Part shown: piece after piece, positions 1 through 64,000 of the stretch | How the letters are laid out: each line of letters opens with the position of its first letter | Numbering within the stretch: the first letter of the stretch is position 1 | Position numbers and translations under genes: made by a program | Assembly: GCF_050920415.1 (NCBI RefSeq) | Contig: NZ_CP169309.1 | DNA from: Escherichia coli | GTDB taxonomy: Bacteria; Pseudomonadota; Gammaproteobacteria; Enterobacterales; Enterobacteriaceae | DNA: 64,000 nucleotides | Direction: 5' to 3' (one strand) | The notes under the pieces: model-generated | Told to the model about the DNA's origin: nothing | The model's database searches: none | Seen by the model: only the letters and a program-made list of their open reading frames with translations

Positions 1-1877
1 GGTGGCAGAGCGTAGCCGGAACAGCCAAGGAATACCCCGGTGCTCGCTGTGCGAATACCCATTTTGCGACCACAGGTCGGGCAGTCGATGCTGGTCAGAA
101 CCATCTGGTTCGGGCGCATACCCCCCTCTTCGGGATCTTTTTCAGCTTTATCTAACTGCTGGGTGAAATCCGAGAAGAAGTGATCCAGTACAGCTTTCCA
201 CTCTGCTTCGTGATTTGCCACCTGGTCGAGGCTGTTTTCCATCTGTGCGGTGAAGTCGTAGTTCATTAACTCACGGAAATTCTCTTCCAGGCGATCGGTG
301 ACGATTTCGCCCATTTTTTCCGCATAGAAACGACGATTTTCTACTCGCACATAGCCACGATCCTGAATGGTCGAAATGATCGACGCGTAGGTAGACGGAC
401 GACCGATACCGCGTTTTTCCAGCTCTTTAACCAGCGATGCTTCACTGAAACGGGCTGGCGGCTTGGTAAAGTGCTGGGCTGGTGTCAGTTCAACGAGCGT
501 CAGAGCATCGCCTTTATCGACTGCCGGTAAGATACGATCTTCATCGCCTTTACGCAGCGCAGGCATCACTTTCGTCCAGCCATCAAAGCGCAAAATACGA
601 CCGCGTGCTTTCAGGCGGAAATCGCCCGCACCAACGGTCAGCGTCGTGGAGTCATATTTCGCTGGGGTCATCTGGCAGGCAACGAACTGACGCCAGATTA
701 ACTGGTACAGTTTCTGCGCATCTGCTTCCATATCCTTCAGCGATTCCGCCATCACATTGACGTCAGAAGGACGAATCGCTTCGTGCGCTTCCTGTGAGTT
801 TTCTTTGCTGGCGTACTGATTCGGACTTTCCGGCAGATATTTCTTACCAAAATTATCGCTGATATAACCGCGAACCATATTTACTGCGTCCTGACTCAGG
901 TTGGTGGAGTCGGTACGCATGTAAGTGATATAGCCTGCTTCATACAAACGCTGCGCCATCATCATGGTTTTTTTCACGCCAAAACCAAGACGGGTGCTGG
1001 CAGCTTGTTGCAGCGTAGAGGTAATAAAAGGAGCGCCAGGTTTACTGGTTGTCGGTTTGTCTTCACGTTCCAGCACGCTGTAGCGCGCTTTTTCCAGCAG
1101 ACTTACCGCAGCCTGAGTTTGTTCTTTGTTGACCGGGCGGAACGGTTTGTCGTTCTGATGAGTCACCTGCAACGCCAACGCATCACCAGATGGCGTGGTC
1201 GTGCTGGCATCGACTTCCCAGAACTCTTCCGGTACGAACGCTTTAATTTCACGCTCACGCTCGACCACCAGGCGGACCGCCACCGACTGCACACGACCTG
1301 CAGACAGACCACGAGCGATCTTTTTCCACAGCAGCGGCGAAACCATATATCCCACCACGCGGTCCATAAAGCGACGCGCCTGCTGGGCATTAACACGATC
1401 AATATTCAGCTCACCTGGTTTGTTAAATGCCTGGCGGATCGCGTTTTTAGTAATTTCGTTAAACACCACTCGGCTATAGCGCGCATCATCACCACCAATC
1501 ACTTCCCGCAGGTGCCATGCAATGGCTTCCCCTTCGCGGTCAAGGTCGGTTGCGAGATAGATGTGGTCTGCTTTTTCAGCCAGTTGTTTCAGTTCAGAGA
1601 CGACCTTCTCTTTACCAGGCAGCACTTCATAGTGCGCCTCCCAATTGTGCCACGGGTCAACCCCCATACGGTTGACGAGAGCGCCACGTTCATCCTTTTT
1701 AGGCTTTTTAGCCGTCTTGGTGGAGGTAGAGTCGGCACTCTTTTTGGCAGCTGAGCCACTGGTCGGCAAATCGCGGATGTGACCGACGCTGGATTTCACC
1801 ACGTAGTCACTACCCAGATACTTGTTGATCGTTTTGGCTTTTGCCGGGGACTCAACGATGACAAGAGCTTTACCCAT
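1..1877 (-). CDS. topA: DNA topoisomerase I, N-terminal ~625 codons; 3' end runs off the window
   Basis: Reverse complement of 1851-1877 reads ATG GGT AAA GCT CTT GTC ATC GTT GAG (MGKALVIVE), the TopA N-terminus; frame stays open to position 1; synteny with yciN and sohB. Confidence 0.88.
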
Positions 1878-2256
1878 ATTCACCTTACCTAATTTGATTC
1901 TTCCAGGAATGCGTCGCACGTTGATAAACCTTCCACTGGCAACGAGTTACCGATATGGACTCGTTCTCTGCGGATATCAACCCCTTGTCGTGACTCTGTT
2001 CACGAAAATTCAGGTGACTGAGTTAACAGGTCTTGGCCTACAGGCGCTATAGCACGACGGAATTTTGGTCGAATGTCAAGCAAATCTATTGCCAGATTGA
2101 CGAAAGCGTCACACTGTACCTGATAAAATCCGATACGCAACTTTATTAGCATGCAAAATCCAAAGTTACCAGTAAGGCGCTCTTGCCACCAGCGTGGTAT
2201 ATTTGTCTGCAAGCCATGCCTGGCGTAGACTAATGTCCTTGTTTAAGGAGTAAATA

Positions 2257-2508
2257 ATGAACAAAGAGACACAACCCATCGACCGCGAAACGCTGTTGAA
2301 AGAGGCCAATAAAATCATTCGTGAGCATGAGGATACGCTCGCAGGGATTGAAGCCACCGGCGTCACGCAGCGTAATGGCGTGCTGGTATTTACCGGCGAC
2401 TACTTTTTAGATGAACAAGGATTGCCAACAGCCAAAAGCACCGCGGTGTTTAATATGTTCAAACACCTGGCCCATGTGCTTTCAGAAAAATATCACCTGG
2501 TTGATTAA
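2257..2508 (+). CDS. yciN: Small conserved protein YciN (83 aa)
   Basis: Track [33 protein letters not shown] recognised as YciN; lies between topA and sohB. Confidence 0.8.
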
Positions 2509-2543
2509 AGCAAAACGCGAGGTCTTACCCTCGCGTTTGTCTT

Positions 2544-3593
2544 TTACATCAATGGCTTTTGCCCCCGCTGCCACCAGCGTAGCAACAATCGATCAGCGCT
2601 CTCTGCCGCGCTGCCGGTGAATCGGTCAATGAGTCGTTTACGCTGCATATAGCGTACATTGACCACTTCACGGCCTTCCATCAGGCTAAGAATAACTTCA
2701 TCACTGGTGTTGATTTCATCAACCAGGCCTTTCTCTACCGCCTGTTGTCCGTACCAGTGTTCACCCGTTGCCACCTGTTCAATATCCAGAGACGGACGCA
2801 TACGCTTCACAAAATCTTTAAATAACTGATGCGTTTCGTTCAGCTCTTCGCGGAATTTCTCCCGCCCTTCTTCGGTGTTTTCACCCAGCAAGGTCAGCGT
2901 GCGCTTATACTGCCCGGCGGTGTGCAGTTCGATATCAATATCTTTGCTTTTCAGGAAGCGGTTAAAGTTGGGCATTTGCGCCACCACCCCAATGGAACCC
3001 ACAATAGCAAACGGTGCGGAAACAATTTTGTCCGCCACACAGGCCATCATGTAACCGCCGCTGGCAGCAACTTTGTCTACCGTAACAGTTAAAGGAATGT
3101 TTTTATCACGCAGACGCTGCAGCTGCGAAGCCGCCAGCCCGTAACCATGCACCATGCCACCAGGGCTTTCCAGACGTAGCACAACCTGATCCTGCGGTTT
3201 AAATGCTGCGAGTACCGCCGTTATCTCTTCACGTAGCGAGTTCACTTCATGGGCGTCCATGCTGCCTTTAAAATCCAGCACCCAGACGCGAGGTTTACTG
3301 TCAGTTGCCACCTCGCCCAGTTTGGCTTTCGCTTTTGCGGCTTTCGCTTCTTGCTTGTGCTTTTTCTTCTGCGCTTTATGCCACTGTTTTTGCTGATGAG
3401 TGTCCATCAGCGCCGCGGCCAGTTCTTCTTTCATCTCCTTATACTGTTCGCTGAGATTGTTGACCCGTAACTCGCCACGCTGGCGTTTATTACGTTGAGC
3501 AACATTGACAATAATGGCGGCAATCGCCGCAATCGCTAGCACAACGGTAACGATTTTCGCCAAAAACAAACCATATTCAGACAACAATTCCAC
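2544..3593 (-). CDS. sohB: Inner-membrane peptidase SohB (S49 family)
   Basis: 349-aa ORF with N-terminal membrane helix and S49 peptidase-like body; conserved position. Confidence 0.88.
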   Translation of the reverse strand: MELLSEYGLFLAKIVTVVLAIAAIAAIIVNVAQRNKRQRGELRVNNLSEQYKEMKEELAAALMDTHQQKQWHKAQKKKHKQEAKAAKAKAKLGEVATDSKPRVWVLDFKGSMDAHEVNSLREEITAVLAAFKPQDQVVLRLESPGGMVHGYGLAASQLQRLRDKNIPLTVTVDKVAASGGYMMACVADKIVSAPFAIVGSIGVVAQMPNFNRFLKSKDIDIELHTAGQYKRTLTLLGENTEEGREKFREELNETHQLFKDFVKRMRPSLDIEQVATGEHWYGQQAVEKGLVDEINTSDEVILSLMEGREVVNVRYMQRKRLIDRFTGSAAESADRLLLRWWQRGQKPLM

Positions 3594-3812
3594 GAGTCCC
3601 CACCTTGGTTAAACAACGCTTTGGCTCACAGTTTACAACAGGCATGTTAAGCCGTCTCGCAGAGATGTTATTGCAGCGAAAGTATGACAAAGTATCCATT
3701 TTGCGGTGTTATCGCCCCAGGCTGATTGAAATGCCCTTCTGTTTCAGGCATAAAGCCCCAAAGTCTTAAAGTACACTGGCAGCGCGACAGACAACGTCGT
3801 TGAGGAGTAGCC

Positions 3813-4571
3813 ATGCATTACCAGCCAAAACAAGATTTACTCAATGATCGCATTATCCTGGTGACGGGAGCCAGCAATGGTATTGGTCGTGAAGCCGCGA
3901 TGACGTATGCACGCTATGGTGCGACAGTGATTCTGTTGGGCCGTAATGAAGAAAAATTACGTCAGGTAGCCAGCCACATAAACGAAGAAACTGGGCGTCA
4001 GCCACAGTGGTTTATTCTCGATTTGCTGACCTGCACGTCCGAAGATTGCCAACAACTGGCACAGCGCATTGCCGTTAATTATCCGCGTCTGGATGGTGTT
4101 TTGCATAATGCCGGATTGCTCGGCGATGTTTGCCCAATGAGCGAGCAAAACCCGCAGGTCTGGCAGGACGTCATGCAGGTCAACGTTAATGCCACCTTTA
4201 TGCTCACCCAGGCACTGCTTCCTTTATTACTCAAATCGGACGCCGGTTCACTGGTCTTTACTTCATCAAGCGTTGGACGTCAGGGGCGTGCAAACTGGGG
4301 CGCTTATGCAGCGTCGAAATTTGCCACCGAAGGGATGATGCAGGTACTGGCCGATGAATATCAGCAGCGCCTGCGCGTCAACTGCATTAACCCAGGTGGT
4401 ACGCGCACCGCAATGCGCGCAAGCGCCTTCCCGACCGAAGATCCACAGAAACTTAAAACACCCGCTGATATCATGCCGCTCTACCTCTGGCTGATGGGCG
4501 ATGACAGCCGCCGTAAAACCGGCATGACCTTTGACGCCCAACCGGGCCGTAAACCAGGAATATCCCAATGA
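3813..4571 (+). CDS. yciK: Short-chain dehydrogenase/reductase YciK
   Basis: 252 aa with Rossmann motif VTGASNGIG; 4-bp overlap with btuR suggests an operon. Confidence 0.88.
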   Translation: MHYQPKQDLLNDRIILVTGASNGIGREAAMTYARYGATVILLGRNEEKLRQVASHINEETGRQPQWFILDLLTCTSEDCQQLAQRIAVNYPRLDGVLHNAGLLGDVCPMSEQNPQVWQDVMQVNVNATFMLTQALLPLLLKSDAGSLVFTSSSVGRQGRANWGAYAASKFATEGMMQVLADEYQQRLRVNCINPGGTRTAMRASAFPTEDPQKLKTPADIMPLYLWLMGDDSRRKTGMTFDAQPGRKPGISQ

Positions 4572-5158
4572 GTGATGAACGCTACCAACAGCGTCAGCAG
4601 CGTGTAAAAGATAAAGTGGATGCCCGTGTGGCCCAGGCCCAGGATGAACGCGGTATTATCATCGTCTTTACCGGCAATGGAAAAGGCAAAACCACCGCGG
4701 CATTTGGTACAGCAGCTCGCGCAGTTGGTCACGGAAAAAAAGTGGGCGTCGTGCAGTTTATTAAAGGCACCTGGCCTAATGGCGAACGAAAACTGCTGGA
4801 GCCACACGGCGTTGAGTTTCAAGTGATGGCAACGGGCTTTACCTGGGATACGCAAAACCGCGAATCTGATACCGCAGCCTGCCGTGAAGTCTGGCAACAT
4901 GCCAAACGAATGCTGGCAGATGCTTCACTGGATATGGTTTTGCTCGATGAGCTGACGTATATGGTGGCGTATGACTATTTACCACTGGATGAAGTGGTGC
5001 AGGCGTTAAATGAACGTCCACATCAACAGACGGTGATTATCACGGGTCGTGGTTGTCATCGGGATATTCTTGAACTGGCGGATACGGTAAGTGAATTACG
5101 CCCTGTCAAACATGCGTTTGATGCCGGTGTTAAGGCGCAAATCGGGATTGATTATTAA
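4568..5158 (+). CDS. btuR: Cob(I)alamin adenosyltransferase
   Basis: 196 aa with P-loop GNGKGKTTAAFG; ATGA overlap with the yciK stop. Confidence 0.9.
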   Translation: MSDERYQQRQQRVKDKVDARVAQAQDERGIIIVFTGNGKGKTTAAFGTAARAVGHGKKVGVVQFIKGTWPNGERKLLEPHGVEFQVMATGFTWDTQNRESDTAACREVWQHAKRMLADASLDMVLLDELTYMVAYDYLPLDEVVQALNERPHQQTVIITGRGCHRDILELADTVSELRPVKHAFDAGVKAQIGIDY

Positions 5159-5162
5159 GGGA

Positions 5163-5195
5163 AAGCACCTCAAAAGATCGCCTCTTGAGGTGCTT
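5163..5195. terminator. Hairpin shared by convergent btuR and the 102-aa ORF
   Basis: Perfect 11-bp inverted repeat aagcacctcaa / ttgaggtgctt with 11-nt loop; U-rich flank readable on both strands. Confidence 0.5.
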
Positions 5196-5210
5196 TAATC
5201 ATAATTATAT

Positions 5211-5519
5211 TCAAGCGGCAATAGCAAAACTCAGAATCCGTTTAATCTCATTCAAATGTCCCGGATATGCTTCATGATTCTCAGCGTCAACATCTTCAAT
5301 AAATAATATCAGTTCAGTAATTAACGCATTGGCATCTTCATAACTGATTCCGCTTAACTCTGGCGAAGTTTCAGTACCGTAGTTAATCGTCAGATTGTTC
5401 ATCACCGTGAGGATAAGGATAAAATATTTATGACAAACCTTGCAAGTGGTTTTGTTGCCCAGAGTATTATACAGCATATCAAGTAATGCCAGTATTCTAC
5501 GGTTTTGTACATCGTTCAT
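5211..5519 (-). CDS. Hypothetical 102-aa protein, no signal peptide; second gene of an AT-rich two-gene operon
   Basis: Strong AGGAGG Shine-Dalgarno about 8 nt upstream of ATG; starts 13 nt after the upstream ORF stop; AT-rich codons; no family recognised. Confidence 0.55.
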   Translation of the reverse strand: MNDVQNRRILALLDMLYNTLGNKTTCKVCHKYFILILTVMNNLTINYGTETSPELSGISYEDANALITELILFIEDVDAENHEAYPGHLNEIKRILSFAIAA

Positions 5520-5531
5520 AAAAAGCCCCTC

Positions 5532-6533
5532 CTATAACATTATTCCGCTGGCAATAAGTAATTTCGCCAGCCCCTCAGACGCCTTTAACCCACTAATGAC
5601 CTGTGCGCGTAATATTTCATTTAATCTGTTTTGTTCAGCTGCCGTGCGTGTTTTATTAGTGTATAAACCTTTTAGATAATCACCCTTATCTATAAAGGCA
5701 TTTAAAGCTTCAATCGCGGGCATTGCAGCAGCCGATGCCTGTAGTCTGGTTTCATTCACATTGATTACTGAACTTAGAAACTCCTTCCTGTTTTTCAGAG
5801 TGTTAAACTCTGTATTCTTAGAGTTTTTAGATACCGCATTATAATAAAGCATATTATTATGTACATTCGCAAAGGTATAATTTTCAATCTTATCGCCTTT
5901 TGTATAAATATCATTACGCAAAACAGTCATGTTTTTTATAAGTCTTACCCAATTTTTATCCGCCGTTTTACCTATTTTCCCAGCATTGACCTTTATTATA
6001 TATAACTCGTTGAAATAACTTACTAAATCTTTAACTGCCGCTGCCGATTCAGCTAAATCTTTGCTATGTGAAACATCAAGTAGTGTTTGCGCGTTGTTTG
6101 CGTGATCCAGAGCCTGTTTAAGTAATGTCACTTGCTGACTTTCTGTAGTTTTTATGTCTTCAGTCAAGAGCTCTACATAAGCACTCATGCTATTAATGAC
6201 TTCCATTGAAGCCAGTAGTTTCTCTTTTTCGAATGGGACTAATTGTACTTTATCTGTTTTTTCTTCAGGGGGCCTGCATAATTTTCCACCCTGACCATCG
6301 TTCGCAACATCAATGGTATAATCAGGTCGCAATGCACAATCCGGATTAGTCGCATAAAAATTAACAAGGAAGTTTTCACGAGAAGCATAGTATTGTTTAA
6401 AGAAACTTGCATTCGCCGCAACCGCCTTGTTACCCGCAGTAATAACAGTTTCAGCTTGCTCATTTTTCAATGCTTCAGTTGCACAACCTGAAAGCATTAA
6501 CAGCGATAGAAATAATCCACTATATCTAATCAT
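5532..6533 (-). CDS. Hypothetical lipoprotein (333 aa)
   Basis: N-terminus MIRYSGLFLSLLMLSGC is a signal peptide with lipobox L-S-G-C; +2 residue Ala predicts outer-membrane sorting; GAGGTG Shine-Dalgarno upstream; AT-rich; Asn/Lys-rich, probably helical; no family recognised. Confidence 0.6.
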   Translation of the reverse strand: MIRYSGLFLSLLMLSGCATEALKNEQAETVITAGNKAVAANASFFKQYYASRENFLVNFYATNPDCALRPDYTIDVANDGQGGKLCRPPEEKTDKVQLVPFEKEKLLASMEVINSMSAYVELLTEDIKTTESQQVTLLKQALDHANNAQTLLDVSHSKDLAESAAAVKDLVSYFNELYIIKVNAGKIGKTADKNWVRLIKNMTVLRNDIYTKGDKIENYTFANVHNNMLYYNAVSKNSKNTEFNTLKNRKEFLSSVINVNETRLQASAAAMPAIEALNAFIDKGDYLKGLYTNKTRTAAEQNRLNEILRAQVISGLKASEGLAKLLIASGIML

Positions 6534-6660
6534 AACCCACCTCTTGACGTTGAGTTTATCTCAGATAATTAAATAGTAATGTGGCTATTCCCTGGCATTA
6601 TTCATAAGCAAGTATGAAATTAAATTAAAATACTGCGACTATTTATCATGCTTCAAATGA

Positions 6661-6687
6661 AGAAAAGGCCCCGCAGGGCCTTTATTT
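6661..6687. terminator. Bidirectional hairpin terminator downstream of rluB
   Basis: ggccc-cgca-gggcc stem-loop flanked by A-run upstream and T-run downstream. Confidence 0.6.
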
Positions 6688-6702
6688 AATACTTAACTTA
6701 AA

Positions 6703-7578
6703 TTAACCGTTATTATTACGTCCACCAGAACGACGACCGCCGCTGACCTGGCTGTGACGTTTCACCGCACGACGAATTTGATTCGCCTTCATACGACGAC
6801 GGTCTTTTTCTACAGCAACTTTAGAGCTGGTTTCTGGCGGTAGTTCCACCAGCTCACGCAGATAGTTAGTCTGGGCAAGATCCAGCTCAGTCCAGCCACC
6901 GCGTGGCAGACCTTTCGGCAGTGGGATATCACCGTAACGCACGCGGATCAGACGGCTCACCTGCACACCAACAGCTTCCCAAAGACGACGAACTTCACGG
7001 TTACGGCCTTCGGTCAGAGTAACATTGTACCACTGGTTGATCCCTTCGCCGCCGCTGAACTTAATGGTTTTAAAGGCTGCCGGACCATCTTCCAGCTGCA
7101 CGCCACGACTCAAATCACGCAGTTTCGCGTCGTCAACCTGACCAAATACACGCACGGCATATTCACGTTCAACTTCACGGCTTGGATGCATTAGACGGTT
7201 TGCCAGTTCACCGTCGGTGGTAAACAGCAGGAGACCGCAGGTGTTAACGTCCAGACGACCTACGGCAATCCAGCGTGCACCGCGCAGTTTTGGCAGACGG
7301 TCAAATACCGTTGGACGCCCTTCCGGATCGTTACGGGTACACAACTCACCTTCCGGTTTGTAATAGGCCAGAACGCGACAAATTTGTTCAGCGGACTCAC
7401 GTACCGAAATCAGGTGACCATCGATACGGATTTTCAATCCAGGGGTAATTTCAACACGATCGCCGAGTTTAGCAATTTTGCCATCAACACTCACACGACC
7501 GGCTTCAATAATAGATTCGATTTCACGGCGAGAACCGTGGCCGGCACGCGCCAGCACTTTCTGTAGCTTTTCGCTCAT
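6703..7578 (-). CDS. rluB: 23S rRNA pseudouridine synthase B
   Basis: 291 aa, S4-like N-terminal domain plus RsuA-family body; C-terminal Arg/Gly-rich tail. Confidence 0.9.
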
Positions 7579-7678
7579 AGAGCTTCCTTTTGGTGTCGCC
7601 TTCCCAGGCGTCGAACAGGAGAATCAATGGCGCAGTAGAGCGCCATTTTAAGGCCGCGTAGTATACAGAGTTAATCAC

Positions 7679-8299
7679 TTATAAAAAAGGCTTCACATCA
7701 CCTACACCTTCACGCAATACGACTGGCGTATCATCGGTGAGATCAATAACCGTTGTCGGTTTCTGCCCGAGATAGCCGCCGTGAATAATCAAATCCACCT
7801 GTTTTTCCAGACGGTCTTTAATTTCTTCCGGGTCAGACTCGGTAAATTCGCTGCCAGGTAGCATCAGTGATGTGGAAAGCATCGGTTCGCCCAATGCTTC
7901 AAGCAACGCCTGCGCAATCGGGTTAGAAGGCACACGCATACCGATGGTTTTGCGTTTTTCCTGCAACAGACGGCGTGGCACTTCCTTCGTCCCCTTCAGG
8001 ATGAAAGTGTAGTTACCCGGCGTATTGTTTTTCATCAAACGAAACGCAACGTTATCGACAAATGAATAGGTCGAGAGTTCAGAAAGATCGCGACACATCA
8101 GGGTAAAGTTGTGACCGTCCGGCAGCTGGCGAATACGACAAATACGCTCCATGGCGTTTTTATCTTCAATTTTACAGCCGAGCGCATAGCCGGAATCAGT
8201 TGGATAAACAATCACCCCGCCTTTACGCACGATCTCCACCGCCTGGTTGATCAGACGTTGCTGCGGGTTATCAGGATGAATATAAAAAAACTGGCTCAT
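7679..8299 (-). CDS. yciO: Sua5/YrdC-family protein YciO (206 aa from MSQFFYIHPDNP)
   Basis: Start at the internal ATG gives the known 206-aa length; ATGA overlap with the trpH stop. Confidence 0.85.
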   Translation of the reverse strand: MSQFFYIHPDNPQQRLINQAVEIVRKGGVIVYPTDSGYALGCKIEDKNAMERICRIRQLPDGHNFTLMCRDLSELSTYSFVDNVAFRLMKNNTPGNYTFILKGTKEVPRRLLQEKRKTIGMRVPSNPIAQALLEALGEPMLSTSLMLPGSEFTESDPEEIKDRLEKQVDLIIHGGYLGQKPTTVIDLTDDTPVVLREGVGDVKPFL

Positions 8300-9177
8300 A
8301 ATTCCCTCTCTGTGGTGTTCTGCGGCTGTTCCCATAGCTGCCAGACGCCTTCAACGCCTGCGGGCAGCCAGAGTTTACGACCCAGTTCGATCCACGGGCA
8401 TGGCTGATGAAAATCAGATCCTTGTGATGCCCATAAATGGTGCTGGCGGGCAAGCGTCGCCAGTTGGGTGCGTTCATTGGGCGATTGCTGGCACTGCGCG
8501 ACTTCCATCGCGTCGCCGTGGTGTTCGGCAAAATGCGCAACCAATCTTTTCAGCCATTTAGCACTAAGATTGTACCGCCCAGGATGAGCAAGCACTGCCT
8601 TACCGCCAGAATGATGAATGACATCAATAGCTTGTTCTATTGTACACCACTGTGGCGGAACGTATCCGGTTTTCCCGCGTGCCAGATATTTTTTAAAGAC
8701 ATCCGCTATTGAACTGGCTTTGCCACATTCAACCAAGAAACGCGCAAAATGACCGCGCGTCACCGCACCGCCCTGCGCCAGTCGTTGCGCGCCTTCCAGC
8801 GCCCCAGGTATTTGCGCTTTTTCAAGTCTTTCGGCAATTAACTTCGCCCGCTGATTGCGCCGTTCTGTCTGCTGCGCGAGGAACTCACTCATTGCCGAAT
8901 GTGCAATATCAATATTCAGCCCGACAATATGAATTTCATGATTTTCCCAGACGGTGGATATTTCCACGCCAGGAATAAGATTCAGTGCCAGTCCTGAACG
9001 TGAAATTTCTTCTCTTGCTGGCGCGATTGCCGCTGTGGTGTCATGGTCGGTGATCGCCAGGGTGCCGACGCGCATCTCGACTGCACGGTGCACCAATGCT
9101 TCTGGCGTCAGGCAGCCATCGGAAGCTGTGGTATGGCTGTGCAGGTCATAAATCACTGCGTAATTCGTGTCGCTCAA
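8296..9177 (-). CDS. trpH: PHP-domain phosphoesterase TrpH/YciV (293 aa if started at TTG)
   Basis: HSHTTASDG PHP motif; track ORF runs to 9258 but a TTG at codon 28 gives the known 293-aa length. Confidence 0.8.
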   Translation of the reverse strand: MSDTNYAVIYDLHSHTTASDGCLTPEALVHRAVEMRVGTLAITDHDTTAAIAPAREEISRSGLALNLIPGVEISTVWENHEIHIVGLNIDIAHSAMSEFLAQQTERRNQRAKLIAERLEKAQIPGALEGAQRLAQGGAVTRGHFARFLVECGKASSIADVFKKYLARGKTGYVPPQWCTIEQAIDVIHHSGGKAVLAHPGRYNLSAKWLKRLVAHFAEHHGDAMEVAQCQQSPNERTQLATLARQHHLWASQGSDFHQPCPWIELGRKLWLPAGVEGVWQLWEQPQNTTEREL

Positions 9178-9251
9178 GGCGCACTCCCGTTTTGGATAAT
9201 GTTTTTGCGCCGACATCATAACGGTTCTGGCAAATATTCTGAAATGAGCTG

Positions 9252-9280
9252 TTGACAATTAATCACCGGACTAGTTAACT
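9252..9280 (+). promoter_or_regulatory. trp promoter: -35 TTGACA, 17-bp spacer, -10 TTAACT
   Basis: Sequence gttgacaattaatcaccggactagttaact read directly. Confidence 0.85.
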
Positions 9281-9286
9281 AGTACG
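9266..9286. promoter_or_regulatory. TrpR operator overlapping the -10 element
   Basis: Palindrome ACTAGTTAACTAGT centred on the -10 region. Confidence 0.8.
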
Positions 9287-9313
9287 CAAGTTCACGTAAA
9301 AAGGGTATCGACA

Positions 9314-9358
9314 ATGAAAGCGATTTTCGTACTGAAAGGTTGGTGGCGCACTTCCTGA
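9314..9358 (+). CDS. trpL: trp leader peptide (14 aa, [14 protein letters not shown])
   Basis: ATG AAA GCG ATT TTC GTA CTG AAA GGT TGG TGG CGC ACT TCC TGA with tandem Trp codons. Confidence 0.9.
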
Positions 9359-9398
9359 AACGGGCAGTGTATTCACCATGCGTAAAGCAATCAGATAC

Positions 9399-9428
9399 CC
9401 AGCCCGCCTAATGAGCGGGCTTTTTTTT
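9399..9428 (+). terminator. trp attenuator (3:4 hairpin plus U-run)
   Basis: agcccgcc-taat-gagcgggc followed by eight T. Confidence 0.9.
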
Positions 9429-9449
9429 GAACAAAATTAGAGAATAACA

Positions 9450-11012
9450 ATGCAAACACAAAAACCGACTCTCGAACTGTTAACCTGCGAAGGTGCTTAT
9501 CGCGATAATCCGACCGCGCTTTTTCATCAGTTGTGTGGGGATCGTCCGGCAACGCTGCTGCTTGAATCCGCAGATATCGACAGCAAAGATGATTTAAAAA
9601 GCCTGCTGCTGGTGGACAGTGCGCTGCGCATTACAGCATTAGGTGACACTGTCACTATTCAGGCACTTTCCGGCAATGGCGAAGCTCTGCTGGCATTACT
9701 GGATAACGCCCTGCCTGCGGGTGTGGAAAATGAACAATCACCAAACTGCCGCGTGCTGCGCTTCCCTCCTGTCAGTCCATTGCTGGATGAAGACGCCCGC
9801 TTATGCTCTCTTTCGGTTTTTGACGCTTTTCGCTTATTGCAGAATCTGTTGAATGTACCGAAGGAAGAACGAGAAGCAATGTTCTTCGGCGGCCTGTTCT
9901 CTTATGACCTTGTGGCGGGGTTTGAAGATTTACCGCAATTGTCAGCGGAAAATAACTGCCCTGATTTCTGTTTTTATCTCGCTGAAACGCTGATGGTTAT
10001 CGATCATCAGAAAAAAAGTACCCGTATTCAGGCCAGTCTTTTTGCTCCCAATGAAGAAGAAAAACAACGTCTCACTGCTCGCCTGAACGAACTTCGCCAG
10101 CAACTGACCGAAACCGCGCCGCCGCTGCCGGTAGTTTCCGTGCCGCATATGCATTGTGAATGTAATCAGAGCGATGAAGAGTTCGGTGGCGTAGTGCGTT
10201 CGTTGCAAAAAGCGATTCGCGCCGGAGAAATTTTCCAGGTCGTACCATCTCGCCGTTTCTCACTGCCCTGCCCGTCATCGCTGGCGGCCTATTACGTGCT
10301 GAAAAAGAGTAATCCCAGCCCGTACATGTTTTTTATGCAGGATAATGATTTCACCCTGTTCGGCGCGTCGCCGGAAAGTTCGCTCAAGTATGACGCCTCC
10401 AGCCGCCAGATTGAGATCTACCCGATTGCCGGAACACGCCCACGAGGACGTCGCGCCGATGGTTCACTGGACAGAGACCTGGACAGCCGCATTGAACTGG
10501 AGATGCGTACCGACCATAAAGAGCTTTCTGAACATCTGATGCTGGTGGATCTCGCCCGTAATGACCTTGCGCGCATTTGCACTCCTGGCAGCCGCTACGT
10601 TGCCGACCTGACCAAAGTTGACCGTTACTCTTACGTGATGCATCTCGTCTCCCGCGTTGTCGGTGAGCTGCGCCACGATCTTGACGCCCTGCACGCTTAC
10701 CGCGCCTGTATGAATATGGGCACGTTAAGCGGTGCCCCGAAAGTGCGCGCCATGCAGTTAATTGCCGAAGCGGAAGGTCGTCGACGCGGCAGCTACGGCG
10801 GTGCGGTAGGTTATTTCACCGCACATGGCGATCTCGACACCTGCATTGTCATCCGTTCGGCGCTGGTGGAAAACGGTATCGCCACCGTGCAAGCCGGTGC
10901 TGGCGTAGTCCTTGATTCTGTTCCGCAGTCGGAAGCCGACGAAACCCGTAATAAAGCCCGCGCTGTACTGCGCGCTATCGCCACCGCGCATCATGCACAG
11001 GAGACTTTCTGA
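9450..11012 (+). CDS. trpE: Anthranilate synthase component I
   Basis: 520 aa; follows trpL and attenuator. Confidence 0.95.
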
Positions 11013-12607
11013 TGGCTGACATTCTGCTGCTCGATAATATCGACTCTTTTACTTATAACCTGGCAGATCAGTTGCGCAGCAATGGGCATAACGTGGTGAT
11101 TTACCGCAACCATATTCCGGCGCAAACCTTAATTGAACGTCTTGCGACCATGAGCAATCCGGTGCTGATGCTTTCTCCTGGCCCCGGAGTGCCGAGTGAA
11201 GCGGGTTGTATGCCGGAACTCCTCACCCGTTTGCGTGGCAAGCTGCCAATTATTGGCATTTGCCTCGGACATCAGGCGATTGTCGAAGCTTACGGGGGCT
11301 ATGTCGGTCAGGCGGGAGAAATTCTTCACGGTAAAGCGTCGAGCATTGAACATGACGGTCAGGCGATGTTTGCCGGATTAACAAACCCATTGCCGGTAGC
11401 GCGTTATCACTCGTTGGTTGGCAGTAACATTCCGGCAGGTTTAACCATCAATGCCCATTTTAACGGCATGGTGATGGCGGTGCGTCATGATGCGGATCGC
11501 GTTTGTGGATTCCAGTTCCATCCGGAATCCATTCTCACCACCCAGGGCGCTCGCCTGCTGGAACAAACGCTGGCCTGGGCGCAACAGAAGCTGGAGCCGA
11601 CCAACACACTGCAACCAATTCTGGAAAAACTGTATCAGGCGCAGACGCTTAGCCAACAAGAAAGCCACCAGCTGTTTTCAGCGGTGGTGCGTGGCGAGCT
11701 GAAACCGGAACAACTGGCGGCTGCATTGGTCAGCATGAAAATTCGCGGCGAGCACCCGAACGAAATCGCCGGGGCAGCAACTGCCCTTCTGGAAAATGCT
11801 GCGCCGTTCCCACGCCCTGATTATCTGTTTGCCGATATCGTCGGCACCGGCGGTGACGGCAGCAACAGTATCAATATTTCTACCGCCAGTGCGTTTGTCG
11901 CCGCGGCCTGTGGGCTGAAAGTGGCGAAACACGGTAACCGCAGCGTCTCCAGTAAATCCGGCTCGTCGGATCTGCTGGCGGCATTCGGTATTAATCTTGA
12001 TATGAACGCCGATAAATCGCGCCAGGCGCTGGATGAGTTAGGCGTCTGTTTCCTCTTTGCGCCGAAATATCACACCGGATTTCGCCATGCGATGCCGGTT
12101 CGCCAGCAACTGAAAACCCGCACCCTGTTCAATGTGCTGGGGCCATTGATTAACCCGGCGCATCCTCCGCTGGCGTTAATTGGTGTTTATAGTCCGGAAC
12201 TGGTGCTGCCGATTGCCGAAACCTTGCGCGTGCTGGGGTATCAACGCGCGGCGGTGGTGCACAGCGGCGGGATGGATGAAGTTTCATTACACGCGCCGAC
12301 AATCGTTGCCGAACTGCATGACGGCGAAATTAAGAGCTATCAGTTGACCGCTGAAGATTTTGGCCTGACTCCCTACCATCAGGAGCAACTGGCAGGCGGA
12401 ACACCGGAAGAAAACCGTGACATTTTAACACGCTTGTTACAAGGTAAAGGCGACGCCGCCCATGAAGCAGCTGTCGCGGCGAATGTCGCCATGTTAATGC
12501 GCCTGCATGGCCAGGAAGATCTGCAAACCAATGCGCAAACCGTTCTTGAGGTACTGCGCAGTGGTTCCGCTTACGACAGAGTCACCGCACTGGCGGCACG
12601 AGGGTAA
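11012..12607 (+). CDS. trpD: Bifunctional anthranilate synthase component II / anthranilate phosphoribosyltransferase
   Basis: 531 aa; TGATG overlap with trpE stop. Confidence 0.95.
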
Positions 12608-13969
12608 ATGATGCAAACCGTTTTAGCGAAAATCGTCGCAGACAAGGCGATTTGGGTAGAAGCCCGCAAACAGCAGCAACCGCTGGCCAGTTTTCAGAAT
12701 GAGGTTCAGCCGAGCACGCGACATTTTTATGATGCACTGCAAGGCGCACGCACGGCGTTTATTCTGGAATGCAAAAAAGCGTCGCCGTCAAAAGGCGTGA
12801 TCCGTGATGATTTCGATCCGGCACGCATTGCCGCCATTTATAAACATTACGCTTCGGCAATTTCGGTGCTGACTGATGAGAAATATTTTCAGGGGAGCTT
12901 TGATTTCCTCCCCATCGTCAGCCAAATCGCCCCGCAGCCGATTTTGTGTAAAGACTTTATTATCGACCCTTACCAGATCTATCTGGCGCGCTATTACCAG
13001 GCCGATGCCTGTTTATTAATGCTGTCGGTGCTGGACGACGATCAGTATCGCCAGCTCGCTGCTGTAGCCCACAGTCTGGAGATGGGCGTGCTGACCGAAG
13101 TCAGTAATGAAGAGGAGCTGGAGCGCGCCATTGCATTGGGAGCAAAAGTCGTTGGTATCAACAACCGTGATCTGCGTGATTTGTCGATTGATCTTAACCG
13201 TACCCGCGAGCTTGCGCCGAAACTGGGGCACAACGTGACGGTGATCAGCGAATCCGGCATTAATACTTACGGCCAGGTGCGTGAGTTAAGCCACTTCGCT
13301 AACGGCTTTTTAATTGGTTCGGCGTTGATGGCCCATGACGATTTGAACGCCGCCGTGCGCCGGGTGTTGCTGGGTGAGAATAAAGTATGTGGTCTGACGC
13401 GTGGGGAAGATGCTAAAGCAGCCTATGACGCGGGTGCGATTTACGGTGGATTGATATTTGTTACAACGTCACCGCGTTGCGTCAGCATTGAAGAGGCGCA
13501 GGAAGTGATGGCTGCGGCACCGTTGCAATACGTTGGCGTGTTCCGCAATCACGATATTGCCGATGTGGTGGACAAAGCTAAGGTGTTATCGCTGGCGGCA
13601 GTGCAACTGCATGGTAATGAAGATCAGCTGTATATCGATACGCTGCGTGAGGCTCTGCCAGCAAACGTCGCCATCTGGAAGGCTTTAAGTGTCGGTGAAA
13701 CTCTTCCCGCGCGCGATTTTCAGCACATCGATAAATATGTATTCGACAATGGTCAGGGCGGGAGCGGACAACGTTTCGACTGGTCACTGTTAAACGGTCA
13801 ATCTCTTGGCAACGTTCTGCTGGCGGGTGGCTTAGGCGCAGATAACTGCGTGGAAGCGGCACAAACCGGCTGCGCCGGGCTTGATTTTAATTCTGCTGTA
13901 GAGTCGCAACCGGGCATCAAAGACGCACGTCTTTTGGCCTCGGTTTTCCAGACGCTGCGCGCATATTAA
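12608..13969 (+). CDS. trpC: Bifunctional indole-3-glycerol-phosphate synthase / phosphoribosylanthranilate isomerase
   Basis: 453 aa; start immediately after trpD stop. Confidence 0.95.
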
Positions 13970-13980
13970 GGAAAGGAACA

Positions 13981-15174
13981 ATGACAACATTACTTAACCC
14001 GTATTTTGGTGAGTTTGGCGGCATGTACGTGCCACAAATCCTGATGCCTGCTCTGCGCCAGCTGGAAGAAGCTTTTGTCAGCGCGCAAAAAGATCCTGAA
14101 TTTCAGGCCCAGTTCAACGACCTGCTGAAAAACTATGCCGGGCGCCCAACCGCGCTGACCAAATGTCAGAACATTACAGCCGGGACGAACACCACACTGT
14201 ATCTGAAGCGTGAAGATTTACTGCACGGCGGCGCGCATAAAACTAACCAGGTTCTGGGCCAGGCTTTGCTGGCGAAGCGGATGGGTAAAACCGAAATCAT
14301 TGCCGAAACCGGTGCAGGTCAGCATGGCGTGGCTTCTGCGCTTGCAAGCGCCCTGCTCGGCCTGAAATGCCGTATTTATATGGGTGCCAAAGACGTTGAA
14401 CGCCAGTCGCCTAACGTTTTTCGTATGCGTTTGATGGGTGCGGAAGTGATCCCGGTGCATAGCGGTTCCGCGACGCTGAAAGATGCCTGTAATGAGGCGC
14501 TACGCGACTGGTCCGGCAGTTATGAAACCGCGCACTATATGCTGGGCACTGCAGCTGGCCCGCATCCTTACCCGACCATTGTGCGTGAGTTTCAGCGGAT
14601 GATTGGCGAAGAAACGAAAGCGCAGATTCTGGAAAGAGAAGGTCGTCTGCCGGATGCCGTTATTGCTTGTGTTGGCGGCGGTTCGAATGCCATCGGCATG
14701 TTTGCTGATTTCATCAACGAAACCGACGTCGGGCTGATCGGCGTGGAGCCTGGTGGTCACGGTATCGAAACTGGCGAGCACGGCGCACCGTTAAAACATG
14801 GTCGCGTGGGCATCTATTTCGGTATGAAAGCGCCAATGATGCAAACCGAAGACGGGCAGATTGAAGAATCTTACTCGATTTCTGCCGGACTGGATTTCCC
14901 GTCAGTCGGCCCGCAACACGCTTATCTCAACAGCATTGGACGCGCTGATTATGTGTCAATCACCGATGATGAAGCTCTGGAGGCCTTCAAAACGCTGTGC
15001 CTGCACGAAGGGATTATCCCGGCGCTGGAATCCTCACATGCGCTGGCCCATGCGCTGAAAATGATGCGCGAAAACCCGGAAAAAGAGCAGCTACTGGTGG
15101 TTAACCTTTCCGGTCGCGGCGATAAAGACATCTTCACCGTTCACGATATTTTGAAAGCACGAGGGGAAATCTGA
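13981..15174 (+). CDS. trpB: Tryptophan synthase beta chain
   Basis: 397 aa; PLP-binding motif region HGGAHKTN. Confidence 0.95.
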
Positions 15175-15980
15175 TGGAACGCTACGAATCTCTGTTTGCC
15201 CAACTGAAGGAGCGCAAAGAAGGCGCATTCGTTCCTTTCGTCACCCTCGGTGATCCGGGCATTGAGCAGTCGCTGAAAATTATCGATACGTTAATTGAAG
15301 CCGGTGCTGACGCGCTGGAGTTAGGTATCCCCTTCTCCGACCCACTGGCAGATGGCCCGACGATTCAAAACGCCACACTGCGTGCCTTTGCGGCAGGTGT
15401 GACCCCGGCGCACTGCTTTGAGATGCTGGCACTCATTCGCCAGAAGTACCCGACCATTCCGATCGGCCTTTTGATGTATGCCAACCTGGTGTTTAACAAA
15501 GGCATTGATGAGTTTTATGCCGAGTGCGAGAAAGTCGGCGTCGATTCGGTGCTGGTTGCCGATGTGCCCGTGGAAGAGTCTGCGCCCTTCCGCCAGGCCG
15601 CGTTGCGCCATAACGTCGCACCTATCTTCATCTGCCCGCCGAATGCTGATGATGATTTACTGCGCCAGATTGCCTCTTACGGTCGTGGTTACACCTATTT
15701 ATTGTCGCGTGCGGGTGTGACCGGAGCTGAAAACCGTGCCGCGTTACCTCTCAATCATCTGGTTGCGAAGCTGAAAGAGTACAACGCTGCGCCTCCATTG
15801 CAAGGATTTGGTATTTCCGCCCCGGATCAGGTAAAAGCAGCGATTGATGCAGGAGCGGCGGGCGCGATTTCTGGTTCGGCAATTGTTAAAATCATCGAGC
15901 AACATATTAATGAGCCAGAGAAAATGCTGGCGGTACTGAAAGCTTTTGTACAACCGATGAAAGCAGCGACGCGCAGTTAA
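15174..15980 (+). CDS. trpA: Tryptophan synthase alpha chain
   Basis: 268 aa; TGATG overlap with trpB stop. Confidence 0.95.
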
Positions 15981-15985
15981 TCCCA

Positions 15986-16015
15986 CAGCCGCCAGTTCCG
16001 CTGGCGGCATTTTAA
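15986..16015 (+). terminator. trp operon terminator (trp t)
   Basis: gccgccag-ttccg-ctggcggc hairpin followed by attttaa. Confidence 0.7.
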
Positions 16016-16360
16016 CTATCTTTAATGAAGCAGGAAAAATCCTAAATTCATTTATTATTTATCTTTTTACCGTTTCGCTTACCCCTGACGTACGTTAACT
16101 TACGTCATTTTTCCGCCCAAAAGTAATATAATCAAACAAATTAATCCCGCAACAAAACACTACTAAAATCAATAATTTTCTCTAACCCACTTATTTCTTG
16201 GGTATTTATGAATATATCGAAACTCTTTTTCAAAATATATTTTTCACATTCCTTCTCACTTTGCTCAATTTGACTAATTCTCATTACCGACTAATTTTAA
16301 TGAGTGTCGACACACAACACTCATATTAATGAAACAATGCAACGCAACGGGAGAAATAAC

Positions 16361-16540
16361 ATGGCCGAACATCGTGGTGGTTCAGGAAATTTCGCCGAAG
16401 ATCGTGAGAAGGCATCCGACGCAGGCCGTAAAGGCGGTCAACACAGCGGCGGTAATTTTAAAAATGATCCGCAACGCGCATCCGAAGCGGGTAAAAAAGG
16501 CGGTCAGCACAGCGGTGGAAATAAATCAGGAAAATCCTGA
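16361..16540 (+). CDS. yciG: Stress-induced KGG-repeat protein YciG (59 aa)
   Basis: Start MAEHRGGSGN with GGGAG Shine-Dalgarno; two GGQHSGGN repeats; track ORF extends upstream to 16304. Confidence 0.75.
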   Translation: MAEHRGGSGNFAEDREKASDAGRKGGQHSGGNFKNDPQRASEAGKKGGQHSGGNKSGKS

Positions 16541-16632
16541 TCCGCCGTTAATTATTAATATCAGCTGACGTTGATAAAGATAATTGCCTCTGCGGGCCGT
16601 ATGGCTCGCAGTGATTTCACTGGAGTAAAAAT

Positions 16633-17133
16633 ATGAATATGAAGTCCATTGAAGATGTATTTATTCACCTGCTTTCAGACACCTACAGTGCAGAAAAACA
16701 ATTAACACGGGCACTGGCAAAACTCGCCAGAGCAACATCAAACGAAAAATTAAGTCAGGCTTTTCATGCGCACCTCGAGGAAACTCATGGACAGATTGAA
16801 CGTATTGATCAAGTTGTGGAATCTGAACCGAATCTGAAAATTAAGCGCATGAAATGTGTGGCAATGGAAGGTCTCATTGAAGAAGCTAATGAGGTCATCG
16901 AAAGCACCGAGAAAAACGAAGTGCGTGATGCCGCACTGATTGCCGCGGCACAGAAAGTCGAGCACTATGAGATCGCCAGTTACGGGACCTTAGCGACGCT
17001 GGCTGAACAATTAGGTTATCGTAAAGCAGCGAAGCTTCTGAAAGAAACCCTGGAAGAAGAAAAGGCCACCGACATCAAATTGACTGATCTGGCCCTTAAT
17101 AACGTAAATAAGAAAGCAGAAAATAAAGCCTGA
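16633..17133 (+). CDS. yciF: Ferritin-like DUF892 protein YciF
   Basis: 166 aa recognised as YciF. Confidence 0.85.
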   Translation: MNMKSIEDVFIHLLSDTYSAEKQLTRALAKLARATSNEKLSQAFHAHLEETHGQIERIDQVVESEPNLKIKRMKCVAMEGLIEEANEVIESTEKNEVRDAALIAAAQKVEHYEIASYGTLATLAEQLGYRKAAKLLKETLEEEKATDIKLTDLALNNVNKKAENKA

Positions 17134-17178
17134 AATATGAACTTTAACTTTTAGTCATTTTATAAAGAGGACATTTTC

Positions 17179-17685
17179 ATGAATCGTATTGAACATTATC
17201 ATGACTGGTTACGTGACGCCCACGCAATGGAAAAGCAAGCAGAATCTATGCTTGAATCCATGGCCAGCCGCATAGATAATTATCCTGAGCTACGCGCTCG
17301 TATTGAACAACATGTTAGTGAAACCAAAAACCAGATTGTACAACTGGAAACTATTCTTGATCGTAATGACATTTCACGCTCAGTCATTAAAGATTCTATG
17401 AGTAAAATGGCTGCACTTGGGCAGTCAATCGGTGGTATATTCCCTTCTGATGAAATAGTCAAAGGCTCTATTAGCGGATATGTCTTCGAGCAATTTGAAA
17501 TCGCCTGTTACACCTCACTATTAGCAGCAGCAAAAAATGCCGGTGATACAGCTTCAATTCCAACCATCGAAGCGATTTTAAATGAGGAAAAAGAAATGGC
17601 CGAGTGGCTGATTCAGCATATTCCGCAAACAACTGAGAAATTTTTAATACGCTCTGAAACTGATGGCGTAGAAGCGAAGAAATAA
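17179..17685 (+). CDS. yciE: Ferritin-like protein YciE
   Basis: 168 aa, paralogous architecture to YciF. Confidence 0.85.
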   Translation: MNRIEHYHDWLRDAHAMEKQAESMLESMASRIDNYPELRARIEQHVSETKNQIVQLETILDRNDISRSVIKDSMSKMAALGQSIGGIFPSDEIVKGSISGYVFEQFEIACYTSLLAAAKNAGDTASIPTIEAILNEEKEMAEWLIQHIPQTTEKFLIRSETDGVEAKK

Positions 17686-17744
17686 TACCCTTTATACCAT
17701 GTCCTTATTGACCCCGTATATTACGGGGTCGTTTTTATGCGGAA

Positions 17745-18383
17745 TTAAAAACGATATCCTGCTGAGAACATAAACACCCACGGATCGAGGCGTACGCTAT
17801 CGTGTTGCTGTGCACCGCCCAGTTTATAATTGGCGGTGGTGTCAATATCCATGTACCACACTGACATATTCACCAACCAGTCACGGTTAATCAGATAATC
17901 AACCCCCACCTGCCCGGCAGCTCCCCAGGAATCTTTCAGACTGAGATCGGAAAGCCCCGCCTCTTTGCCATGATCGTTAAATCCATTATCAAAGAAGGTG
18001 GTGTAGTTAATACCTGCCCCAACGTAAGGACGGAATTTGCTGCTGGCATCACCAAAATACCACTGCGCCATCAGTGTTGGCGGCAGATGATGAACGGTTG
18101 CAATATCACCGGTCGCCCGGGTACCGATTTTATGGCGGAACGGCGTAGCTGCCAGTAATTCCACACCAATATTGTCGGTCGCCATATAAGTAAACGTCAG
18201 GCCCAGTTGAGTGTTATTGGTTACGCTAAATCCACCCAGACTTCCTAATGTACCACCAGCACCTTCTGTTGGACGTACAGTTGCAGAACCTGCACGCATA
18301 AAAAATTCGCCTGCTTCATGCGCAAAGGCACTGCCAGAGAGAAGAGTTGTTACTGCCAAAGCCGCCACTGTTAACTTTTTCAT
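17745..18383 (-). CDS. ompW: Outer membrane protein W (212 aa from MKKLTVAALAV)
   Basis: Signal peptide MKKLTVAALAVTTLLSGSAFA; C-terminal aromatic residue typical of beta-barrel OMPs. Confidence 0.9.
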   Translation of the reverse strand: MKKLTVAALAVTTLLSGSAFAHEAGEFFMRAGSATVRPTEGAGGTLGSLGGFSVTNNTQLGLTFTYMATDNIGVELLAATPFRHKIGTRATGDIATVHHLPPTLMAQWYFGDASSKFRPYVGAGINYTTFFDNGFNDHGKEAGLSDLSLKDSWGAAGQVGVDYLINRDWLVNMSVWYMDIDTTANYKLGGAQQHDSVRLDPWVFMFSAGYRF

Positions 18384-18737
18384 ATCCGCTCCGTCGTTAT
18401 GGTTATAAAAACGTGACGAATATACCCACATTGGAGTAACAAATGATCCTACACAGATCACATTATATATGATAATTCACCCTTTATTGATCTGGATTAA
18501 TTTAGAAGTTGCACTGTGAATCCTGGTTAATGTGATTTAAATCAATTCCTATATATTTCACTACGCAAACATTAACTCGCTCGCCACTTGCTGCGGTTTG
18601 CCCATAGCTTAGACCCGCAATTACCTCCGCTTTACAAAGATATGCTTTTCCATACAAGACCTGATGCTGCCACCCGAGGCTTAACCAGGGTACAATTGCC
18701 CGCTAATTAACACCTGCATAAAACTCAAGGAGAGTGC

Positions 18738-19481
18738 ATGTCTATCACGGCGCAGTCCGTATACCGTGACACCGGAAATTTCTTCCGTAATCAATTTATG
18801 ACCATTCTGTTGGTATCGTTGCTATGTGCGTTTATCACAGTGGTGTTAGGGCATGTTTTCTCACCCAGTGATGCACAGCTTGCACAGCTCAATGACGGCG
18901 TGCCCGTTAGCGGCAGTAGTGGGTTGTTCGACCTGGTTCAGAATATGTCACCTGAACAGCAACAAATTTTGCTGCAGGCTTCAGCGGCGTCCACTTTTTC
19001 AGGATTAATCGGTAACGCCATTCTCGCCGGAGGCGTAATATTAATTATCCAACTGGTGTCTGCGGGTCAGAGAGTCAGTGCGCTTCGAGCTATTGGTGCC
19101 AGTGCGCCGATATTGCCAAAGTTATTTATTCTGATTTTTCTGACTACCCTTTTAGTACAGATTGGCATCATGCTGGTGGTCGTTCCGGGAATTATCATGG
19201 CCATTTTACTGGCTCTGGCACCGGTGATGTTGGTACAGGACAAAATGGGCATTTTTGCCTCGATGCGTAGCAGTATGCGGCTGACATGGGCGAATATGCG
19301 TCTGGTGGCACCCGCAGTACTGAGCTGGTTGCTGGCAAAAACACTATTGCTACTTTTTGCCTCTTCTTTTGCCGCATTAACCCCGGAAATTGGTGCCGTA
19401 CTGGCGAACACTTTGAGCAACATGATTTCAGCCGTACTGCTCATCTATCTGTTCCGCCTGTATATGTTGATTCGCCAATAA
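18738..19481 (+). CDS. yciC: UPF0259 inner membrane protein YciC
   Basis: 247 aa with multiple hydrophobic helices. Confidence 0.85.
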
Positions 19482-19510
19482 CCTTAAGCATTTGATTACG
19501 GAATCGTAAA

Positions 19511-20050
19511 ATGAAGCAGTTTCTTGATTTTTTACCGCTGGTTGTCTTTTTCGCGTTTTACAAGATTTATGACATCTATGCGGCTACTGCGGCGCTGATC
19601 GTCGCCACGGCGATTGTGCTTATATATAGCTGGGTTCGCTTTCGTAAGGTTGAGAAGATGGCCCTGATCACTTTTGTTCTGGTGGTCGTCTTCGGTGGCT
19701 TGACGCTGTTCTTCCACAATGATGAGTTTATTAAATGGAAGGTTACTGTCATTTATGCCCTGTTTGCAGGTGCCCTGTTAGTCAGCCAATGGGTGATGAA
19801 AAAGCCGCTAATTCAGCGGATGCTGGGTAAAGAACTCACGCTGCCGCAACCGGTATGGTCGAAGCTGAATCTGGCCTGGGCTGTTTTCTTTATCCTTTGC
19901 GGTCTGGCAAACATCTACATCGCATTCTGGCTGCCGCAAAATATTTGGGTCAACTTTAAAGTGTTTGGCCTGACCGCTCTTACCTTAATCTTCACATTGT
20001 TAAGCGGTATCTATATCTACCGCCACATGCCGCAGGAAGATAAATCCTAA
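19511..20050 (+). CDS. yciB: Inner-membrane septation-associated protein YciB
   Basis: 179 aa hydrophobic protein recognised as YciB/IspZ. Confidence 0.85.
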
Positions 20051-20154
20051 CCAGACTGCCAGTCCTTCGGGGCTGGCACTGTATCTCCTCTGTTCTCCTC
20101 AGGAAAATCATAGTAGCATCGCGCCTGTGATTTTCCTTTTAAGTCGGTTTTACC

Positions 20155-20553
20155 ATGTCTACAACACATAACGTCCCTCAGGGCGATCTTGTTTTACGTA
20201 CTTTAGCCATGCCCGCCGATACCAATGCCAATGGTGACATCTTTGGTGGTTGGTTAATGTCACAAATGGATATTGGCGGCGCTATTCTGGCGAAAGAAAT
20301 TGCGCACGGTCGCGTAGTGACCGTGCGGGTTGAAGGAATGACTTTCTTACGACCGGTTGCGGTCGGCGATGTGGTGTGCTGCTATGCACGCTGTGTCCAG
20401 AAAGGGACGACATCGGTCAGCATTAATATTGAAGTGTGGGTGAAAAAAGTCGCGTCTGAACCCATCGGGCAACGCTATAAAGCGACAGAAGCATTATTTA
20501 AGTATGTCGCGGTTGATCCTGAAGGAAAACCTCGCGCCTTACCTGTTGAGTAA
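20155..20553 (+). CDS. yciA: Acyl-CoA thioesterase YciA
   Basis: 132 aa hot-dog fold thioesterase. Confidence 0.88.
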   Translation: MSTTHNVPQGDLVLRTLAMPADTNANGDIFGGWLMSQMDIGGAILAKEIAHGRVVTVRVEGMTFLRPVAVGDVVCCYARCVQKGTTSVSINIEVWVKKVASEPIGQRYKATEALFKYVAVDPEGKPRALPVE

Positions 20554-20592
20554 TAGTCAAAAGCCTCCGGTCGGAGGCTTTTGACTTTCTGC

Positions 20593-21312
20593 TTACTGAA
20601 TTTCGGTGGTGCCGTTAATTTTAAACAGGATATTCACCACAATCCCACTGCCTGGCTTACCCGGCTCATAACGCCATCTGCGCATCGCATTTTTCACCTC
20701 ACGCTCAAACATGTTCGCAGGCTTGGCTGAGAGGATTTGCACGTTATCCACGCGACCATCCGGCGTGACATCAAATTTAACTTTAACCTGCCCTTCAATG
20801 CGCAATGCCTGTGCTCGTGCCGGATACTGCGGCTGATTGCGACTTAATGCGCGTGGTCCTGAAGCCACACTTGTAACCGGCTTGCTGGTTGCAGCCGTCG
20901 CCGTACTTGATGTCGGGCGCGCGGGTGCCGTATTTTCAAACGGTGATGCCGGACGCGACTCTACGGGTTTGACATCGCGTTTTGGCTGCTCCTGTACCTT
21001 TTTCACCGGCTTCGGTTTTGGCTTAGGTTTCGGCTTAGGCTTTTCAATGACCACCGGTGCTTCTTTTGGCGGTTCAGGGATCGGCTCAGGTTCCGGTTCT
21101 GGCTCTACCACCGGCTCCGGTGGCGGCTGAACGGCTTGTGGCGGTTCGAGATCCGCAGGCGCAACCATCGTGACAGAAATTGGCTGCGCAGGCGCAGGTA
21201 GTTCAATAACCTGATGTACCGAGGTATAGAGCAGACCCGCCACAACAGCACCATGAATGCAGACCGAAAGTAACGTCGGCCAGGGGAAGCGGCGAGGTAA
21301 ATCAAGGGTCAT
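20593..21312 (-). CDS. tonB: TonB energy transducer (239 aa from [12 protein letters not shown])
   Basis: Pro-rich (EP)n/(KP)n spacer and C-terminal domain; internal start gives the known length. Confidence 0.92.
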
Positions 21313-21535
21313 TGAAGTCATAATCATTTCAGCAGAAAAACCAGGCCTCGATTTTAAATGCAAATAGCAATCATATTCAATAAGGCAAGACGATCAGGAT
21401 CAGTGAAAATGTCATTTTTGGCGTAATTGACCTTACTTTATGCATGGTCTTAACAAAGACATCATCTTTCCGTTGCAGATCTTCGCCCTTTCAAATAACG
21501 TACTTTACAACTTTCCCGAACAAGGAGTTGTGCCC

Positions 21536-21832
21536 GTGTTGTATGTTATTTACGCTCAAGACAAAGCTGATAGCCTCGAAAAACGCCTTTCCGTTCGTCC
21601 GGCACATTTAGCACGTTTACAGTTACTGCATGATGAAGGTCGATTGTTGACCGCCGGTCCAATGCCAGCAGTAGACAGTAACGATCCAGGGGCTGCGGGA
21701 TTTACTGGCTCAACCGTTATTGCTGAATTTGAATCGCTGGAAGCAGCTCAGGCCTGGGCCGATGCTGACCCGTACGTGGCGGCAGGAGTCTATGAACACG
21801 TTTCAGTGAAACCATTTAAGAAAGTGTTCTGA
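21536..21832 (+). CDS. yciI: YciI-like protein (98 aa, GTG start)
   Basis: GTG preceded by AGGAG; gives the known 98-aa length; track ORF begins further upstream at 21440. Confidence 0.75.
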
Positions 21833-22132
21833 ATAGAGATTCAATATTTAAGGGCACGGTTTTAGCAACCGTGTTCTAGTTTGGCCTTTCCTTATAGGTC
21901 TGTCAGTGCATTCACCCCCACAAGCAGATAATAACTTTATCTGTATTTCTTTATATGATGTGAGCATATTCAGGAAAAATGCCCTTTCCTGACGCAGAGT
22001 TGCTCACTCAAAACCTTTGATTACTTCAGATAAAGTCATCTACTATTGTTTAACACATTCACGTGCTGCATGTATGTTCAGAAAATGTGCACGTTGAGAT
22101 AATTAAACAAAATTGTGGTTACAGAGGTATCA

Positions 22133-23386
22133 GTGAGTCACTGGACTACATTCAAACAAACAGCAACAAATTTATGGGTGACCCTACGGCACGACATTCT
22201 CGCGCTGGCCGTCTTTTTAAATGGATTGCTTATTTTTAAAACAATCTATGGTATGTCGGTCAATTTGCTTGATATTTTCCATATCAAAGCCTTTTCAGAG
22301 TTAGATCTCTCCTTGCTGGCAAATGCCCCACTCTTTATGCTCGGCGTCTTTCTTGTCCTGAACTCCATTGGCTTACTGTTCCGGGCAAAGCTCGCATGGG
22401 CAATCAGTATCATTTTGTTGTTGATAGCGCTAATTTACACCCTGCATTTTTATCCCTGGCTGAAATTTAGTATTGGATTTTGCATTTTTACGCTGGTGTT
22501 TTTGCTGATACTGCGCAAAGACTTCTCCCACAGTAGCGCCGCAGCCGGGACAATTTTCGCATTTATTAGTTTCACGACGTTACTGTTTTACTCCACCTAC
22601 GGTGCGCTTTATTTAAGCGAAGGTTTTAATCCGCGAATAGAAAGTTTGATGACCGCGTTCTATTTTTCGATAGAAACCATGTCAACCGTCGGCTATGGCG
22701 ATATTGTCCCTGTTTCTGAATCAGCACGATTGTTCACTATTTCGGTCATTATTTCCGGCATTACCGTTTTTGCCACCTCCATGACTTCAATTTTTGGTCC
22801 GCTTATCCGCGGGGGATTCAACAAACTTGTAAAAGGAAAAAATCATACAATGCATCGTAAAGATCATTTTATTGTTTGCGGGCATTCGATTCTCGCCATC
22901 AATACGATTCTGCAACTGAATCAACGCGGACAAAATGTAACGGTTATCAGCAACTTGCCTGAAGATGATATCAAGCAACTTGAGCAACGCTTAGGTGATA
23001 ACGCTGATGTTATCCCCGGTGACAGTAATGACAGTTCAGTATTAAAGAAAGCAGGAATCGATCGATGCCGGGCCATTCTGGCGCTGAGTGATAACGATGC
23101 TGATAACGCGTTTGTTGTACTATCGGCAAAAGATATGAGCAGTGATGTCAAAACAGTTCTCGCCGTCAGTGATAGCAAAAACCTGAATAAGATTAAGATG
23201 GTACATCCGGATATCATTCTCTCGCCGCAACTGTTTGGCAGCGAAATTCTGGCACGAGTTTTAAATGGTGAAGAGATTAATAATGATATGCTCGTTTCAA
23301 TGTTGTTGAACTCCGGTCATGGTATTTTCAGCGATAACGATGAACAAGAAACGAAAACTGACAGCAAAGAATCGGCGCAAAAATAG
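22133..23386 (+). CDS. kch: Voltage-gated K+ channel Kch (417 aa, GTG start)
   Basis: Selectivity filter TVGYGD and RCK/TrkA-like C-terminal domain; GTG at 22133 gives 417 aa. Confidence 0.85.
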   Translation: MSHWTTFKQTATNLWVTLRHDILALAVFLNGLLIFKTIYGMSVNLLDIFHIKAFSELDLSLLANAPLFMLGVFLVLNSIGLLFRAKLAWAISIILLLIALIYTLHFYPWLKFSIGFCIFTLVFLLILRKDFSHSSAAAGTIFAFISFTTLLFYSTYGALYLSEGFNPRIESLMTAFYFSIETMSTVGYGDIVPVSESARLFTISVIISGITVFATSMTSIFGPLIRGGFNKLVKGKNHTMHRKDHFIVCGHSILAINTILQLNQRGQNVTVISNLPEDDIKQLEQRLGDNADVIPGDSNDSSVLKKAGIDRCRAILALSDNDADNAFVVLSAKDMSSDVKTVLAVSDSKNLNKIKMVHPDIILSPQLFGSEILARVLNGEEINNDMLVSMLLNSGHGIFSDNDEQETKTDSKESAQK

Positions 23387-23440
23387 AGTTTGAAGACGAA
23401 AGGGCAAACTTATTGGGCACCGCAATGGTGCCCAGAACAT

Positions 23441-23614
23441 TTAGATATTGTAGATCGCAAACAATAACGAGTTACGCTGTTTGTTTAGAATGCACTTCCT
23501 GATGCTGTGGATACGCATATTTCGGCGCGACTGCCCCTCAAGCCAACGCGATTTACGTCGGCTAGCCTGACGCTGCATGCGCCAGCGCCCCACTTCCGTT
23601 CTACTCCGCTTCAT
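23441..23614 (-). CDS. yciY: Small basic protein (57 aa), probably YciY
   Basis: ATG-initiated 57-aa Arg-rich ORF MKRSRTEVGRWRMQRQ between kch and cls; identity from memory only. Confidence 0.4.
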   Translation of the reverse strand: MKRSRTEVGRWRMQRQASRRKSRWLEGQSRRNMRIHSIRKCILNKQRNSLLFAIYNI

Positions 23615-23756
23615 GTTAACTACTCTATGCAATAACAGAATGGTCATTATACCCCCGACCCCGACGCTGACCAGTGCTTTTCCCGCGTTTTTATTTGCCA
23701 GATGAATCCATATGCGTAAACTCATAACAATGCGCTTTCAAAAGGATTTCTAATCT

Positions 23757-25581
<1,825 letters not shown>

Positions 25582-25599
25582 ATAATCGCTTTTGCCATG

Positions 25600-25631
25600 A
25601 AAAAGGGCTGACAACTGTCAGCCCTTATTTT
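25600..25631. terminator. Bidirectional hairpin between yciU and oppF
   Basis: gggctgac-aact-gtcagccc flanked by A-run and T-run. Confidence 0.65.
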
Positions 25632-25633
25632 GT

Positions 25634-26638
25634 TTAAAGCGGATCGACTTTCAGGCAAGACACGGCGTGTCTGAAACTCCCCTCCAGCACAGGACGTGTT
25701 TTGGCACACTCTGGACCGGCAATCGGGCAACGGGTACGGAAAACACAACCGGAAGGCGGGTTGATCGGCGACGGTAATTCCCCTTCCAGTAACTGGATAG
25801 TTTTGTTCTTCTCCAGATCCGGATCAGGTATGGGGACTGCCGACATCAATGCCCTGGTGTAAGGATGTAGCGGATTGTGGTAGACCTCATCATAGGTCCC
25901 CAGTTCTACCGCATGGCCGAGATACATCACCAGCACACGATCGGAAATGTGTTTTACCACGGCCAGGTCGTGAGCGATAAAAATTAATGACAATCCCATC
26001 TCGCGTTGCAGCTGCTGGAGCAGGTTGACCACCTGCGCCTGAATTGACACGTCCAGCGCCGACACCGGCTCATCACAGATAATCAGCTTCGGTTCAAGAA
26101 TAAGAGCACGAGCAATCCCGATACGCTGGCACTGCCCACCAGAGAACTCATGCGGATAGCGGTTAATCAGGTTAGGCAATAACCCGACTTTCAGCATCAT
26201 CGCCTTCACGCGCTCGCGAACTTCCTGGCGTGACATTTTCGGATGATAAGTACGCAGTGGTTCAGCGATGATCTCGCCGATGGTCATACGCGGGTTAAGC
26301 GATGCCAATGGATCCTGGAAAATCATCTGAATATCACTGCGAACGGCACGCCATTCATCGGGCTTCATGCCCAGCAACTCTTTACCTAACCAGGCAACAT
26401 GACCGTCGGTCGCTTTAACCAGGCCAATGATGGCGCGAGCAAAGGTGGACTTACCGCATCCCGACTCCCCTACCACACCTAATGTTTCCCCTTCATACAG
26501 GCGAAGAGTTACACCATCTACGGCTTTGAGCGTTTTCGGCGGTTGCCAGAACCACTGTTTGCCATCTTTGATTTCAAAGTGCACTTTCAGATCGGCGATT
26601 TCGAGGAGGACTTTTCTTCCTTCGGTTACAGCATTCAT
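25634..26638 (-). CDS. oppF: Oligopeptide ABC transporter ATPase OppF
   Basis: 334 aa; Walker [10 protein letters not shown]. Confidence 0.95.
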
Positions 26639-27648
26639 AACAGTTCCTCCACCGGTTTAAAGCAAGCACGCAGACGGCCAGGCGTAAACTCTTCCAGCGG
26701 CGGTGCGCTACTACAAATTTCCATCGCATGCGGACAACGTGGCTGGAACGGGCAACCTTTCGGTAATCGCAACAGGTTTGGCGGATTACCCGGGATGGTC
26801 AACATTGTTTCACCTTCCGCATCGAGACGCGGCACCGCGTTGAGTAAACCGATAGAATAAGGATGAACGGGTTGATAAAAGACATCGCGCGCGTTGCCAT
26901 ATTCCATCGTGCGCCCGGCGTACATTACCAGCACTTTGTCGCAGATCCCTGCCACCACGCCAAGATCGTGGGTGATCATAATGATGGCGGTATTAAATTC
27001 CCGCTTCAGTTCATTCAATAGCGTCATGATCTGCGCCTGTACGGTGACGTCCAACGCAGTAGTGGGTTCATCAGCAATCAGCAGCTTAGGTCGACATAGC
27101 AATGCCATCGCAATCATGACTCTTTGACGCATGCCGCCAGAAAATTCATGCGGAAACATCTTCATGCGTTTACGCGCTTCCGGCATTTTTACCGCATCGA
27201 GCATCCGCACCGACTCTTCAAACGCCTCAGATTTGCTCATGTTCTTATGCAACATCAGCACTTCCATCAACTGCTCACCGACGCGCATATAGGGATTCAA
27301 CGAAGTCATCGGATCCTGAAAAATCATTGAGATTTGTTCAGCACGCAGTCTATTGAGTTCACGCTCTGGCAAATTGAGGATTTCACGCCCATTGAAGGTT
27401 GCCGATCCGCCAATACGTCCGTTGGCAGCCAGCAGGCCCATCAACGCAAATGCAGTTTGCGATTTACCCGAACCAGACTCACCTACAATGCCCAGCGTTT
27501 CTCCGGCACGTAGGGAAAAATTCAAATCATTGACCGCCGTGACGTCGCCGTCCGGGGTACTAAAGGTGACACGCAAATCTTTCACGTTCAGCAGTGCGTC
27601 AGCCTGTTGTTGTGCGAGCGGCACAGTTGCAGTTTCAATTACGCTCAT
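26635..27648 (-). CDS. oppD: Oligopeptide ABC transporter ATPase OppD
   Basis: 337 aa; Walker [10 protein letters not shown]; 4-bp overlap with oppF. Confidence 0.95.
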
Positions 27649-27659
27649 GGCTGCACTCC

Positions 27660-28568
27660 TTAACGATCTTTCGGGTCGAGGGCATCACGCAAGCCATCGC
27701 CGATAAAGTTGAAACAAAATAGCGTCACCACGAGGAATCCCGCTGGGAACAACAGTAACCATGGAGAGACTTCCATCGAGTTCGCGCCATCACTCAGCAA
27801 TGCGCCCCAGCTGCTTAACGGCTCTTGCGTCCCCAACCCCAGGAAGCTAAGGAAAGATTCAAAGAGGATCATGCTGGGCACCAATAGCGATGCGTAGACC
27901 ACCACCACACCGAGAACGTTCGGTACAATGTGGCGAATAACAATGCCCGGCGTCGATACACCGCCAACTTGTGCCGCCTCAATAAACTCTTTACGCTTCA
28001 GACTCAGGGTTTGCCCACGCACAATACGAGCCATATCCAGCCAGGAAACCATGCCAATCGCCACGAAAATCAGCAGGATGTTTTGACCGAAAAAGGTCAC
28101 CAGCAAAATGACGAAGAACATGAATGGGAAGGAGTTGAGGATTTCCAGCAGACGCATCATTACCGAATCCACTTTACCGCCCAGATAACCGGAAAGCGAA
28201 CCATAAAGTGTCCCCACGACCACTGCCACCAGTGCCGCAGCAACACCGACCATGAGTGAGATACGCCCGCCAATCGCAACACGCACAAGCAGGTCGCGAC
28301 CGGATGAGTCAGTACCAAAGTAGTGACCGGACTCCATATCTGGGGCGCTGGACATCATCGCCCAGTCAGTATCGTCATAGGCAAACTGCGAAAGCATCGG
28401 TGCCAGGATTACAAATAACGCGATTAGCACCAGCACTATCAGACTGGCAACCGCCGCACGGTTATGCATAAAACGTCGACGTGCGTCCTGCCACAAGCTG
28501 CGCCCTTCGACCTCCAGCTTTTCACTGAAATTTTCCAGCGTCTCGCTGTTTTTCTTACTTAACATCAT
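27660..28568 (-). CDS. oppC: Oligopeptide ABC transporter permease OppC
   Basis: 302-aa polytopic permease. Confidence 0.95.
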
Positions 28569-28582
28569 CGCGAGCTCCAGTA

Positions 28583-29503
28583 TCAGTAACGGATTTTCGG
28601 GTCGATAACCGCATATAGCACATCGACAATGGCATTAAACAAAATGGTTAACGCGCCAACCAGAATGGTCAGACTTAACACTAAGGAATAGTCACGATTC
28701 AATGCGCCATTAACGAACAATTGCCCAATCCCCGGTAAACCATAAATGGTTTCGATGACCATAGAACCGGTAATAATGCCGACAAATGCAGGGCCCATAT
28801 AGGAGAGCACGGGTAACAGAGCAGGTTTTAATGCGTGGCGTAAAATGATCCGCCGCATAGGTAACCCTTTCGCCCGGGCAGTACGTATAAAGTTGGAGTG
28901 TAATACTTCAATCATAGAGCCACGGGTAATACGCGCAATACTGGCGATATAGGCGAGTGACAACGCCACCATTGGCAGTATCATGAATTTAAGCGCACCA
29001 CCATTCCAGCCACCGCCCGGCAGCCAATGCAAAATGATCGCAAATATCATGACTAATAATGGCGCAACCACAAAACTGGGGATAACAACCCCGGTCATTG
29101 CCAGCCCCATCACGGTATAGTCCCATTTGGTGTTTTGTTTTAATGCGGCAATAACGCCAGCACTAACACCCAGTATTACCGCAAGGAAAAATGCTGCGGC
29201 TCCCAGTTTGGCAGAAACGGGAAAACTGGATGCAACCAGGTCGTTGACCGAATAATCTTTATATTTAAACGATGGACCGAAATCGCCATGCGCCAGTTGT
29301 TTCAGGTAGCTGAAATACTGTGTCATGATCGGATCATTAAGATGATATTTCGCTTCGATATTGGCCATCACTTCTGGCGGTAAAGTACGTTCGCCGGTAA
29401 AAGGGCTTCCCGGCGCGAGGCGCATCATGAAGAACGAAATAGTAATAAGAATAAATAGCGTCGGAATCGCTTCCAGACAGCGACGTAGAATAAATTTTAA
29501 CAT
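28583..29503 (-). CDS. oppB: Oligopeptide ABC transporter permease OppB
   Basis: 306-aa polytopic permease. Confidence 0.95.
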   Translation of the reverse strand: MLKFILRRCLEAIPTLFILITISFFMMRLAPGSPFTGERTLPPEVMANIEAKYHLNDPIMTQYFSYLKQLAHGDFGPSFKYKDYSVNDLVASSFPVSAKLGAAAFFLAVILGVSAGVIAALKQNTKWDYTVMGLAMTGVVIPSFVVAPLLVMIFAIILHWLPGGGWNGGALKFMILPMVALSLAYIASIARITRGSMIEVLHSNFIRTARAKGLPMRRIILRHALKPALLPVLSYMGPAFVGIITGSMVIETIYGLPGIGQLFVNGALNRDYSLVLSLTILVGALTILFNAIVDVLYAVIDPKIRY

Positions 29504-29588
29504 TGCCCTACCTTCTGGCCTGTGCCTTCTGTAATGCGATAAAAATCAGACACCGTGGAGCAGGACACTCCTGCCCCACGTATTGCCA

Positions 29589-31220
29589 TTAGTGCTTCAC
29601 AATGTACATATTCCGGGTGTAGGTATTATCCAGCGGATCTTTGCCGGTATAGCCACCAACCCACGGTTTCACCAGACGCGCATTCACGTAGTAATAAACA
29701 GGAACAATGGCCGAATCCTTATCCAGCTGTTGTTCTGCTTTAGTGTACAGAGCTGTGCGCTGCGCCTCGTCAGTCGCTTTCAGCGTTTCCGCCATAATGC
29801 TGTCAAAGGCCGGGCTCTTATAATGCGCGGTATTCATCGAGCTGTTCGACAGCATGGTGTTCAGGAAGGAAGTTGGTTCGTTGTAGTCTGCACACCAGCC
29901 TGCACGGGCCACATCAAAAGTGCCCTGGTGACGGGTGTCGAGGAACGTTTTCCACTCCTGGTTAACCAGTTTGACGTTTACACCAATGTTTTTCTTCCAC
30001 AATGAAGAGGCAGCAATCGCCAGCTTTTTATGCAGATCGGAGGTGTTATACAACAGGTTGATGGTCAACGGTTTGTCTGCGGTATAACCCGCTTCAGCCA
30101 GCAGTTTTTTCGCTTCTTCGTTACGTTTTTCCTGGCTCCAGCCAAACCATTCCGGCTGAGTCAATTTTGCGCCATCAGTATACGGTGGAGTGTAACCATA
30201 GGCGGGCATGTCGCCCTGCGCTTTCACTTTATTAACAATGATATCGCGGTCCATACCCAGTTTCAGTGCGGTACGCACACGTACATCGTTGAATGGCGGT
30301 TTCTGGTTGTTAATTTCGTAATAATAAGTGCACAGGTATGGATCAACGTGAACTTCGTCCGGGATCTCTTTTTTCAGCTTCTGGAACAATTCGATCGGCA
30401 TGTTGTTATAAGTCATGTCGATTTCACCACTACGGTAGCGGTTGACATCGGTAACTTCAGAAGCAATAGGCAAATAGGTTACCTGGTTAATAACGGTTTT
30501 CGCGTTGTTCCAGTAGGTTGGGCTGCGTTCAAGAACGATTCGTTCGTTTACGACCCAATCTTTTAAGGTATAGGCACCGTTGGTGATGATATTACCAGGC
30601 TGGGTCCATTTTTCGCCGAATTTCTCGATAGCGGCTTTTGGCACCGGTGAAGTTGATGGGTGAACAAGTAATTTATAGAAGTACGGAACAGGTTCACTTA
30701 AGGTGACTTCTAATGTGTGATCATCAATAGCTTTCACGCCGAGATCGGTAATCGGTTTTTTCCCTTCAAGAATTTCATCAATACCGGCGATATGCCCATA
30801 TTGCAGATAACTGGCATACGGAGAAGCGGTGTTTGGATCAACAGAACGTTGCCAGCTATACACAAAGTCTTGTGCTGTGACTGGCGTGCCATCAGACCAT
30901 TTCGCATCTTTACGCAAATGGAAGGTCCAGACTTTCGCGTCTTTATTATCCCAGGATTCAGCGACGCCAGGTGCCGGATGACCGTCAAGATCGCTGACCA
31001 GTAAGCCTTCAAACAGGTCTCGGCTGATATTAGACTCCGGAACACCTTCAATTTTATGCGGATCTAATGACTGAACTTCTGAACCATTGTTACGTACCAG
31101 CGTTTGTTTTTCCGCCAGTGTGACGCCTGCGGGTACATCAGCTGCCAGCGCGACATTCCCTGCCATAAGCGCAGCCAGAACGCCAGCTGCTACTAAACTT
31201 CTCTTGGTGATGTTGGTCAT
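29589..31220 (-). CDS. oppA: Periplasmic oligopeptide-binding protein OppA (543 aa)
   Basis: Signal peptide MTNITKRSLVAAGVLAALMAGNVALA; start at internal ATG matches known length. Confidence 0.95.
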   Translation of the reverse strand: MTNITKRSLVAAGVLAALMAGNVALAADVPAGVTLAEKQTLVRNNGSEVQSLDPHKIEGVPESNISRDLFEGLLVSDLDGHPAPGVAESWDNKDAKVWTFHLRKDAKWSDGTPVTAQDFVYSWQRSVDPNTASPYASYLQYGHIAGIDEILEGKKPITDLGVKAIDDHTLEVTLSEPVPYFYKLLVHPSTSPVPKAAIEKFGEKWTQPGNIITNGAYTLKDWVVNERIVLERSPTYWNNAKTVINQVTYLPIASEVTDVNRYRSGEIDMTYNNMPIELFQKLKKEIPDEVHVDPYLCTYYYEINNQKPPFNDVRVRTALKLGMDRDIIVNKVKAQGDMPAYGYTPPYTDGAKLTQPEWFGWSQEKRNEEAKKLLAEAGYTADKPLTINLLYNTSDLHKKLAIAASSLWKKNIGVNVKLVNQEWKTFLDTRHQGTFDVARAGWCADYNEPTSFLNTMLSNSSMNTAHYKSPAFDSIMAETLKATDEAQRTALYTKAEQQLDKDSAIVPVYYYVNARLVKPWVGGYTGKDPLDNTYTRNMYIVKH

Positions 31221-31920
31221 TGTTTTTTGGACTCCCTCATTATAATTACTGGTATTAACCAGCATGTGTAATCCCGGATTGGGACCCTGCACAGGCTCGG
31301 AGACTTTCTGCTGTCAGGTTACTTTATCGTTACGGATTGCTATCACCGACTTTATTTATTCTGGTGATTCAGACGATCACCTTATGTCGATTCGTACTGT
31401 GTCTCCCCTGTCGAGACACATTATTCTTTTGCGACGCTCTTTAATTGTTAATTATTCTCATTACCAATAAAAATCGCCTGGCGGTTGGTCGGAAAGTACC
31501 AAATGCGCTTCTTACTCGCCAATACATTTTGCAAAATTGTTAAGCAATTCTCTTTTATTGACAGTGTCAGAATCTACAGCGCGCGTCCATGCTTTAACAA
31601 ACATCTTTCAATTCAATCAAATAGAGAACTGTTAAGCATGTCTATCTTTTCTGGCTATAGATTAAGTCGTGAAATACACAATAATTTAACAAACGATTAT
31701 TATTTAGCACTTTCCTCTACCAAAGGCAGTGGAATTACTAATATCATTTCAATTATTCTTCAGCAAGCCCAGGATTATGATGTGGCGAAAATAACATGAT
31801 GGTGAGGCGAAGCAGTTAAGGAAATCCTTATAACTAACTGTAATTTCAGAGGAATATTCTTACCTATTCCTTTTGCCTTTGCTTTTGATAACTGCGCGGG
31901 AACAAAGTAAAAATAATGAC

Positions 31921-31948
31921 GAAAAAACGGAGCATGTCAGCTCCGTTT
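31921..31948 (-). terminator. ychE rho-independent terminator
   Basis: acggagc-atgtca-gctccgt hairpin followed by U-run on the minus strand. Confidence 0.7.
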
Positions 31949-31961
31949 CATTTGAAAGGAA

Positions 31962-32609
31962 TTAATTAAGCAGGCCGGGGAAAATCCCCTTAATACCAGT
32001 AACGATAAATTCAATCCCCAACGCCATCAGCAATAGCCCCATAATACGCGTAATCACGTTGATGCCGGTCTGGCGTAAAACCCGTACCAGCCACGGTGCC
32101 ATGCGGAACAATCCCCAGCAGCATAAAGCAAACAATGCAATAGCCACAAAGAAACCAAATAGATAGCTAATACTGTGATAACGCGTACCCCAGACGATGG
32201 TGGAACTAATCGCCCCTGGCCCCGCCATCAACGGCAACGCCAACGGCACCACACCAATGCTTTCACGTACCGCGGTTTCTGATTTTTCTTGCTTGTTCTG
32301 TTTATCCTCGCCAAGCTTGCCGCTGATCATCGACATCGCTATTGTCACCACCAGGATGCCACCGGCGATACGGAATGAATCAATTGATATACCAAAAAGT
32401 TGCAGAATCGTGTCGCCGAGAAAAAGCGAGATCCACAAGATAATGGCCACAGACAGGTTGGCTGTAAGGTTCGTTTTGTTTCGCGCTGCCGCTGTCTGAT
32501 AACTGGTCATGCTGATAAAGACGGGAATAATCCCTACCGGGTTGACCAGCGCAAATAACCCGATGAAAAATTTGAAGTAAACGGGAAAATCAAAAAGGGT
32601 CTGAATCAC
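31962..32609 (-). CDS. ychE: MarC-family inner membrane protein YchE
   Basis: 215-aa hydrophobic protein recognised as YchE. Confidence 0.85.
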   Translation of the reverse strand: MIQTLFDFPVYFKFFIGLFALVNPVGIIPVFISMTSYQTAAARNKTNLTANLSVAIILWISLFLGDTILQLFGISIDSFRIAGGILVVTIAMSMISGKLGEDKQNKQEKSETAVRESIGVVPLALPLMAGPGAISSTIVWGTRYHSISYLFGFFVAIALFALCCWGLFRMAPWLVRVLRQTGINVITRIMGLLLMALGIEFIVTGIKGIFPGLLN

Positions 32610-33085
32610 GGTTAGCTCCGAAGCAAAAGCCGGATAATGTTAGCCATAAATAAGGTTAAAAAGACGCGCTGACAATACGCCTTTTGACAGCATTTTTCAC
32701 CTCCTAACTACTTAAAATTGCTATCATTCGTTATTGTTATCTAGTTGTGCAAAACATGATAATGTAGCCAACAAATCATACTACAATTTATTAACTGTTA
32801 GCTATAATGGCGAAAAGCCATGCTGAAAGGTGTCAGCTTTGCAAAAATTTGATTTGGATCACGTAATCAGTACCCAGAAGTGAGTAATCTTGCTTACGCC
32901 ACCTGGAAGTGACGCATTAGAGATAATAACTCTAATGTTTAAACTCTTTTAGTAAATCACAGTGAGTGTGAGCGCGAGTAAGCTTTTGATTTTCATCGGT
33001 TAAGCAAATCATCACCGCACTGACTATACTCTCGTATTCGAGCAGATGATTTACTAAAAAAGTTTAACATTATCAGGAGAGCATT

Positions 33086-35761
33086 ATGGCTGTTACTAAT
33101 GTCGCTGAACTTAACGCACTCGTAGAGCGTGTAAAAAAAGCCCAGCGTGAATATGCCAGTTTCACTCAAGAGCAAGTAGACAAAATCTTCCGCGCCGCCG
33201 CTCTGGCTGCTGCAGATGCTCGAATCCCACTCGCGAAAATGGCCGTTGCCGAATCCGGCATGGGTATCGTCGAAGATAAAGTGATCAAAAACCACTTTGC
33301 TTCTGAATATATCTACAACGCCTATAAAGATGAAAAAACCTGTGGTGTTCTGTCTGAAGACGACACTTTTGGTACCATCACTATCGCTGAACCAATCGGT
33401 ATTATTTGCGGTATCGTTCCGACTACTAACCCGACTTCAACGGCTATCTTCAAATCGCTGATCAGCTTGAAGACCCGTAACGCCATTATCTTCTCCCCGC
33501 ACCCGCGTGCTAAAGATGCAACCAACAAAGCTGCAGATATTGTTCTGCAGGCTGCTATCGCTGCTGGTGCGCCGAAAGACCTGATTGGCTGGATCGATCA
33601 ACCTTCTGTTGAACTGTCTAACGCGCTGATGCACCACCCAGACATCAACCTGATCCTCGCGACCGGTGGTCCGGGTATGGTTAAAGCCGCATACAGCTCC
33701 GGTAAACCAGCTATCGGCGTAGGCGCGGGTAACACTCCAGTCGTTATCGATGAAACTGCTGATATCAAACGTGCAGTTGCATCTGTACTGATGTCTAAAA
33801 CCTTCGACAACGGCGTAATCTGTGCTTCTGAACAATCTGTTGTTGTAGTTGACTCTGTTTATGACGCGGTACGTGAGCGTTTCGCTACCCACGGCGGTTA
33901 CATACTGCAGGGCAAAGAGCTGAAAGCAGTTCAGGATGTTATCCTGAAAAACGGTGCGCTGAACGCGGCTATCGTTGGTCAGCCAGCCTATAAAATTGCT
34001 GAACTGGCAGGCTTCTCTGTACCAGAAAACACCAAGATTCTGATCGGTGAAGTGACCGTTGTTGATGAAAGCGAACCGTTCGCACATGAAAAACTGTCCC
34101 CAACTCTGGCAATGTACCGCGCTAAAGATTTCGAAGACGCGGTAGAAAAAGCAGAGAAACTGGTTGCTATGGGCGGCATCGGTCATACCTCTTGCCTGTA
34201 CACTGACCAGGATAACCAACCGGCTCGCGTTGCCTACTTCGGTCAGAAAATGAAAACGGCCCGTATTCTGATCAACACCCCGGCGTCTCAGGGTGGTATC
34301 GGTGACCTGTATAACTTCAAACTCGCACCTTCCCTGACTCTGGGTTGTGGTTCCTGGGGTGGTAACTCCATCTCTGAAAACGTTGGTCCGAAACACCTGA
34401 TCAACAAGAAAACCGTTGCTAAGCGAGCTGAAAACATGTTGTGGCACAAACTTCCGAAATCTATCTACTTCCGCCGTGGCTCTCTGCCAATCGCGCTGGA
34501 TGAAGTGATTACTGATGGCCACAAACGTGCGCTCATCGTGACTGACCGCTTCCTGTTCAACAATGGTTATGCTGATCAGATCACTTCCGTACTGAAAGCA
34601 GCAGGCGTTGAAACTGAAGTCTTCTTCGAAGTAGAAGCTGACCCGACCCTGAGCATCGTTCGTAAAGGTGCAGAACTGGCAAACTCCTTCAAACCAGACG
34701 TGATTATCGCGCTGGGTGGTGGTTCCCCGATGGATGCCGCGAAGATCATGTGGGTCATGTACGAACATCCGGAAACTCACTTCGAAGAACTGGCGCTGCG
34801 CTTTATGGATATCCGTAAACGTATCTACAAGTTCCCGAAAATGGGCGTGAAAGCGAAAATGATCGCTGTCACCACCACTTCTGGTACAGGTTCTGAAGTC
34901 ACTCCGTTTGCGGTTGTAACTGACGACGCTACTGGTCAGAAATATCCGCTGGCAGACTATGCGCTGACCCCGGATATGGCGATTGTCGATGCCAACCTGG
35001 TTATGGACATGCCGAAGTCCCTGTGTGCTTTCGGTGGTCTGGACGCAGTAACTCACGCCATGGAAGCTTATGTTTCTGTACTGGCATCTGAGTTCTCTGA
35101 TGGTCAGGCTCTGCAGGCACTGAAACTGCTGAAAGAATATCTGCCAGCGTCCTACCACGAAGGATCTAAAAATCCGGTAGCGCGTGAACGTGTTCACAGT
35201 GCAGCAACTATCGCGGGTATCGCGTTTGCGAACGCCTTCCTGGGTGTATGTCACTCAATGGCGCACAAACTGGGTTCCCAGTTCCATATTCCGCACGGTC
35301 TGGCAAACGCCCTGCTGATTTGTAACGTTATTCGCTACAACGCGAATGACAACCCGACCAAGCAGACTGCATTCAGCCAGTATGACCGTCCGCAGGCTCG
35401 CCGTCGTTATGCTGAAATTGCTGACCACCTGGGTCTGAGCGCACCGGGCGACCGTACTGCTGCTAAGATCGAGAAACTGCTGGCATGGCTGGAAACGCTG
35501 AAAGCTGAACTGGGTATTCCGAAATCTATCCGTGAAGCTGGCGTTCAGGAAGCAGACTTCCTGGCGAATGTGGATAAACTGTCTGAAGATGCATTCGATG
35601 ACCAGTGCACCGGCGCTAACCCGCGTTACCCACTGATCTCCGAGCTGAAACAGATTCTGCTGGATACCTACTACGGTCGTGATTATGTAGAAGGTGAAAC
35701 TGCAGCGAAAAAAGAAGCCGCTCCGGCTAAAGCTGAGAAAAAAGCGAAGAAATCCGCTTAA
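33086..35761 (+). CDS. adhE: Bifunctional acetaldehyde-CoA / alcohol dehydrogenase
   Basis: 891 aa; N-terminal aldehyde dehydrogenase and C-terminal iron-containing alcohol dehydrogenase domains; high-expression codon usage. Confidence 0.97.
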
Positions 35762-35786
35762 TAAGTAGCGCTGTCTGGCAACATAA

Positions 35787-35813
35787 ACGGTCCCTTCTGG
35801 GGCCGTTTTTTTG
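35787..35813 (+). terminator. adhE terminator
   Basis: cggtccc-ttct-ggggccg hairpin followed by seven T. Confidence 0.7.
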
Positions 35814-36063
35814 TTTTACCCAAAGCAACTTTCCCATAAACCGACAGCATTTGCCTTCATCATATTTACGGCGATGTATAACGCCTACACACAGCGATAT
35901 TGTACTTTACAGGTCACAAGTCAACGTCACTGTAAAAGCGATCTGTGAGGGGTATAGTGGCGTTAAAGAACTGTCGAGAAGGGTATATACACCGGATGAA
36001 GTGCGTAAAATGAACTGACAGGATAAAAGCGCCCTGCTCACCCTGTCAGTAAAGAAATTCTTA

Positions 36064-36681
36064 TTAATCGTGGCGATGCCTTTCCTGAATAGCCGTTAAT
36101 GAGCCGACTTCTAACGCCTCTTTATAGTGTTTGCGGCATACAGAAACGTAGCGTTCATTACCACCAATAACCACCTGCTCACCTTCGTTATAAGGTCTGC
36201 CTGCTTGATCAAGACGCAGCACCATGCTTGCTTTACGGCCACAAAAACAGATGGTTTTTAATTCAACCAGTTTGTCGGACCATGCCAGTAAGTATTGGCT
36301 GCCAATAAATAATTCACCTCGAAAATCGGTACGTAAACCATAACAAAGTACGGGTATATCGAGTTGATCTACAACCTCCGATAATTCATATACTTGTTGT
36401 CTGGTTAAAAACTGGCATTCATCAACCAGTACGCAATGAATTGCCTGCTGTTCATGTTCCGCACGAATCTCATCAAATAATGATGAATTTTGGTTAAATA
36501 ATTTTGCAGGCGATGACAAACCTATACGCGAGCTGACTTTCCCGGCACCAAAGCGATCATCAATTTCTGCCGTATATACGACAGTGCGCATGCCGCGTTC
36601 CTGGTAATTGTATGAAGATTGCAACAATGCTGTAGACTTACCCGCATTCATTGCGGAATAGTAGAAATATAGCTGTGCCAT
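36064..36681 (-). CDS. tdk: Thymidine kinase
   Basis: 205 aa; P-loop MNAGKST and C-terminal zinc-ribbon cysteines. Confidence 0.92.
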
Positions 36682-37284
36682 CAGCCACAGGCCCTCAATG
36701 ATATGAAATAAAGTTGGCTGGAGTTTATCATAATTCGTCAGTTTTTCAGCTCAACAGTATGCATAGAAGTGGTATATGCGTTCTCCCTTACGAAGCCTTG
36801 CATAATCCTTCTGAGCTATCATTACAACTGCCTCGCTTGTTATAAGCGGGTAAATGACTGCTGGTAACTATTCACAATCTTTAACCTGTTGCGCAAGTAA
36901 TAGCCCTCTGTTGACCTCCTGGAGATAGTGCAATACTAAGTCCCTGCTCTTATTGCGACTGTTCTACTTTTCATCATTCGCTTAATAGAGAATTCTCGTA
37001 AACACGACTAATACAGAAGACTGAAAGGTCGTCAGCCTACGATAATCTCCCCATAAAATGTGACATGAATCAGGAAGTTTTAACCTCACGTGCTGCGAAA
37101 TCATCGGCGCAAATAGGGCTATATGCCGCGTCTTTTCTGGCTAATTTTATGAAAAGATATTTATTGGCGGCACAAAATAAAGAACAATTTTGAATTCCTT
37201 ACATTCCTGGCTATTGCACAACTGAATTTAAGGCTCTATTATTACCTCAACAAACCACCCCAATATAAGTTTGAGATTACTACA

Positions 37285-37698
37285 ATGAGCGAAGCACTTA
37301 AAATTCTGAACAACATCCGTACTCTTCGTGCGCAGGCAAGAGAATGTACACTTGAAACGCTGGAAGAAATGCTGGAAAAATTAGAAGTTGTTGTTAACGA
37401 ACGTCGCGAAGAAGAAAGCGCGGCTGCTGCTGAAGTTGAAGAGCGCACTCGTAAACTGCAACAATATCGCGAAATGCTGATCGCTGACGGTATTGACCCG
37501 AACGAACTGCTGAATAGCCTTGCTGCCGTTAAATCTGGCACCAAAGCTAAACGCGCTCAGCGTCCGGCAAAATACAGCTACGTTGACGAAAACGGCGAAA
37601 CTAAAACCTGGACTGGCCAGGGTCGTACTCCAGCTGTAATCAAAAAAGCAATGGATGAGCAAGGCAAATCCCTCGACGATTTCCTGATCAAGCAATAA
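37285..37698 (+). CDS. hns: Nucleoid-associated protein H-NS
   Basis: 137 aa [20 protein letters not shown] with C-terminal [12 protein letters not shown]-binding motif. Confidence 0.97.
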
Positions 37699-37721
37699 TC
37701 TTTTGTAGATTACACTTGCTT

Positions 37722-37750
37722 AAAATCCCGCCATCGGCGGGATTTTTTAT
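37722..37750 (+). terminator. hns terminator
   Basis: aaatcccgcc-atcg-gcgggattt hairpin plus T-run. Confidence 0.8.
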
Positions 37751-37784
37751 TGTCCGGTTTAAGACAATTTAATAAGAATAAGCT

Positions 37785-37820
37785 ATAAAAAAACGGCGTC
37801 GATTGCTCAACGCCGTTTCG
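37785..37820 (-). terminator. galU terminator
   Basis: aaacggcg / cgccgttt stem with U-run on the minus strand. Confidence 0.65.
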
Positions 37821-37841
37821 TGGATAACACCGATACGGAAG

Positions 37842-38750
37842 TTACTTCTTAATGCCCATCTCTTCTTCAAGCCAGGCTTTAAATTCCGTGCCAAGGGTGT
37901 TATGACGAATACCGTATTCAACGAAGGCCTGCATGTAACCTAATTTATTACCGCAGTCATGGCTCTTCCCTTTCATATGATAGGCTTCCACCGTTTCTTT
38001 TTCGATCAGCATATCAATTGCGTCGGTGAGCTGAATTTCATCACCAGCACCCGGAGGGGTTTTTGCCAGCAACGGCCAAATATCCGCGCTAAGAACGTAA
38101 CGACCCACAATAGCGAGATTAGACGGCGCAACATCCGCTTTTGGTTTTTCAACCACGCCAACCATCGGTACGCTTTCACCCGGCGCTAATTCAACGCCTT
38201 TGCAATCCACAACGCCATATGCGGTCACATCAGCAACCGGTTCAACCATGATCTGGCTATGACCCGTTTCATCAAAGCGGCGGATCATCTCTGCCAGGTT
38301 ATCCTGTGACAAATCGGATTCATATTCATCCAGAATAACGTCAGGCAAAATAACAGCCACAGGTTCATCACCCACTACCGGGTGAGCACACAATACCGCG
38401 TGTCCCAGGCCTTTCGCCAGCCCCTGACGAACTTGCATAATAGTCACGTGCGGCGGACAAATAGACTGCACTTCATCAAGCAGTTGACGTTTTACACGTT
38501 TTTCCAGCATTGCTTCCAGTTCAAAACTGGTATCAAAGTGGTTTTCAATAGAGTTTTTAGATGAGTGAGTAACCAGCACAATTTCAGTAATGCCAGCCGC
38601 AATACATTCATTCACGACGTATTGAATTAATGGCTTATCGACAAGTGGCAGCATCTCTTTCGGGATGGCTTTCGTCGCCGGCAACATCCTGGTTCCTAAT
38701 CCCGCAACGGGGATAACGGCTTTTTTGACTTTCGTATTAATGGCAGCCAT
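37842..38750 (-). CDS. galU: UTP-glucose-1-phosphate uridylyltransferase
   Basis: 302 aa; motif [16 protein letters not shown]. Confidence 0.95.
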
Positions 38751-38951
38751 TTAAATTCTCCTGGACTGTTCGTGTTTTGAACGTGTTCATATTTCTGTAT
38801 CGCATCCCAGTATATCAGCACCCCGAAGGGGCTAAGTTCTGAAAAGGAGGCGAGTTAGCATAATTAAGACAATTACTTATACGAATGGCGACGATAGTAC
38901 CACCAGCCGACATTAGCAGGTAATGCAAATTTAGCCCGCGTTATCGTTTGC

Positions 38952-39965
38952 TCATTCTGCAGACAACATCAAGCGAAGCCGACCACCGGTTCCCCATATT
39001 TGGCATTGCCAGGCATCGCATCGCTGGCTCAATTGATTCAAATAAGCGTTACCTAAAGTGCCTAACGGAACACCATTACTGATTTGCACCTGGTGTTCGC
39101 CAGTATTTAACGTCGCATTCAGACCCGCAGAAACCAGAATGAGATTTTTCAGTTCGCGATGATAATAGCCAACTAATAGCGGAAACTGCCCCGGCAGATT
39201 GGCCTGACGGAGTAAATGGTTTACCTGCTTCAATAACGCGCCCAACTCTGGCAACCGTTGATTTTGATGTGCAAGCTGTTCCTGTAATAATCCGTTAAAC
39301 AATGCGCGTAATAACAAGGCAGCAAGTACGCCATTATGTCCAGCTCTGGTGACATCAAGGCAATAAAATGCCAGATCGTTTTCCGAAAGTGCGGCAATAT
39401 CAAGCACCAGGCCGGGTTTGTCCGCGGCAACCAATTGACGATAATTAACCCGGCAATGGGAAATCACCTGCTGAACCGGCGGTTGCAATTCCTGTAATAA
39501 TTTCGCCGCTGCGGCAGGGTTATCAACCATTGCATCCCAGTCTCGAAAAAGCCTCTCCTCTTCCTCAACGCGGGAATTAAACATGCTGGGATAGAGACAG
39601 GCAAAAACCATCTCGCGCAAGCGATTCAGATCTTTAACTGGTTTCAGCAAAACATCTTCAACGCCCAGACGTAACGCTTTGGCAATATCTGCCATATTTT
39701 CAGTGGCAGATATCACCAGAACCGGTGTCTGGTCACCTCTGTTGCGTATATGTTCCAGCAGTTTAAGCCCGTTCATTCGTGGCATCGCGATATCACATAT
39801 CATCAGGTCTGGAGTGAAACCTCCCAGCAACTCAAGGGCATCCACCCCATCAGCCGCCAGTACCGTTGTCGCTCCCAATGAGGAAAACCACGAATCCAGA
39901 AGCGAGCGAAATACCTGCTCATCTTCAACAATGAGAATCTGTTTTCCGACCAATGGCTGCGTCAT
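38952..39965 (-). CDS. rssB: RpoS-degradation adaptor response regulator RssB
   Basis: 337 aa; N-terminal receiver domain and PP2C-like C-terminal domain. Confidence 0.9.
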   Translation of the reverse strand: MTQPLVGKQILIVEDEQVFRSLLDSWFSSLGATTVLAADGVDALELLGGFTPDLMICDIAMPRMNGLKLLEHIRNRGDQTPVLVISATENMADIAKALRLGVEDVLLKPVKDLNRLREMVFACLYPSMFNSRVEEEERLFRDWDAMVDNPAAAAKLLQELQPPVQQVISHCRVNYRQLVAADKPGLVLDIAALSENDLAFYCLDVTRAGHNGVLAALLLRALFNGLLQEQLAHQNQRLPELGALLKQVNHLLRQANLPGQFPLLVGYYHRELKNLILVSAGLNATLNTGEHQVQISNGVPLGTLGNAYLNQLSQRCDAWQCQIWGTGGRLRLMLSAE

Positions 39966-40056
39966 GTTCTCTCCCCTGACTGGCTTTACTCAATAGTGGC
40001 ATGCTATTGCCACCTGCGCCTGTCAGAATTAACTTAAGTGTAGATAAAAATTCTGG

Positions 40057-40962
40057 TCAAATGTTGGTGCGTACCAACGGCAAAAGTTCGTCCATTTTCT
40101 TTTCCACTGCCAGCTGCCCAGCCGCAATGGCAGCGTGCGCGCGATGGAAATCAAGCGTAGATATTTGCGGGCAAACAGGTTGAATCAGAATATCGGGCGG
40201 ATCACCTGCCATGCGGTTTCTTTTAAGGCGGTTCTCCAGCACCTGGATAGAAGTGGTCATAATCTCTGTTGCCGTTGGCGCTGTCACCGCCCGACGTGTC
40301 GTTATGCTGCCCAACCTTTCTTTCAGACGCGCATGCCACGGCAGAGAATCACCATTCTCGCTATTTTCTTCACTGACATTAAAGGAGAGCAGATCTTGTT
40401 GCATCAAATGAGCATCGTGCTGCAGGTCGACCGCTATCACAATATCAGCACCCAATGCACGCGTGAGCGAAATAGGAATTGGGTTAACTACTGCCCCATC
40501 AACCAGCCAGTAGCCGTTATGCGCAACGGGTGCCATTAGTCCTGGAATACTGCATGATGCACGAATAGCAAGATGGAGATCGCCTTCAGTAAACCATAAT
40601 TCGCGCCCAGTACTTAAATTGGTGGCAACAGCCGCGAAGCGACGGGAACAATTTTCGATCTCTGTTTCCGGCATTATTTCGCGATATTGATTGAAGACAC
40701 GCTCGCCGCGCAGTAACCCACCGCGCTGCCAGGAGAGATCCATCAGGCGTAAAACATCCCAATAACTGAAAGAGGTTACCCAATCTTCCAGCGCAGATAA
40801 TCGATCGCATGCATAGGCCGCGCCCACCAGCGAACCAATTGAGCATCCTGCAACGATATCAATTTCAATACCCACTTTTTTTAGCGCATTAATAACGCCA
40901 ATATGCGACCAACCTCTCGCCGCGCCAGATCCCAGCGCCAGCCCTATTTTTATCTTTCTCAT
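40057..40962 (-). CDS. rssA: Patatin-like phospholipase RssA
   Basis: 301 aa; glycine-rich GSGAARG and GCSIGS lipase motifs. Confidence 0.85.
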   Translation of the reverse strand: MRKIKIGLALGSGAARGWSHIGVINALKKVGIEIDIVAGCSIGSLVGAAYACDRLSALEDWVTSFSYWDVLRLMDLSWQRGGLLRGERVFNQYREIMPETEIENCSRRFAAVATNLSTGRELWFTEGDLHLAIRASCSIPGLMAPVAHNGYWLVDGAVVNPIPISLTRALGADIVIAVDLQHDAHLMQQDLLSFNVSEENSENGDSLPWHARLKERLGSITTRRAVTAPTATEIMTTSIQVLENRLKRNRMAGDPPDILIQPVCPQISTLDFHRAHAAIAAGQLAVEKKMDELLPLVRTNI

Positions 40963-41074
40963 TATTCCCGCAAGATTCCCCTGGAATGCAATCGTAGCAA
41001 CATCGCTACTGCTCGGTTAACATAGTGCTACTCAGGCGGTTAATACGCCGTTATTGTTTCCAGGGAGATTATTT

Positions 41075-41533
41075 GTGTCTCAGCTTTGTCCCTGTGGTAG
41101 TGCTGTCGAGTATAGCCTATGTTGCCACCCTTATGTGTCTGGTGAAAAGGTTGCACCTGATCCAGAACATCTCATGCGTTCGCGTTACTGCGCTTTTGTG
41201 ATGCAAGACGCAGATTATTTAATAAAGACCTGGCATCCATCTTGTGGAGCGGCGGCGTTACGTGCCGAATTGATTGCCGGATTTGCGCATACTGAATGGT
41301 TGGGATTGACCGTATTTGAACATTGTTGGCAGGACGGCGACAATATCGGATTTGTCAGTTTTGTTGCTCGATTTACCGAAGGTGGCAAAACAGGCGCCAT
41401 AATTGAACGTTCACGATTTTTGAAAGAAAACGGTCAATGGTACTATATTGACGGTACACGTCCGCAGTTTGGCCGCAACGCTCCCTGCCCTTGTGGTTCA
41501 GGTAAAAAATTTAAAAAGTGCTGCGGCCAATAA
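41075..41533 (+). CDS. ychJ: SEC-C motif protein YchJ (152 aa, GTG start)
   Basis: CPCGS metal-binding motifs at both ends; GTG start matches known length. Confidence 0.8.
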
Positions 41534-41582
41534 TGGTTGACGGTACGGTTAAGCAAACACTCTCAACAAGGTTTTTCCAGCA

Positions 41583-42425
41583 ATGCATTCACTCCAACGT
41601 AAAGTTCTGCGTACTATTTGTCCGGACCAAAAAGGTCTGATCGCCCGTATTACTAATATTTGCTATAAGCACGAGTTAAATATCGTGCAGAACAATGAAT
41701 TTGTTGATCACCGTACCGGGCGCTTTTTTATGCGCACGGAACTGGAAGGCATTTTTAATGATTCCACCCTGCTGGCGGATCTCGACAGCGCATTGCCAGA
41801 AGGCTCCGTACGTGAGCTGAATCCTGCCGGTCGTCGCCGGATAGTGATTCTGGTCACTAAAGAGGCGCATTGCCTTGGCGATTTGTTGATGAAAGCCAAT
41901 TACGGCGGCCTGGATGTCGAAATCGCGGCAGTTATTGGTAACCACGATACTTTACGTTCTCTGGTTGAGCGTTTTGATATTCCGTTTGAGCTGGTAAGTC
42001 ATGAAGGATTAAGTCGCAACGAGCACGATCAAAAAATGGCGGATGCCATTGACGCTTATCAGCCTGACTACGTGGTGCTGGCGAAGTATATGCGCGTATT
42101 AACGCCAGAGTTCGTAGCACGCTTCCCGAATAAAATTATCAATATTCACCATTCATTCCTGCCAGCGTTTATCGGTGCACGTCCCTATCACCAGGCCTAT
42201 GAGCGTGGCGTGAAGATTATTGGTGCAACCGCTCACTATGTGAATGACAATCTGGATGAAGGCCCAATCATCATGCAGGACGTTATTCATGTCGATCATA
42301 CATACACGGCTGAAGATATGATGCGTGCAGGTCGTGATGTCGAGAAAAACGTATTAAGCCGCGCGCTTTACAAAGTGCTGGCGCAGCGTGTATTTGTTTA
42401 CGGTAACCGGACGATTATTCTTTAA
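41583..42425 (+). CDS. purU: Formyltetrahydrofolate deformylase
   Basis: 280 aa; N-terminal ACT domain plus formyltransferase domain. Confidence 0.92.
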   Translation: MHSLQRKVLRTICPDQKGLIARITNICYKHELNIVQNNEFVDHRTGRFFMRTELEGIFNDSTLLADLDSALPEGSVRELNPAGRRRIVILVTKEAHCLGDLLMKANYGGLDVEIAAVIGNHDTLRSLVERFDIPFELVSHEGLSRNEHDQKMADAIDAYQPDYVVLAKYMRVLTPEFVARFPNKIINIHHSFLPAFIGARPYHQAYERGVKIIGATAHYVNDNLDEGPIIMQDVIHVDHTYTAEDMMRAGRDVEKNVLSRALYKVLAQRVFVYGNRTIIL

Positions 42426-42507
42426 TCGCTGGCAAAATAGAACTGGTTGCCTTTAATCCGTTACGGATGAAAATTACGCAACCAGTTCATTTTTCTCAAC
42501 GTAACCC

Positions 42508-42535
42508 TTTACAGCGGCGTGTCATTTGATATGAT
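42508..42535 (+). promoter_or_regulatory. tyrT promoter: -35 TTTACA, 16-bp spacer, -10 TATGAT, GC-rich discriminator
   Basis: tttacagcggcgtgtcatttgatatgatgcgccccgc read directly; stringent-control-type discriminator. Confidence 0.85.
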
Positions 42536-42585
42536 GCGCCCCGCTTCCCCACAAGGGAGCAGGCCAGTAAAAAGCATTACCCCGT

Positions 42586-42670
<85 letters not shown>

Positions 42671-42704
42671 TCTCAAGCATTACATCAAAATTTGAATTAT
42701 CCCT

Positions 42705-42789
<85 letters not shown>

Positions 42790-43501
42790 TCACTTTCAAA
42801 AGTTCCTGAAATCCCCAACAAATCCACAATTAAATATTCTGCCCATGCGGGGAAGGATGAGAAGCTTCGACTAAGGTTCGACTCGAGCGCCAGCGAGAGA
42901 GCGTTGCCGCAGGCAACGACCCGTAGGGCGAAGCGCGCAGCGCTGAGTAATCCTTCCCCCACCACCATCACTTTCAAAAACCCCTGTATTCTCCAACGAA
43001 TCCGTAACTGAATATTCTGCCCATGCGGGGAAGGATGAGAAGCTTCGACTAAGGTTCGACTCGAGCGCCAGCGAGAGAGCGTTGCCGCAGGCAACGACCC
43101 GTAGGGCGAAGCGCGCAGCGCTGAGTAATCCTTCCCCCACCACCATCACTTTCAAAAACCCCTGTATTCTCCAACGAATCCGTAACTGAATATTCTGCCC
43201 ATGCGGGGAAGGATGAGAAGCTTCGACTAAGGTTCGACTCGAGCGCCAGCGAGAGAGCGTTGCCGCAGGCAACGACCCGTAGGGCGAAGCGCGCAGCGCT
43301 GAGTAATCCTTCCCCCACCACCATCACTTTCAAAAACCCCTGTATTCTCCAACGAATCCGTAACTGAATATTCTGCCCATGCGGGGAAGGATGAGAAGCT
43401 TTGACTAAGGTTCGACTCGAGCGCCAGCGAGAGAGCATTGCCGCAGGCAACGACCCGTAGGGCGAAGCGCGCAGCGCTGAGTAATCCTTCCCCCACCACC
43501 A
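42790..43501 (+). repeat. Four tandem 178-bp direct repeats (rtT region), each ending in the last ~19 nt of tRNA-Tyr
   Basis: Unit boundaries 42790-42967, 42968-43145, 43146-43323, 43324-43501; copies 2-4 near-identical, copy 1 diverged at its 5' end; each ends ccttcccccaccacca. Confidence 0.9.
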
Positions 43502-43623
43502 TCACACCCTTAAATACTCAAAACCTGTTACTTCAAGCTAATTTGCCCCGTGGCACCGCGTTTACCGGACCTACAATATCCTCCCCTATATGTCAGATAA
43601 GCGAATCACTCCGCAGCGTACCC

Positions 43624-43650
43624 ATAAAAAAACCCCGCCGAAGCAGGGTC
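43624..43650 (-). terminator. narGHJI operon terminator
   Basis: Minus-strand hairpin accctgc-ttcg-gcggggt followed by seven U. Confidence 0.6.
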
Positions 43651-43669
43651 TGTGTGAACTAAAATTCAC

Positions 43670-44347
43670 TTAGTGGCGAGCGCGCACCAGCTGATACTTA
43701 CGTGTCAGATACTCCACCGGGACACTCCAGATGTGCACCAAACGCGAGAACGGGAACAGCAGGAATAACGTCATCCCCAACACCAGGTGCAGACGGAAGA
43801 TAAACGCCACACCATCAAGGTGTTGAGAAGCGCCACCGTGGAAGGTCACCACCGACTGCGCCCAGCCAACCAGTTTCATCATCTCGCTACCGTCCATATG
43901 TTGGGCAGAAAATGGAATAGTCAGCAGACCCAACGCGCACTGGATAACGAGCAGCGACAGGATCAGGATGTCCGCCCCGGTAGTCGTTGCACGCACACGC
44001 GGGCTGAACAGGCGGCGTTTCAGCAACAGCACGCCGCCAATCAGACACAGCACGCCGCTGGCACCACCAGCAATCATCGCCATTTTCTGTTTCACTTCAA
44101 TTGGCAACCACGCTTCATACATCCAGTGCGGCGTCAGCATACCGAAGAAGTGGCCGACAAAAATCCCCAGAATTCCGATATGGAACAGGTTCGACGCCAG
44201 GTTCATCCCTTTGCGATCCAGCATCTGGCTGGATGCCGCGCGCCAGGTGTACTGCCCGTAGTCATAGCGCAGCCAGCTACCAATCAGGAAGACGGCCCCG
44301 GCTATGTACGGGTAGATATCAAAGAAGAACATATTCAGGAATTGCAT
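43670..44347 (-). CDS. narI: Respiratory nitrate reductase gamma subunit
   Basis: 225-aa membrane cytochrome b subunit. Confidence 0.95.
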
Positions 44348-45057
44348 TAGTGCTGTCCTCCGGTGGTGATATTCAGATATTGCGGCGCGACGGCACCGGC
44401 AAAGCGACGCTGATGAGCAGTGATTGCTGAATCACCGCAACCTTTGTCAGCAAAGAACTTAACCTGCTCTTCTTCCCAGACAGCATCCAGCGCCTGTGGC
44501 GTATCGTCGCGCGCTTCGTCGGCAATTTTTTCCGCCACTTTGTCGCTGTCGATAGCGGTATTCGCCAGTTTCAGCAGCAGATCAAACAGCACGGCATAAC
44601 GGCTTTCACGCTGTTGCAGACGCGCGCTCAGCAACGCCAGAATCGGCGCGATATCTTTCAAACCTTCCACAGCTTCGCTTTGCGGCAGCTGCGCCAGATA
44701 CTCCAGATACAGCGGCAGATGATCCGGTAATTCACGACTGTTCAATTGCAAACCGTGCTGCTCATACTGTGCCAACAAGTCAACCATTGCCTGGCCGCGA
44801 TCGCGGGATTCACCGTGAACATGCTCAAACAGCAGCAACGACGTGGCGCGACCACGGTCGAACAGTTCGCTGTACTGGGCCTGAGCATCCAGCGGATCCA
44901 GCGCTGTTAAATCGCGCAGGAAAATGCCCAGCGCATGGGCATCCTCTTTCGACAGATTTTCCGACGCAGCAATCGCCTCAAACATCTCTTGTTGATGCTG
45001 CCATAAGGCAGCATCCGGATATTCAAGGAGACGCGATACAATCACGAGTTCGATCAT
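44347..45057 (-). CDS. narJ: Nitrate reductase assembly chaperone
   Basis: 236 aa; overlaps narI start by 1 nt and narH stop by 4 nt. Confidence 0.95.
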
Positions 45058-46592
45058 GGGTGCGGCTCCGTTTTACTGGTCACGTCGATGGCATCGATAC
45101 GGCGGCTGTTGAACAGATTGAATTTGGTATCTGAACCGTGGCAGCCGTCACCAAAGGTAAAGCCACAGCCATTTTTCTCCGGGAAGGCTTCCCGCGCCAG
45201 TTCACGGTGACTGCTCGGCACCACAAAGCGATCTTCGTAGTTGGCAATTGCCAGATAACGGTACATCTCCTGTGCCTGAGCTTCGGTCAGACCGACCTCT
45301 TCCAGCGCACGGGTATCAACTTTACCGTCAACGGTTTCAGCACGTTTGTAATGACGCATCGCCAGCATACGTTTCAGCGCGCGCAGTACCGGTTTGGTAT
45401 CACCGGCGGTCAGCAGATTCGCCAGATACTGTACCGGGATACGCAGGCTTTCGACGTCTGGCAAAATACCGTTGCTGCCCAGCTCGCCCGCATCTGCCGC
45501 AGACTGAATCGGCGACAGAGGTGGCACATACCAGACCATCGGCAGCGTGCGATATTCCGGATGCAGCGGCAGCGCCAGTTTCCATTCCATCGCCATTTTA
45601 TAAACCGGCGACTGCTGTGCGGCTTCAATAACGCTCAGCGGAATACCATCTTTAATCGCCTGCTCGATGACGTTCGGATCATTCGGATCGAGGAACACGT
45701 CCAGCTGACGCTGGTAGAGATCTTTCTCGTTCTCGGTGCTGGCTGCACGTTCAATCGCGTCGGCATCGTACAGCAGCACGCCAAGATAACGGATACGACC
45801 GACACAGGTTTCAGAGCACACCGTCGGCTGACCGGCTTCAATACGCGGATAGCAGAAGATGCACTTCTCAGACTTACCGCTCTTCCAGTTGAAGTAGATT
45901 TTTTTGTACGGGCATCCGGTGATGCACATACGCCAGCCGCGGCATTTGTCCTGGTCGATCAGGACGATGCCATCTTCTTCACGCTTGTAAATCGCACCGC
46001 TCGGGCAGGTCGCCACACATGCCGGGTTCAGGCAGTGTTCGCACAGGCGTGGCAAATACATCATGAAGGTGTTTTCGAACTGGCTATACATCGCCTTCTG
46101 GATGTTGTCGAAGTTCTTGTCTTTCGCCAGTTTGTCAAACTCGCCGCCCAGGTCATCTTCCCAGTTCGGTCCTTTTTCGATTTTCGCCATCCGTTCGCCG
46201 GTAATCAGCGAACGTGGACGGGCAATCGGCTGCGATTTGCTGCCTTCCGGCGCGGTATGCAGGTTCTGATAGTCAAAATCGAACGGCTCGTAATAATCGT
46301 CGATCCCCGGCAGATGCGGGTTAGCGAAGATTTTACCCAGCAGCATGGCGCGGTTACCCATGCGCGGTTGCAGTTTGCCGTTGATTTTTCGGATCCAGCC
46401 GCCTTTGTATTTTTCCTGGTTTTCCCAGTCTGTCGGGAAGCCCTGGCCCGGCTTGGTTTCCACGTTGTTGAACCACGCGTATTCCACGCCTTCACGGCTG
46501 GTCCAGACGTTTTTACAGGTCACTGAACAGGTGTGGCAACCGATGCACTTATCCAGATTCAGCACCATGCCGACTTGTGAACGAATTTTCAT
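45054..46592 (-). CDS. narH: Respiratory nitrate reductase beta subunit
   Basis: 512 aa with four Cys clusters for Fe-S centres. Confidence 0.96.
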   Translation of the reverse strand: MKIRSQVGMVLNLDKCIGCHTCSVTCKNVWTSREGVEYAWFNNVETKPGQGFPTDWENQEKYKGGWIRKINGKLQPRMGNRAMLLGKIFANPHLPGIDDYYEPFDFDYQNLHTAPEGSKSQPIARPRSLITGERMAKIEKGPNWEDDLGGEFDKLAKDKNFDNIQKAMYSQFENTFMMYLPRLCEHCLNPACVATCPSGAIYKREEDGIVLIDQDKCRGWRMCITGCPYKKIYFNWKSGKSEKCIFCYPRIEAGQPTVCSETCVGRIRYLGVLLYDADAIERAASTENEKDLYQRQLDVFLDPNDPNVIEQAIKDGIPLSVIEAAQQSPVYKMAMEWKLALPLHPEYRTLPMVWYVPPLSPIQSAADAGELGSNGILPDVESLRIPVQYLANLLTAGDTKPVLRALKRMLAMRHYKRAETVDGKVDTRALEEVGLTEAQAQEMYRYLAIANYEDRFVVPSSHRELAREAFPEKNGCGFTFGDGCHGSDTKFNLFNSRRIDAIDVTSKTEPHP

Positions 46593-49500
46593 TTTACGCT
46601 CTCCTGTACCTGGTCATTGCCTTCGCCATCTAACCAGTCAATGTTCTTCATCTTACGCACTACAACAAATTCATCGCGGTTAGAACCTACAGTGCCGTAG
46701 TAGTTAAAGCCGTATGCCAGATGGGCATAGCCGCCGATCATATGCGTCGGTTTCGGCGTGATACGGGTGACCGAGTTATGAATACCACCGCGCTGGCTGG
46801 TGATTTCTGAACCCGGCAGGTTAACGATACGTTCCTGCGCGTGGTACATCATGGTCATCCCTGCCGGAACACGCTGGCTGACAACCGCACGGGCAGTCAA
46901 TGCACCGTTGCTGTTGAAGACTTCAATCCAGTCGTTGTCGGCGATACCCAGCTCTTTGGCATCGGCTTCACTCAACCAGACCACCGGACCACCGCGACCT
47001 AAAGTCAGCATCAGCAGGTTGTCGCTGTAGGTGGAGTGGATACCCCACTTCTGGTGCGGTGTCAGGAAGTTGAGCGCTTTTTCCGGATTACCGTTAGATT
47101 TCTGGCCCATCACTTCTTTCACTGAACGGGTGTCGATCGGCGGACGATAAACCAGCAGGCTTTCACCGAAATCACGCATCCACTGATGATCCTGATACAG
47201 CTGCTGACGGCCAGAGAGCGTACGCCACGGGATCAGCTCGTGAACGTTGGTGTAACCGGCGTTGTAAGAAACATGTTCATCTTCAAGGCCAGACCAGGTC
47301 GGGCTGGAGATGATTTTGCGCGGCTGTGCCTGGATATCGCGGAAGCGGATCTTCTCGTCTTCTTTATTCAGCGCCAGATGCGTATGGTCACGACCGGTAA
47401 ACTCGCTCAGGGCAGCCCAGGCTTTCACGGCTACCTGACCATTGGTTTCCGGTGCCAGCGTCAGGATCATCTCTGCCGCATCAATTGCGGTGTTCAGCAT
47501 CGGCTGGCCTTTTGCCGGACCTTCCGCTTTGGTGTAGTTGAGCTTACGCAGCAGATCCATCTCGCTCTGGGTGTTCCAGGCAATCCCTTTACCGCCGTTA
47601 CCGATTTTCTCCATCAGCGGACCGATAGAGGTAAAGCGTTCGTAAGTTGCCGGATAATCGCGCTCTACGACCATAATGTGCGGTGCAGTTTTACCTGGGA
47701 TCAGGTCGCATTCGCCTTTTTTCCAGTCTTTCACATCCAGCGGCTGCGCCAGTTCAGCGGCAGAGTCGTGCTGGATCGGCAGCGTAACGATGTCGGTTTC
47801 TTTGCCCAGATGACCAACGCACACTTCGGAGAATTTCTTCGCGATGGCTTTGTAGATTTCCCAGTCGCTTTTCGCTTCCCAGGCCGGATCGACCGCCGCA
47901 GACAGCGGGTGAATAAACGGATGCATATCCGAAGTATTCATGTCGTCTTTTTCGTACCAGGTCGCCGTCGGCAAAATGATGTCGGAATAGAGACAGGTGC
48001 TCGACAGACGGAAGTCCAGCGTCACCACCAGATCCAGCTTGCCTTCCAGACCGTTGTCCTGCCAGTCCACTTCTTCCGGCTTCACGCCGCCCTGCTGACC
48101 CAGGTCTTTACCCTGGATACCGTGCTCCGTCCCCAGCAGGTACTTGAGCATAAACTCATGACCTTTACCGGAAGAACCGAGCAGGTTAGAACGCCAGATG
48201 AACAGGTTACGCGGGTGGTTTTTACCGTTTTCTGGTTGTTCTGCCGCAAAACGGATAGAACCCTCTTTCAGGGATTTCACGGTGTAATCCACCGGATTCA
48301 TGCCCGCTTTTTCCGCTTCGCGAGCGATAGTTAGCGGGTTAGTGCCTAACTGCGGCGCAGACGGCAGCCAGCCCATGCGTTCTGCACGGACGTTGAAGTC
48401 GATCAGATGTCCGGTATAGCGGGATTTATCCGCCATCGGCGACAGCAACTCTTCTGCGGTCACAGTTTCATAACGCCACTGGCTGGAGTGGTTATAGAAA
48501 TAAGAGGTGCTGTTCATGTGACGCGCCGGACGCTGCCAGTCAAGAGCAAACGCCAGCGGCTGCCAGCCGGTTTGCGGACGCAGTTTTTCCTGACCTACAT
48601 AGTGCGCCCAGCCGCCACCGCTCTGACCTACACAGCCGCAGAAAATCAGCATGTTGATCAGACCACGATAGTTCATATCGAGGTGATACCAGTGGTTCAG
48701 CCCCGCACCGACGATAATCATCGAACGACCGTGCGTCTTGTCAGCGTTGTCAGCAAATTCACGGGCAATGCGGATAATCTGGCTGCGAGAAACGCCAGTG
48801 ATCTGCTCGGCCCATGCCGGGGTGTAAGCTTTCACGTCGTCATAGCTGGTTGCGCAGTTAACGTCGTTCAGGCCACGTTCCAGACCGTAGTTTGCCAGCG
48901 TCAGATCATAAACGGTGGTCACCAGAGCAGTGCTGCCATCAGCCAGTTGCAGACGTTTTACCGGCAGCTTGTGCAGCAGCACATTTTCCAGCTCCACTTT
49001 ATTGAAGTGTTCCGTGCCGTCGCCACCAAAGTACGGGAAGCCCACTTCAGCGATCTCATCCTGGCTACCCAGCAGGCTCAGTTGTAGCTCAGTTTCTTCG
49101 CCGGTTTTGCCGTCGCGCTGCTCAAGATTCCATTTGCCCTTCTCGCCCCAGCGGAAGCCAATAGAACCGTTCGGTGCAACCATTTCGCCATTGGTATTGA
49201 AGGCGACTGTTTTCCATTCCGGATTGTTTTCCTGGCCCAGCGCATCCACCAGATCGGCAGCGCGCAGCATACGACCCGCAGCGTAGTAACCGTCGCGCTC
49301 TTCCAGCATCACCAGCATTGGCATGTCGGTATAACGACGCACATAGTCGGTGAAATACTGGCTTGGGTTGTCGAGGTGGAATTCACGCAGCATCACGTGG
49401 CCCATCGCCAGCGCCATTGCTGCGTCGGTGCCCTGTTTCGGTGCCAGCCACAGATCGCACAGTTTGGCGATTTCAGCGTAGTCCGGCGTGACGGCAACGG

Positions 49501-50332
49501 TTTTGGTGCCTTTGTAGCGCACTTCAGTAAAGAAGTGAGCATCCGGAGTACGCGTCTGCGGCACGTTTGACCCCCAGGCGATGATGTAGCTGGAGTTGTA
49601 CCAGTCAGCAGATTCCGGTACGTCAGTTTGCTCGCCCCAGGTTTGTGGAGACGCAGGAGGCAGGTCGCAGTACCAGTCGTAGAAGCTTAAGCAAGTACCG
49701 CCAATCAGCGAAAGATAGCGAGCACCCGATGCGTAAGAAACCATCGACATTGCCGGAATTGGCGAGAAGCCAGCGACGCGGTCCGGGCCGTAGTTTTTGA
49801 TGGTGTAAACGTTAGAGGCAGCGATCAGTTCGTTCACTTCCTGCCAGGAAGAACGAACAAAACCACCACGTCCACGCGCTTGTTTAAAGCTTTTCGCTTT
49901 ATCGGCGTCTTCAATGATAGAAGCCCATGCCTCAACCGGATCGCTATGCTGCGCCTTCGCTTCACGCCACATTTTCATCAGGCGTTTGCGCATCATCGGA
50001 TATTTCAGACGGTTGGCGCTATAGAGATACCAGGAGTAGCTGGCACCGCGCGGGCAGCCGCGAGGTTCATGGTTTGGCAGATCCGGACGGGTACGCGGAT
50101 AGTCAGTTTGCTGGGTTTCCCAAGTCACCAGACCGTTTTTAACGTAGATTTTCCAGCTGCAGGAGCCGGTGCAGTTTACCCCATGGGTAGAGCGGACGAT
50201 TTTGTCATGCTGCCAACGCTGGCGATATCCATCCTCCCAGTCACGGTTGGTATTGAGAAGCTGGCCATGCCCATCGGCAAAGGTTTCGCCCTTCTGTTTG
50301 AAGTAGCGAAACCGGTCCAGGAATTTACTCAT
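46589..50332 (-). CDS. narG: Respiratory nitrate reductase alpha subunit
   Basis: 1247-aa molybdoenzyme. Confidence 0.97.
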   Translation of the reverse strand: MSKFLDRFRYFKQKGETFADGHGQLLNTNRDWEDGYRQRWQHDKIVRSTHGVNCTGSCSWKIYVKNGLVTWETQQTDYPRTRPDLPNHEPRGCPRGASYSWYLYSANRLKYPMMRKRLMKMWREAKAQHSDPVEAWASIIEDADKAKSFKQARGRGGFVRSSWQEVNELIAASNVYTIKNYGPDRVAGFSPIPAMSMVSYASGARYLSLIGGTCLSFYDWYCDLPPASPQTWGEQTDVPESADWYNSSYIIAWGSNVPQTRTPDAHFFTEVRYKGTKTVAVTPDYAEIAKLCDLWLAPKQGTDAAMALAMGHVMLREFHLDNPSQYFTDYVRRYTDMPMLVMLEERDGYYAAGRMLRAADLVDALGQENNPEWKTVAFNTNGEMVAPNGSIGFRWGEKGKWNLEQRDGKTGEETELQLSLLGSQDEIAEVGFPYFGGDGTEHFNKVELENVLLHKLPVKRLQLADGSTALVTTVYDLTLANYGLERGLNDVNCATSYDDVKAYTPAWAEQITGVSRSQIIRIAREFADNADKTHGRSMIIVGAGLNHWYHLDMNYRGLINMLIFCGCVGQSGGGWAHYVGQEKLRPQTGWQPLAFALDWQRPARHMNSTSYFYNHSSQWRYETVTAEELLSPMADKSRYTGHLIDFNVRAERMGWLPSAPQLGTNPLTIAREAEKAGMNPVDYTVKSLKEGSIRFAAEQPENGKNHPRNLFIWRSNLLGSSGKGHEFMLKYLLGTEHGIQGKDLGQQGGVKPEEVDWQDNGLEGKLDLVVTLDFRLSSTCLYSDIILPTATWYEKDDMNTSDMHPFIHPLSAAVDPAWEAKSDWEIYKAIAKKFSEVCVGHLGKETDIVTLPIQHDSAAELAQPLDVKDWKKGECDLIPGKTAPHIMVVERDYPATYERFTSIGPLMEKIGNGGKGIAWNTQSEMDLLRKLNYTKAEGPAKGQPMLNTAIDAAEMILTLAPETNGQVAVKAWAALSEFTGRDHTHLALNKEDEKIRFRDIQAQPRKIISSPTWSGLEDEHVSYNAGYTNVHELIPWRTLSGRQQLYQDHQWMRDFGESLLVYRPPIDTRSVKEVMGQKSNGNPEKALNFLTPHQKWGIHSTYSDNLLMLTLGRGGPVVWLSEADAKELGIADNDWIEVFNSNGALTARAVVSQRVPAGMTMMYHAQERIVNLPGSEITSQRGGIHNSVTRITPKPTHMIGGYAHLAYGFNYYGTVGSNRDEFVVVRKMKNIDWLDGEGNDQVQESVK

Positions 50333-50423
50333 CGGTTTTCTCCTGTGGGAGCCTGTCGGCTCTCTGATAAATCGACATTGCTAATGTTTAAGGGCAAGGT
50401 AACGCTCTGAAACAGCGTGGGAA

Positions 50424-50437
50424 TTGATAACGATCAA
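50424..50437. promoter_or_regulatory. FNR box TTGATAACGATCAA upstream of narG
   Basis: Match to TTGAT-N4-ATCAA consensus about 90 bp upstream of the narG ATG. Confidence 0.75.
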
Positions 50438-50474
50438 GAGTGATGGGGATGAAAAATAAAGTAAATTCCTAAGA

Positions 50475-50481
50475 TACCCCT
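50475..50481. promoter_or_regulatory. NarL heptamer TACCCCT in the narG upstream region
   Basis: Matches TACYYMT consensus; other heptamers probably present but not mapped. Confidence 0.5.
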
Positions 50482-50724
50482 TTAGGATAATTAACAGTTA
50501 CATCATAAAATACTGTAAATTAAGGCATTTTATACCTGTAGTTATTTAAACTATTAAGAATTTTATGCAGATGGGTATTAAGGAGTATTCCCCATGGGTA
50601 ACATATTAATGGCTCTTAATGAAATCCGGCGAAATAAGCCATATAACATTAGTATGTTGTAACTAAATGATGCATAAAAAAAGCGCGACATCATGCCGCG
50701 CAAAGGATAATCAAATATTAAGAT

Positions 50725-52116
50725 TTATTTTTTAGAATGCCGACCATATACCGCCCAGGTAATCACTACGCAGGCGATATAGAAAATCAAAAATACTTTC
50801 ATTGCGCCGACTGGCGAACCCGTTAATGCCAGCGAGCTACCGAACGCTTTCGGGATAAAGAAGCCACCAATCGCGCCAATCGCAGAGATGAAACCCAGCG
50901 CCGCCGCCGTGTCGGTTGCCGCTTCACGCATCGCACGTTCGTCAGAACCCCCTTCTGCTTTCACGCGATCCATTGTCAGTTTACGGAAGATCACGGAAAT
51001 CATCTGGAAAGTGGAACCACTACCCAGCCCAGCTGTCAGGAACAGCGCCAGGAAGACTGCGAAGAACGCCATGAAGCTTCCGCCCTGTCCGTCAGTCGGT
51101 AAGGTCAGGAACAGCAGGCCGCTGAAAATCGCCATCAGGATAAAGTTCACCAGTGTGACACGAGTTCCGCCCAGACGGTCAGATAATGCACCACCTGCAG
51201 AACGCGCCAGCGCACCAATAAACGGCCCGAAGAAAGCGTATTGCAGAATCTGAACATCCGGGAACTGCGTTTTTGACAGCATCGCAAAGCCCGCGGAGAA
51301 GCCGATGAAGGAGCCGAAGGTTGCCAGATACAGCAGGCTCATAATCCACAGATGACCCCGTTTGAGTACCGGCAACTGCTCCTTGATGGAGGCTTTCGAG
51401 GTAGCAAGATCGTTCATGCCAAACCACGCCGCAATGGTGAAGATGGCAAGGAACGGCACCCATACCCAGGACGCATTCGCCAGATACAGCTCAGTCCCAT
51501 CCGGCTGTTTGACACCCTGGCTACCAAATACTGCGAAAATCGACAGTGATACCACCAGCGGAGCAACCAACTGCATGACGCTGACGCCCATGTTGCCCAG
51601 ACCACCATTCAGACCCAGCGCGCCACCCTGCTTCTGTTTCGGAAAGAAGAAGCTGATGTTTGCCATACTGGATGCGAAGTTCGCGCCAGCAAAGCCGCAC
51701 AGCAGAGAGATGATGATGAAGACGCTATAAGGCGTGGAGGTATCCTGCACGGCAAAACCCAGCCAGACGCAAGGAATAATCAGAATACCGGTGCTGAACG
51801 CCGTCCAGCGACGACCACCGAAGATAGGAACCATAAAGGAGTATGGAACACGTAACAACGCGCCAGAAACCGAAGGCAGCGCCGTCAACATAAATAGCTG
51901 ATCGGTCGTAAAATTAAAACCGACTTTCGGTAAGTTCACCGCAACAGCACTGAATAACATCCATACGCAAAACGCCAGCAGCAGACAGGGAACGGAAATC
52001 CACAGGTTGCGGCTGGCAATACGTTGACCGCGTTGTTGCCAGAACGCAGGATCTTCCGGTCGCCAATCTGTAATGACAGCTCCAGTAGCCCTTTCGGGGG
52101 CGGATGAGTGACTCAT
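50725..52116 (-). CDS. narK: Nitrate/nitrite transporter NarK (463 aa)
   Basis: MFS transporter; start at second ATG (MSHSSAPERA) matches known length. Confidence 0.93.
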   Translation of the reverse strand: MSHSSAPERATGAVITDWRPEDPAFWQQRGQRIASRNLWISVPCLLLAFCVWMLFSAVAVNLPKVGFNFTTDQLFMLTALPSVSGALLRVPYSFMVPIFGGRRWTAFSTGILIIPCVWLGFAVQDTSTPYSVFIIISLLCGFAGANFASSMANISFFFPKQKQGGALGLNGGLGNMGVSVMQLVAPLVVSLSIFAVFGSQGVKQPDGTELYLANASWVWVPFLAIFTIAAWFGMNDLATSKASIKEQLPVLKRGHLWIMSLLYLATFGSFIGFSAGFAMLSKTQFPDVQILQYAFFGPFIGALARSAGGALSDRLGGTRVTLVNFILMAIFSGLLFLTLPTDGQGGSFMAFFAVFLALFLTAGLGSGSTFQMISVIFRKLTMDRVKAEGGSDERAMREAATDTAAALGFISAIGAIGGFFIPKAFGSSLALTGSPVGAMKVFLIFYIACVVITWAVYGRHSKK

Positions 52117-52454
52117 AGACACCTCTGATACTCGTTTCGATGTCTGCCACCTTAGTGTCTGTAGCTAAAGGCAATTTGATGTAAATCAAACGATAAGATA
52201 ACTTTATCTATCATTGATATTTATCATTACCCATAGTGAGTACAGTGATTTCATAAAAATTATGAGATTTTTCACGGTGCTGTAAAATCCCTACCCTTAC
52301 CGATGTAAAGCGACTAACCACGTGGCAAATAAGGAGTAACTCTTTCCGGGTATGGGTATACTTCAGCCAATAGCCGAGAATACTGCCATTCCAGAATGTA
52401 TCGTCACATTCATTAAGGTTATTGCTCATTTAAAGCCTGAAGGAAGAGGTTTGC

Positions 52455-54251
52455 ATGCTTAAACGTTGTCTCTCTCCGCTCACCCTGGTTAATCAGGTTG
52501 CGCTTATTGTGTTGCTTTCTACTGCTATTGGACTGGCGGGGATGGCGGTTTCTGGCTGGCTGGTACAAGGCGTTCAGGGCAGCGCCCATGCGATCAACAA
52601 AGCGGGATCGCTGCGCATGCAAAGTTACCGTCTGTTGGCGGCAGTGCCATTAAGCGAGAAAGACAAGCCCTTAATTAAAGAGATGGAACAAACGGCATTT
52701 AGCGCCGAGTTAACCCGAGCAGCAGAACGAGACGGACAACTGGCGCAACTACAGGGTTTACAAGATTACTGGCGTAATGAACTGATCCCTGCGCTGCTGC
52801 GTGCACAAAACCGCAAAACGGTGTCAGCGGATGTCAGCCAGTTTGTTGCCGGGCTTGATCAACTGGTATCTGGTTTTGACCGCACCACGGAAATGCGCAT
52901 TGAGACAGTGGTGCTGGTCCATCGGGTAATGGCGGTATTTATGGCACTTTTACTGGTGTTCACTATTATCTGGTTGCGGGCGCGACTGCTACAACCGTGG
53001 CGGCAGTTGTTGGCAATGGCGAGTGCCGTCAGCCATCGCGATTTTACCCAACGCGCGAACATCAGCGGGCGCAACGAAATGGCTATGCTTGGAACTGCGT
53101 TGAACAATATGTCTGCAGAACTGGCGGAAAGTTACGCCGTACTTGAGCAGCGGGTTCAGGAGAAAACCGCCGGGCTGGAACATAAAAATCAGATCCTCTC
53201 TTTTTTATGGCAGGCCAACCGCCGTTTGCATTCCCGCGCCCCGCTGTGTGAACGCCTGTCACCTGTACTCAACGGCTTACAGAATTTAACCCTGCTACGT
53301 GATATCGAACTGCGGGTGTATGACACTGATGATGAAGAGAATCATCAGGAGTTTACCTGCCAGCCAGATATGACCTGCGATGATAAAGGCTGTCAGCTCT
53401 GCCCGCGCGGTGTACTCCCCGTTGGCGATCGCGGCACAACCCTGAAGTGGCGGCTGGCTGACTCTCATACGCAGTACGGTATTTTGCTGGCAACCCTGCC
53501 GCAGGGGCGTCATCTTAGTCATGATCAACAACAACTGGTGGATACCCTGGTTGAACAACTCACCGCCACGCTTGCGCTGGATCGCCATCAGGAACGTCAG
53601 CAACAGTTGATCGTGATGGAAGAGCGTGCCACCATTGCGCGCGAACTGCATGATTCTATTGCCCAATCTCTCTCTTGCATGAAGATGCAGGTGAGTTGTT
53701 TACAGATGCAGGGCGATGCGCTGCCAGAAAGCAGCCGCGAACTGTTAAGTCAGATCCGTAACGAACTGAATGCATCCTGGGCGCAGTTGCGTGAATTGCT
53801 CACCACATTCCGCTTGCAGCTCACCGAGCCTGGATTACGTCCGGCACTGGAAGCGAGTTGCGAAGAATACAGCGCCAAATTTGGCTTCCCGGTGAAGCTG
53901 GATTATCAATTGCCGCCTCGTCTGGTGCCTTCGCATCAGGCAATCCATCTGTTGCAAATTGCCCGTGAGGCATTAAGTAACGCCCTCAAACATTCGCAAG
54001 CGAGTGAGGTCGTGGTGACAGTGGCGCAAAACGATAATCAGGTCAAACTGACCGTCCAGGATAACGGCTGCGGCGTGCCTGAAAATGCCATCCGCAGCAA
54101 TCACTACGGCATGATAATAATGCGCGACCGTGCGCAAAGTTTACGAGGCGATTGCCGCGTCCGCCGTCGTGAATCAGGTGGCACCGAAGTGGTGGTCACC
54201 TTTATTCCCGAAAAAACTTTCACAGACGTCCAAGGAGATACCCATGAGTAA
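52455..54251 (+). CDS. narX: Nitrate/nitrite sensor histidine kinase NarX
   Basis: 598 aa; periplasmic P-box, HAMP, H-box ELHDSIAQ. Confidence 0.95.
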
Positions 54252-54894
54252 TCAGGAACCGGCTACTATCCTGCTGATCGACGATCACCCGATGCTGCGA
54301 ACTGGCGTAAAACAGCTTATCAGTATGGCACCAGATATCACCGTGGTTGGCGAAGCGAGTAATGGCGAACAGGGTATTGAACTGGCGGAGTCTCTTGATC
54401 CCGATTTGATCTTGTTAGATCTCAATATGCCCGGCATGAACGGTCTGGAAACGCTGGATAAACTGCGCGAAAAGTCCCTCTCCGGGCGCATTGTGGTATT
54501 CAGCGTCTCTAACCATGAAGAAGATGTGGTCACCGCACTGAAACGCGGCGCGGATGGCTATCTGTTAAAAGATATGGAACCGGAAGATCTGCTGAAAGCA
54601 TTGCATCAGGCTGCTGCTGGCGAAATGGTATTAAGCGAAGCATTAACGCCTGTTCTGGCCGCCAGCTTGCGCGCTAACCGTGCCACTACTGAACGCGATG
54701 TTAACCAGTTAACCCCACGCGAGCGCGACATTCTCAAGCTGATTGCCCAGGGTTTGCCAAACAAGATGATTGCCCGCCGCCTGGATATCACCGAAAGCAC
54801 AGTAAAAGTGCACGTCAAGCACATGCTGAAGAAAATGAAGCTCAAGTCTCGCGTGGAAGCAGCAGTATGGGTGCATCAGGAGCGCATTTTCTGA
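54244..54894 (+). CDS. narL: Nitrate/nitrite response regulator NarL (216 aa)
   Basis: Receiver domain plus LuxR-type HTH; ATG overlaps narX stop by 8 nt. Confidence 0.95.
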
Positions 54895-56352
<1,458 letters not shown>

Positions 56353-56353
56353 A

Positions 56354-56441
<88 letters not shown>

Positions 56442-56474
56442 AAGTGTCTAATTCCCTGAATACAGGAGTAAATA

Positions 56475-56828
56475 ATGCAAAAAATCGTGATCGTTGCCAA
56501 TGGCGCACCTTACGGGAGCGAATCCTTGTTTAACAGCTTACGGCTGGCCATTGCGCTACGAGAGCAGGAGAGCAACCTGGATCTGCGCTTGTTCCTGATG
56601 TCTGATGCGGTCACAGCCGGGTTGCGCGGGCAAAAACCAGGGGAAGGCTACAACATTCAGCAAATGCTGGAGATCCTTACCGCTCAGAATGTACCGGTGA
56701 AATTGTGCAAAACCTGTACCGACGGGCGCGGGATTAGTACACTTCCTCTGATTGATGGGGTGGAAATCGGTACTCTTGTGGAACTGGCGCAATGGACGCT
56801 GTCAGCCGATAAAGTGCTCACATTTTAA
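56475..56828 (+). CDS. ychN: DsrE-family protein YchN
   Basis: 117 aa recognised as YchN. Confidence 0.85.
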   Translation: MQKIVIVANGAPYGSESLFNSLRLAIALREQESNLDLRLFLMSDAVTAGLRGQKPGEGYNIQQMLEILTAQNVPVKLCKTCTDGRGISTLPLIDGVEIGTLVELAQWTLSADKVLTF

Positions 56829-56871
56829 TGTTTGAGGGGGCGTCTGACGCCCCACTATGAGGGAAGTTTAC

Positions 56872-57567
56872 TCAGGCGAATCCCGGCCGTAACACACCAT
56901 CCGGATAATTCTCCGCCAGCAGTTTTTTTACCGATACCAGCAAATCATTCAGCCCATCGTCCTGCATTCCCAGTTTGATAAGCTCCTGTTCCAGTGAAAA
57001 CAGGTATTGTGCGTTGGTTCCCAGTGGACCGCTCGCCGCCGCAATCAACGGCGCGATGACCTGAGCGCGAGTGTCAGATTCATATTCCGGATGTCGCGGG
57101 TCCATAATAAACACAATGGCGTTTACTGTGCGTCCATCATCAAGATCAAGCTGACACCAGGTTGGCAGATAACAGCCGGTAATCATCTCGCGCTTCCACA
57201 ACAGGGTTAGTTCCTGCTCCAGCGTCTCTTCTGGCAGTCGATAGGCGACGCCTGTGGTGCGTCCGCCCTCTTTCAGTGCAAGCATCCGTCCCGGCTGGTG
57301 CGCAGTCCCGCGCCCGGCGGTCAGGCGCAGGCAAAACGCGCGATGCCATCCAACCAGTGTACCGGTGCACGACTCGGTAAACTCCAGTGCCGGATTCCAC
57401 ATCAACGATCCATAACCGAAGATCCACACCGGTCCCTCATCAGGTCGACAAGCCAGCGTCGCCGCCAGCGAAGCCGCCCGTTGCTCTGCTGACCATAAGA
57501 GTGATTCTTCAATGGCACCAAATGCCGTTTTACAATCGGCATTCATCAAGAAATCACGCGTTATCAC
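56872..57567 (-). CDS. chaC: Glutathione-specific gamma-glutamylcyclotransferase ChaC (231 aa, GTG start)
   Basis: ChaC motif FGYGSLMWNP; GTG at 57567 gives the known 231-aa length; track ORF extends to 57603. Confidence 0.8.
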   Translation of the reverse strand: MITRDFLMNADCKTAFGAIEESLLWSAEQRAASLAATLACRPDEGPVWIFGYGSLMWNPALEFTESCTGTLVGWHRAFCLRLTAGRGTAHQPGRMLALKEGGRTTGVAYRLPEETLEQELTLLWKREMITGCYLPTWCQLDLDDGRTVNAIVFIMDPRHPEYESDTRAQVIAPLIAAASGPLGTNAQYLFSLEQELIKLGMQDDGLNDLLVSVKKLLAENYPDGVLRPGFA

Positions 57568-57723
57568 CTTACACCTCCGCCACTGCATACTTCCCTGCGA
57601 CAACTTTTTGGTGTCTTCCGGACATTTTACTGCTCATTTTGAAACCATTAACGGGACAATATGCAATCCACGGACCACTTGCAAGGCAACACCGCACGAA
57701 TAGCTTTAACTAAGCTACCGGTT

Positions 57724-57954
57724 TTACGATTTTTTATGCCATTTATCATCATCCCCTTTGGCATATTCATGCTTCACAGCAGCCCAGGCCACTTTATGCG
57801 CGGTTTCTTCGCGACTGGCGTCATCACGCCGATCTTCTTTATCTTTATATTGATCCCATGCGCTGTTGAACGCTTCTTTATAGATATCCTGAGCATGAGA
57901 CGGTAGCACGTGCTTTACGCTTTCCGGCAGATCGCTTTTCGTTTTATACGGCAT
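57724..57954 (-). CDS. chaB: Cation transport regulator ChaB
   Basis: 76-aa recognised sequence MPYKTKSDLPESVKHVLPSHAQDIYKEAF. Confidence 0.88.
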   Translation of the reverse strand: MPYKTKSDLPESVKHVLPSHAQDIYKEAFNSAWDQYKDKEDRRDDASREETAHKVAWAAVKHEYAKGDDDKWHKKS

Positions 57955-58223
57955 CGTTGACTCCTTTTACAAAGTTGAACATTAAGTGTGGTCAACAATA
58001 TCCACTCTTGCCAAAACATAAGAATTTTCATGTCAGACTCTTCTTAAGAAACGCTAAAACAAACATTGTCTAAACGCATTGCTTATTTTTATGGCCCGAT
58101 GAGTAAAAAATCGACAGCGGGGTAAAAATTCGTAAAATGTTACCGATATCCAGACACTTTCTGTTATTTTTCCTACCTATTTTTTACATTTTCGATAAAT
58201 TCATCTGCAAAGGGATAACCATA

Positions 58224-59324
58224 ATGTCAAATGCTCAAGAGGCGGTAAAAACCCGCCACAAGGAGACTTCGCTTATTTTCCCGGTTCTGGCGCTGGTAGT
58301 GCTGTTCCTGTGGGGAAGCAGCCAGACACTACCAGTGGTCATTGCCATCAACCTTCTTGCTCTTATTGGTATTTTAAGTAGCGCCTTTAGTGTTGTCCGT
58401 CATGCGGACGTATTAGCCCATCGCCTGGGAGAACCTTACGGTTCGCTTATTCTTAGCCTTTCAGTGGTTATTCTTGAAGTCAGTTTGATTTCAGCTTTAA
58501 TGGCAACCGGCGACGCCGCGCCAACGCTAATGCGTGATACGCTCTATTCAATCATTATGATTGTTACCGGTGGGCTGGTTGGCTTTTCATTATTGTTGGG
58601 CGGACGCAAGTTTGCCACCCAATATATGAATCTGTTTGGTATCAAGCAGTATTTAATTGCGCTGTTCCCCCTGGCGATAATCGTACTGGTATTTCCAATG
58701 GCTCTGCCTGTGGCGAATTTTTCAACCGGTCAGGCGTTACTGGTAGCATTAATTTCTGCGGCAATGTATGGCGTATTTTTGCTGATCCAGACCAAAACGC
58801 ATCAAAGTTTATTTGTCTACGAGCACGAAGATGACAGTGATGATGACGACCCGCACCACGGTAAACCGTCTGCCCATAGCAGCCTGTGGCATGCTATCTG
58901 GTTGATTGTCCATCTGATTGCCGTTATTGCAGTCACCAAAATGAACGCCAGCCCGCTGGAGACATTGCTCGACAGCATGAATGCCCCTGTCGCCTTTACT
59001 GGCTTCCTGGTGGCTCTGTTGATTCTGTCGCCGGAAGGTTTAGGTGCGTTAAAAGCAGTGTTGAACAACCAGGTCCAGCGCGCGATGAATCTGTTCTTTG
59101 GTTCAGTGTTAGCAACCATTTCGCTTACCGTACCTGTCGTCACGCTAATTGCCTTTATGACGGGTAACGAATTGCAGTTTGCACTTGGTGCGCCTGAAAT
59201 GGTGGTGATGGTGGCCTCTTTAGTGCTGTGCCATATCTCCTTCTCCACCGGACGTACTAACGTGCTCAATGGCGCAGCGCATCTGGCACTGTTTGCCGCC
59301 TATTTGATGACGATATTTGCCTGA
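58224..59324 (+). CDS. chaA: Ca2+/H+ and Na+/H+ antiporter ChaA (366 aa)
   Basis: Start MSNAQEAVKT with AGGGA Shine-Dalgarno; polytopic membrane protein with acidic DDSDDDD loop. Confidence 0.9.
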   Translation: MSNAQEAVKTRHKETSLIFPVLALVVLFLWGSSQTLPVVIAINLLALIGILSSAFSVVRHADVLAHRLGEPYGSLILSLSVVILEVSLISALMATGDAAPTLMRDTLYSIIMIVTGGLVGFSLLLGGRKFATQYMNLFGIKQYLIALFPLAIIVLVFPMALPVANFSTGQALLVALISAAMYGVFLLIQTKTHQSLFVYEHEDDSDDDDPHHGKPSAHSSLWHAIWLIVHLIAVIAVTKMNASPLETLLDSMNAPVAFTGFLVALLILSPEGLGALKAVLNNQVQRAMNLFFGSVLATISLTVPVVTLIAFMTGNELQFALGAPEMVVMVASLVLCHISFSTGRTNVLNGAAHLALFAAYLMTIFA

Positions 59325-59729
59325 CAGTTATATCTCCTCCGATGACAGAAATCGGGGGAGATAATATAAATTCCTGCTTATTGTATTTCTTCATACTACC
59401 TGAACAGGTCGTTAATCAGAATTGCGAGCCTGTACCACAACCTGCACGAAACCACTGCAACAGCTGTTGAAAAGCCGGAATGTACTCTTTATTGCAAACA
59501 TTTCAGGGATGAAGTGAAGATGAATTGAGACGTAATATCCACACCAAGCCGGCGTTATCCGGTGAGGCGCAATGTTGCGGGGGCTTTATCCCTGGTGGCA
59601 TTGGTTGCTGGAAAGAGAAAACCCCCGCACGTTGAGAGGTAAAACCTGACAACAGAACGGGGGCTAATCTTGAACCATCAACAATTCAAGAATAGCCGCA
59701 AAATGTTGTCATTACAACAAGGCGGCTAT

Positions 59730-59837
59730 ATGACGCTCGCGCAGTTTGCCATGATTTTCTGGCACGACCTAGCGGCACCGATCCTGGCGGGGATTATTAC
59801 CGCAGTGATTGTCAGCTGGTGGCGTAACCGGAAGTAA
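59730..59837 (+). CDS. ldrA: Type I toxin Ldr, 35 aa (MTLAQFAMIFWHDLAAPILAGIITAVIVSWWRNRK)
   Basis: 35-codon ORF read directly; matches the LdrA sequence; below the ORF-track size cutoff. Confidence 0.85.
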   Translation: MTLAQFAMIFWHDLAAPILAGIITAVIVSWWRNRK

Positions 59838-60264
59838 GGTGAAAACGGGCGTCAGGCTGCCGTGATGGCAATATGCGCCCGAAACCGGCCGCAGGGGTAA
59901 CAGCCTGCGGCCCTTTTTGTCTTTATCTCTTCTGCAAGTAAATATTGGCAACCCGAGCTGGAAGCATCATCCAGAGCACTCATGAAACGACTGTAACAGC
60001 TGTTGAAAAACCGGAATGCACTCTTCATTGCAAACATTTCAGGGATGAAGTGAAGATGAATTGAGACGTAGTATCCACACCAAGCCGGAGTTATCCGGTG
60101 AGGCGCAATGTTGCGGGGGCTCTATCCCTGGTGGCATTGGTTGCTGGAAAGAGAAAACCCCCGCACGTTGAGAGGTACAACCTGACAACAGAACGGGGGC
60201 TAATCTTGAAACCAGACACTTCAAGAATAGCCGCAAAATGTTGTCATTACAACAAGGCGGCTAT

Positions 60265-60372
60265 ATGACGCTCGCGCAGTTTGCCATGACTTTCTGGCAC
60301 GACCTGGCAGCACCGATCCTGGCGGGAATTATTACCGCAGCGATTGTCAGCTGGTGGCGTAACCGGAAGTAA
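60265..60372 (+). CDS. ldrB: Type I toxin Ldr, second copy, 35 aa (MTLAQFAMTFWHDLAAPILAGIITAAIVSWWRNRK)
   Basis: Same architecture 535 bp downstream; two amino-acid differences from copy 1; paralogue assignment tentative. Confidence 0.8.
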   Translation: MTLAQFAMTFWHDLAAPILAGIITAAIVSWWRNRK

Positions 60373-60519
60373 GGTGAAAACGGGCGTCAGGCTGCCGTGA
60401 TGGCAATATGCGCCCGAAACCGGCCGCAGGGGTAACAGCCTGCGGCCTTTTTTGTATCCGGCCCCATGAAAAAAGCCTTAACGCAGAACGCTAAGGCTTT
60501 AGTTTTCAGGCAAAAAAGA

Positions 60520-61383
<864 letters not shown>

Positions 61384-61409
61384 TTAATCTTGAGTAAAAT
61401 GTCGATTAA

Positions 61410-62219
61410 TTAATGCAGCACAATATGTTTATGCGCGATGTTATTTATTTGCGCACGGAGCATTTCGCTGATCGGGTCTTCCGGACACTGTTCAACGAAA
61501 TAACTTAAATCGTTCAACGCAACGTGTTCGCAATCCAGTTGCGCATAAATCAACCCGCGATCGCGAATTTCATAGGGATCTTCCGGGTTGAATTGTAATA
61601 ATGCTTCGCTGGTACGTAGCGCCAGCTCCATCTGATTTTCTTCCATCAACGAAGCTTTGAGTGTATCCAGCAATTTGCGGATTACCTCAATGTTATCAGC
61701 TTCATCAAGGTCTTCATAAAACAGTTCCGCCGACGGGCTGATATTTCCCTTTAACCATACGTCCAGCATATGTTCGCTTAACGATTCACCGTTAAAAGGA
61801 TTAATCAGCCAAATTTCGCCATCCGGACATTCAATGCGCAGTATCAGCTGCGTAGGGAAAATCACCGGCAGCAGCGGCAAATCGAGACGATTCGCGACCC
61901 ATAATAAAACGGCACCTAATGATACGGCACTGCCCTGTCGATTCTTTAACACCTGGTCCAGCCATAATGCATCGGAAAGACGATAAACGCCGCGTGAGGC
62001 TTTAAATCCCCAGTCGCCGTAAAACAGCGCGATCAGTTTTTCCAGCTGCTCTTCTAAAGGCAGAAGCTGGCTGATTTCTTCCTTCGCCAGAGTAACGAGA
62101 CGCTCCAGTTCGTCGTAAACATCTTGCGAGGGAAAATCGCGGCGGATTGCTTCGCAAGCCAGGATCATGCCTTCGCACAATGGCGCTTTATTAAATTCGA
62201 AATCAGCTAACGATCTCAT
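61410..62219 (-). CDS. ychA: SirB1/YchA family protein
   Basis: 269 aa recognised as YchA. Confidence 0.85.
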   Translation of the reverse strand: MRSLADFEFNKAPLCEGMILACEAIRRDFPSQDVYDELERLVTLAKEEISQLLPLEEQLEKLIALFYGDWGFKASRGVYRLSDALWLDQVLKNRQGSAVSLGAVLLWVANRLDLPLLPVIFPTQLILRIECPDGEIWLINPFNGESLSEHMLDVWLKGNISPSAELFYEDLDEADNIEVIRKLLDTLKASLMEENQMELALRTSEALLQFNPEDPYEIRDRGLIYAQLDCEHVALNDLSYFVEQCPEDPISEMLRAQINNIAHKHIVLH

Positions 62220-62222
62220 GAC

Positions 62223-62615
62223 TTACCCCAGTAACGGTACTTTTGTGGTGGCGAGTTTAATGATGATGTACAGCACCACCAACGCCAGCGGGAAGGCAAT
62301 AATGCGCGCCTGCTGACTGTGCATACGACGATAATCGAGTGCAATAAAACCCAAAACGATATAAATGATAACTCCAAACAGCTTTTCAGTCAGCCACTGT
62401 GCCTGCCCGGAAAATGGCAGGATGTGCGCTTTAGCCATCAACGCAATGCCGCTTAACAATAACACCGTATCGACAACCGGCGGCACAATGCGCGTCCAAC
62501 GAGCAAATGCCTGTGGATGCTTCTGATAACGTAGCCAGAAACGTAAGGTTAATAGCCCTACAGAAAGCGCAATGCTAATGAGATGAACGCTAAGCAGTGT
62601 AGAAAAACTTGTCAT
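62223..62615 (-). CDS. ychQ: SirB2/YchQ inner membrane protein
   Basis: 130-aa hydrophobic protein. Confidence 0.85.
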   Translation of the reverse strand: MTSFSTLLSVHLISIALSVGLLTLRFWLRYQKHPQAFARWTRIVPPVVDTVLLLSGIALMAKAHILPFSGQAQWLTEKLFGVIIYIVLGFIALDYRRMHSQQARIIAFPLALVVLYIIIKLATTKVPLLG

Positions 62616-63445
62616 TGATAATAGCGGCCGAGCGTTACGCGCTCGTTATCACCATAGTCCCGACAGGTTTCGACGTCATGATATCCCGCGTGGATAAATA
62701 CCTGTCGCACCGCTTCGCCCTGCTGCCAGCCATGTTCCAGAAGCAGAAAGCCGCCGGATACCAGCGCGTTACGCGACTGTTCGATGATATGCACGATGTC
62801 TGCCATTCCACTGTCTGCCGCAACCAGCGCAGTGAGCGGCTCAAAGCGGACATCGCCTTGTTGAAGATGTGGGTCCTGCTCGTCAATATACGGCGGATTA
62901 CTGACAATCATCGCAAACTGCTGCCCGGCTAGCGCGCTAAACCAGTTGCTTTGCAGAATATGGATATTTTTGATCGCCAGATTCTGGGCATTACGTTGCG
63001 CCAGGGCGATAGCATCAGGCATACGATCTACAGCGGTAATTTCGCAGTCCGGGCGCTCGCTAGCCAGCGCCAGCGCAATCGCCCCGGTACCCGTCCCGAG
63101 ATCGAGAATACGGCAAGGTTGTTCAGGCAACCGCGCCAGTGCCTGCTCCACCAGACACTCCGTATCCGGGCGCGGAATTAAGGTCGCTGGCGAAACAAAT
63201 AACGGCAGCGACCAGAATTCTCGCACCCCGGTTAAATGAGCAATAGGTTCACCATCGCGACGACGCGTCAGTAGCGCATCAAGTTGCTGACATTGTTCGT
63301 CAGTCAGCTGCGTTTCACCAAAGGCGAGAATAAAAGTACGCCCTTTGCCGGTAACATGCTCCAGCAGGATTTCAGCATCACGCCGCGGGCTTTCGCTCGC
63401 CTGAAGTTGGCTTATTGCTTCACGTAACCAGTGTTGATATTCCAT
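62612..63445 (-). CDS. prmC: Release-factor glutamine N5-methyltransferase PrmC (HemK)
   Basis: 277 aa; SAM motif DLGTGTG and NPPY catalytic motif. Confidence 0.95.
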   Translation of the reverse strand: MEYQHWLREAISQLQASESPRRDAEILLEHVTGKGRTFILAFGETQLTDEQCQQLDALLTRRRDGEPIAHLTGVREFWSLPLFVSPATLIPRPDTECLVEQALARLPEQPCRILDLGTGTGAIALALASERPDCEITAVDRMPDAIALAQRNAQNLAIKNIHILQSNWFSALAGQQFAMIVSNPPYIDEQDPHLQQGDVRFEPLTALVAADSGMADIVHIIEQSRNALVSGGFLLLEHGWQQGEAVRQVFIHAGYHDVETCRDYGDNERVTLGRYYQ

Positions 63446-64000
63446 TATTCCTGCTCGGACAACGCCGCCAGTTGATCGGCCTGATGTTCCTGGATAATCG
63501 GTTCAATCAGCATATCCAGCTTACCTTCCATCACTTCATCCAGACGGTAGAGCGTCAGGTTGATGCGGTGATCAGTAACGCGCCCCTGCGGGAAATTGTA
63601 AGTACGGTTACGGTCGCTGCGATCGCCACTCCCCAGCAGGTTACGACGGGTAGACGCTTCGGCCTGTTGCCGTTTTGCCATTTCTGCAGCGTGGATGCGA
63701 GCACCAAGTACAGAAAGTGCTTTAGCTTTGTTTTTATGTTGTGAACGTTCGTCCTGACATTCAACAACAATCCCGGTCGGCAAGTGAGTAATACGAATTG
63801 CCGAATCGGTGGTGTTAACGTGCTGACCACCCGCCCCTGACGAGCGGAAAGTATCAATGCGCAAATCTGCTGGGTTGATGTCCGGGAGTTCTGCGTCAGG
63901 CAGTTCTGGCATTACCGCAACGGTACAAGCAGAAGTATGAATTCGACCCTGCGATTCCGTAGCAGGCACACGCTGCACGCGATGACCGCCAGATTCGAAT
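63445..64000 (-). CDS. prfA: Peptide chain release factor 1, C-terminal part; 5' end runs off the window
   Basis: GGQ motif [14 protein letters not shown]; stop overlaps the prmC start. Confidence 0.92.

Follow-up and report, generated by a model that had tools for sequence, protein, structure and literature searches.

The 64-kb stretch of Escherichia coli DNA analysed here (hereafter the window) very probably contains a tyrT operon made up of a promoter, two identical tRNA-Tyr genes and a four-unit allele of the known, variable RtT tandem repeat, expressed and changing in copy number along the lines of the model proposed below. The repeats sit between the purU and narI genes. The window is 100% identical to the corresponding sequence of E. 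coli MFDS1022581 (NZ_CP169399.1), whose RefSeq annotation places two tRNA-Tyr genes and four features labelled 'RtT sRNA, processed from tyrT transcript' in the interval from purU to narI, and calls no CDS across the repeats. Neither the element nor its RNA family is new, and both its annotation in this genome and its copy-number polymorphism are already on record.

Two tRNA-Tyr(GTA) genes were located by ARAGORN on the plus strand, at positions 42586-42670 (the tyrT equivalent; Rfam tRNA score, 53.4 bits) and 42705-42789 (the tyrV equivalent, also recognised by Rfam). They are identical in sequence and separated by a 34-bp spacer (42671-42704); direct reading and parsing of the locus showed that the RtT unit of 175 bp immediately preceding this spacer in K-12 is missing here. 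A consensus scan of the upstream DNA returned the motif TTTACA-16 nt-TATGAT (42508-42535, plus strand; 10/12 matches), with a TG preceding the −10 hexamer and a G+C-rich stretch following it. The position of this motif agrees with the K-12 tyrT upstream region and, from established knowledge of K-12, we take it to be the functional tyrT promoter. On the opposite side of the tRNA genes, Tandem Repeats Finder reported a single array spanning 42771-43505, with a period of 178, 4.1 copies, 97% matches and 0 indels. When phased from the base after the second tRNA-Tyr, the segment 42790-43501 is cut into four head-to-tail units of exactly 178 bp apiece, all on the plus strand: unit 1 at 42790-42967, unit 2 at 42968-43145, unit 3 at 43146-43323 and unit 4 at 43324-43501. 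The 4 nt that follow (TCAC, 43502-43505) are the start of a fifth unit and account for the count of 4.1. Both the repeat search and the unit cut thus agree with the earlier note, which had described four 178-bp units directly after a tRNA-Tyr doublet. Chance is an implausible source of such an array, given an exact direct repeat of 391 nt at offset 178 inside it and E-values between 1e-25 and 1e-28 for its four Rfam matches.

On the plus strand, the DNA 3' of the array yielded no intrinsic terminator. The terminator-like sequence at 43630-43651 lies on the minus strand and is the intrinsic terminator of the convergent nar operon, whose narI gene occupies 43670-44347 (minus strand). A promoter-like site, GTGGCA-16 nt-TACAAT, is present between the array and narI (43550-43577, plus strand; 9/12 matches) and points into the narI end; it is probably a chance match.

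Each of the four units gave a full-length match (model positions 1-130) to the Rfam RtT family, RF00391. The scores were 132.8, 132.8, 132.8 and 124 bits for units 1 through 4, against a gathering score of 45, and the corresponding cores lie at 42836-42967, 43014-43145, 43192-43323 and 43370-43501. The placement of the array is also that of RtT: unit 1 immediately follows the CCA of the second tRNA-Tyr, on the plus strand, with the tyrT promoter upstream. In K-12, the rttR annotation is 171 nt long; it starts 8 nt beyond the tyrV CCA and stops where unit 1 does. In the window, every unit terminates in AATCCTTCCCCCACCACCA, which is the 3'-terminal 19 nt of tRNA-Tyr with CCA included. This 19-mer occurs six times in the 64-kb window, in the two tRNAs and the four units, and at no other site; the tRNA 3' tail of about 19 nt formerly attributed to each unit is exactly 19 nt long. 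The first ~59 nt of a unit constitute a variable, C-rich and G-poor spacer and the remaining ~119 nt a conserved, structured core. Direct reading of the sequence indicated that the closing helix of the core, GGGGAAGG/CCUUCCCC, copies three base pairs from the lower acceptor stem of tRNA-Tyr together with the T-stem (five pairs) on which they stack. What remains of the acceptor 3' strand stays unpaired, as does the CCA, the unit terminus being the tRNA's own CACCACCA. The RtT core is, on this reading, a tRNA 'minihelix' in which an insert of about 100 nt replaces the T-loop.

The structure was tested on an alignment (A1) comprising 36 RtT units and representing about 20 genera of Enterobacterales, using the RNAalifold consensus and 500 shuffles. 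Mean column identity was 84% and standard pairs were formed in 98.8% of the cells. Eight pairs were changed on both sides, against a mean of 1.9 in the shuffled alignments, and none of the 500 shuffles attained the covariation score of the real alignment. Pairing fell to 34-53% once the partners were shifted by 1-3 columns. Two helices, at columns 47-53/58-64 and 67-72/79-84, showed the compensatory changes; the closing helix hardly varies in this alignment and is hence uninformative on covariation either way. A similar view emerges from a published covariation analysis that supports part of the RtT structure (PMC8250186). PMC3318445 cites Bösl & Kersten 1991 as the RtT RNA paper.

The four units of the window are not equally related. 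Units 2 and 3 are the same at every position and unit 4 departs from them by two substitutions, at positions 79 and 114. One of these converts a G-C pair of the CGUUGC/GCAACG hairpin (alignment A1 columns 68/83) into an A-C mismatch. Between unit 1 and unit 2 there are 11 differences, all of them within the first 43 nt, which give unit 1 a distinct spacer haplotype; despite these changes, the cores of units 1-3 are identical. Hence, the near-identity of copies 2-4 and the divergence of copy 1 at its 5' end, both noticed at the outset, were accurately described.

The window locus closely resembles the tyrT-tyrV-rttR region of K-12, with which it shares the position between purU and narI, the promoter, the two identical tRNA-Tyr genes, the 178-bp unit and the 19-nt tail. 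Covariance-model scores for RtT are equivalent in the two (133-137 bits in K-12 and 124-133 bits in the window), and the arrays are roughly 93-95% identical. Egan and Landy reportedly described the K-12 tyrT repeat in 1978 as '178 bp repeated 3.14 times'. The earlier note had given 3.14 copies as the classical figure, and this holds for K-12 MG1655, where Tandem Repeats Finder counted 3.1 downstream copies as compared to 4.1 in the window. K-12, however, carries an additional RtT unit between tyrT and tyrV. This unit, 175 bp long, scores 132.9 bits, is followed by the same 34-bp spacer and has diverged from the downstream units by about 55 differences (fetched locus L001, 1830-2038); the window is without it. 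Thus, K-12 has a 1+3 arrangement of RtT elements and the window 0+4, for a total of four in each, and the difference between the two is not the simple gain of one unit. Alignment to the reference tyrT locus, which the earlier note had called for, therefore confirmed the presence of one more downstream unit than in K-12 but not a larger number of RtT elements overall. The two arrays differ also in homogeneity, with 0-2 differences among units 2-4 of the window versus 8-9 among the three K-12 units.

In a scan of one genome per species, many Enterobacterales genera proved to have the RtT motif next to their tRNA-Tyr genes, each locus holding 1 to 7 units. RtT lies directly after the tRNA-Tyr genes, as it does here, or is interleaved with them in Leclercia adecarboxylata, Citrobacter youngae, Klebsiella michiganensis and Pantoea ananatis. 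The arrays of these other Enterobacterales are tandem, repeat at intervals of about 170-178 bp and have ...CCACCA at the end of every unit, whereas copy numbers and interleaving vary by genus and the spacers are unrelated to those of the window, which is the E. coli version of the element. The 23-nt RtT motif used in the scan also matched contigs labelled as non-Enterobacterales, namely Alistipes (L048) and Prevotella (L056) metagenome-assembled genomes, Hyphomonas (L050), Martelella (L064) and Phormidesmis (L082). Single matches of this kind may be due to chance. A contig of Chryseobacterium sp. 18061 (L068) showed two motif matches 175 bp apart and looks like a true RtT tandem, which suggests contamination or mis-binning.

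To place the four-unit array among other strains, a collection of 5,426 complete E. coli genomes was searched with a query made by joining 1 kb of each flank, the span of the record giving the locus length. Length classes were checked on fetched loci, and two systematic samples amounted to 88 genomes with both flanks joined. Coverage of a whole-locus query was unusable for counting, for overlapping repeat alignments are joined and one-copy genomes reach 100%; instead, an E-value limit of 1e-300 was applied, which no alignment passes unless its length requires four or more contiguous units. In the 88 sampled genomes, the downstream units numbered 0 (3 genomes), 1 (28), 2 (19), 3 (32), 4 (4) or 5 (2). 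Twenty-four of the 32 genomes with three downstream units are of the K-12 type (1+3), and all four genomes in the four-unit class carry inter-tRNA units. By locus-length class, an inter-tRNA unit is present in 41 of the 88 genomes (about 47%), some loci having 3 or 5 such units (L008, L136); genomes with one or three tRNA genes also occur in this sample. The ranges seen overall were 0 to 9 for downstream units, 0 to 5 for inter-tRNA units and 1 to 3 for tRNA genes. At the extremes, many genomes lack RtT altogether and one strain contains 5+9, or 14, units.

Four or more contiguous downstream units were found in 324 of the 5,426 genomes (6.0%; percentages are descriptive only, the collection being biased to clinical clones and to K-12 derivatives from the laboratory). 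Of the rows sampled in this class, about half have exactly four units, which suggests that an array of exactly four occurs in roughly 3% of genomes. An uninterrupted tRNA doublet followed by at least four units was observed in 154 genomes. The best 60 of these 154, that is, the source strain and 59 others, all gave single colinear alignments with the exact 0+4 layout; therefore, at least 59 and at most 153 other genomes share the layout of the window. The sources of these 60 genomes are humans, dogs, poultry, cattle and water, and several countries are represented. The earlier note had considered that four copies could turn out to be the common state in reference strains; at about 3% of complete genomes, this is not the case. 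Four downstream units represent a minority allele, yet an unremarkable one, since anything from 0 to at least 9 such units occurs at the locus.

In about 20% of the genomes the gap between purU and narI is more than 1.5 kb wider than usual. Three such loci were examined and each was different. In strain STEC1585 (L003, 13824-14804), an IS621 element of the IS110 family is inserted between the array and narI. In an O25b:H4 strain (L135, 5101-8999), a genomic island encoding desaturases, a PAP2 phosphatase and an F390 synthetase-like protein directly follows a single tRNA-Tyr gene, and RtT is absent. The third wide gap (L136, 5128-7682) is the 14-unit (5+9) array itself. The idea that all of the wider loci were IS621 insertions was rejected, two further examples showing the class to be mixed. 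The purU gene, both tRNA-Tyr genes and RtT were also encountered in a few plasmid-typed or small-replicon records (38 places on plasmids; for example the 195-kb NZ_CP195449.1). These records could correspond to F-prime-like elements, chromosome fragments or mis-assigned contigs.

The comparison of repeat number across strains that had been suggested did disclose variation, from 0 to at least 9 downstream units, but such variation is already exploited for typing, since the tyrT-RtT locus is the published VNTR marker ms09 used in MLVA. The ms09 primers, GTGCCATCGGGCAAAATTAG and CCGATAAGGGAGCAGGCTAGT, map either side of the locus in K-12, where the reverse primer has 1 mismatch and lies just upstream of tyrT. 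The primer-bounded locus has a period of 178 and 0 to 14 units across complete genomes; the stated repeat size of ms09 is 179 bp (PMC8215070, PMC4644529). In 80 E. coli isolates, ms09 showed nine alleles (0, 1.5, 2.5, 3, 4, 4.5, 5, 6 and 7), some null alleles and a Simpson diversity of 0.81 (PMC8215070), a spread that agrees with that of copy numbers in complete genomes. According to PMC8215070 and PMC4644529, the Shigella/E. coli typing panel that includes ms09 originated with Gorgé et al. 2008. An ms09 allele reflects the whole primer-to-primer interval, so that tRNA genes, inter-tRNA units and downstream units are scored together. In the window, both sites homologous to the primers are imperfect: the reverse primer site (42548-42568, plus strand) has 3 mismatches and the forward primer site (43538-43556, plus strand) a 1-nt deletion and 2 mismatches. 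Consequently, the window allele might amplify poorly or be scored as 'null' in PCR typing.

Identity to K-12 falls to 92-96% at about 42000-50500, an interval extending from the 3' end of purU through narI, narJ, narH and narG, as opposed to 97.5-99% in the rest of the window. This flanking haplotype is shared at 96% identity or more by about 16 of the 5,426 genomes. The tyrT/nar flank may be an old or an imported haplotype. Flank identity to most E. coli, at only ~94%, had raised the possibility of a cryptic Escherichia clade; this was rejected since identity to K-12 over the entire window is ~97.5% and the dip is local. Elsewhere in the window, two matches to the rdlD family of antitoxin RNAs, associated with the ldr/rdl long direct repeats, were detected on the minus strand at 59616-59681 and 60152-60217 (K-12 has three ldr/rdl copies at the matching locus, a second case in which the window differs from it in the number of tandem repeats), and the tryptophan operon leader (RF00513, 93 bits), an ordinary feature, at 9335-9428.

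Clues to how copy number changes came from the extraction of every unit from 16 loci. Unit 1 of the window is the same as unit 1 of strains 2013C-4282 and 24A16CRGN010, two close flank relatives. Units 2 and 3 match unit 1 of strain EC42405, the same unit type thus occupying another position, and unit 4 shows two differences from the terminal units of two relatives. Comparable homogenisation is seen in Z0117EC0005, whose four units are identical, in RMDEC465, where the units form an AABB pattern, and in EA13, whose three inter-tRNA units are nearly identical. Ranked by flank similarity, the top 15 genomes (at least 95.9% identity) have 1 (6 genomes), 2 (3), 3 (2) or 4 units (4). In a laboratory lineage, one tRNA gene was lost together with RtT (PMC12584984). 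The identity of units 2 and 3, the shift of unit types between positions and the range of 1 to 4 units among flank relatives support the unequal crossing-over or gene conversion invoked in the earlier note, with copies 2-4 homogenised or duplicated recently, and speak for frequent misaligned recombination and conversion at this locus. We propose that the 178-bp units, the tRNA genes and the shared 19-nt tails would misalign homologously, and that unequal crossing-over, replication slippage or gene conversion would then add or remove units and homogenise those that remain. The four units of the window would represent one state of this ongoing process of gain and loss. The molecular route, be it RecA-dependent exchange, slippage or conversion, cannot be distinguished from sequence alone.

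As for expression, the biology of the K-12 locus leads us to propose that the array would be co-transcribed with the tRNAs from the tyrT promoter. The tRNA-maturation machinery, acting on the tRNA-like 3' ends, would then excise RtT RNAs of ~171 nt. Transcription would be stopped within the repeats by Rho and not by a hairpin terminator. Rho-dependent termination has been reported for this region in K-12, and the 59-nt spacers of the window, with 18-19 C versus 4-6 G, have the C-rich, G-poor composition that suits it. By the same analogy, the regulatory role of RtT would likely consist in a modulation of the stringent response.

Other explanations for the array were weighed against this model. 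That assembly error produced the fourth unit, and that three or some other number of units is the real count, appeared very improbable. It is the case that units 2 and 3 are identical, that the 391-nt exact repeat is of the kind that short-read assemblers can collapse or expand, and that the copy number of the window is taken from one public assembly. This assembly, however, is recorded as a 'complete genome', its units are exactly 178 bp long with no anomalies at the junctions, at least 59 other complete genomes, independent of it and differing in host and country, have the same doublet and four-unit layout, and other genomes have been assembled with up to 9 downstream units. A proposal that the significance of the repeat lies in protein coding, whether for the Tpr peptide on the plus strand or for YchS-like proteins on the minus strand, seemed scarcely credible. 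K-12 does carry annotations for tpr (29 aa; protamine-like protein) and ychS (91 aa) in the repeat, and the window has four overlapping minus-strand open reading frames of 190, 133, 133 and 92 aa (42522-43094, 42871-43272, 43049-43450 and 43227-43505) that are long and 88% identical over 91 aa to YchS (b1228), a 'putative uncharacterized' protein. This match attests to homology of the DNA and not to the existence of a protein. As 178 is not a multiple of 3, the minus-strand reading frame shifts with every unit, and the length of these frames is set by a copy number that can be anything between 0 and 14; none of them is called in the RefSeq annotation. They are best read as by-products of the repeat, in keeping with the earlier view that the array creates them artefactually. 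On the plus strand, the intact 29-codon tpr gene annotated in K-12 (b1229) is absent from the window. Only remnants persist (42857-42874, 43035-43052, 43213-43230 and 43391-43408), all four units reading ATG AGA AGC TT(C/T) GAC TAA (MRSFD-stop), with the stop at codon 6. Intact copies numbered 0 to 4 in other strains among the 16 loci, several of which had none, a distribution that argues against tpr being a conserved gene. Moreover, the C/T change that makes the stop turns a G-C pair of the Rfam consensus into G-U, preserving the pairing, as would fit selection at the RNA level.

It is also conceivable, if unlikely, that the four-unit state is adaptive, the extra dose of RtT titrating factors that process or bind tRNAs, or tuning tRNA-Tyr output or termination. 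The strong conservation of the core over Enterobacterales, with its mean column identity and covariation, speaks in favour of such a role, as do the recurrence of tandem multi-copy arrangements in many genera, the maintenance of identical cores in units 1-3 next to a different spacer in unit 1, and the stress-related signals reported at rttR. Yet healthy E. coli lineages range from 0 to 14 copies, some having none, and the number differs even between close flank relatives; the helix-breaking substitution in the distal unit 4 is what weak constraint on distal copies would be expected to allow. A bolder version, to which we assign a slightly smaller and quite low probability, would have RtT arrays act as a dosage-tunable 'contingency' element, in which units mimicking the acceptor/T-arm of tRNA-Tyr, with a free CACCACCA end, set the level of competition through the number expressed. 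If this were true, RtT would compete with tRNA-Tyr for the factors that process, bind or cleave it, and lineages could readjust that competition by gaining and losing units rapidly, the four-unit, tpr-less allele being one setting of the dial.

We thus favour the model in which the window carries one allele of a probably processed, tRNA-mimicking repeat of variable unit number. The '3.14 copies' of K-12 is likewise one allele among many, and a figure that ignores the inter-tRNA unit of that strain. With an exact repeat of 391 nt, copy numbers taken from short-read assemblies are unreliable at such a locus, and neither the long minus-strand open reading frames nor the tpr frame should count as genes. 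The RtT core itself is deeply conserved in Enterobacterales.

Follow-up and report, generated by a model that had tools for sequence, protein, structure and literature searches.

The 64-kb stretch of DNA analysed here (the window, taken at its full length) is ordinary Escherichia coli chromosome, in the order trp-opp-adhE-hns-purU-tyrTV-nar-cha-ldr/rdl-prfA. Two tRNA-Tyr (GTA) genes, the equivalents of tyrT (42586–42670) and tyrV (42705–42789), lie on its plus strand, each identified by ARAGORN, by the Rfam tRNA model and in the RefSeq annotation. A candidate promoter for the tyrT operon is found on the same strand at 42508–42535, 51 nt 5' of the first tRNA-Tyr, with the elements TTTACA, 16 nt and TATGAT followed by a GC-rich discriminator (10/12 in a consensus scan); given where it lies and what is known of the tyrT promoter in K-12, we take this site to be the promoter of the operon. 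The gap between the two tRNA genes is 34 nt long (42671–42704) and holds no RtT unit. From within the 3' end of tyrV, a tandem array of 178-bp tRNA-linked repeats runs along the plus strand from 42771 to 43505 (4.1 copies, 97% matches and a score of 1379 in Tandem Repeats Finder), with direct-repeat spacings of 178/178/178, each repeat unit comprising a 46-nt spacer and a 132-nt structured RtT RNA. The flanks are the same as in K-12, namely purU upstream and convergent narI downstream, and a terminator-like hairpin marks the end of narI on the minus strand (43630–43651; a 9-bp stem and then a T run, found by scan). The whole tyrT-tyrV-array region is 100% identical to that of one complete genome, E. 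coli MFDS1022581, in which the RefSeq annotation (CP169399) places four 'RtT sRNA' features and zero CDS in the array. Further along the window, two rdlD-family antitoxin RNAs (59616–59681 and 60152–60217, minus strand) adjoin two Ldr toxin genes; the copy number of this tandem ldr/rdl locus may be variable between strains.

The four repeats of the array are matched end to end by the Rfam RtT model (RF00391, gathering score 45), each covering model positions 1–130 of 130. Unit 1 (42836–42967, 132 nt), unit 2 (43014–43145) and unit 3 (43192–43323) score 132.8 bits each, and the terminal unit 4 (43370–43501) scores 124.0 bits, all on the plus strand. Units 2 and 3 are identical across the full 178 bp, and unit 4 departs from them by two substitutions, TTC>TTT at 43402 and CGT>CAT at 43437. 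Unit 1 differs from units 2 and 3 at 11 positions, all of them in the spacer, which is of type A before unit 1 (42790–42835) and of type B before unit 2 (42968–43013) and unit 3. The same 19 nt, AATCCTTCCCCCACCACCA, form the 3' end of tyrV and of every RtT unit. The window units are members of the RtT/TLR family of tRNA-linked repeats (TLRs): like other TLRs, they are repeats of a tRNA operon whose 3' 18–19 nt copy the end of the upstream tRNA. Work on TLRs reportedly also includes Egan and Landy 1978 and Rudd 1999.

The TLR family was described by Stenum et al. 2021 (PMC8144298), who proposed that RNase E recognizes the repeated 3' end. According to the same paper, the sole claim of a function for RtT has since been withdrawn, and TLRs are without known function; the rRNA-operon TLRs RrA, RrB and RrF bind Hfq and CsrA, and the 19 tRNA-operon TLRs, including units of the window type, have a CsrA-binding score <0.01 (PMC8144298). 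Going by this literature, the RtT units of the window would be co-transcribed with the tRNAs from the tyrT promoter and then freed by tRNA 3'-end processing, with RNase E recognizing the repeated tRNA-like end.

The window array is the counterpart of the RtT RNA of the K-12 tyrT operon (RF00391; rttR, b4425), with which it shares the locus (purU-tyrT-tyrV-repeats-narI), the 178-bp period, the 19-nt tRNA-identical 3' end and the closing stem. The two nevertheless differ in layout, as K-12 has three units after tyrV where the window has four, and a 209-nt tyrT-tyrV spacer with a GTG-type RtT unit where the window has 34 nt and none. They differ also in uniformity: the K-12 units show 8–9 differences per 178-bp unit, whereas those of the window show 0–2 in the RtT body. 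Within E. coli, the tyrT-tyrV spacer occurs in a short form of 34 nt, free of repeats (the window, B2 strains and many others), and in a long form of ~209 nt with a divergent GTG-type RtT unit (K-12, O157:H7 and DLI.6n).

In K-12, one RtT unit coincides with the annotated gene tpr (b1229), which encodes a putative protamine-like protein, and every window unit holds a six-codon remnant of this frame, ATG AGA AGC TTC GAC TAA. The first copy lies at 42857–42874 on the plus strand and the others at 43035–43052, 43213–43230 and 43391–43408, the last with TTT for TTC, exactly as the sequence-only reading had given them, to the base. That reading had also given a 29-residue Tpr with CAA at codon 6 for K-12, and this protein equals the translation of the first post-tyrV unit of K-12 (b1229, NC_000913.3). 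The first five codons of tpr and the rest of its sequence are nearly the same in the window, where units 1–3 carry 2 differences per 90 nt. One of these falls at the first base of codon 6, a C/U-variable site that is U in every window unit (42872, 43050, 43228 and 43406); every unit likewise has T at the E23 site (GTA), another point at which the window departs from K-12. As all four units stop at codon 6, a 29-residue product is impossible in the window. The four stops are not independent, since one unit type has been copied through the array, and thus no chance statistic is applicable to them.

Alignment to K-12 reveals that the tpr frame is shut in three of the four RtT units of that strain as well. 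The unit between tyrT and tyrV begins GTG AGA ACC TTC GAC TAA; unit 1 after tyrV is the open 29-codon tpr; unit 2 reads ATG...GAC TAA, the same as in the window; and unit 3 passes codon 6 as CAA but stops at codon 10 (TGA). TAA at codon 6 is therefore found in two of the four K-12 units, though not in the annotated tpr unit; the observation that the sequence-only reading had named as its refutation, TAA in K-12 itself, thus holds for part of the copies. Annotation of the frame is itself uneven, in that tpr remains a CDS in MG1655 while PGAP leaves even the open frame of K-12 HMS174 without a tpr CDS, and a comparison of Tpr with the NCBIfam models gave no match even at E <= 10. The designation 'protamine-like protein' is said to originate with Altman et al. 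1981, who reportedly described a small basic product, and K-12 may still make a Tpr peptide; the papers covered by our literature search yielded no ribosome-profiling or tagging data on tpr.

To place codon 6 in a wider context, we carried out two censuses of RtT units across Enterobacterales. The first used a degenerate pattern with C or T at the site on 106 stretches from species-representative genomes, of genera including Citrobacter, Enterobacter, Klebsiella, Kosakonia, Pantoea, Serratia, Salmonella and Xenorhabdus, and returned TAA in 121/164 units and CAA in 43/164. The pattern gave no match to O157:H7 unit 1 or to the UPEC 536 unit, both of which were recovered via annotated coordinates. 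Because the pattern fixed the neighboring bases, the census was repeated with a covariance model, built from 33 units and run on 100 loci, which produced 199 matches; the second census consists of the 139 distinct sequences among the best 150 of these 199 matches (~100 species loci). In this set codon 6 is TAA in 103 units, TGA in 2, TAG in 1 and CAA in 30, such that 106 of the 139 (76%) have a stop there, with the reservation that units sharing an array are non-independent observations. The 'start' codon is ATG in 107 units, GTG in 22 and a non-start codon in the remaining 10.

A start followed by at least 25 open codons is found in only 18 of the 139 distinct units (13%), and these open stretches are spread over several downstream frames, owing to 1-nt indels in hairpin loops; their readings diverge, with ...RCRRQRPEGRS... 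in some and another 13-residue reading elsewhere. The genuine 1-nt indels between RtT units are those visible in a MAFFT alignment (A1). An earlier division of the units into length classes of 125, 127 and 132 nt, considered as evidence of frameshifts, was discarded as an artefact of the trimming rule, which also matched CCCCCA. The K-12-like 29-residue frame occurs outside E. coli in two units only, one from Raoultella and one from Citrobacter. A stop at codon 6 is thus the commonest state across the family, and the open frame is the exception. The premise of the sequence-only reading, that TAA arose in this lineage as a mutation of CAA, is contradicted both by this distribution and by the two TAA units of K-12, and it is more apt to say that the tpr frame is opened now and then than that it was lost in this lineage. 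Among the loci surveyed, a contig labeled 'Chryseobacterium sp. 18061' contains two typical enterobacterial RtT units (locus positions 2639–2945), for which a mislabeled or contaminated assembly is the likeliest explanation.

The behavior of the codon-6 site can be accounted for by the RNA. In the Rfam fold, its first base (model position 37) lies opposite an invariant G, with U-G in 107, C-G in 32 and unpaired bases in 0 of the 139 units. In the alternative fold obtained from RNAalifold, MFE and centroid predictions, this base closes the 3' end of a hairpin loop as its final nucleotide. As the site either pairs with G or sits in a loop, U and C are both tolerated by the RNA. The first base of codon 6 would thus be a pyrimidine position of the RNA that takes U or C, where U yields TAA, the commonest state, and C yields CAA, a minority variant that would open the frame. 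A possible likeness between RtT and tRNA-Tyr (TCGACT---AAGGTTCG against TCGACTTCGAAGGTTCG) was considered as a sign that U is ancestral, but it is marginal and no more than a hint, since 76 of 2,000 shuffles did equally well and a second register is possible.

The initiation region of the frame is similarly embedded in structure. A closing stem of 9–10 bp takes in both the ATG and the AAGG next to it in the MFE, centroid, RNAalifold and Rfam folds alike, and the 'start' A/G faces an invariant U (A-U in 109 units, G-U in 27). In a second alignment (A2), 97–100% of cells are paired in the closing stem and in each of three internal hairpins, percentages that are inflated because A2 was aligned to the model structure. 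Compensatory changes fall within the supposed ORF: pair 50:68 (A2) is U-A in 86, C-G in 29 and G-C in 18 units, pair 56:63 is G-C in 130 and A-U in 9, and all six of the pairs 71–76:83–88 vary on both sides. Compensatory change in the three hairpins and the closing stem beats all 500 shuffles and all slid controls. The main covariation appears also in the MAFFT alignment A1, where pair 47:64 is U-A in 14, C-G in 11 and G-C in 7 units, and covariation in RtT was likewise found by an independent study (PMC7657543).

Some details of the interior fold depart from the Rfam model. The covarying pair 47:64 (A1), or 50:68 (A2), lengthens a hairpin to which Rfam gives just two pairs, and the RNAalifold, MFE and centroid folds have local hairpins at 42861–42880 and 42882–42900 that depart from the interior drawn in the Rfam consensus. 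Pairing is nearly complete both in the long-range helices of Rfam and in the local hairpins, and the helices that set the two folds apart hardly vary, so that either interior fits these data. An extra hairpin at A1 columns 101–103:107–109 was removed, since its register was wrong and 4% of cells were paired.

These data bear on the proposal that the five-codon mini-ORF, MRSFD-stop, is itself a translated and conserved unit which modulates distal tyrT processing or Rho-dependent termination, with Tpr as an accidental read-on; were this true, TAA would be the functional state. The block GGATGAGAAGCTTCGACTAAGGTTCGA is indeed nearly invariant in the 139 distinct units, of which 129 have ATG or GTG and 106 the codon-6 stop. 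However, this block contributes to the closing stem and to a hairpin that is conserved throughout, and these account for its conservation without translation, and the pairing of the 'start' A/G with an invariant U, as A-U or G-U, is what is expected of a stem position. Moreover, the start codon is absent in 10 units, the stop is absent in 30 with no other visible change, and the bases resembling a Shine-Dalgarno sequence abut the ATG with essentially zero spacing. We consider a translated mini-ORF very unlikely.

The population set comprised 5,426 complete E. coli genomes, searched by short megablast with seed-constrained queries, and the resulting counts are lower bounds because nearby SNPs block seeding. 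Codon 6, the site that the sequence-only reading had singled out for checking across E. coli, proved to be polymorphic: TAA-type units are present in at least 1,830 genomes and CAA-type units in at least 4,423. A CAA unit that is closed by TGA at codon 10 occurs in at least 2,966 genomes, a unit free of both polymorphic stops in at least 3,228 (59%), and the exact 90-nt ORF of K-12 in at least 2,029 (37%). Conversely, in ~40% of the 5,426 genomes the seed-constrained query detected no K-12-like unit open at both stops. A few RtT-like matches, in 12–18 places, were on plasmids.

Closer inspection of 15 genomes, a non-random sample drawn from ranked lists, recovered an intact tpr frame in 8 and none in 7, the latter with four different lesions. 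The frame-less genomes are the window strain, with TAA in all four units; O157:H7, with two TAA units followed by one that stops at codon 10 (TGA); BEN2908, in which a single nucleotide is deleted; three strains whose units all have the codon-10 TGA; and one strain without any array. RtT copy number elsewhere in E. coli ranges from zero to five units. Gene content past tyrV also varies: in E. coli Z1323PEC0014, which has no RtT array, fatty acid desaturase and sterol desaturase family genes begin 17 nt past tyrV (locus 1811–3316) and take the place of the repeats and narI, while the B2 strains BEN2908 (locus 1940–2991) and UPEC 536 (1665–2690) have one RtT unit and then an IS4-family transposase at the narI position.

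The distinct variants in the tpr frame of E. coli comprise 17 nonsynonymous, 3 nonsense (Q6*, R10*, R25*) and 4 synonymous changes. Among the transitions alone, 13 are nonsynonymous, 3 nonsense and 4 synonymous, where neutrality would predict ~12, 1.4 and 6.7, respectively. Synonymous changes are not in excess, and there is no sign of purifying selection on a protein. The persistence of the open frame may be explicable by recent common ancestry of the units, without selection, and weak selection is also possible.

The same data allow us to weigh the proposal that Tpr is a real small basic protein of K-12-like strains, lost here as TAA units replaced the open unit and left a pseudogenised locus. 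Several observations are consistent with it, including the frequency of open units (~59% of complete E. coli genomes, with the exact K-12 ORF in 37%), the open 29-codon CAA units kept by the closest relatives of the window strain (2013C-4282, WL297 and EC42405), the Tpr-like frames of 29 codons in single Raoultella and Citrobacter units, and the retention of b1229 in the MG1655 annotation. Against these stand the closure of the frame in 76% of family units and in three of the four K-12 units, and the at least four different lesions that abolish it in other E. coli, O157:H7 included. The variants show no excess of synonymous change and the in-frame substitutions track RNA pairing; the start codon and the bases resembling a Shine-Dalgarno sequence are buried in the closing stem, and the product has neither a curated family nor a PGAP call. 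Tpr in K-12 amounts to one open unit among four, with a frame that is not conserved in other species. We therefore regard a genuine Tpr, lost in this lineage, as unlikely, though less so than a translated mini-ORF. The comparative evidence of family-wide closure, recurrent lesions, absent synonymous excess and absent curated family lends weight to the suggestion of the sequence-only reading that Tpr is probably not a real gene product, and argues that b1229 is a doubtful gene.

The second suggestion of that reading, that this lineage had lost the frame and homogenized the change through the array, requires a separate consideration of how the uniform array arose. Only 5 complete genomes contain the 99-nt window unit (TAA with GTA at the E23 position) in its exact form, and the uniform all-TAA array is rare. 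The other four genomes match the window in the flanks and in the RtT body of the first unit, but their arrays are different: TAA / CAA (open) / TAA in 2013C-4282, TAA / CAA (open) / CAA (open) in WL297, TAA / CAA / TAA / CAA in EC42405, and TAA / TAA in 24A16CRGN010. The CAT marker of window unit 4 is also present in the terminal unit of related strains. As this CAT-marked terminal unit is of the TAA type in one strain but of the CAA type in a second, the codon-6 site either moves between units by conversion or recombination, or mutates recurrently.

The window array corresponds to the [spacer A-TAA][spacer B-TAA/CAT] array of 24A16CRGN010 with two [spacer B-TAA] units in between; what is left between the two arrays is the TTC>TTT substitution and an additional C, both in the terminal unit. 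That unit measures 131 nt (CCCC before ACCACCA) in all four close relatives and 132 nt (CCCCC) in the window, a single-nucleotide difference within its tRNA-like end. Compared at the level of sequence, the window array matches the product expected of unequal crossing-over within the RtT body. In this mechanism, crossing-over between misaligned repeats would have added two copies of a recombinant unit to a two-unit, all-TAA array.

Since tandem 178-bp repeats are difficult to assemble, and the exact four-unit array is found in one complete genome only, it might be asked whether the uniformity is an assembly artefact in which repeats were collapsed or mis-expanded. The TAA unit, however, recurs without a single base change in four other genomes that were assembled independently, and unit 4 and spacer A retain distinguishing bases that match the relatives. 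TAA units are moreover widespread, so that the copy number may at most be in error and the stop codon is not. An artefact is, in our judgment, the least credible of the alternatives, and we return to unit turnover. The array is homogeneous while relatives still have CAA units, and homogenization by unit turnover is therefore real; this part of the suggestion stands. The premise of a new, lineage-specific loss does not stand, as TAA is the commonest state in the family and is present in K-12. The amplified allele is a pre-existing common one and not a new mutation.

The repeats also contain open reading frames on the opposite strand. The equivalent of K-12 ychS (b1228), an antisense ORF of 92 aa whose translation resembles YchS, lies at 43227–43505 on the minus strand, and longer antisense ORFs run over the repeats at 42871–43272, 43049–43450 and 42522–43094 on the same strand (ORF scan). 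These antisense ORFs span 92–190 aa, and one of them crosses both tRNA genes. Because it does so, they are most likely chance ORFs in GC-rich repeats, and K-12 ychS looks like another chance ORF of the RtT repeat.

Overall, we consider it probable that the array is a set of RtT repeats in which the tpr frame is fortuitously open in some units, and that its all-TAA state came about by unit turnover. The locus is a known non-coding repeat with ordinary polymorphism, and thus already-known biology. It does hold a lesson for annotation, as tpr is a CDS in MG1655 and the same sequence is just an RtT sRNA in the RefSeq pipeline; it would be misleading to treat Tpr as an established small protein, or to read gene loss into its absence. 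Our knowledge of tRNA operons is unchanged by this locus, which instead offers a small, clean case of tandem-repeat unit turnover, with a two-allele mosaic in the relatives and one allele expanded here.

Follow-up and report, generated by a model that had tools for sequence, protein, structure and literature searches.

The Escherichia coli narK-narG spacer as a probable composite of the NarS 3' end, the replication terminator TerD, and the narG control region

Our analysis of 64,000 nucleotides of Escherichia coli DNA (contig NZ_CP169309.1; this whole stretch is referred to here as the window) places the interval 50333-50724 between narK and narG. In particular, the minus strand carries, in this order, narK, the spacer (50724-50333), narG, narH, narJ, and narI; the plus strand encodes narX and narL, starting at 52455. 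A 551-bp query covering the interval matches E. coli strain MFDS1022581 (NZ_CP169399.1) with 100% identity; the RefSeq annotation of that strain was applied to the window (locus coordinate = window coordinate minus 47249). The same query was matched in 5415 of 5426 complete E. coli genomes, in which the flanking annotation is always narG and narK. The spacer is 97-100% identical to its E. coli counterparts, with 97% identity to K-12 outside an insertion, as determined by alignment. The narK reading frame of the ORF list (50725-52122, 465 aa) begins at a GTG; the RefSeq start (52116, 463 aa) is located 6 nt downstream.

The spacer has a length of 392 bp and a G+C content of 35.5%, compared with 49.6% for the window, and ranks in the lowest 1.3% of 392-bp windows, in agreement with its initial annotation as an AT-rich interval of about 390 bp. 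Small ORFs of 22-41 aa in the spacer were rejected as coding: they are poorly conserved in sequence and overlap known sites. We consider it very probable that the interval represents the narK-narG intergenic region of E. coli and that it is a composite of three independent, already described elements: the narK 3' end with its terminator and the sRNA NarS, the replication terminator TerD, and the narG control region (Table 1). All spacer elements have already been described for E. coli K-12, and no new mechanism is called for.

Table 1. Features in and around the narK-narG spacer, in window coordinates; promoter positions are relative to the predicted narG start.
Feature	Position	Strand	Basis
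narK CDS, nitrate/nitrite transporter	50725..52116	-	ORF list and RefSeq; stop TAA 50727-50725
Predicted NarS short form, 61-63 nt, from narK mRNA 3' end	50676..50738	-	K-12 b4813, Salmonella data, fold
NarS seed AUUUGAUUAUCCUUU, NarS nt 23-37	50702..50716	-	nirC complementarity; fits published seed nt 21-33
NarS seed, conserved core UUGAUUAUCC	50705-50714	-	kept in most Enterobacteriaceae
narK/NarS Rho-independent terminator	50676..50701	-	stem-loop 50701-50683, U7 50682-50676
TerD, predicted 23-bp Tus-binding site CATTAGTATGTTGTAACTAAATG	50647..50669	+	TerB-identical core, primers, 1.28 Mbp listing, conservation
NarL "-200 region" heptamer TACCCAT, -208	50600-50594	-	exact match
NarL "-200 region" heptamer TACTCCT, -195	50587-50581	-	exact match, conserved; PMC4549865
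NarL "-200 region" heptamer TACCCAT, -185	50577-50571	-	exact match
Candidate IHF core AATTAAGGCATTT, -129 to -141	50518..50530	+	weak consensus match, 2 mismatches to WATCAANNNNTTR
NarL -89 heptamer TACCCCT (AGGGGTA in narG direction)	50475..50481	+	exact match; PMC4549865
FNR box TTGATCGTTATCAA, palindromic half-sites, centre -41.5	50424..50437	.	consensus match, shuffles, conservation; PMC3688515
Predicted narG core promoter, -10 TACCTT (50401-50396), start 50389	50389..50401	-	FNR at -41.5
narG 5' UTR, about 57 nt	50333..50388	-	31-species conservation profile and fold
Invariant UTR block AGCAATGTCGATTT, +8 to +21	50382-50369	-	conservation profile
UTR hairpin GAGCC-GACA-GGCTC, directly upstream of Shine-Dalgarno	50362-50349	-	fold, conservation
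Shine-Dalgarno AGGAG of narG	50344-50340	-	conservation profile
narG CDS, nitrate reductase A alpha subunit	46589..50332	-	ORF list and RefSeq

To assess conservation, we used a set of 36 spacers, comprising 35 fetched enterobacterial narK-narG spacers and the window; the conservation profile was built on 31. A NarK genome scan returned no Salmonella locus among the 80 matches listed, and the comparison with Salmonella therefore rests on the text of the published work together with Citrobacter and Enterobacter sequences. Identities, motif statistics, conservation, and seed-target complementarity were all computed here.

The spacer contains the activator sites of the narG promoter. The FNR box called by the initial annotation, TTGATAACGATCAA, is a perfect match to the FNR consensus TTGATNNNNATCAA, and the box is perfect in 35 of the 36 spacers, with its centre 93-113 bp (mostly 97-100 bp) from the narG ATG. 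The narGHJI FNR site is published at -41.5, with a ChIP peak (PMC3688515), and on this basis the narG start is placed, by homology, at position 50389 of the minus strand. With the start at 50389, the heptamers land exactly on the published -89, -195, and -208 names. Relative to this predicted start, TTGAT-N4-ATCAA lies about 41.5 bp upstream, as is characteristic of a narG-type class II FNR-dependent promoter. The -10 region, GTTACCTT, is conserved in the 31-spacer profile. A generic scan for sigma-70 promoters yielded no match in 50200-50900; the lack of a match is expected, because the narG promoter is activator-dependent, and it also fits NarS having no independent promoter.

Four exact NarL heptamers, TACYYMT, are present in the spacer, including one in the -89 region and one at -195, as in a narG-type promoter. 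Specifically, TACCCCT, which had been picked out from the letters, is the known -89 heptamer, given the start at 50389. An exact heptamer at -89 is found in 9 of the 36 species, with partial conservation in the remainder; at -195, the block TACTCCTTAATACC is conserved, and an exact heptamer lies precisely at that position in most of the 36 species. Published footprints of NarL-P show high-affinity binding at -89 and lower-affinity binding at -195, both of which are needed, together with FNR and IHF (PMC4549865). The reading of the spacer as the narG control region for anaerobic nitrate induction is thus right in the main, on the strength of literature and conservation, but the initial annotation named one of the four NarL heptamers and omitted the conserved -195 box and IHF.

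The possibility that the FNR and NarL motifs are chance matches in AT-rich DNA has to be weighed, since TACYYMT is a short motif with 53 occurrences across the whole 64-kb window, and since one-mismatch FNR boxes in the window, at 7 versus 2.8 expected, are not significantly enriched. Perfect FNR boxes, however, number only two in 64 kb, both in nar promoters, versus a mean of 0.11 in window shuffles (3 of 300 shuffles reach two), and a perfect box within the spacer itself arises in 10 of 5000 shuffles. The four spacer heptamers compare with a mean of 0.55 in local dinucleotide shuffles, of which 6 of 5000 reach four. The spacer heptamers are thereby enriched over shuffled sequence. Moreover, up to 35 of 36 species retain the motif positions, and binding data are published for the identical K-12 sequence (PMC4549865, PMC3688515). 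A chance origin is almost certainly wrong, and we retain the reading of the motifs as the narG activator sites.

Between the -89 and -185 boxes, the window departs from most E. coli. Within E. coli, the segment 50470-50570 (-81 to -181), where the IHF region lies, is hypervariable: the window allele has a match of at least 99% in only 2 of 5426 complete genomes, 4221 genomes match at 90-95% identity, and about 1150 have no megablast match. The binding sites flanking this segment are invariant in E. coli. The window strain carries a rare allele of the spacer between about -100 and -180. An IHF consensus scan returned 2-mismatch matches only, the best of which (Table 1) shows a partly conserved A/T pattern in a region that is variable within E. 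coli. Comparison with the K-12 narGHJI promoter shows that the two sequences share every base of the FNR box, the four heptamers, the -10, and the 5' UTR apart from a single substitution in the UTR, with equal distances and the same downstream gene; the difference consists of nine substitutions in the window, which cluster in the IHF spacer (about -105 to -135). Activation by nitrate under anaerobiosis is documented for the near-identical K-12 narG sequence (PMC4549865, PMC3688515).

Downstream of the start, the narG 5' UTR is very strongly conserved among 31 species. To our knowledge, no function has been assigned to the conserved block or to the hairpin of this UTR. The conserved UTR could be the target of a regulator or sRNA, or a translation-control element.

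At the opposite end of the spacer, the narK terminator hairpin lies within the interval, as had been proposed. Its stem comprises eight pairs, six of them G-C, and is conserved across genera, with compensatory changes. In Salmonella, the 3' end of the Hfq-bound, narK-promoter-dependent sRNA NarS is the narK terminator, its main form, NarS-S, has a length of 63 nt and results from an RNase E cut at UCAUUC inside the narK CDS, and its seed, nt 21-33, sequesters the nirC Shine-Dalgarno sequence (PMC7038943). The window has the RNase E-type site GC|AUUC (RN|WUU-like) at 50740-50735 inside narK, where Salmonella has UCAUUC. A cut at this site would yield 50738-50676, exactly 63 nt; the annotated K-12 start is 2 nt further downstream (50736). 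The predicted NarS fold comprises an open 5' half containing the single-stranded seed, followed by the terminator hairpin (-13.6 kcal/mol, z = -2.5).

The seed forms a perfect 15-nt Watson-Crick duplex with K-12 nirC from -13 to +2, covering the Shine-Dalgarno sequence, and 0 of 500 seed shuffles equal it; nirC lies outside the window, and the target sequence was taken from K-12. The locus combines, as expected of NarS, a narK 3' end, a Rho-independent terminator with a U-tail, and a conserved single-stranded seed complementary to the nirC Shine-Dalgarno sequence (of K-12 nirC). An Rfam scan of 50000-51200 at E <= 1 returned no match to a NarS family; Rfam has no NarS model. The scan matched the ribosomal protein L20 leader (RF00558) at 50671-50804 on the minus strand (cmscan, 25.4 bits, E = 0.018), which would make the narK 3' region an L20 leader-like RNA. 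That score falls far short of the family's gathering threshold (58.7), the alignment is carried by the terminator hairpin, the U-run, and an A/U-rich stretch, and the gene context is narK rather than infC-rpmI-rplT. We give an L20 leader virtually no credence, and NarS is the preferred identity of the narK 3'-end RNA.

The K-12 NarS gene (b4813; Wang et al. 2020, PMC7038943) occupies the same narK 3'-end position and has an identical terminator and seed. It is annotated at 1279337-1279520, 184 nt, and maps, minus an insertion, to 50736-50676. The difference is a 128-nt ERIC-like insertion that in K-12 directly follows the narK stop, where the window has ATCTT (within 50720-50727). The K-12 annotation reaches 184 nt because of this insertion; since the window lacks it, NarS of the window should have a length of about 61-63 nt, like Salmonella NarS-S, with the exact 5' end placed by homology. 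We call the insertion ERIC-like from its match, at 20 of 22 positions, to what we take to be the ERIC2 primer sequence (Versalovic et al. 1991). Dispersed copies of the insertion, which resembles ERIC/IRU repeats, occur elsewhere in E. coli genomes. Of 5426 complete E. coli genomes, 2457 (about 45%) carry the insertion at the narK 3' end, so the short form, at about 55%, is slightly commoner. NarS length thus varies within E. coli, and findings on processing or stability made in K-12 may not hold for short-form strains such as the present one. An ERIC-like element occupies the corresponding place in four Citrobacter genomes, between the narK stop and the NarS seed (about 3900-4030 of the fetched loci), in the orientation opposite to that in K-12, and a fifth Citrobacter has no such element. 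The opposite orientation suggests independent insertions at a preferred spot.

Between the narK terminator and the NarL sites is located the strongest conserved block of the upstream half of the spacer, TAGTTACAACATACT (50665-50651, minus strand). An exact copy of this 15-mer occurs in 26 of the 35 fetched spacers as well as in the window (27 of 36), and 31 of 36 spacers match it with at most one mismatch; Cedecea neteri, Enterobacter sp. Ag1, and two metagenome-assembled genomes have lost it. None of the narU-narZ paralogous loci contains it. A full-text literature search for the 15-mer string returned Tus-Ter papers only, and the block is the reverse complement of the Ter core strand. Specifically, the plus strand carries the core GTATGTTGTAACTA at 50652-50665, with G6 at 50652; the core as defined in the literature comprises G6 and positions 8-18 (PMC8347550). 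It is identical to the core of TerB, 14 nt upstream of K-12 tus, and a published TerB oligonucleotide carries the same core (PMC4499146).

Three lines of evidence agree in identifying 50647-50669 as TerD: the TerB-identical core, the TerD primers that bracket it, and the position at 1.28 Mbp. The ChIP-qPCR primers TerDF and TerDR, published by Toft et al. in a supplement (PMC8707476), have exact matches in the window at 50673-50697 (minus strand) and 50573-50597 (plus strand), on either side of the motif. A review places terD at 1.28 Mbp, not within an ORF, and notes an observed fork block (PMC10331603); the K-12 narK-narG spacer spans 1,279,349-1,279,863. TerD is counted among the ten primary Ter sites of E. 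coli that Tus binds. The K-12 TerD 23-mer is identical, at the same position and in the same orientation, and no difference from it was detected. A full-text literature search for the exact TerD 23-mer returned no matches, and the main texts of two fork-trap papers contain no Ter sequences.

The orientation is also that of TerD. The GC(6) end of the site, which is the non-permissive face, points toward low coordinates. The plus-strand GC skew of the window, -0.033, indicates that the origin-derived fork travels in the direction of decreasing coordinates and reaches TerD at its permissive face. Tus ChIP-seq occupancy has been reported at TerA-E and G, with TerD in the group that arrests anticlockwise forks, and the orientation in the window agrees with this group. 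The site thus combines a conserved 23-bp/core sequence, the K-12 TerD locus, and an orientation that lets the origin-derived fork pass and would block the one from the terminus. By analogy with the K-12 literature, Tus would bind TerD of the window and arrest forks there.

The identification of TerD changes the reading of the RNA that the initial annotation had placed at about 50640-50724 on the minus strand. That interval overlaps the predicted NarS at 50676-50724, but it runs 36 nt past the terminator and misses 12-14 nt inside narK; it is shifted because the NarS 5' end is inside narK and the 3' end is at 50676. The part of it at 50647-50669 is TerD, which had gone unrecognised. A single narK 3'-derived sRNA covering the whole of about 50640-50724, in which the conserved sequence past the hairpin is part of the RNA, would account for the real seed and terminator that the interval holds, and the strong conservation of 50651-50665 could suggest a functional RNA segment. 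Yet the U-run ends at 50676, the K-12 narS annotation ends at the equivalent base, the NarS 5' end is inside narK, and the conserved block is a TerB-identical Ter core bracketed by the TerD primers. In addition, K. oxytoca, Kluyvera, and Pluralibacter gergoviae keep the Ter block while lacking the NarS seed, which indicates that the two elements are separable. We judge a single RNA of this extent highly improbable and retain NarS and TerD as adjacent, separate elements.

The second alternative for the block is a far-upstream narG regulatory site, either a NarL heptamer at -262 (TACTNNT) or a site for another transcription factor, instead of or besides Ter. The block lies at -262 to -276 and has a near-fixed distance of 218-222 bp to the FNR centre in 24 of 32 species, across an intervening sequence that is unalignable; four species have an exact TACYYMT at -262, starting at the last four bases of the 15-mer; and the fragment used for the published NarL footprint stopped at -236 (PMC4549865). 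Against this, the 14-nt Ter core is exact, what is conserved is the core contacted by Tus and not a NarL heptamer, and the heptamer in the window would be TACTAAT, with one mismatch. The literature, moreover, puts TerD here (PMC8707476, PMC10331603), with Tus ChIP occupancy. The spacing is unspecific, because other lengths in the spacer are similarly stable, as for the 93-113 bp between the FNR centre and the ATG; for the same reason, the Ter-FNR spacing is not evidence for a role of Tus in narG regulation. A regulatory site at this position is improbable in our estimation, and TerD remains the preferred identity of the block. NarL 7-2-7, ArcA, ModE, NsrR, LysR-type, and GntR-type sites and promoter hexamers were also considered for the 15-mer, and none of them fitted.

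The position of TerD relative to the narK terminator is nearly fixed across genera. In 28 of 32 species, the Ter 15-mer follows the U-run of the terminator at a distance of 9-11 nt, with variable sequence in between, and the 23-bp TerD site of the window begins six bp past the U-run. This fixed spacing is the sole mildly new point of our analysis. The synteny suggests that TerD is ancient and common to many Enterobacteriaceae genera. Published comparisons left cross-genus Ter-site orthology open and called the need for TerD enigmatic; the position of TerD beside the narK terminator across genera offers a simple synteny handle on Ter-site orthology.

With the terminator 9-11 nt from Ter, RNA polymerase ending narK transcription would abut the permissive face of Tus. 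Since other spacer lengths are about as stable, there is only a small chance that the narK/NarS terminator and TerD are a conserved functional pair and not chance neighbours. If they were a pair, the terminator could protect Tus-TerD from displacement by strongly induced narK transcription; alternatively, Tus on its site could be a roadblock, which would sharpen the NarS 3' end and insulate the narG upstream activating region. The conserved adjacency of TerD and terminator provides a testable idea on the interplay between transcription and Tus.

Taken together, the elements suggest the following working of the region, in which protein binding, RNase E processing, Hfq dependence, and fork arrest are taken from the literature. 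Transcription of narK, activated by FNR and NarL from its own promoter, would stop at the Rho-independent terminator, which would also define the NarS 3' end, and RNase E would cut about 12-14 nt before the narK stop to release an Hfq-dependent NarS of about 61-63 nt. The single-stranded NarS seed would pair with the nirC ribosome-binding site, such that the nitrite transporter would be repressed during nitrate respiration. Tus bound to TerD would form a polar barrier backing up TerA: it would let pass the normal clockwise fork, which is co-directional with narK-narG transcription, and would arrest forks arriving from the terminus side. The narG promoter would be class II FNR-dependent, with FNR at -41.5 recruiting RNA polymerase to the weak -10, TACCTT; phosphorylated NarL on the -89 and -195 (and -185/-208) heptamers would co-activate it, and an IHF bend between the NarL regions would bring the far sites to the promoter. 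The predicted outcome is anaerobic, nitrate-induced transcription of narGHJI.

The main value of the analysis lies in a correction: a textbook regulatory spacer interpreted solely as a promoter contains a replication terminator as well. Since the spacer carries Ter beside the transcription terminator, conserved sequence adjoining a terminator hairpin should not be mistaken for RNA.

A second group of motifs is present on the other side of narK. The narK-narX spacer contains the second perfect FNR box of the window (52176-52189), a one-mismatch FNR box (52214-52227), and NarL heptamers at 52228, 52332, and 52352; these motifs (52176-52358) presumably belong to the known narK promoter.

Follow-up and report, generated by a model that had tools for sequence, protein, structure and literature searches.

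We can conclude with high confidence that the region between chaA and kdsA in the window, i.e. the whole 64,000-nucleotide stretch of Escherichia coli DNA that was analysed, consists of two tandem and intact LDR modules of the chromosomal ldr/rdl type I toxin-antitoxin system. Chance cannot be the source of the repeats, open reading frames, terminators and Rdl matches found here, and the locus is already known and already annotated in public genomes. Indeed ldr/rdl has counted among the textbook type I toxin-antitoxin systems from 2002 onwards, the year of its reported description as such by Kawano. The array and its flanks are arranged as follows:

58137-59324, plus strand: chaA, one flank of the ldr/rdl array
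59377-59920, plus strand: LDR repeat unit 1, adjoining chaA, direct-repeat families D1 and D2
59913-60455, plus strand: LDR repeat unit 2, adjoining kdsA, direct-repeat families D1 and D2
60520-61374, minus strand: kdsA, the other flank

The units lie head to tail in the chaA-kdsA intergenic region, with flanks as in K-12 and at a spacing of 535-536 bp. Positions 59377-59674 are 86% identical to 59913-60210 at a spacing of 536 bp, positions 59681-59920 are 97% identical to 60216-60455 at a spacing of 535 bp, and between their transcribed parts the units share 96.3% identity. These spacings agree with an earlier note on this DNA, which had described two direct repeats of roughly 535 bp and was borne out in each of its checkable details; the range given there, 59457-60460, does cover the well-conserved part, but weaker similarity begins about 80 bp earlier, at 59377. 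The K-12 pairs ldrA-rdlA, ldrB-rdlB and ldrC-rdlC, also designated LDR-A, -B and -C, occupy the same site between the same flanks, in the same orientation and with a ~535-bp unit, and the alignment to them that the note had proposed gives 96-98% identity over the transcribed unit, with the position of Rdl, the sequence upstream of rdl, the Shine-Dalgarno sequence and the terminator all as here. The transcribed part of unit 1 shares 97.9% identity with the ldrA unit of K-12 and 98.2% with that of E. coli E69, and that of unit 2 is 98.4% identical to both the ldrA and the ldrB units of K-12. The DNA is furthermore 100% identical to a RefSeq locus of E. coli MFDS1022581, in which two Ldr coding sequences are annotated.

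K-12 has three units between chaA and kdsA (ldrA/B/C with rdlA/B/C), whereas two are found here, in agreement with the earlier note, which had suggested that copy number varies. This variation is real: arrays of one, two and three units were verified in E. coli, and among 5,440 E. coli records sampled at even spacing, ~24% have one unit, 31% two and 44% at least three. With ~30% of complete E. coli genomes carrying two units, two copies are therefore common and not unusual. It should also be mentioned that the pattern used on contigs (the 5' part of Rdl plus the stem) was too strict, finding 8 loci and missing ldrD-type and Salmonella copies, and that more distant copies were obtained via contigs encoding relatives and by a 'distant' search of a plasmid collection. 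The notion that ldr is mobile, which the plasmid matches might have raised, was rejected, since all of the 22 records are typed as non-mobilizable and several are Mb-sized and apparently chromosomal.

Each unit carries a 35-codon open reading frame for an Ldr peptide:

59730-59837, plus strand: ldr toxin gene of unit 1, 35 aa plus stop, I9/V26 allele, MTLAQFAMIFWHDLAAPILAGIITAVIVSWWRNRK
60265-60372, plus strand: ldr toxin gene of unit 2, 35 aa plus stop, T9/A26 allele, MTLAQFAMTFWHDLAAPILAGIITAAIVSWWRNRK

The Pfam scan, which covered unit 1 only, matched its peptide to PF13940 Ldr_toxin over residues 1-35 of 35 (E = 2.9e-24, 85.3 bits), and the peptide of unit 2, outside that scan, matches LdrD of PDB entry 5LBJ (E = 1e-10). 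In the identical RefSeq locus the two are WP_000170956.1 (unit 1) and WP_000170965.1 (unit 2), both annotated as Ldr family toxins, and the former is found also in a second strain with a single-unit array. The assignment to Ldr made in the earlier note is thus upheld, and so is its count of two differing residues, the peptides being distinguished by exactly I9T and V26A. Unit 1 has V26 where K-12 LdrA and LdrC have A26, and unit 2 joins T9, as in LdrB, with S29, as in LdrA and LdrC, both alleles being already present in RefSeq. Even when read from the first possible start the frames extend to 55 aa (TTG) and 44 aa (ATG), so that both fall below the 60-aa threshold by which, according to the note, they had been hidden. 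Searching for homologues of the 44-aa extended frame returned almost exclusively E. coli and Shigella proteins, some of them annotated as 44- or 55-aa versions, and NCBIfam and PADLOC gave no match for the 35-aa peptides or for the leader peptide, which is uninformative at such short lengths. Both peptides contain a PXXXG motif (P17-I-L-A-G21) and a W30-W31 pair followed by R-N-R-K, as in the signature of the Fst/Ldr family, which comprises a transmembrane helix with PXXXG, a conserved Trp and a charged C-terminus (PMC2887945, PMC7472228).

Functional statements on both units are transferred from K-12 ldrA and ldrD, the activities of the two peptides being presumed by analogy. Ldr is described in the literature as a single-helix inner-membrane peptide, the over-production of which collapses ATP and membrane function and stops growth. 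LdrD is toxic and is counteracted by RdlD (PMC4147584), and LdrA, which is membrane-located and pore-forming, causes a drop in ATP within 2 min (PMC8309996, PMC12643268). That over-expression arrests growth or kills, and that the peptide resides in the inner membrane, is documented for K-12 LdrA and LdrD only (PMC8309996, PMC12643268), and a deletion phenotype has been reported for none of the chromosomal Fst/Ldr systems (PMC7472228).

The ldr transcripts would comprise the following elements:

59533-59538, plus strand: putative ldr -10 box TAATAT of unit 1, start of transcription probably near 59545
60069-60074, plus strand: putative ldr -10 box TAGTAT of unit 2, start of transcription probably near 60081
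59545-59920, plus strand: predicted ldr mRNA of unit 1, ~376 nt including a ~185-nt leader, delimited by the conservation boundary and the terminator
60081-60455, plus strand: predicted ldr mRNA of unit 2, about 375 nt
59720-59725, plus strand: Shine-Dalgarno sequence AGGCGG of ldr in unit 1
59887-59920, plus strand: intrinsic terminator of unit 1, hairpin at 59887-59912
60422-60455, plus strand: intrinsic terminator of unit 2, hairpin at 60422-60447

A strict scan for consensus sigma-70 promoters found no site for ldr or rdl, and we therefore infer both promoters from conservation and from the K-12 annotations. For ldr the promoter and the start of transcription are weakly placed and follow from conservation only, the box TA[AG]TAT/TAGAAT being conserved in nearly all aligned copies and the homology of ldrD-type to ldrABC-type units beginning at the ldr -10 box. 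The Shine-Dalgarno core GGCGG is invariant upstream of the ATG in 20/20 copies, with the Shine-Dalgarno sequence of unit 2 located at 60255, and the strong terminator that the earlier note had seen behind each frame was recovered in both units as a stem of nine pairs, eight of them G-C, followed by a T-run.

The antisense RNA genes and their putative promoters are located on the opposite strand:

59616-59682, minus strand: rdl antisense RNA gene of unit 1, Rfam RF01813 rdlD over 59616-59681, 83.6 bits, E = 2.4e-17
60152-60217, minus strand: rdl antisense RNA gene of unit 2, Rfam RF01813 rdlD, 90.1 bits, E = 4.8e-19
59689-59717, minus strand: putative rdl promoter of unit 1, -10 TATTCT at 59689-59694, -35 TTGTAA at 59712-59717, 17-nt spacer
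60224-60252, minus strand: putative rdl promoter of unit 2, -10 at 60224-60229, -35 at 60247-60252

An Rdl RNA opposite each leader had been anticipated from general knowledge and its ends left unplaced; the covariance search of the minus strand suggested at the time gives one full-length match per leader, well above the RF01813 gathering score of 50 and covering model positions 1-66 of 66 in both cases, and the ends can now be placed. The 5' end in unit 1 was put at G 59682 by analogy with K-12 rdlA, 7 nt after TATTCT. The Rdl stem-loops have predicted energies of -27.3 kcal/mol (z = -4.5) in unit 1 and -26.7 kcal/mol (z = -4.6) in unit 2, and rdl has a terminator-like hairpin with a U-run. 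Over the ~40 nt upstream of rdl there is near identity to the annotated K-12 rdlA/B/C/D, and the putative promoter, with 6 nt from TATTCT to the G start, matches the consensus at 8/12 positions only, which is why it lies below the threshold of the scan. Judged from these features, rdl appears to have its own promoter, weak by consensus, as well as its own intrinsic terminator. Rdl of unit 2 differs from the 66-nt K-12 rdlB by a single loop base (G for U at position 40), and that of unit 1 begins with the 1-nt longer 'CCATCAAC' variant, which is also found in E. coli E69. Since the two RNAs are the same except for the first ~7 nt and a single base in the loop, cross-repression between the units by either Rdl would be likely. 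Both are 66-67 nt long and lie opposite the ldr leader, wholly inside the mRNA, with 5' ends (59682, 60217) 48-49 nt upstream of the ldr start codons (59730, 60265), leaving the Shine-Dalgarno sequence and the start codon uncovered. The literature on an unstable ~60-nt Rdl that counteracts Ldr toxicity covers rdlD only (PMC4147584, PMC7373196), and a peak of RNase III-derived dsRNA has been mapped to the rdlD/ldrD overlap (PMC7373196).

The open reading frames, Shine-Dalgarno sequences, terminators and Rdl stem-loops are intact in both units, and it is very improbable that either is a decaying relic lacking active toxin or antitoxin. Chromosomal type I loci do sometimes degenerate (PMC2887945), a relative in Pseudocitrobacter vendiensis has a premature stop in ldr, and the V26 allele of unit 1 is known from sequence alone, but here both frames are full length, as is the Pfam match of unit 1, start codons and rdl upstream regions are likewise preserved and nearly identical to those of K-12, and both peptides are established RefSeq entries for Ldr toxins, one of them shared with a second strain. 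Still further from belief is the notion that the similarity reflects a non-coding intergenic repeat in which the 35-codon frames are accidental. LDRs were first catalogued simply as intergenic repeats (Rudd 1999, as cited in PMC4147584), and NCBIfam returned no family for the 35-aa peptides; the Pfam E-value is however hard to reconcile with accident, an NMR structure exists for the homologue LdrD (5LBJ), and the ldr frame stays open across genera and in most cases has exactly 35 codons, although DNA identity falls to about 77%, with 43% of the codon differences between copies being synonymous. The toxicity of LdrA and LdrD has moreover been shown experimentally (PMC8309996), and the accidental reading is thereby already refuted.

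As to mechanism, each unit would give rise to a highly structured plus-strand mRNA of ~375 nt, comprising a ~185-nt leader, the 35-codon ldr frame and the hairpin terminator, and to a 66-67-nt Rdl RNA from the minus strand inside the leader. By analogy with the K-12 systems, Rdl would pair with the leader and thereby prevent Ldr synthesis, and the resulting duplex would be a substrate of RNase III. The full-length mRNA may additionally be self-locked, because the ribosome-binding site and AUG are predicted to pair with a conserved 3'UTR element:

59847-59879, plus strand: 3'UTR element of unit 1, with complementarity to 59705-59739 (SD/AUG region) and 59566-59571 (GGCGCA in the leader)
60382-60414, plus strand: 3'UTR element of unit 2, with complementarity to 60240-60274 (SD/AUG region) and 60102-60107 (GGCGCA in the leader)

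These elements were delimited from an RNAalifold consensus and pair counts. The predicted mRNA folds reach -165.2 kcal/mol (z = -6.3) in unit 1 and -172 kcal/mol (z = -7.1) in unit 2, and a long-range fold-back hiding the translation start is predicted in both. Over 20 copies from Escherichia, Citrobacter, Pseudocitrobacter, Salmonella, Klebsiella and Lelliottia, 97.4% of the cells of the 29 long-range pairs are kept as against 34-52% in slid registers, the structure having been derived from the same sequences on which pair conservation was counted. Just one of the 29 pairs is changed on both sides, the rest of the support being conserved complementarity and wobble exchanges. That the ldr ribosome-binding site and start codon are complementary to the 3'UTR in 20 copies from several genera suggests a hok-like locked mRNA, and the fold-back may already have been drawn in Kawano 2002 or Kawano 2012.

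How Rdl acts is described as 'currently unknown' (PMC8309996). It leaves the ldr ribosome-binding site uncovered, and most likely remodels or cleaves the leader or blocks the passage of ribosomes along it. The leaders contain the following open reading frames:

59572-59649, plus strand: ATG leader ORF of unit 1, 25 codons, MLRGLYPWWHWLLERENPRTLRGKT, GAGG just before
60108-60185, plus strand: ATG leader ORF of unit 2, 25 codons, MLRGLYPWWHWLLERENPRTLRGTT
60098-60268, plus strand: 56-codon leader ORF of unit 2 with a GTG start, its stop and the ldr ATG overlapping in ATATGA

According to PMC4147584, PMC8167048 and PMC8594479, Gerdes and Wagner 2007 put forward that Rdl acts like Sok on hok: a leader ORF, 'ldrX', would overlap the start region of ldr, the translation of ldr would depend on coupling to it, and Rdl would block the translation of 'ldrX'. 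The GTG ORF of unit 2 has the overlap that such coupling calls for, and is found also in K-12 ldrA, but in unit 1 (59562-59642), K-12 ldrB and E69 a TAA follows the 26th codon of this frame, and in C. sedlakii, P. vendiensis, E1V33_D and two metagenome copies the frame is cut as early as the 8th; in K-12 ldrC it is frameshifted, and in ldrD-type copies it runs in frame into ldr. The ATG ORF with its GAGG ribosome-binding site is more widespread, occurring in 16/17 copies and, with three later ones, in 19/20, and it starts 44 nt before the Rdl target; it nevertheless always ends 72-95 nt short of the ldr ATG, and in C. sedlakii ACG replaces its ATG. The leader ORFs furthermore differ between copies and relatives, and a conserved 25-codon peptide is rejected by 31 synonymous versus 235 non-synonymous codon differences, the synonymous fraction (31/266) being the lowest of the three frames (95/275 and 53/250 in the other two), so that the codon comparison shows no selection on the peptide. 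Faint matches of the ldr leaders to RF01794 ('sok antitoxin (CssrC)') reach 27-28 bits against a threshold of 59 and point in the direction of coupling, yet as evidence of family membership these and the 'rnk_leader' matches were rejected, being far below the gathering scores. Among the leader ORFs examined there is thus no conserved overlapping ORF of the hok/sok type with its start region under the antisense RNA, and we regard 'ldrX' coupling as rather unlikely, where the candidates judged are the GTG and ATG ORFs and the originally defined ldrX may be another one. The reading we tentatively prefer, as possible though short of probable, is that a hok/AapA1-like self-lock operates together with a leader that is constrained as RNA and not for coding: the leader would hold a short ORF that can be translated but on whose peptide selection does not act, and Rdl, which can pair with one of the two strands in each of three conserved leader helices, would remodel or cleave these instead of acting through an 'ldrX' coupling ORF.

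The resemblance to hok/mok/sok of plasmid R1 and its chromosomal copies extends to a small membrane toxin, a long, structured and stable mRNA with leader ORFs, a short antisense RNA directed against the leader instead of the toxin ribosome-binding site, a predicted 5'/3' fold-back over the translation start and a duplex cleaved by RNase III (PMC4147584, PMC7373196). The toxin families are however unrelated, ldr lacks a counterpart of mok in the form of a consistently conserved, overlapping leader ORF, 3'-end processing is a feature of the hok side, and the RF01794 match is sub-threshold. Fst/RNAII (par of pAD1) and other Gram-positive Fst/Ldr toxins belong to the same toxin superfamily (PMC2887945, PMC7472228), but there it is the 3' end of the toxin gene that encodes the antitoxin RNA, pairing takes place via direct repeats, and regulation is different. 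The experimentally characterised member, E. coli ldrD-rdlD (LDR-D), has the same architecture and the same Pfam and Rfam families, an almost identical leader core CCGGTGAGGCGCAATGTTGCGGGGGCTTTATCCCTGGTGGCATTGGTTGCTGG...CCCCCGCACGTTG and a transcript about 81% identical, but it is a single copy at bcsG-yhjV with a clearly diverged peptide; its Rdl loop differs as well, and one extra nucleotide before the Shine-Dalgarno sequence changes the leader reading frames. A separate observation concerns a Lelliottia plasmid (L021), where the same chassis of leader, Rdl and 3'UTR carries an unrelated 30-codon hydrophobic ORF, which hints that the regulatory RNA module may be re-usable with different toxins.

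As a discovery the locus matters little, being annotated in RefSeq genomes with identical sequence. It does illustrate that a 60-aa ORF cutoff used without RNA models misses four genes here, two ldr and two rdl, and that copy number at chaA-kdsA is a common polymorphism of one, two, or three or more units. The comparative data furthermore narrow the question of mechanism, in that they favour a conserved fold-back over the start site and speak against any conserved ORF for coupling, and the self-locked reading, if true, would provide a concrete and testable mechanism for the step that reviews call unknown.

Between chaA and kdsA the window holds two tandem ldr/rdl units with the following features.

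ends at 59324, + strand: chaA, 395-aa ORF, one flank of the locus
59572-59649 and 60108-60185, + strand: ATG leader ORF with a GAGG ribosome-binding site
59616-59681, - strand: rdl of unit 1 (beside chaA), whole-model match to the Rfam rdlD model RF01813, 83.6 bits
59730-59837, + strand: ldr ORF of unit 1, 35 codons, MTLAQFAMIFWHDLAAPILAGIITAVIVSWWRNRK
59887-59912: terminator hairpin of unit 1, 9-bp stem with 8 G-C pairs, then a T-run
60098-60268, + strand: GTG leader ORF of unit 2 (beside kdsA), 56 codons, ending ATATGA over the ldr ATG
60152-60217, - strand: rdl of unit 2, whole-model match to RF01813, 90.1 bits
60265-60372, + strand: ldr ORF of unit 2, 35 codons, MTLAQFAMTFWHDLAAPILAGIITAAIVSWWRNRK
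60422-60447: terminator hairpin of unit 2, 9-bp stem with 8 G-C pairs, then a T-run
60520-61374, - strand: kdsA, 284-aa ORF, the other flank

The tandem ~535-bp direct repeats of the earlier note were recovered by a direct-repeat search as two families, 59377-59674 versus 59913-60210 (86% identity, spacing 536 bp) and 59681-59920 versus 60216-60455 (97% identity, spacing 535 bp), and its account of one 35-codon ORF and a strong hairpin terminator per repeat holds, as do the two residue differences between the toxin copies, I9T and V26A. That the ORFs encode Ldr toxins is confirmed by Pfam PF13940 (Ldr_toxin), which covers the unit 1 peptide end to end (E = 2.9e-24), and by the match of the unit 2 peptide to the NMR-solved LdrD (PDB 5LBJ, E = 1e-10). 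Extended in-frame starts would give versions of 55 aa (TTG, unit 1 only, 59670-59837, +) and 44 aa (ATG, 60238-60372, +), and 'Ldr' entries of both lengths are numerous in public databases (e.g. the protein entries P0001 and P0002); these are likely mis-annotated starts, since a conserved SD precedes the 35-codon start.

The antisense Rdl expected opposite each leader was likewise found by a minus-strand covariance-model search, both scores exceeding the RF01813 gathering score of 50, and the 64-kb window holds only these two matches to the model, one per unit. The predicted long stem-loop has the expected shape, with -27.3 kcal/mol in unit 1 and -26.7 kcal/mol in unit 2 (z about -4.5). The unit 2 Rdl equals K-12 rdlB in length and differs from it by one loop base, and by analogy with K-12 rdlA the unit 1 Rdl probably begins one base further upstream, at 59682. 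Furthermore, the ~40 nt upstream of both rdl genes are near-identical to the stretches before annotated K-12 rdlA-D, and comprise TTGTAA, a 17-nt spacer, TATTCT and 6 nt before a G start. A promoter scan found no consensus promoter at the ldr units. Every feature of Ldr, Rdl and an LDR array that can be tested from sequence was found at this locus. Elsewhere in the window, two tRNA genes (42586-42667, 42705-42786) and four tandem RtT RNA repeats (42836-43501, 124-133 bits) make up 42586-43501 (+), a locus whose repeat copy number may differ between strains, and there is an ordinary tryptophan operon leader (RF00513, 9335-9428, +, 93 bits).

In K-12 MG1655 the same chaA-kdsA site is occupied by ldrA/rdlA, ldrB/rdlB and ldrC/rdlC, and the suggested kinship with these is borne out by alignment, the transcribed units being 96-98% identical to the K-12 units at this site and about 81% identical to ldrD. 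E. coli MFDS1022581 has a locus 100% identical to that of the window, in which two CDS bear the annotation Ldr family toxin. The locus is already known and correctly annotated elsewhere; only what the comparison of copies shows about the regulatory RNA is mildly new here, and may itself have been published.

The earlier note was also right that copy number varies and that two units stand here against three in K-12. In a sample of 60 rows, spaced evenly down the ranked list of the 5,440 E. coli records that matched, 17 matched at full length from chaA to kdsA (two units), 2 stopped just short of kdsA (two units plus IS200C; verified for match H62, assumed for H63), 14 had one unit (verified for H48), 26 stopped before kdsA (three or more units, the K-12 type; H64 verified as three) and 1 was a contig fragment uninformative on copy number. 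Array sizes are thus roughly 24% one unit, 31% two and 44% three or more, and the two-unit state is an ordinary form of a common polymorphism. An IS200C transposase gene has inserted at the locus in some E. coli strains: in strain 405 (locus L018, 3879-4337) it separates the last ldr unit from kdsA and adjoins the ldr terminator hairpin, and match H34 also carries one. Mobility of ldr was considered from PLSDB matches and rejected: all 22 records with ldr units (H91-H112) have the type non-mobilizable, several reach 1-5 Mb in size or have chromosomal genes (dppF, tsx and yajD among them) as neighbours, and the records appear to be chromosomal sequence deposited as plasmids. In a 503-nt contig of 'Bacillus sp. 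EB106-08-02-XG196' (L010, coverage 0.66) the leader and Rdl are of the Escherichia ldrD type, and the contig is almost certainly contamination of that assembly.

Each LDR unit encodes a 35-aa peptide that is toxic, together with the ~60-nt antisense RNA Rdl; over-production of LdrD is lethal and counteracted by RdlD (PMC4147584). LdrA is a membrane peptide, described as pore-forming; it causes growth arrest and a fall in ATP within 2 min, and over-expression of YajC neutralises it (PMC8309996, PMC12643268). The rdlD/ldrD overlap gives an RNase III-dependent ~21-nt dsRNA peak (PMC7373196). The way in which Rdl prevents Ldr synthesis has been called 'currently unknown' (PMC8309996).

We compared 20 ldr copies, including the window's two, K-12 ldrA-D and those of E. 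coli E69, E. whittamii, Escherichia sp. E1V33, Citrobacter sedlakii, Pseudocitrobacter vendiensis, two metagenome contigs, Salmonella Bredeney, Klebsiella aerogenes and a Lelliottia plasmid; conservation, transcript extent and leader ORFs were assessed on a 17-copy set and the fold-back count on all 20. An rdlD match lies at the same relative place in every scanned non-Escherichia copy and both metagenome copies. Across genera the toxin ORF has changed more than the leader (59545-59730, 60081-60265): in seven diverse copies the mean pairwise identity is 77% for the ORF and 83-87% for leader segments, and the ~95 nt from CCGGTGAGGCGCAATG to CCCCCGCACGTTG are near-invariant. Homology between ldrD-type and ldrABC-type copies begins at a conserved TA(A/G)TAT/TAGAAT box (59533 and 60069), which would imply transcripts of about 375 nt. 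In P. vendiensis (L011, 1256-1633) a premature TAG in the ldr ORF (MTLVQFSVMFWHDLAAPILAGIITAAIVGW*) removes the charged C-terminus and Rdl still scores 85 bits, so that the toxin is probably inactivated and the antitoxin retained. On the plasmid of Lelliottia sp. JS-SCA-14 (NZ_CP141607.1; L021, 398-755) an ldr-type leader, 3'UTR and terminator surround an unannotated 30-codon ORF (MTFKEALLLAVVTSVVGPVLVALIRHFFKF) with no detectable similarity to Ldr, and an rdlD match of 50.5 bits, at the gathering threshold, lies at 470-534 (minus strand); here another toxin-like peptide appears to be encoded within the same RNA chassis.

The main rival account of Rdl control is a hok/mok-like coupling of ldr to a leader ORF, 'ldrX', which has been proposed and is unconfirmed (PMC4147584, PMC8167048, PMC8594479). 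The locus is similar to hok/sok in layout, but lacks the conserved overlapping leader ORF of that system. The GTG ORF overlaps ldr in unit 2, and its frame continues in phase into ldr in ldrD-type copies; in unit 1, K-12 ldrB and E69 a stop codon closes it after 26 codons, in five relatives after 8, and K-12 ldrC has a frameshift in it. The ATG leader ORF (20-28 codons) is present in 19/20 copies, C. sedlakii having ACG in place of the ATG, and always ends 72-95 nt before ldr. Its codon differences are 31 synonymous versus 235 non-synonymous, the lowest synonymous share among the three frames (for the ldr ORF the counts are 854 versus 1115), and its Trp-to-Arg changes are U-to-C changes that convert G-U to G-C pairs. 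On these grounds we infer that the leader evolves as RNA, and the ATG ORF may be translated with its peptide sequence irrelevant. It should also be mentioned that sub-threshold matches to RF01794, 'sok antitoxin (CssrC)', lie on the ldr-sense strand and stop precisely at the ldr AUG (59579-59732 and 60115-60267, +; E = 0.002-0.003, 27-28 bits where the gathering score is 59), and that T1TAdb classes one Ldr locus as Hok/Sok from RNA features, together a faint hint of a leader architecture shared with Hok/Sok.

The predicted ldr mRNA folds are unusually stable (unit 2, -172 kcal/mol, z = -7.1; unit 1, -165 kcal/mol, z = -6.3). In single-sequence and consensus folds the 3'UTR element GGGCGUCAGGCUGCCGUGAUGGCAAU is predicted to pair with GUUGUCAUUAC, the SD GGCGGCU and the AUG-containing UGACGCUC, and the 3'UTR UGCGCC with the leader GGCGCA. 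In the 20-copy comparison, pairing is possible in 97.4% of the cells for the 29 long-range pairs versus 34-52% in slid registers, and it is kept in the Lelliottia copy despite its unrelated ORF; since just one of the 29 pairs changes on both sides, and 14 on a single side, a conserved fold-back is suggested, not proven. In the predicted fold the sites complementary to Rdl are the 3' strand of the GCGGGGG/CCCCCGC helix, one whole hairpin and the 5' strand of the next hairpin. The best reading is that the ldr mRNA would be self-locked, and that Rdl pairing would remodel the leader and trigger its cleavage by RNase III.
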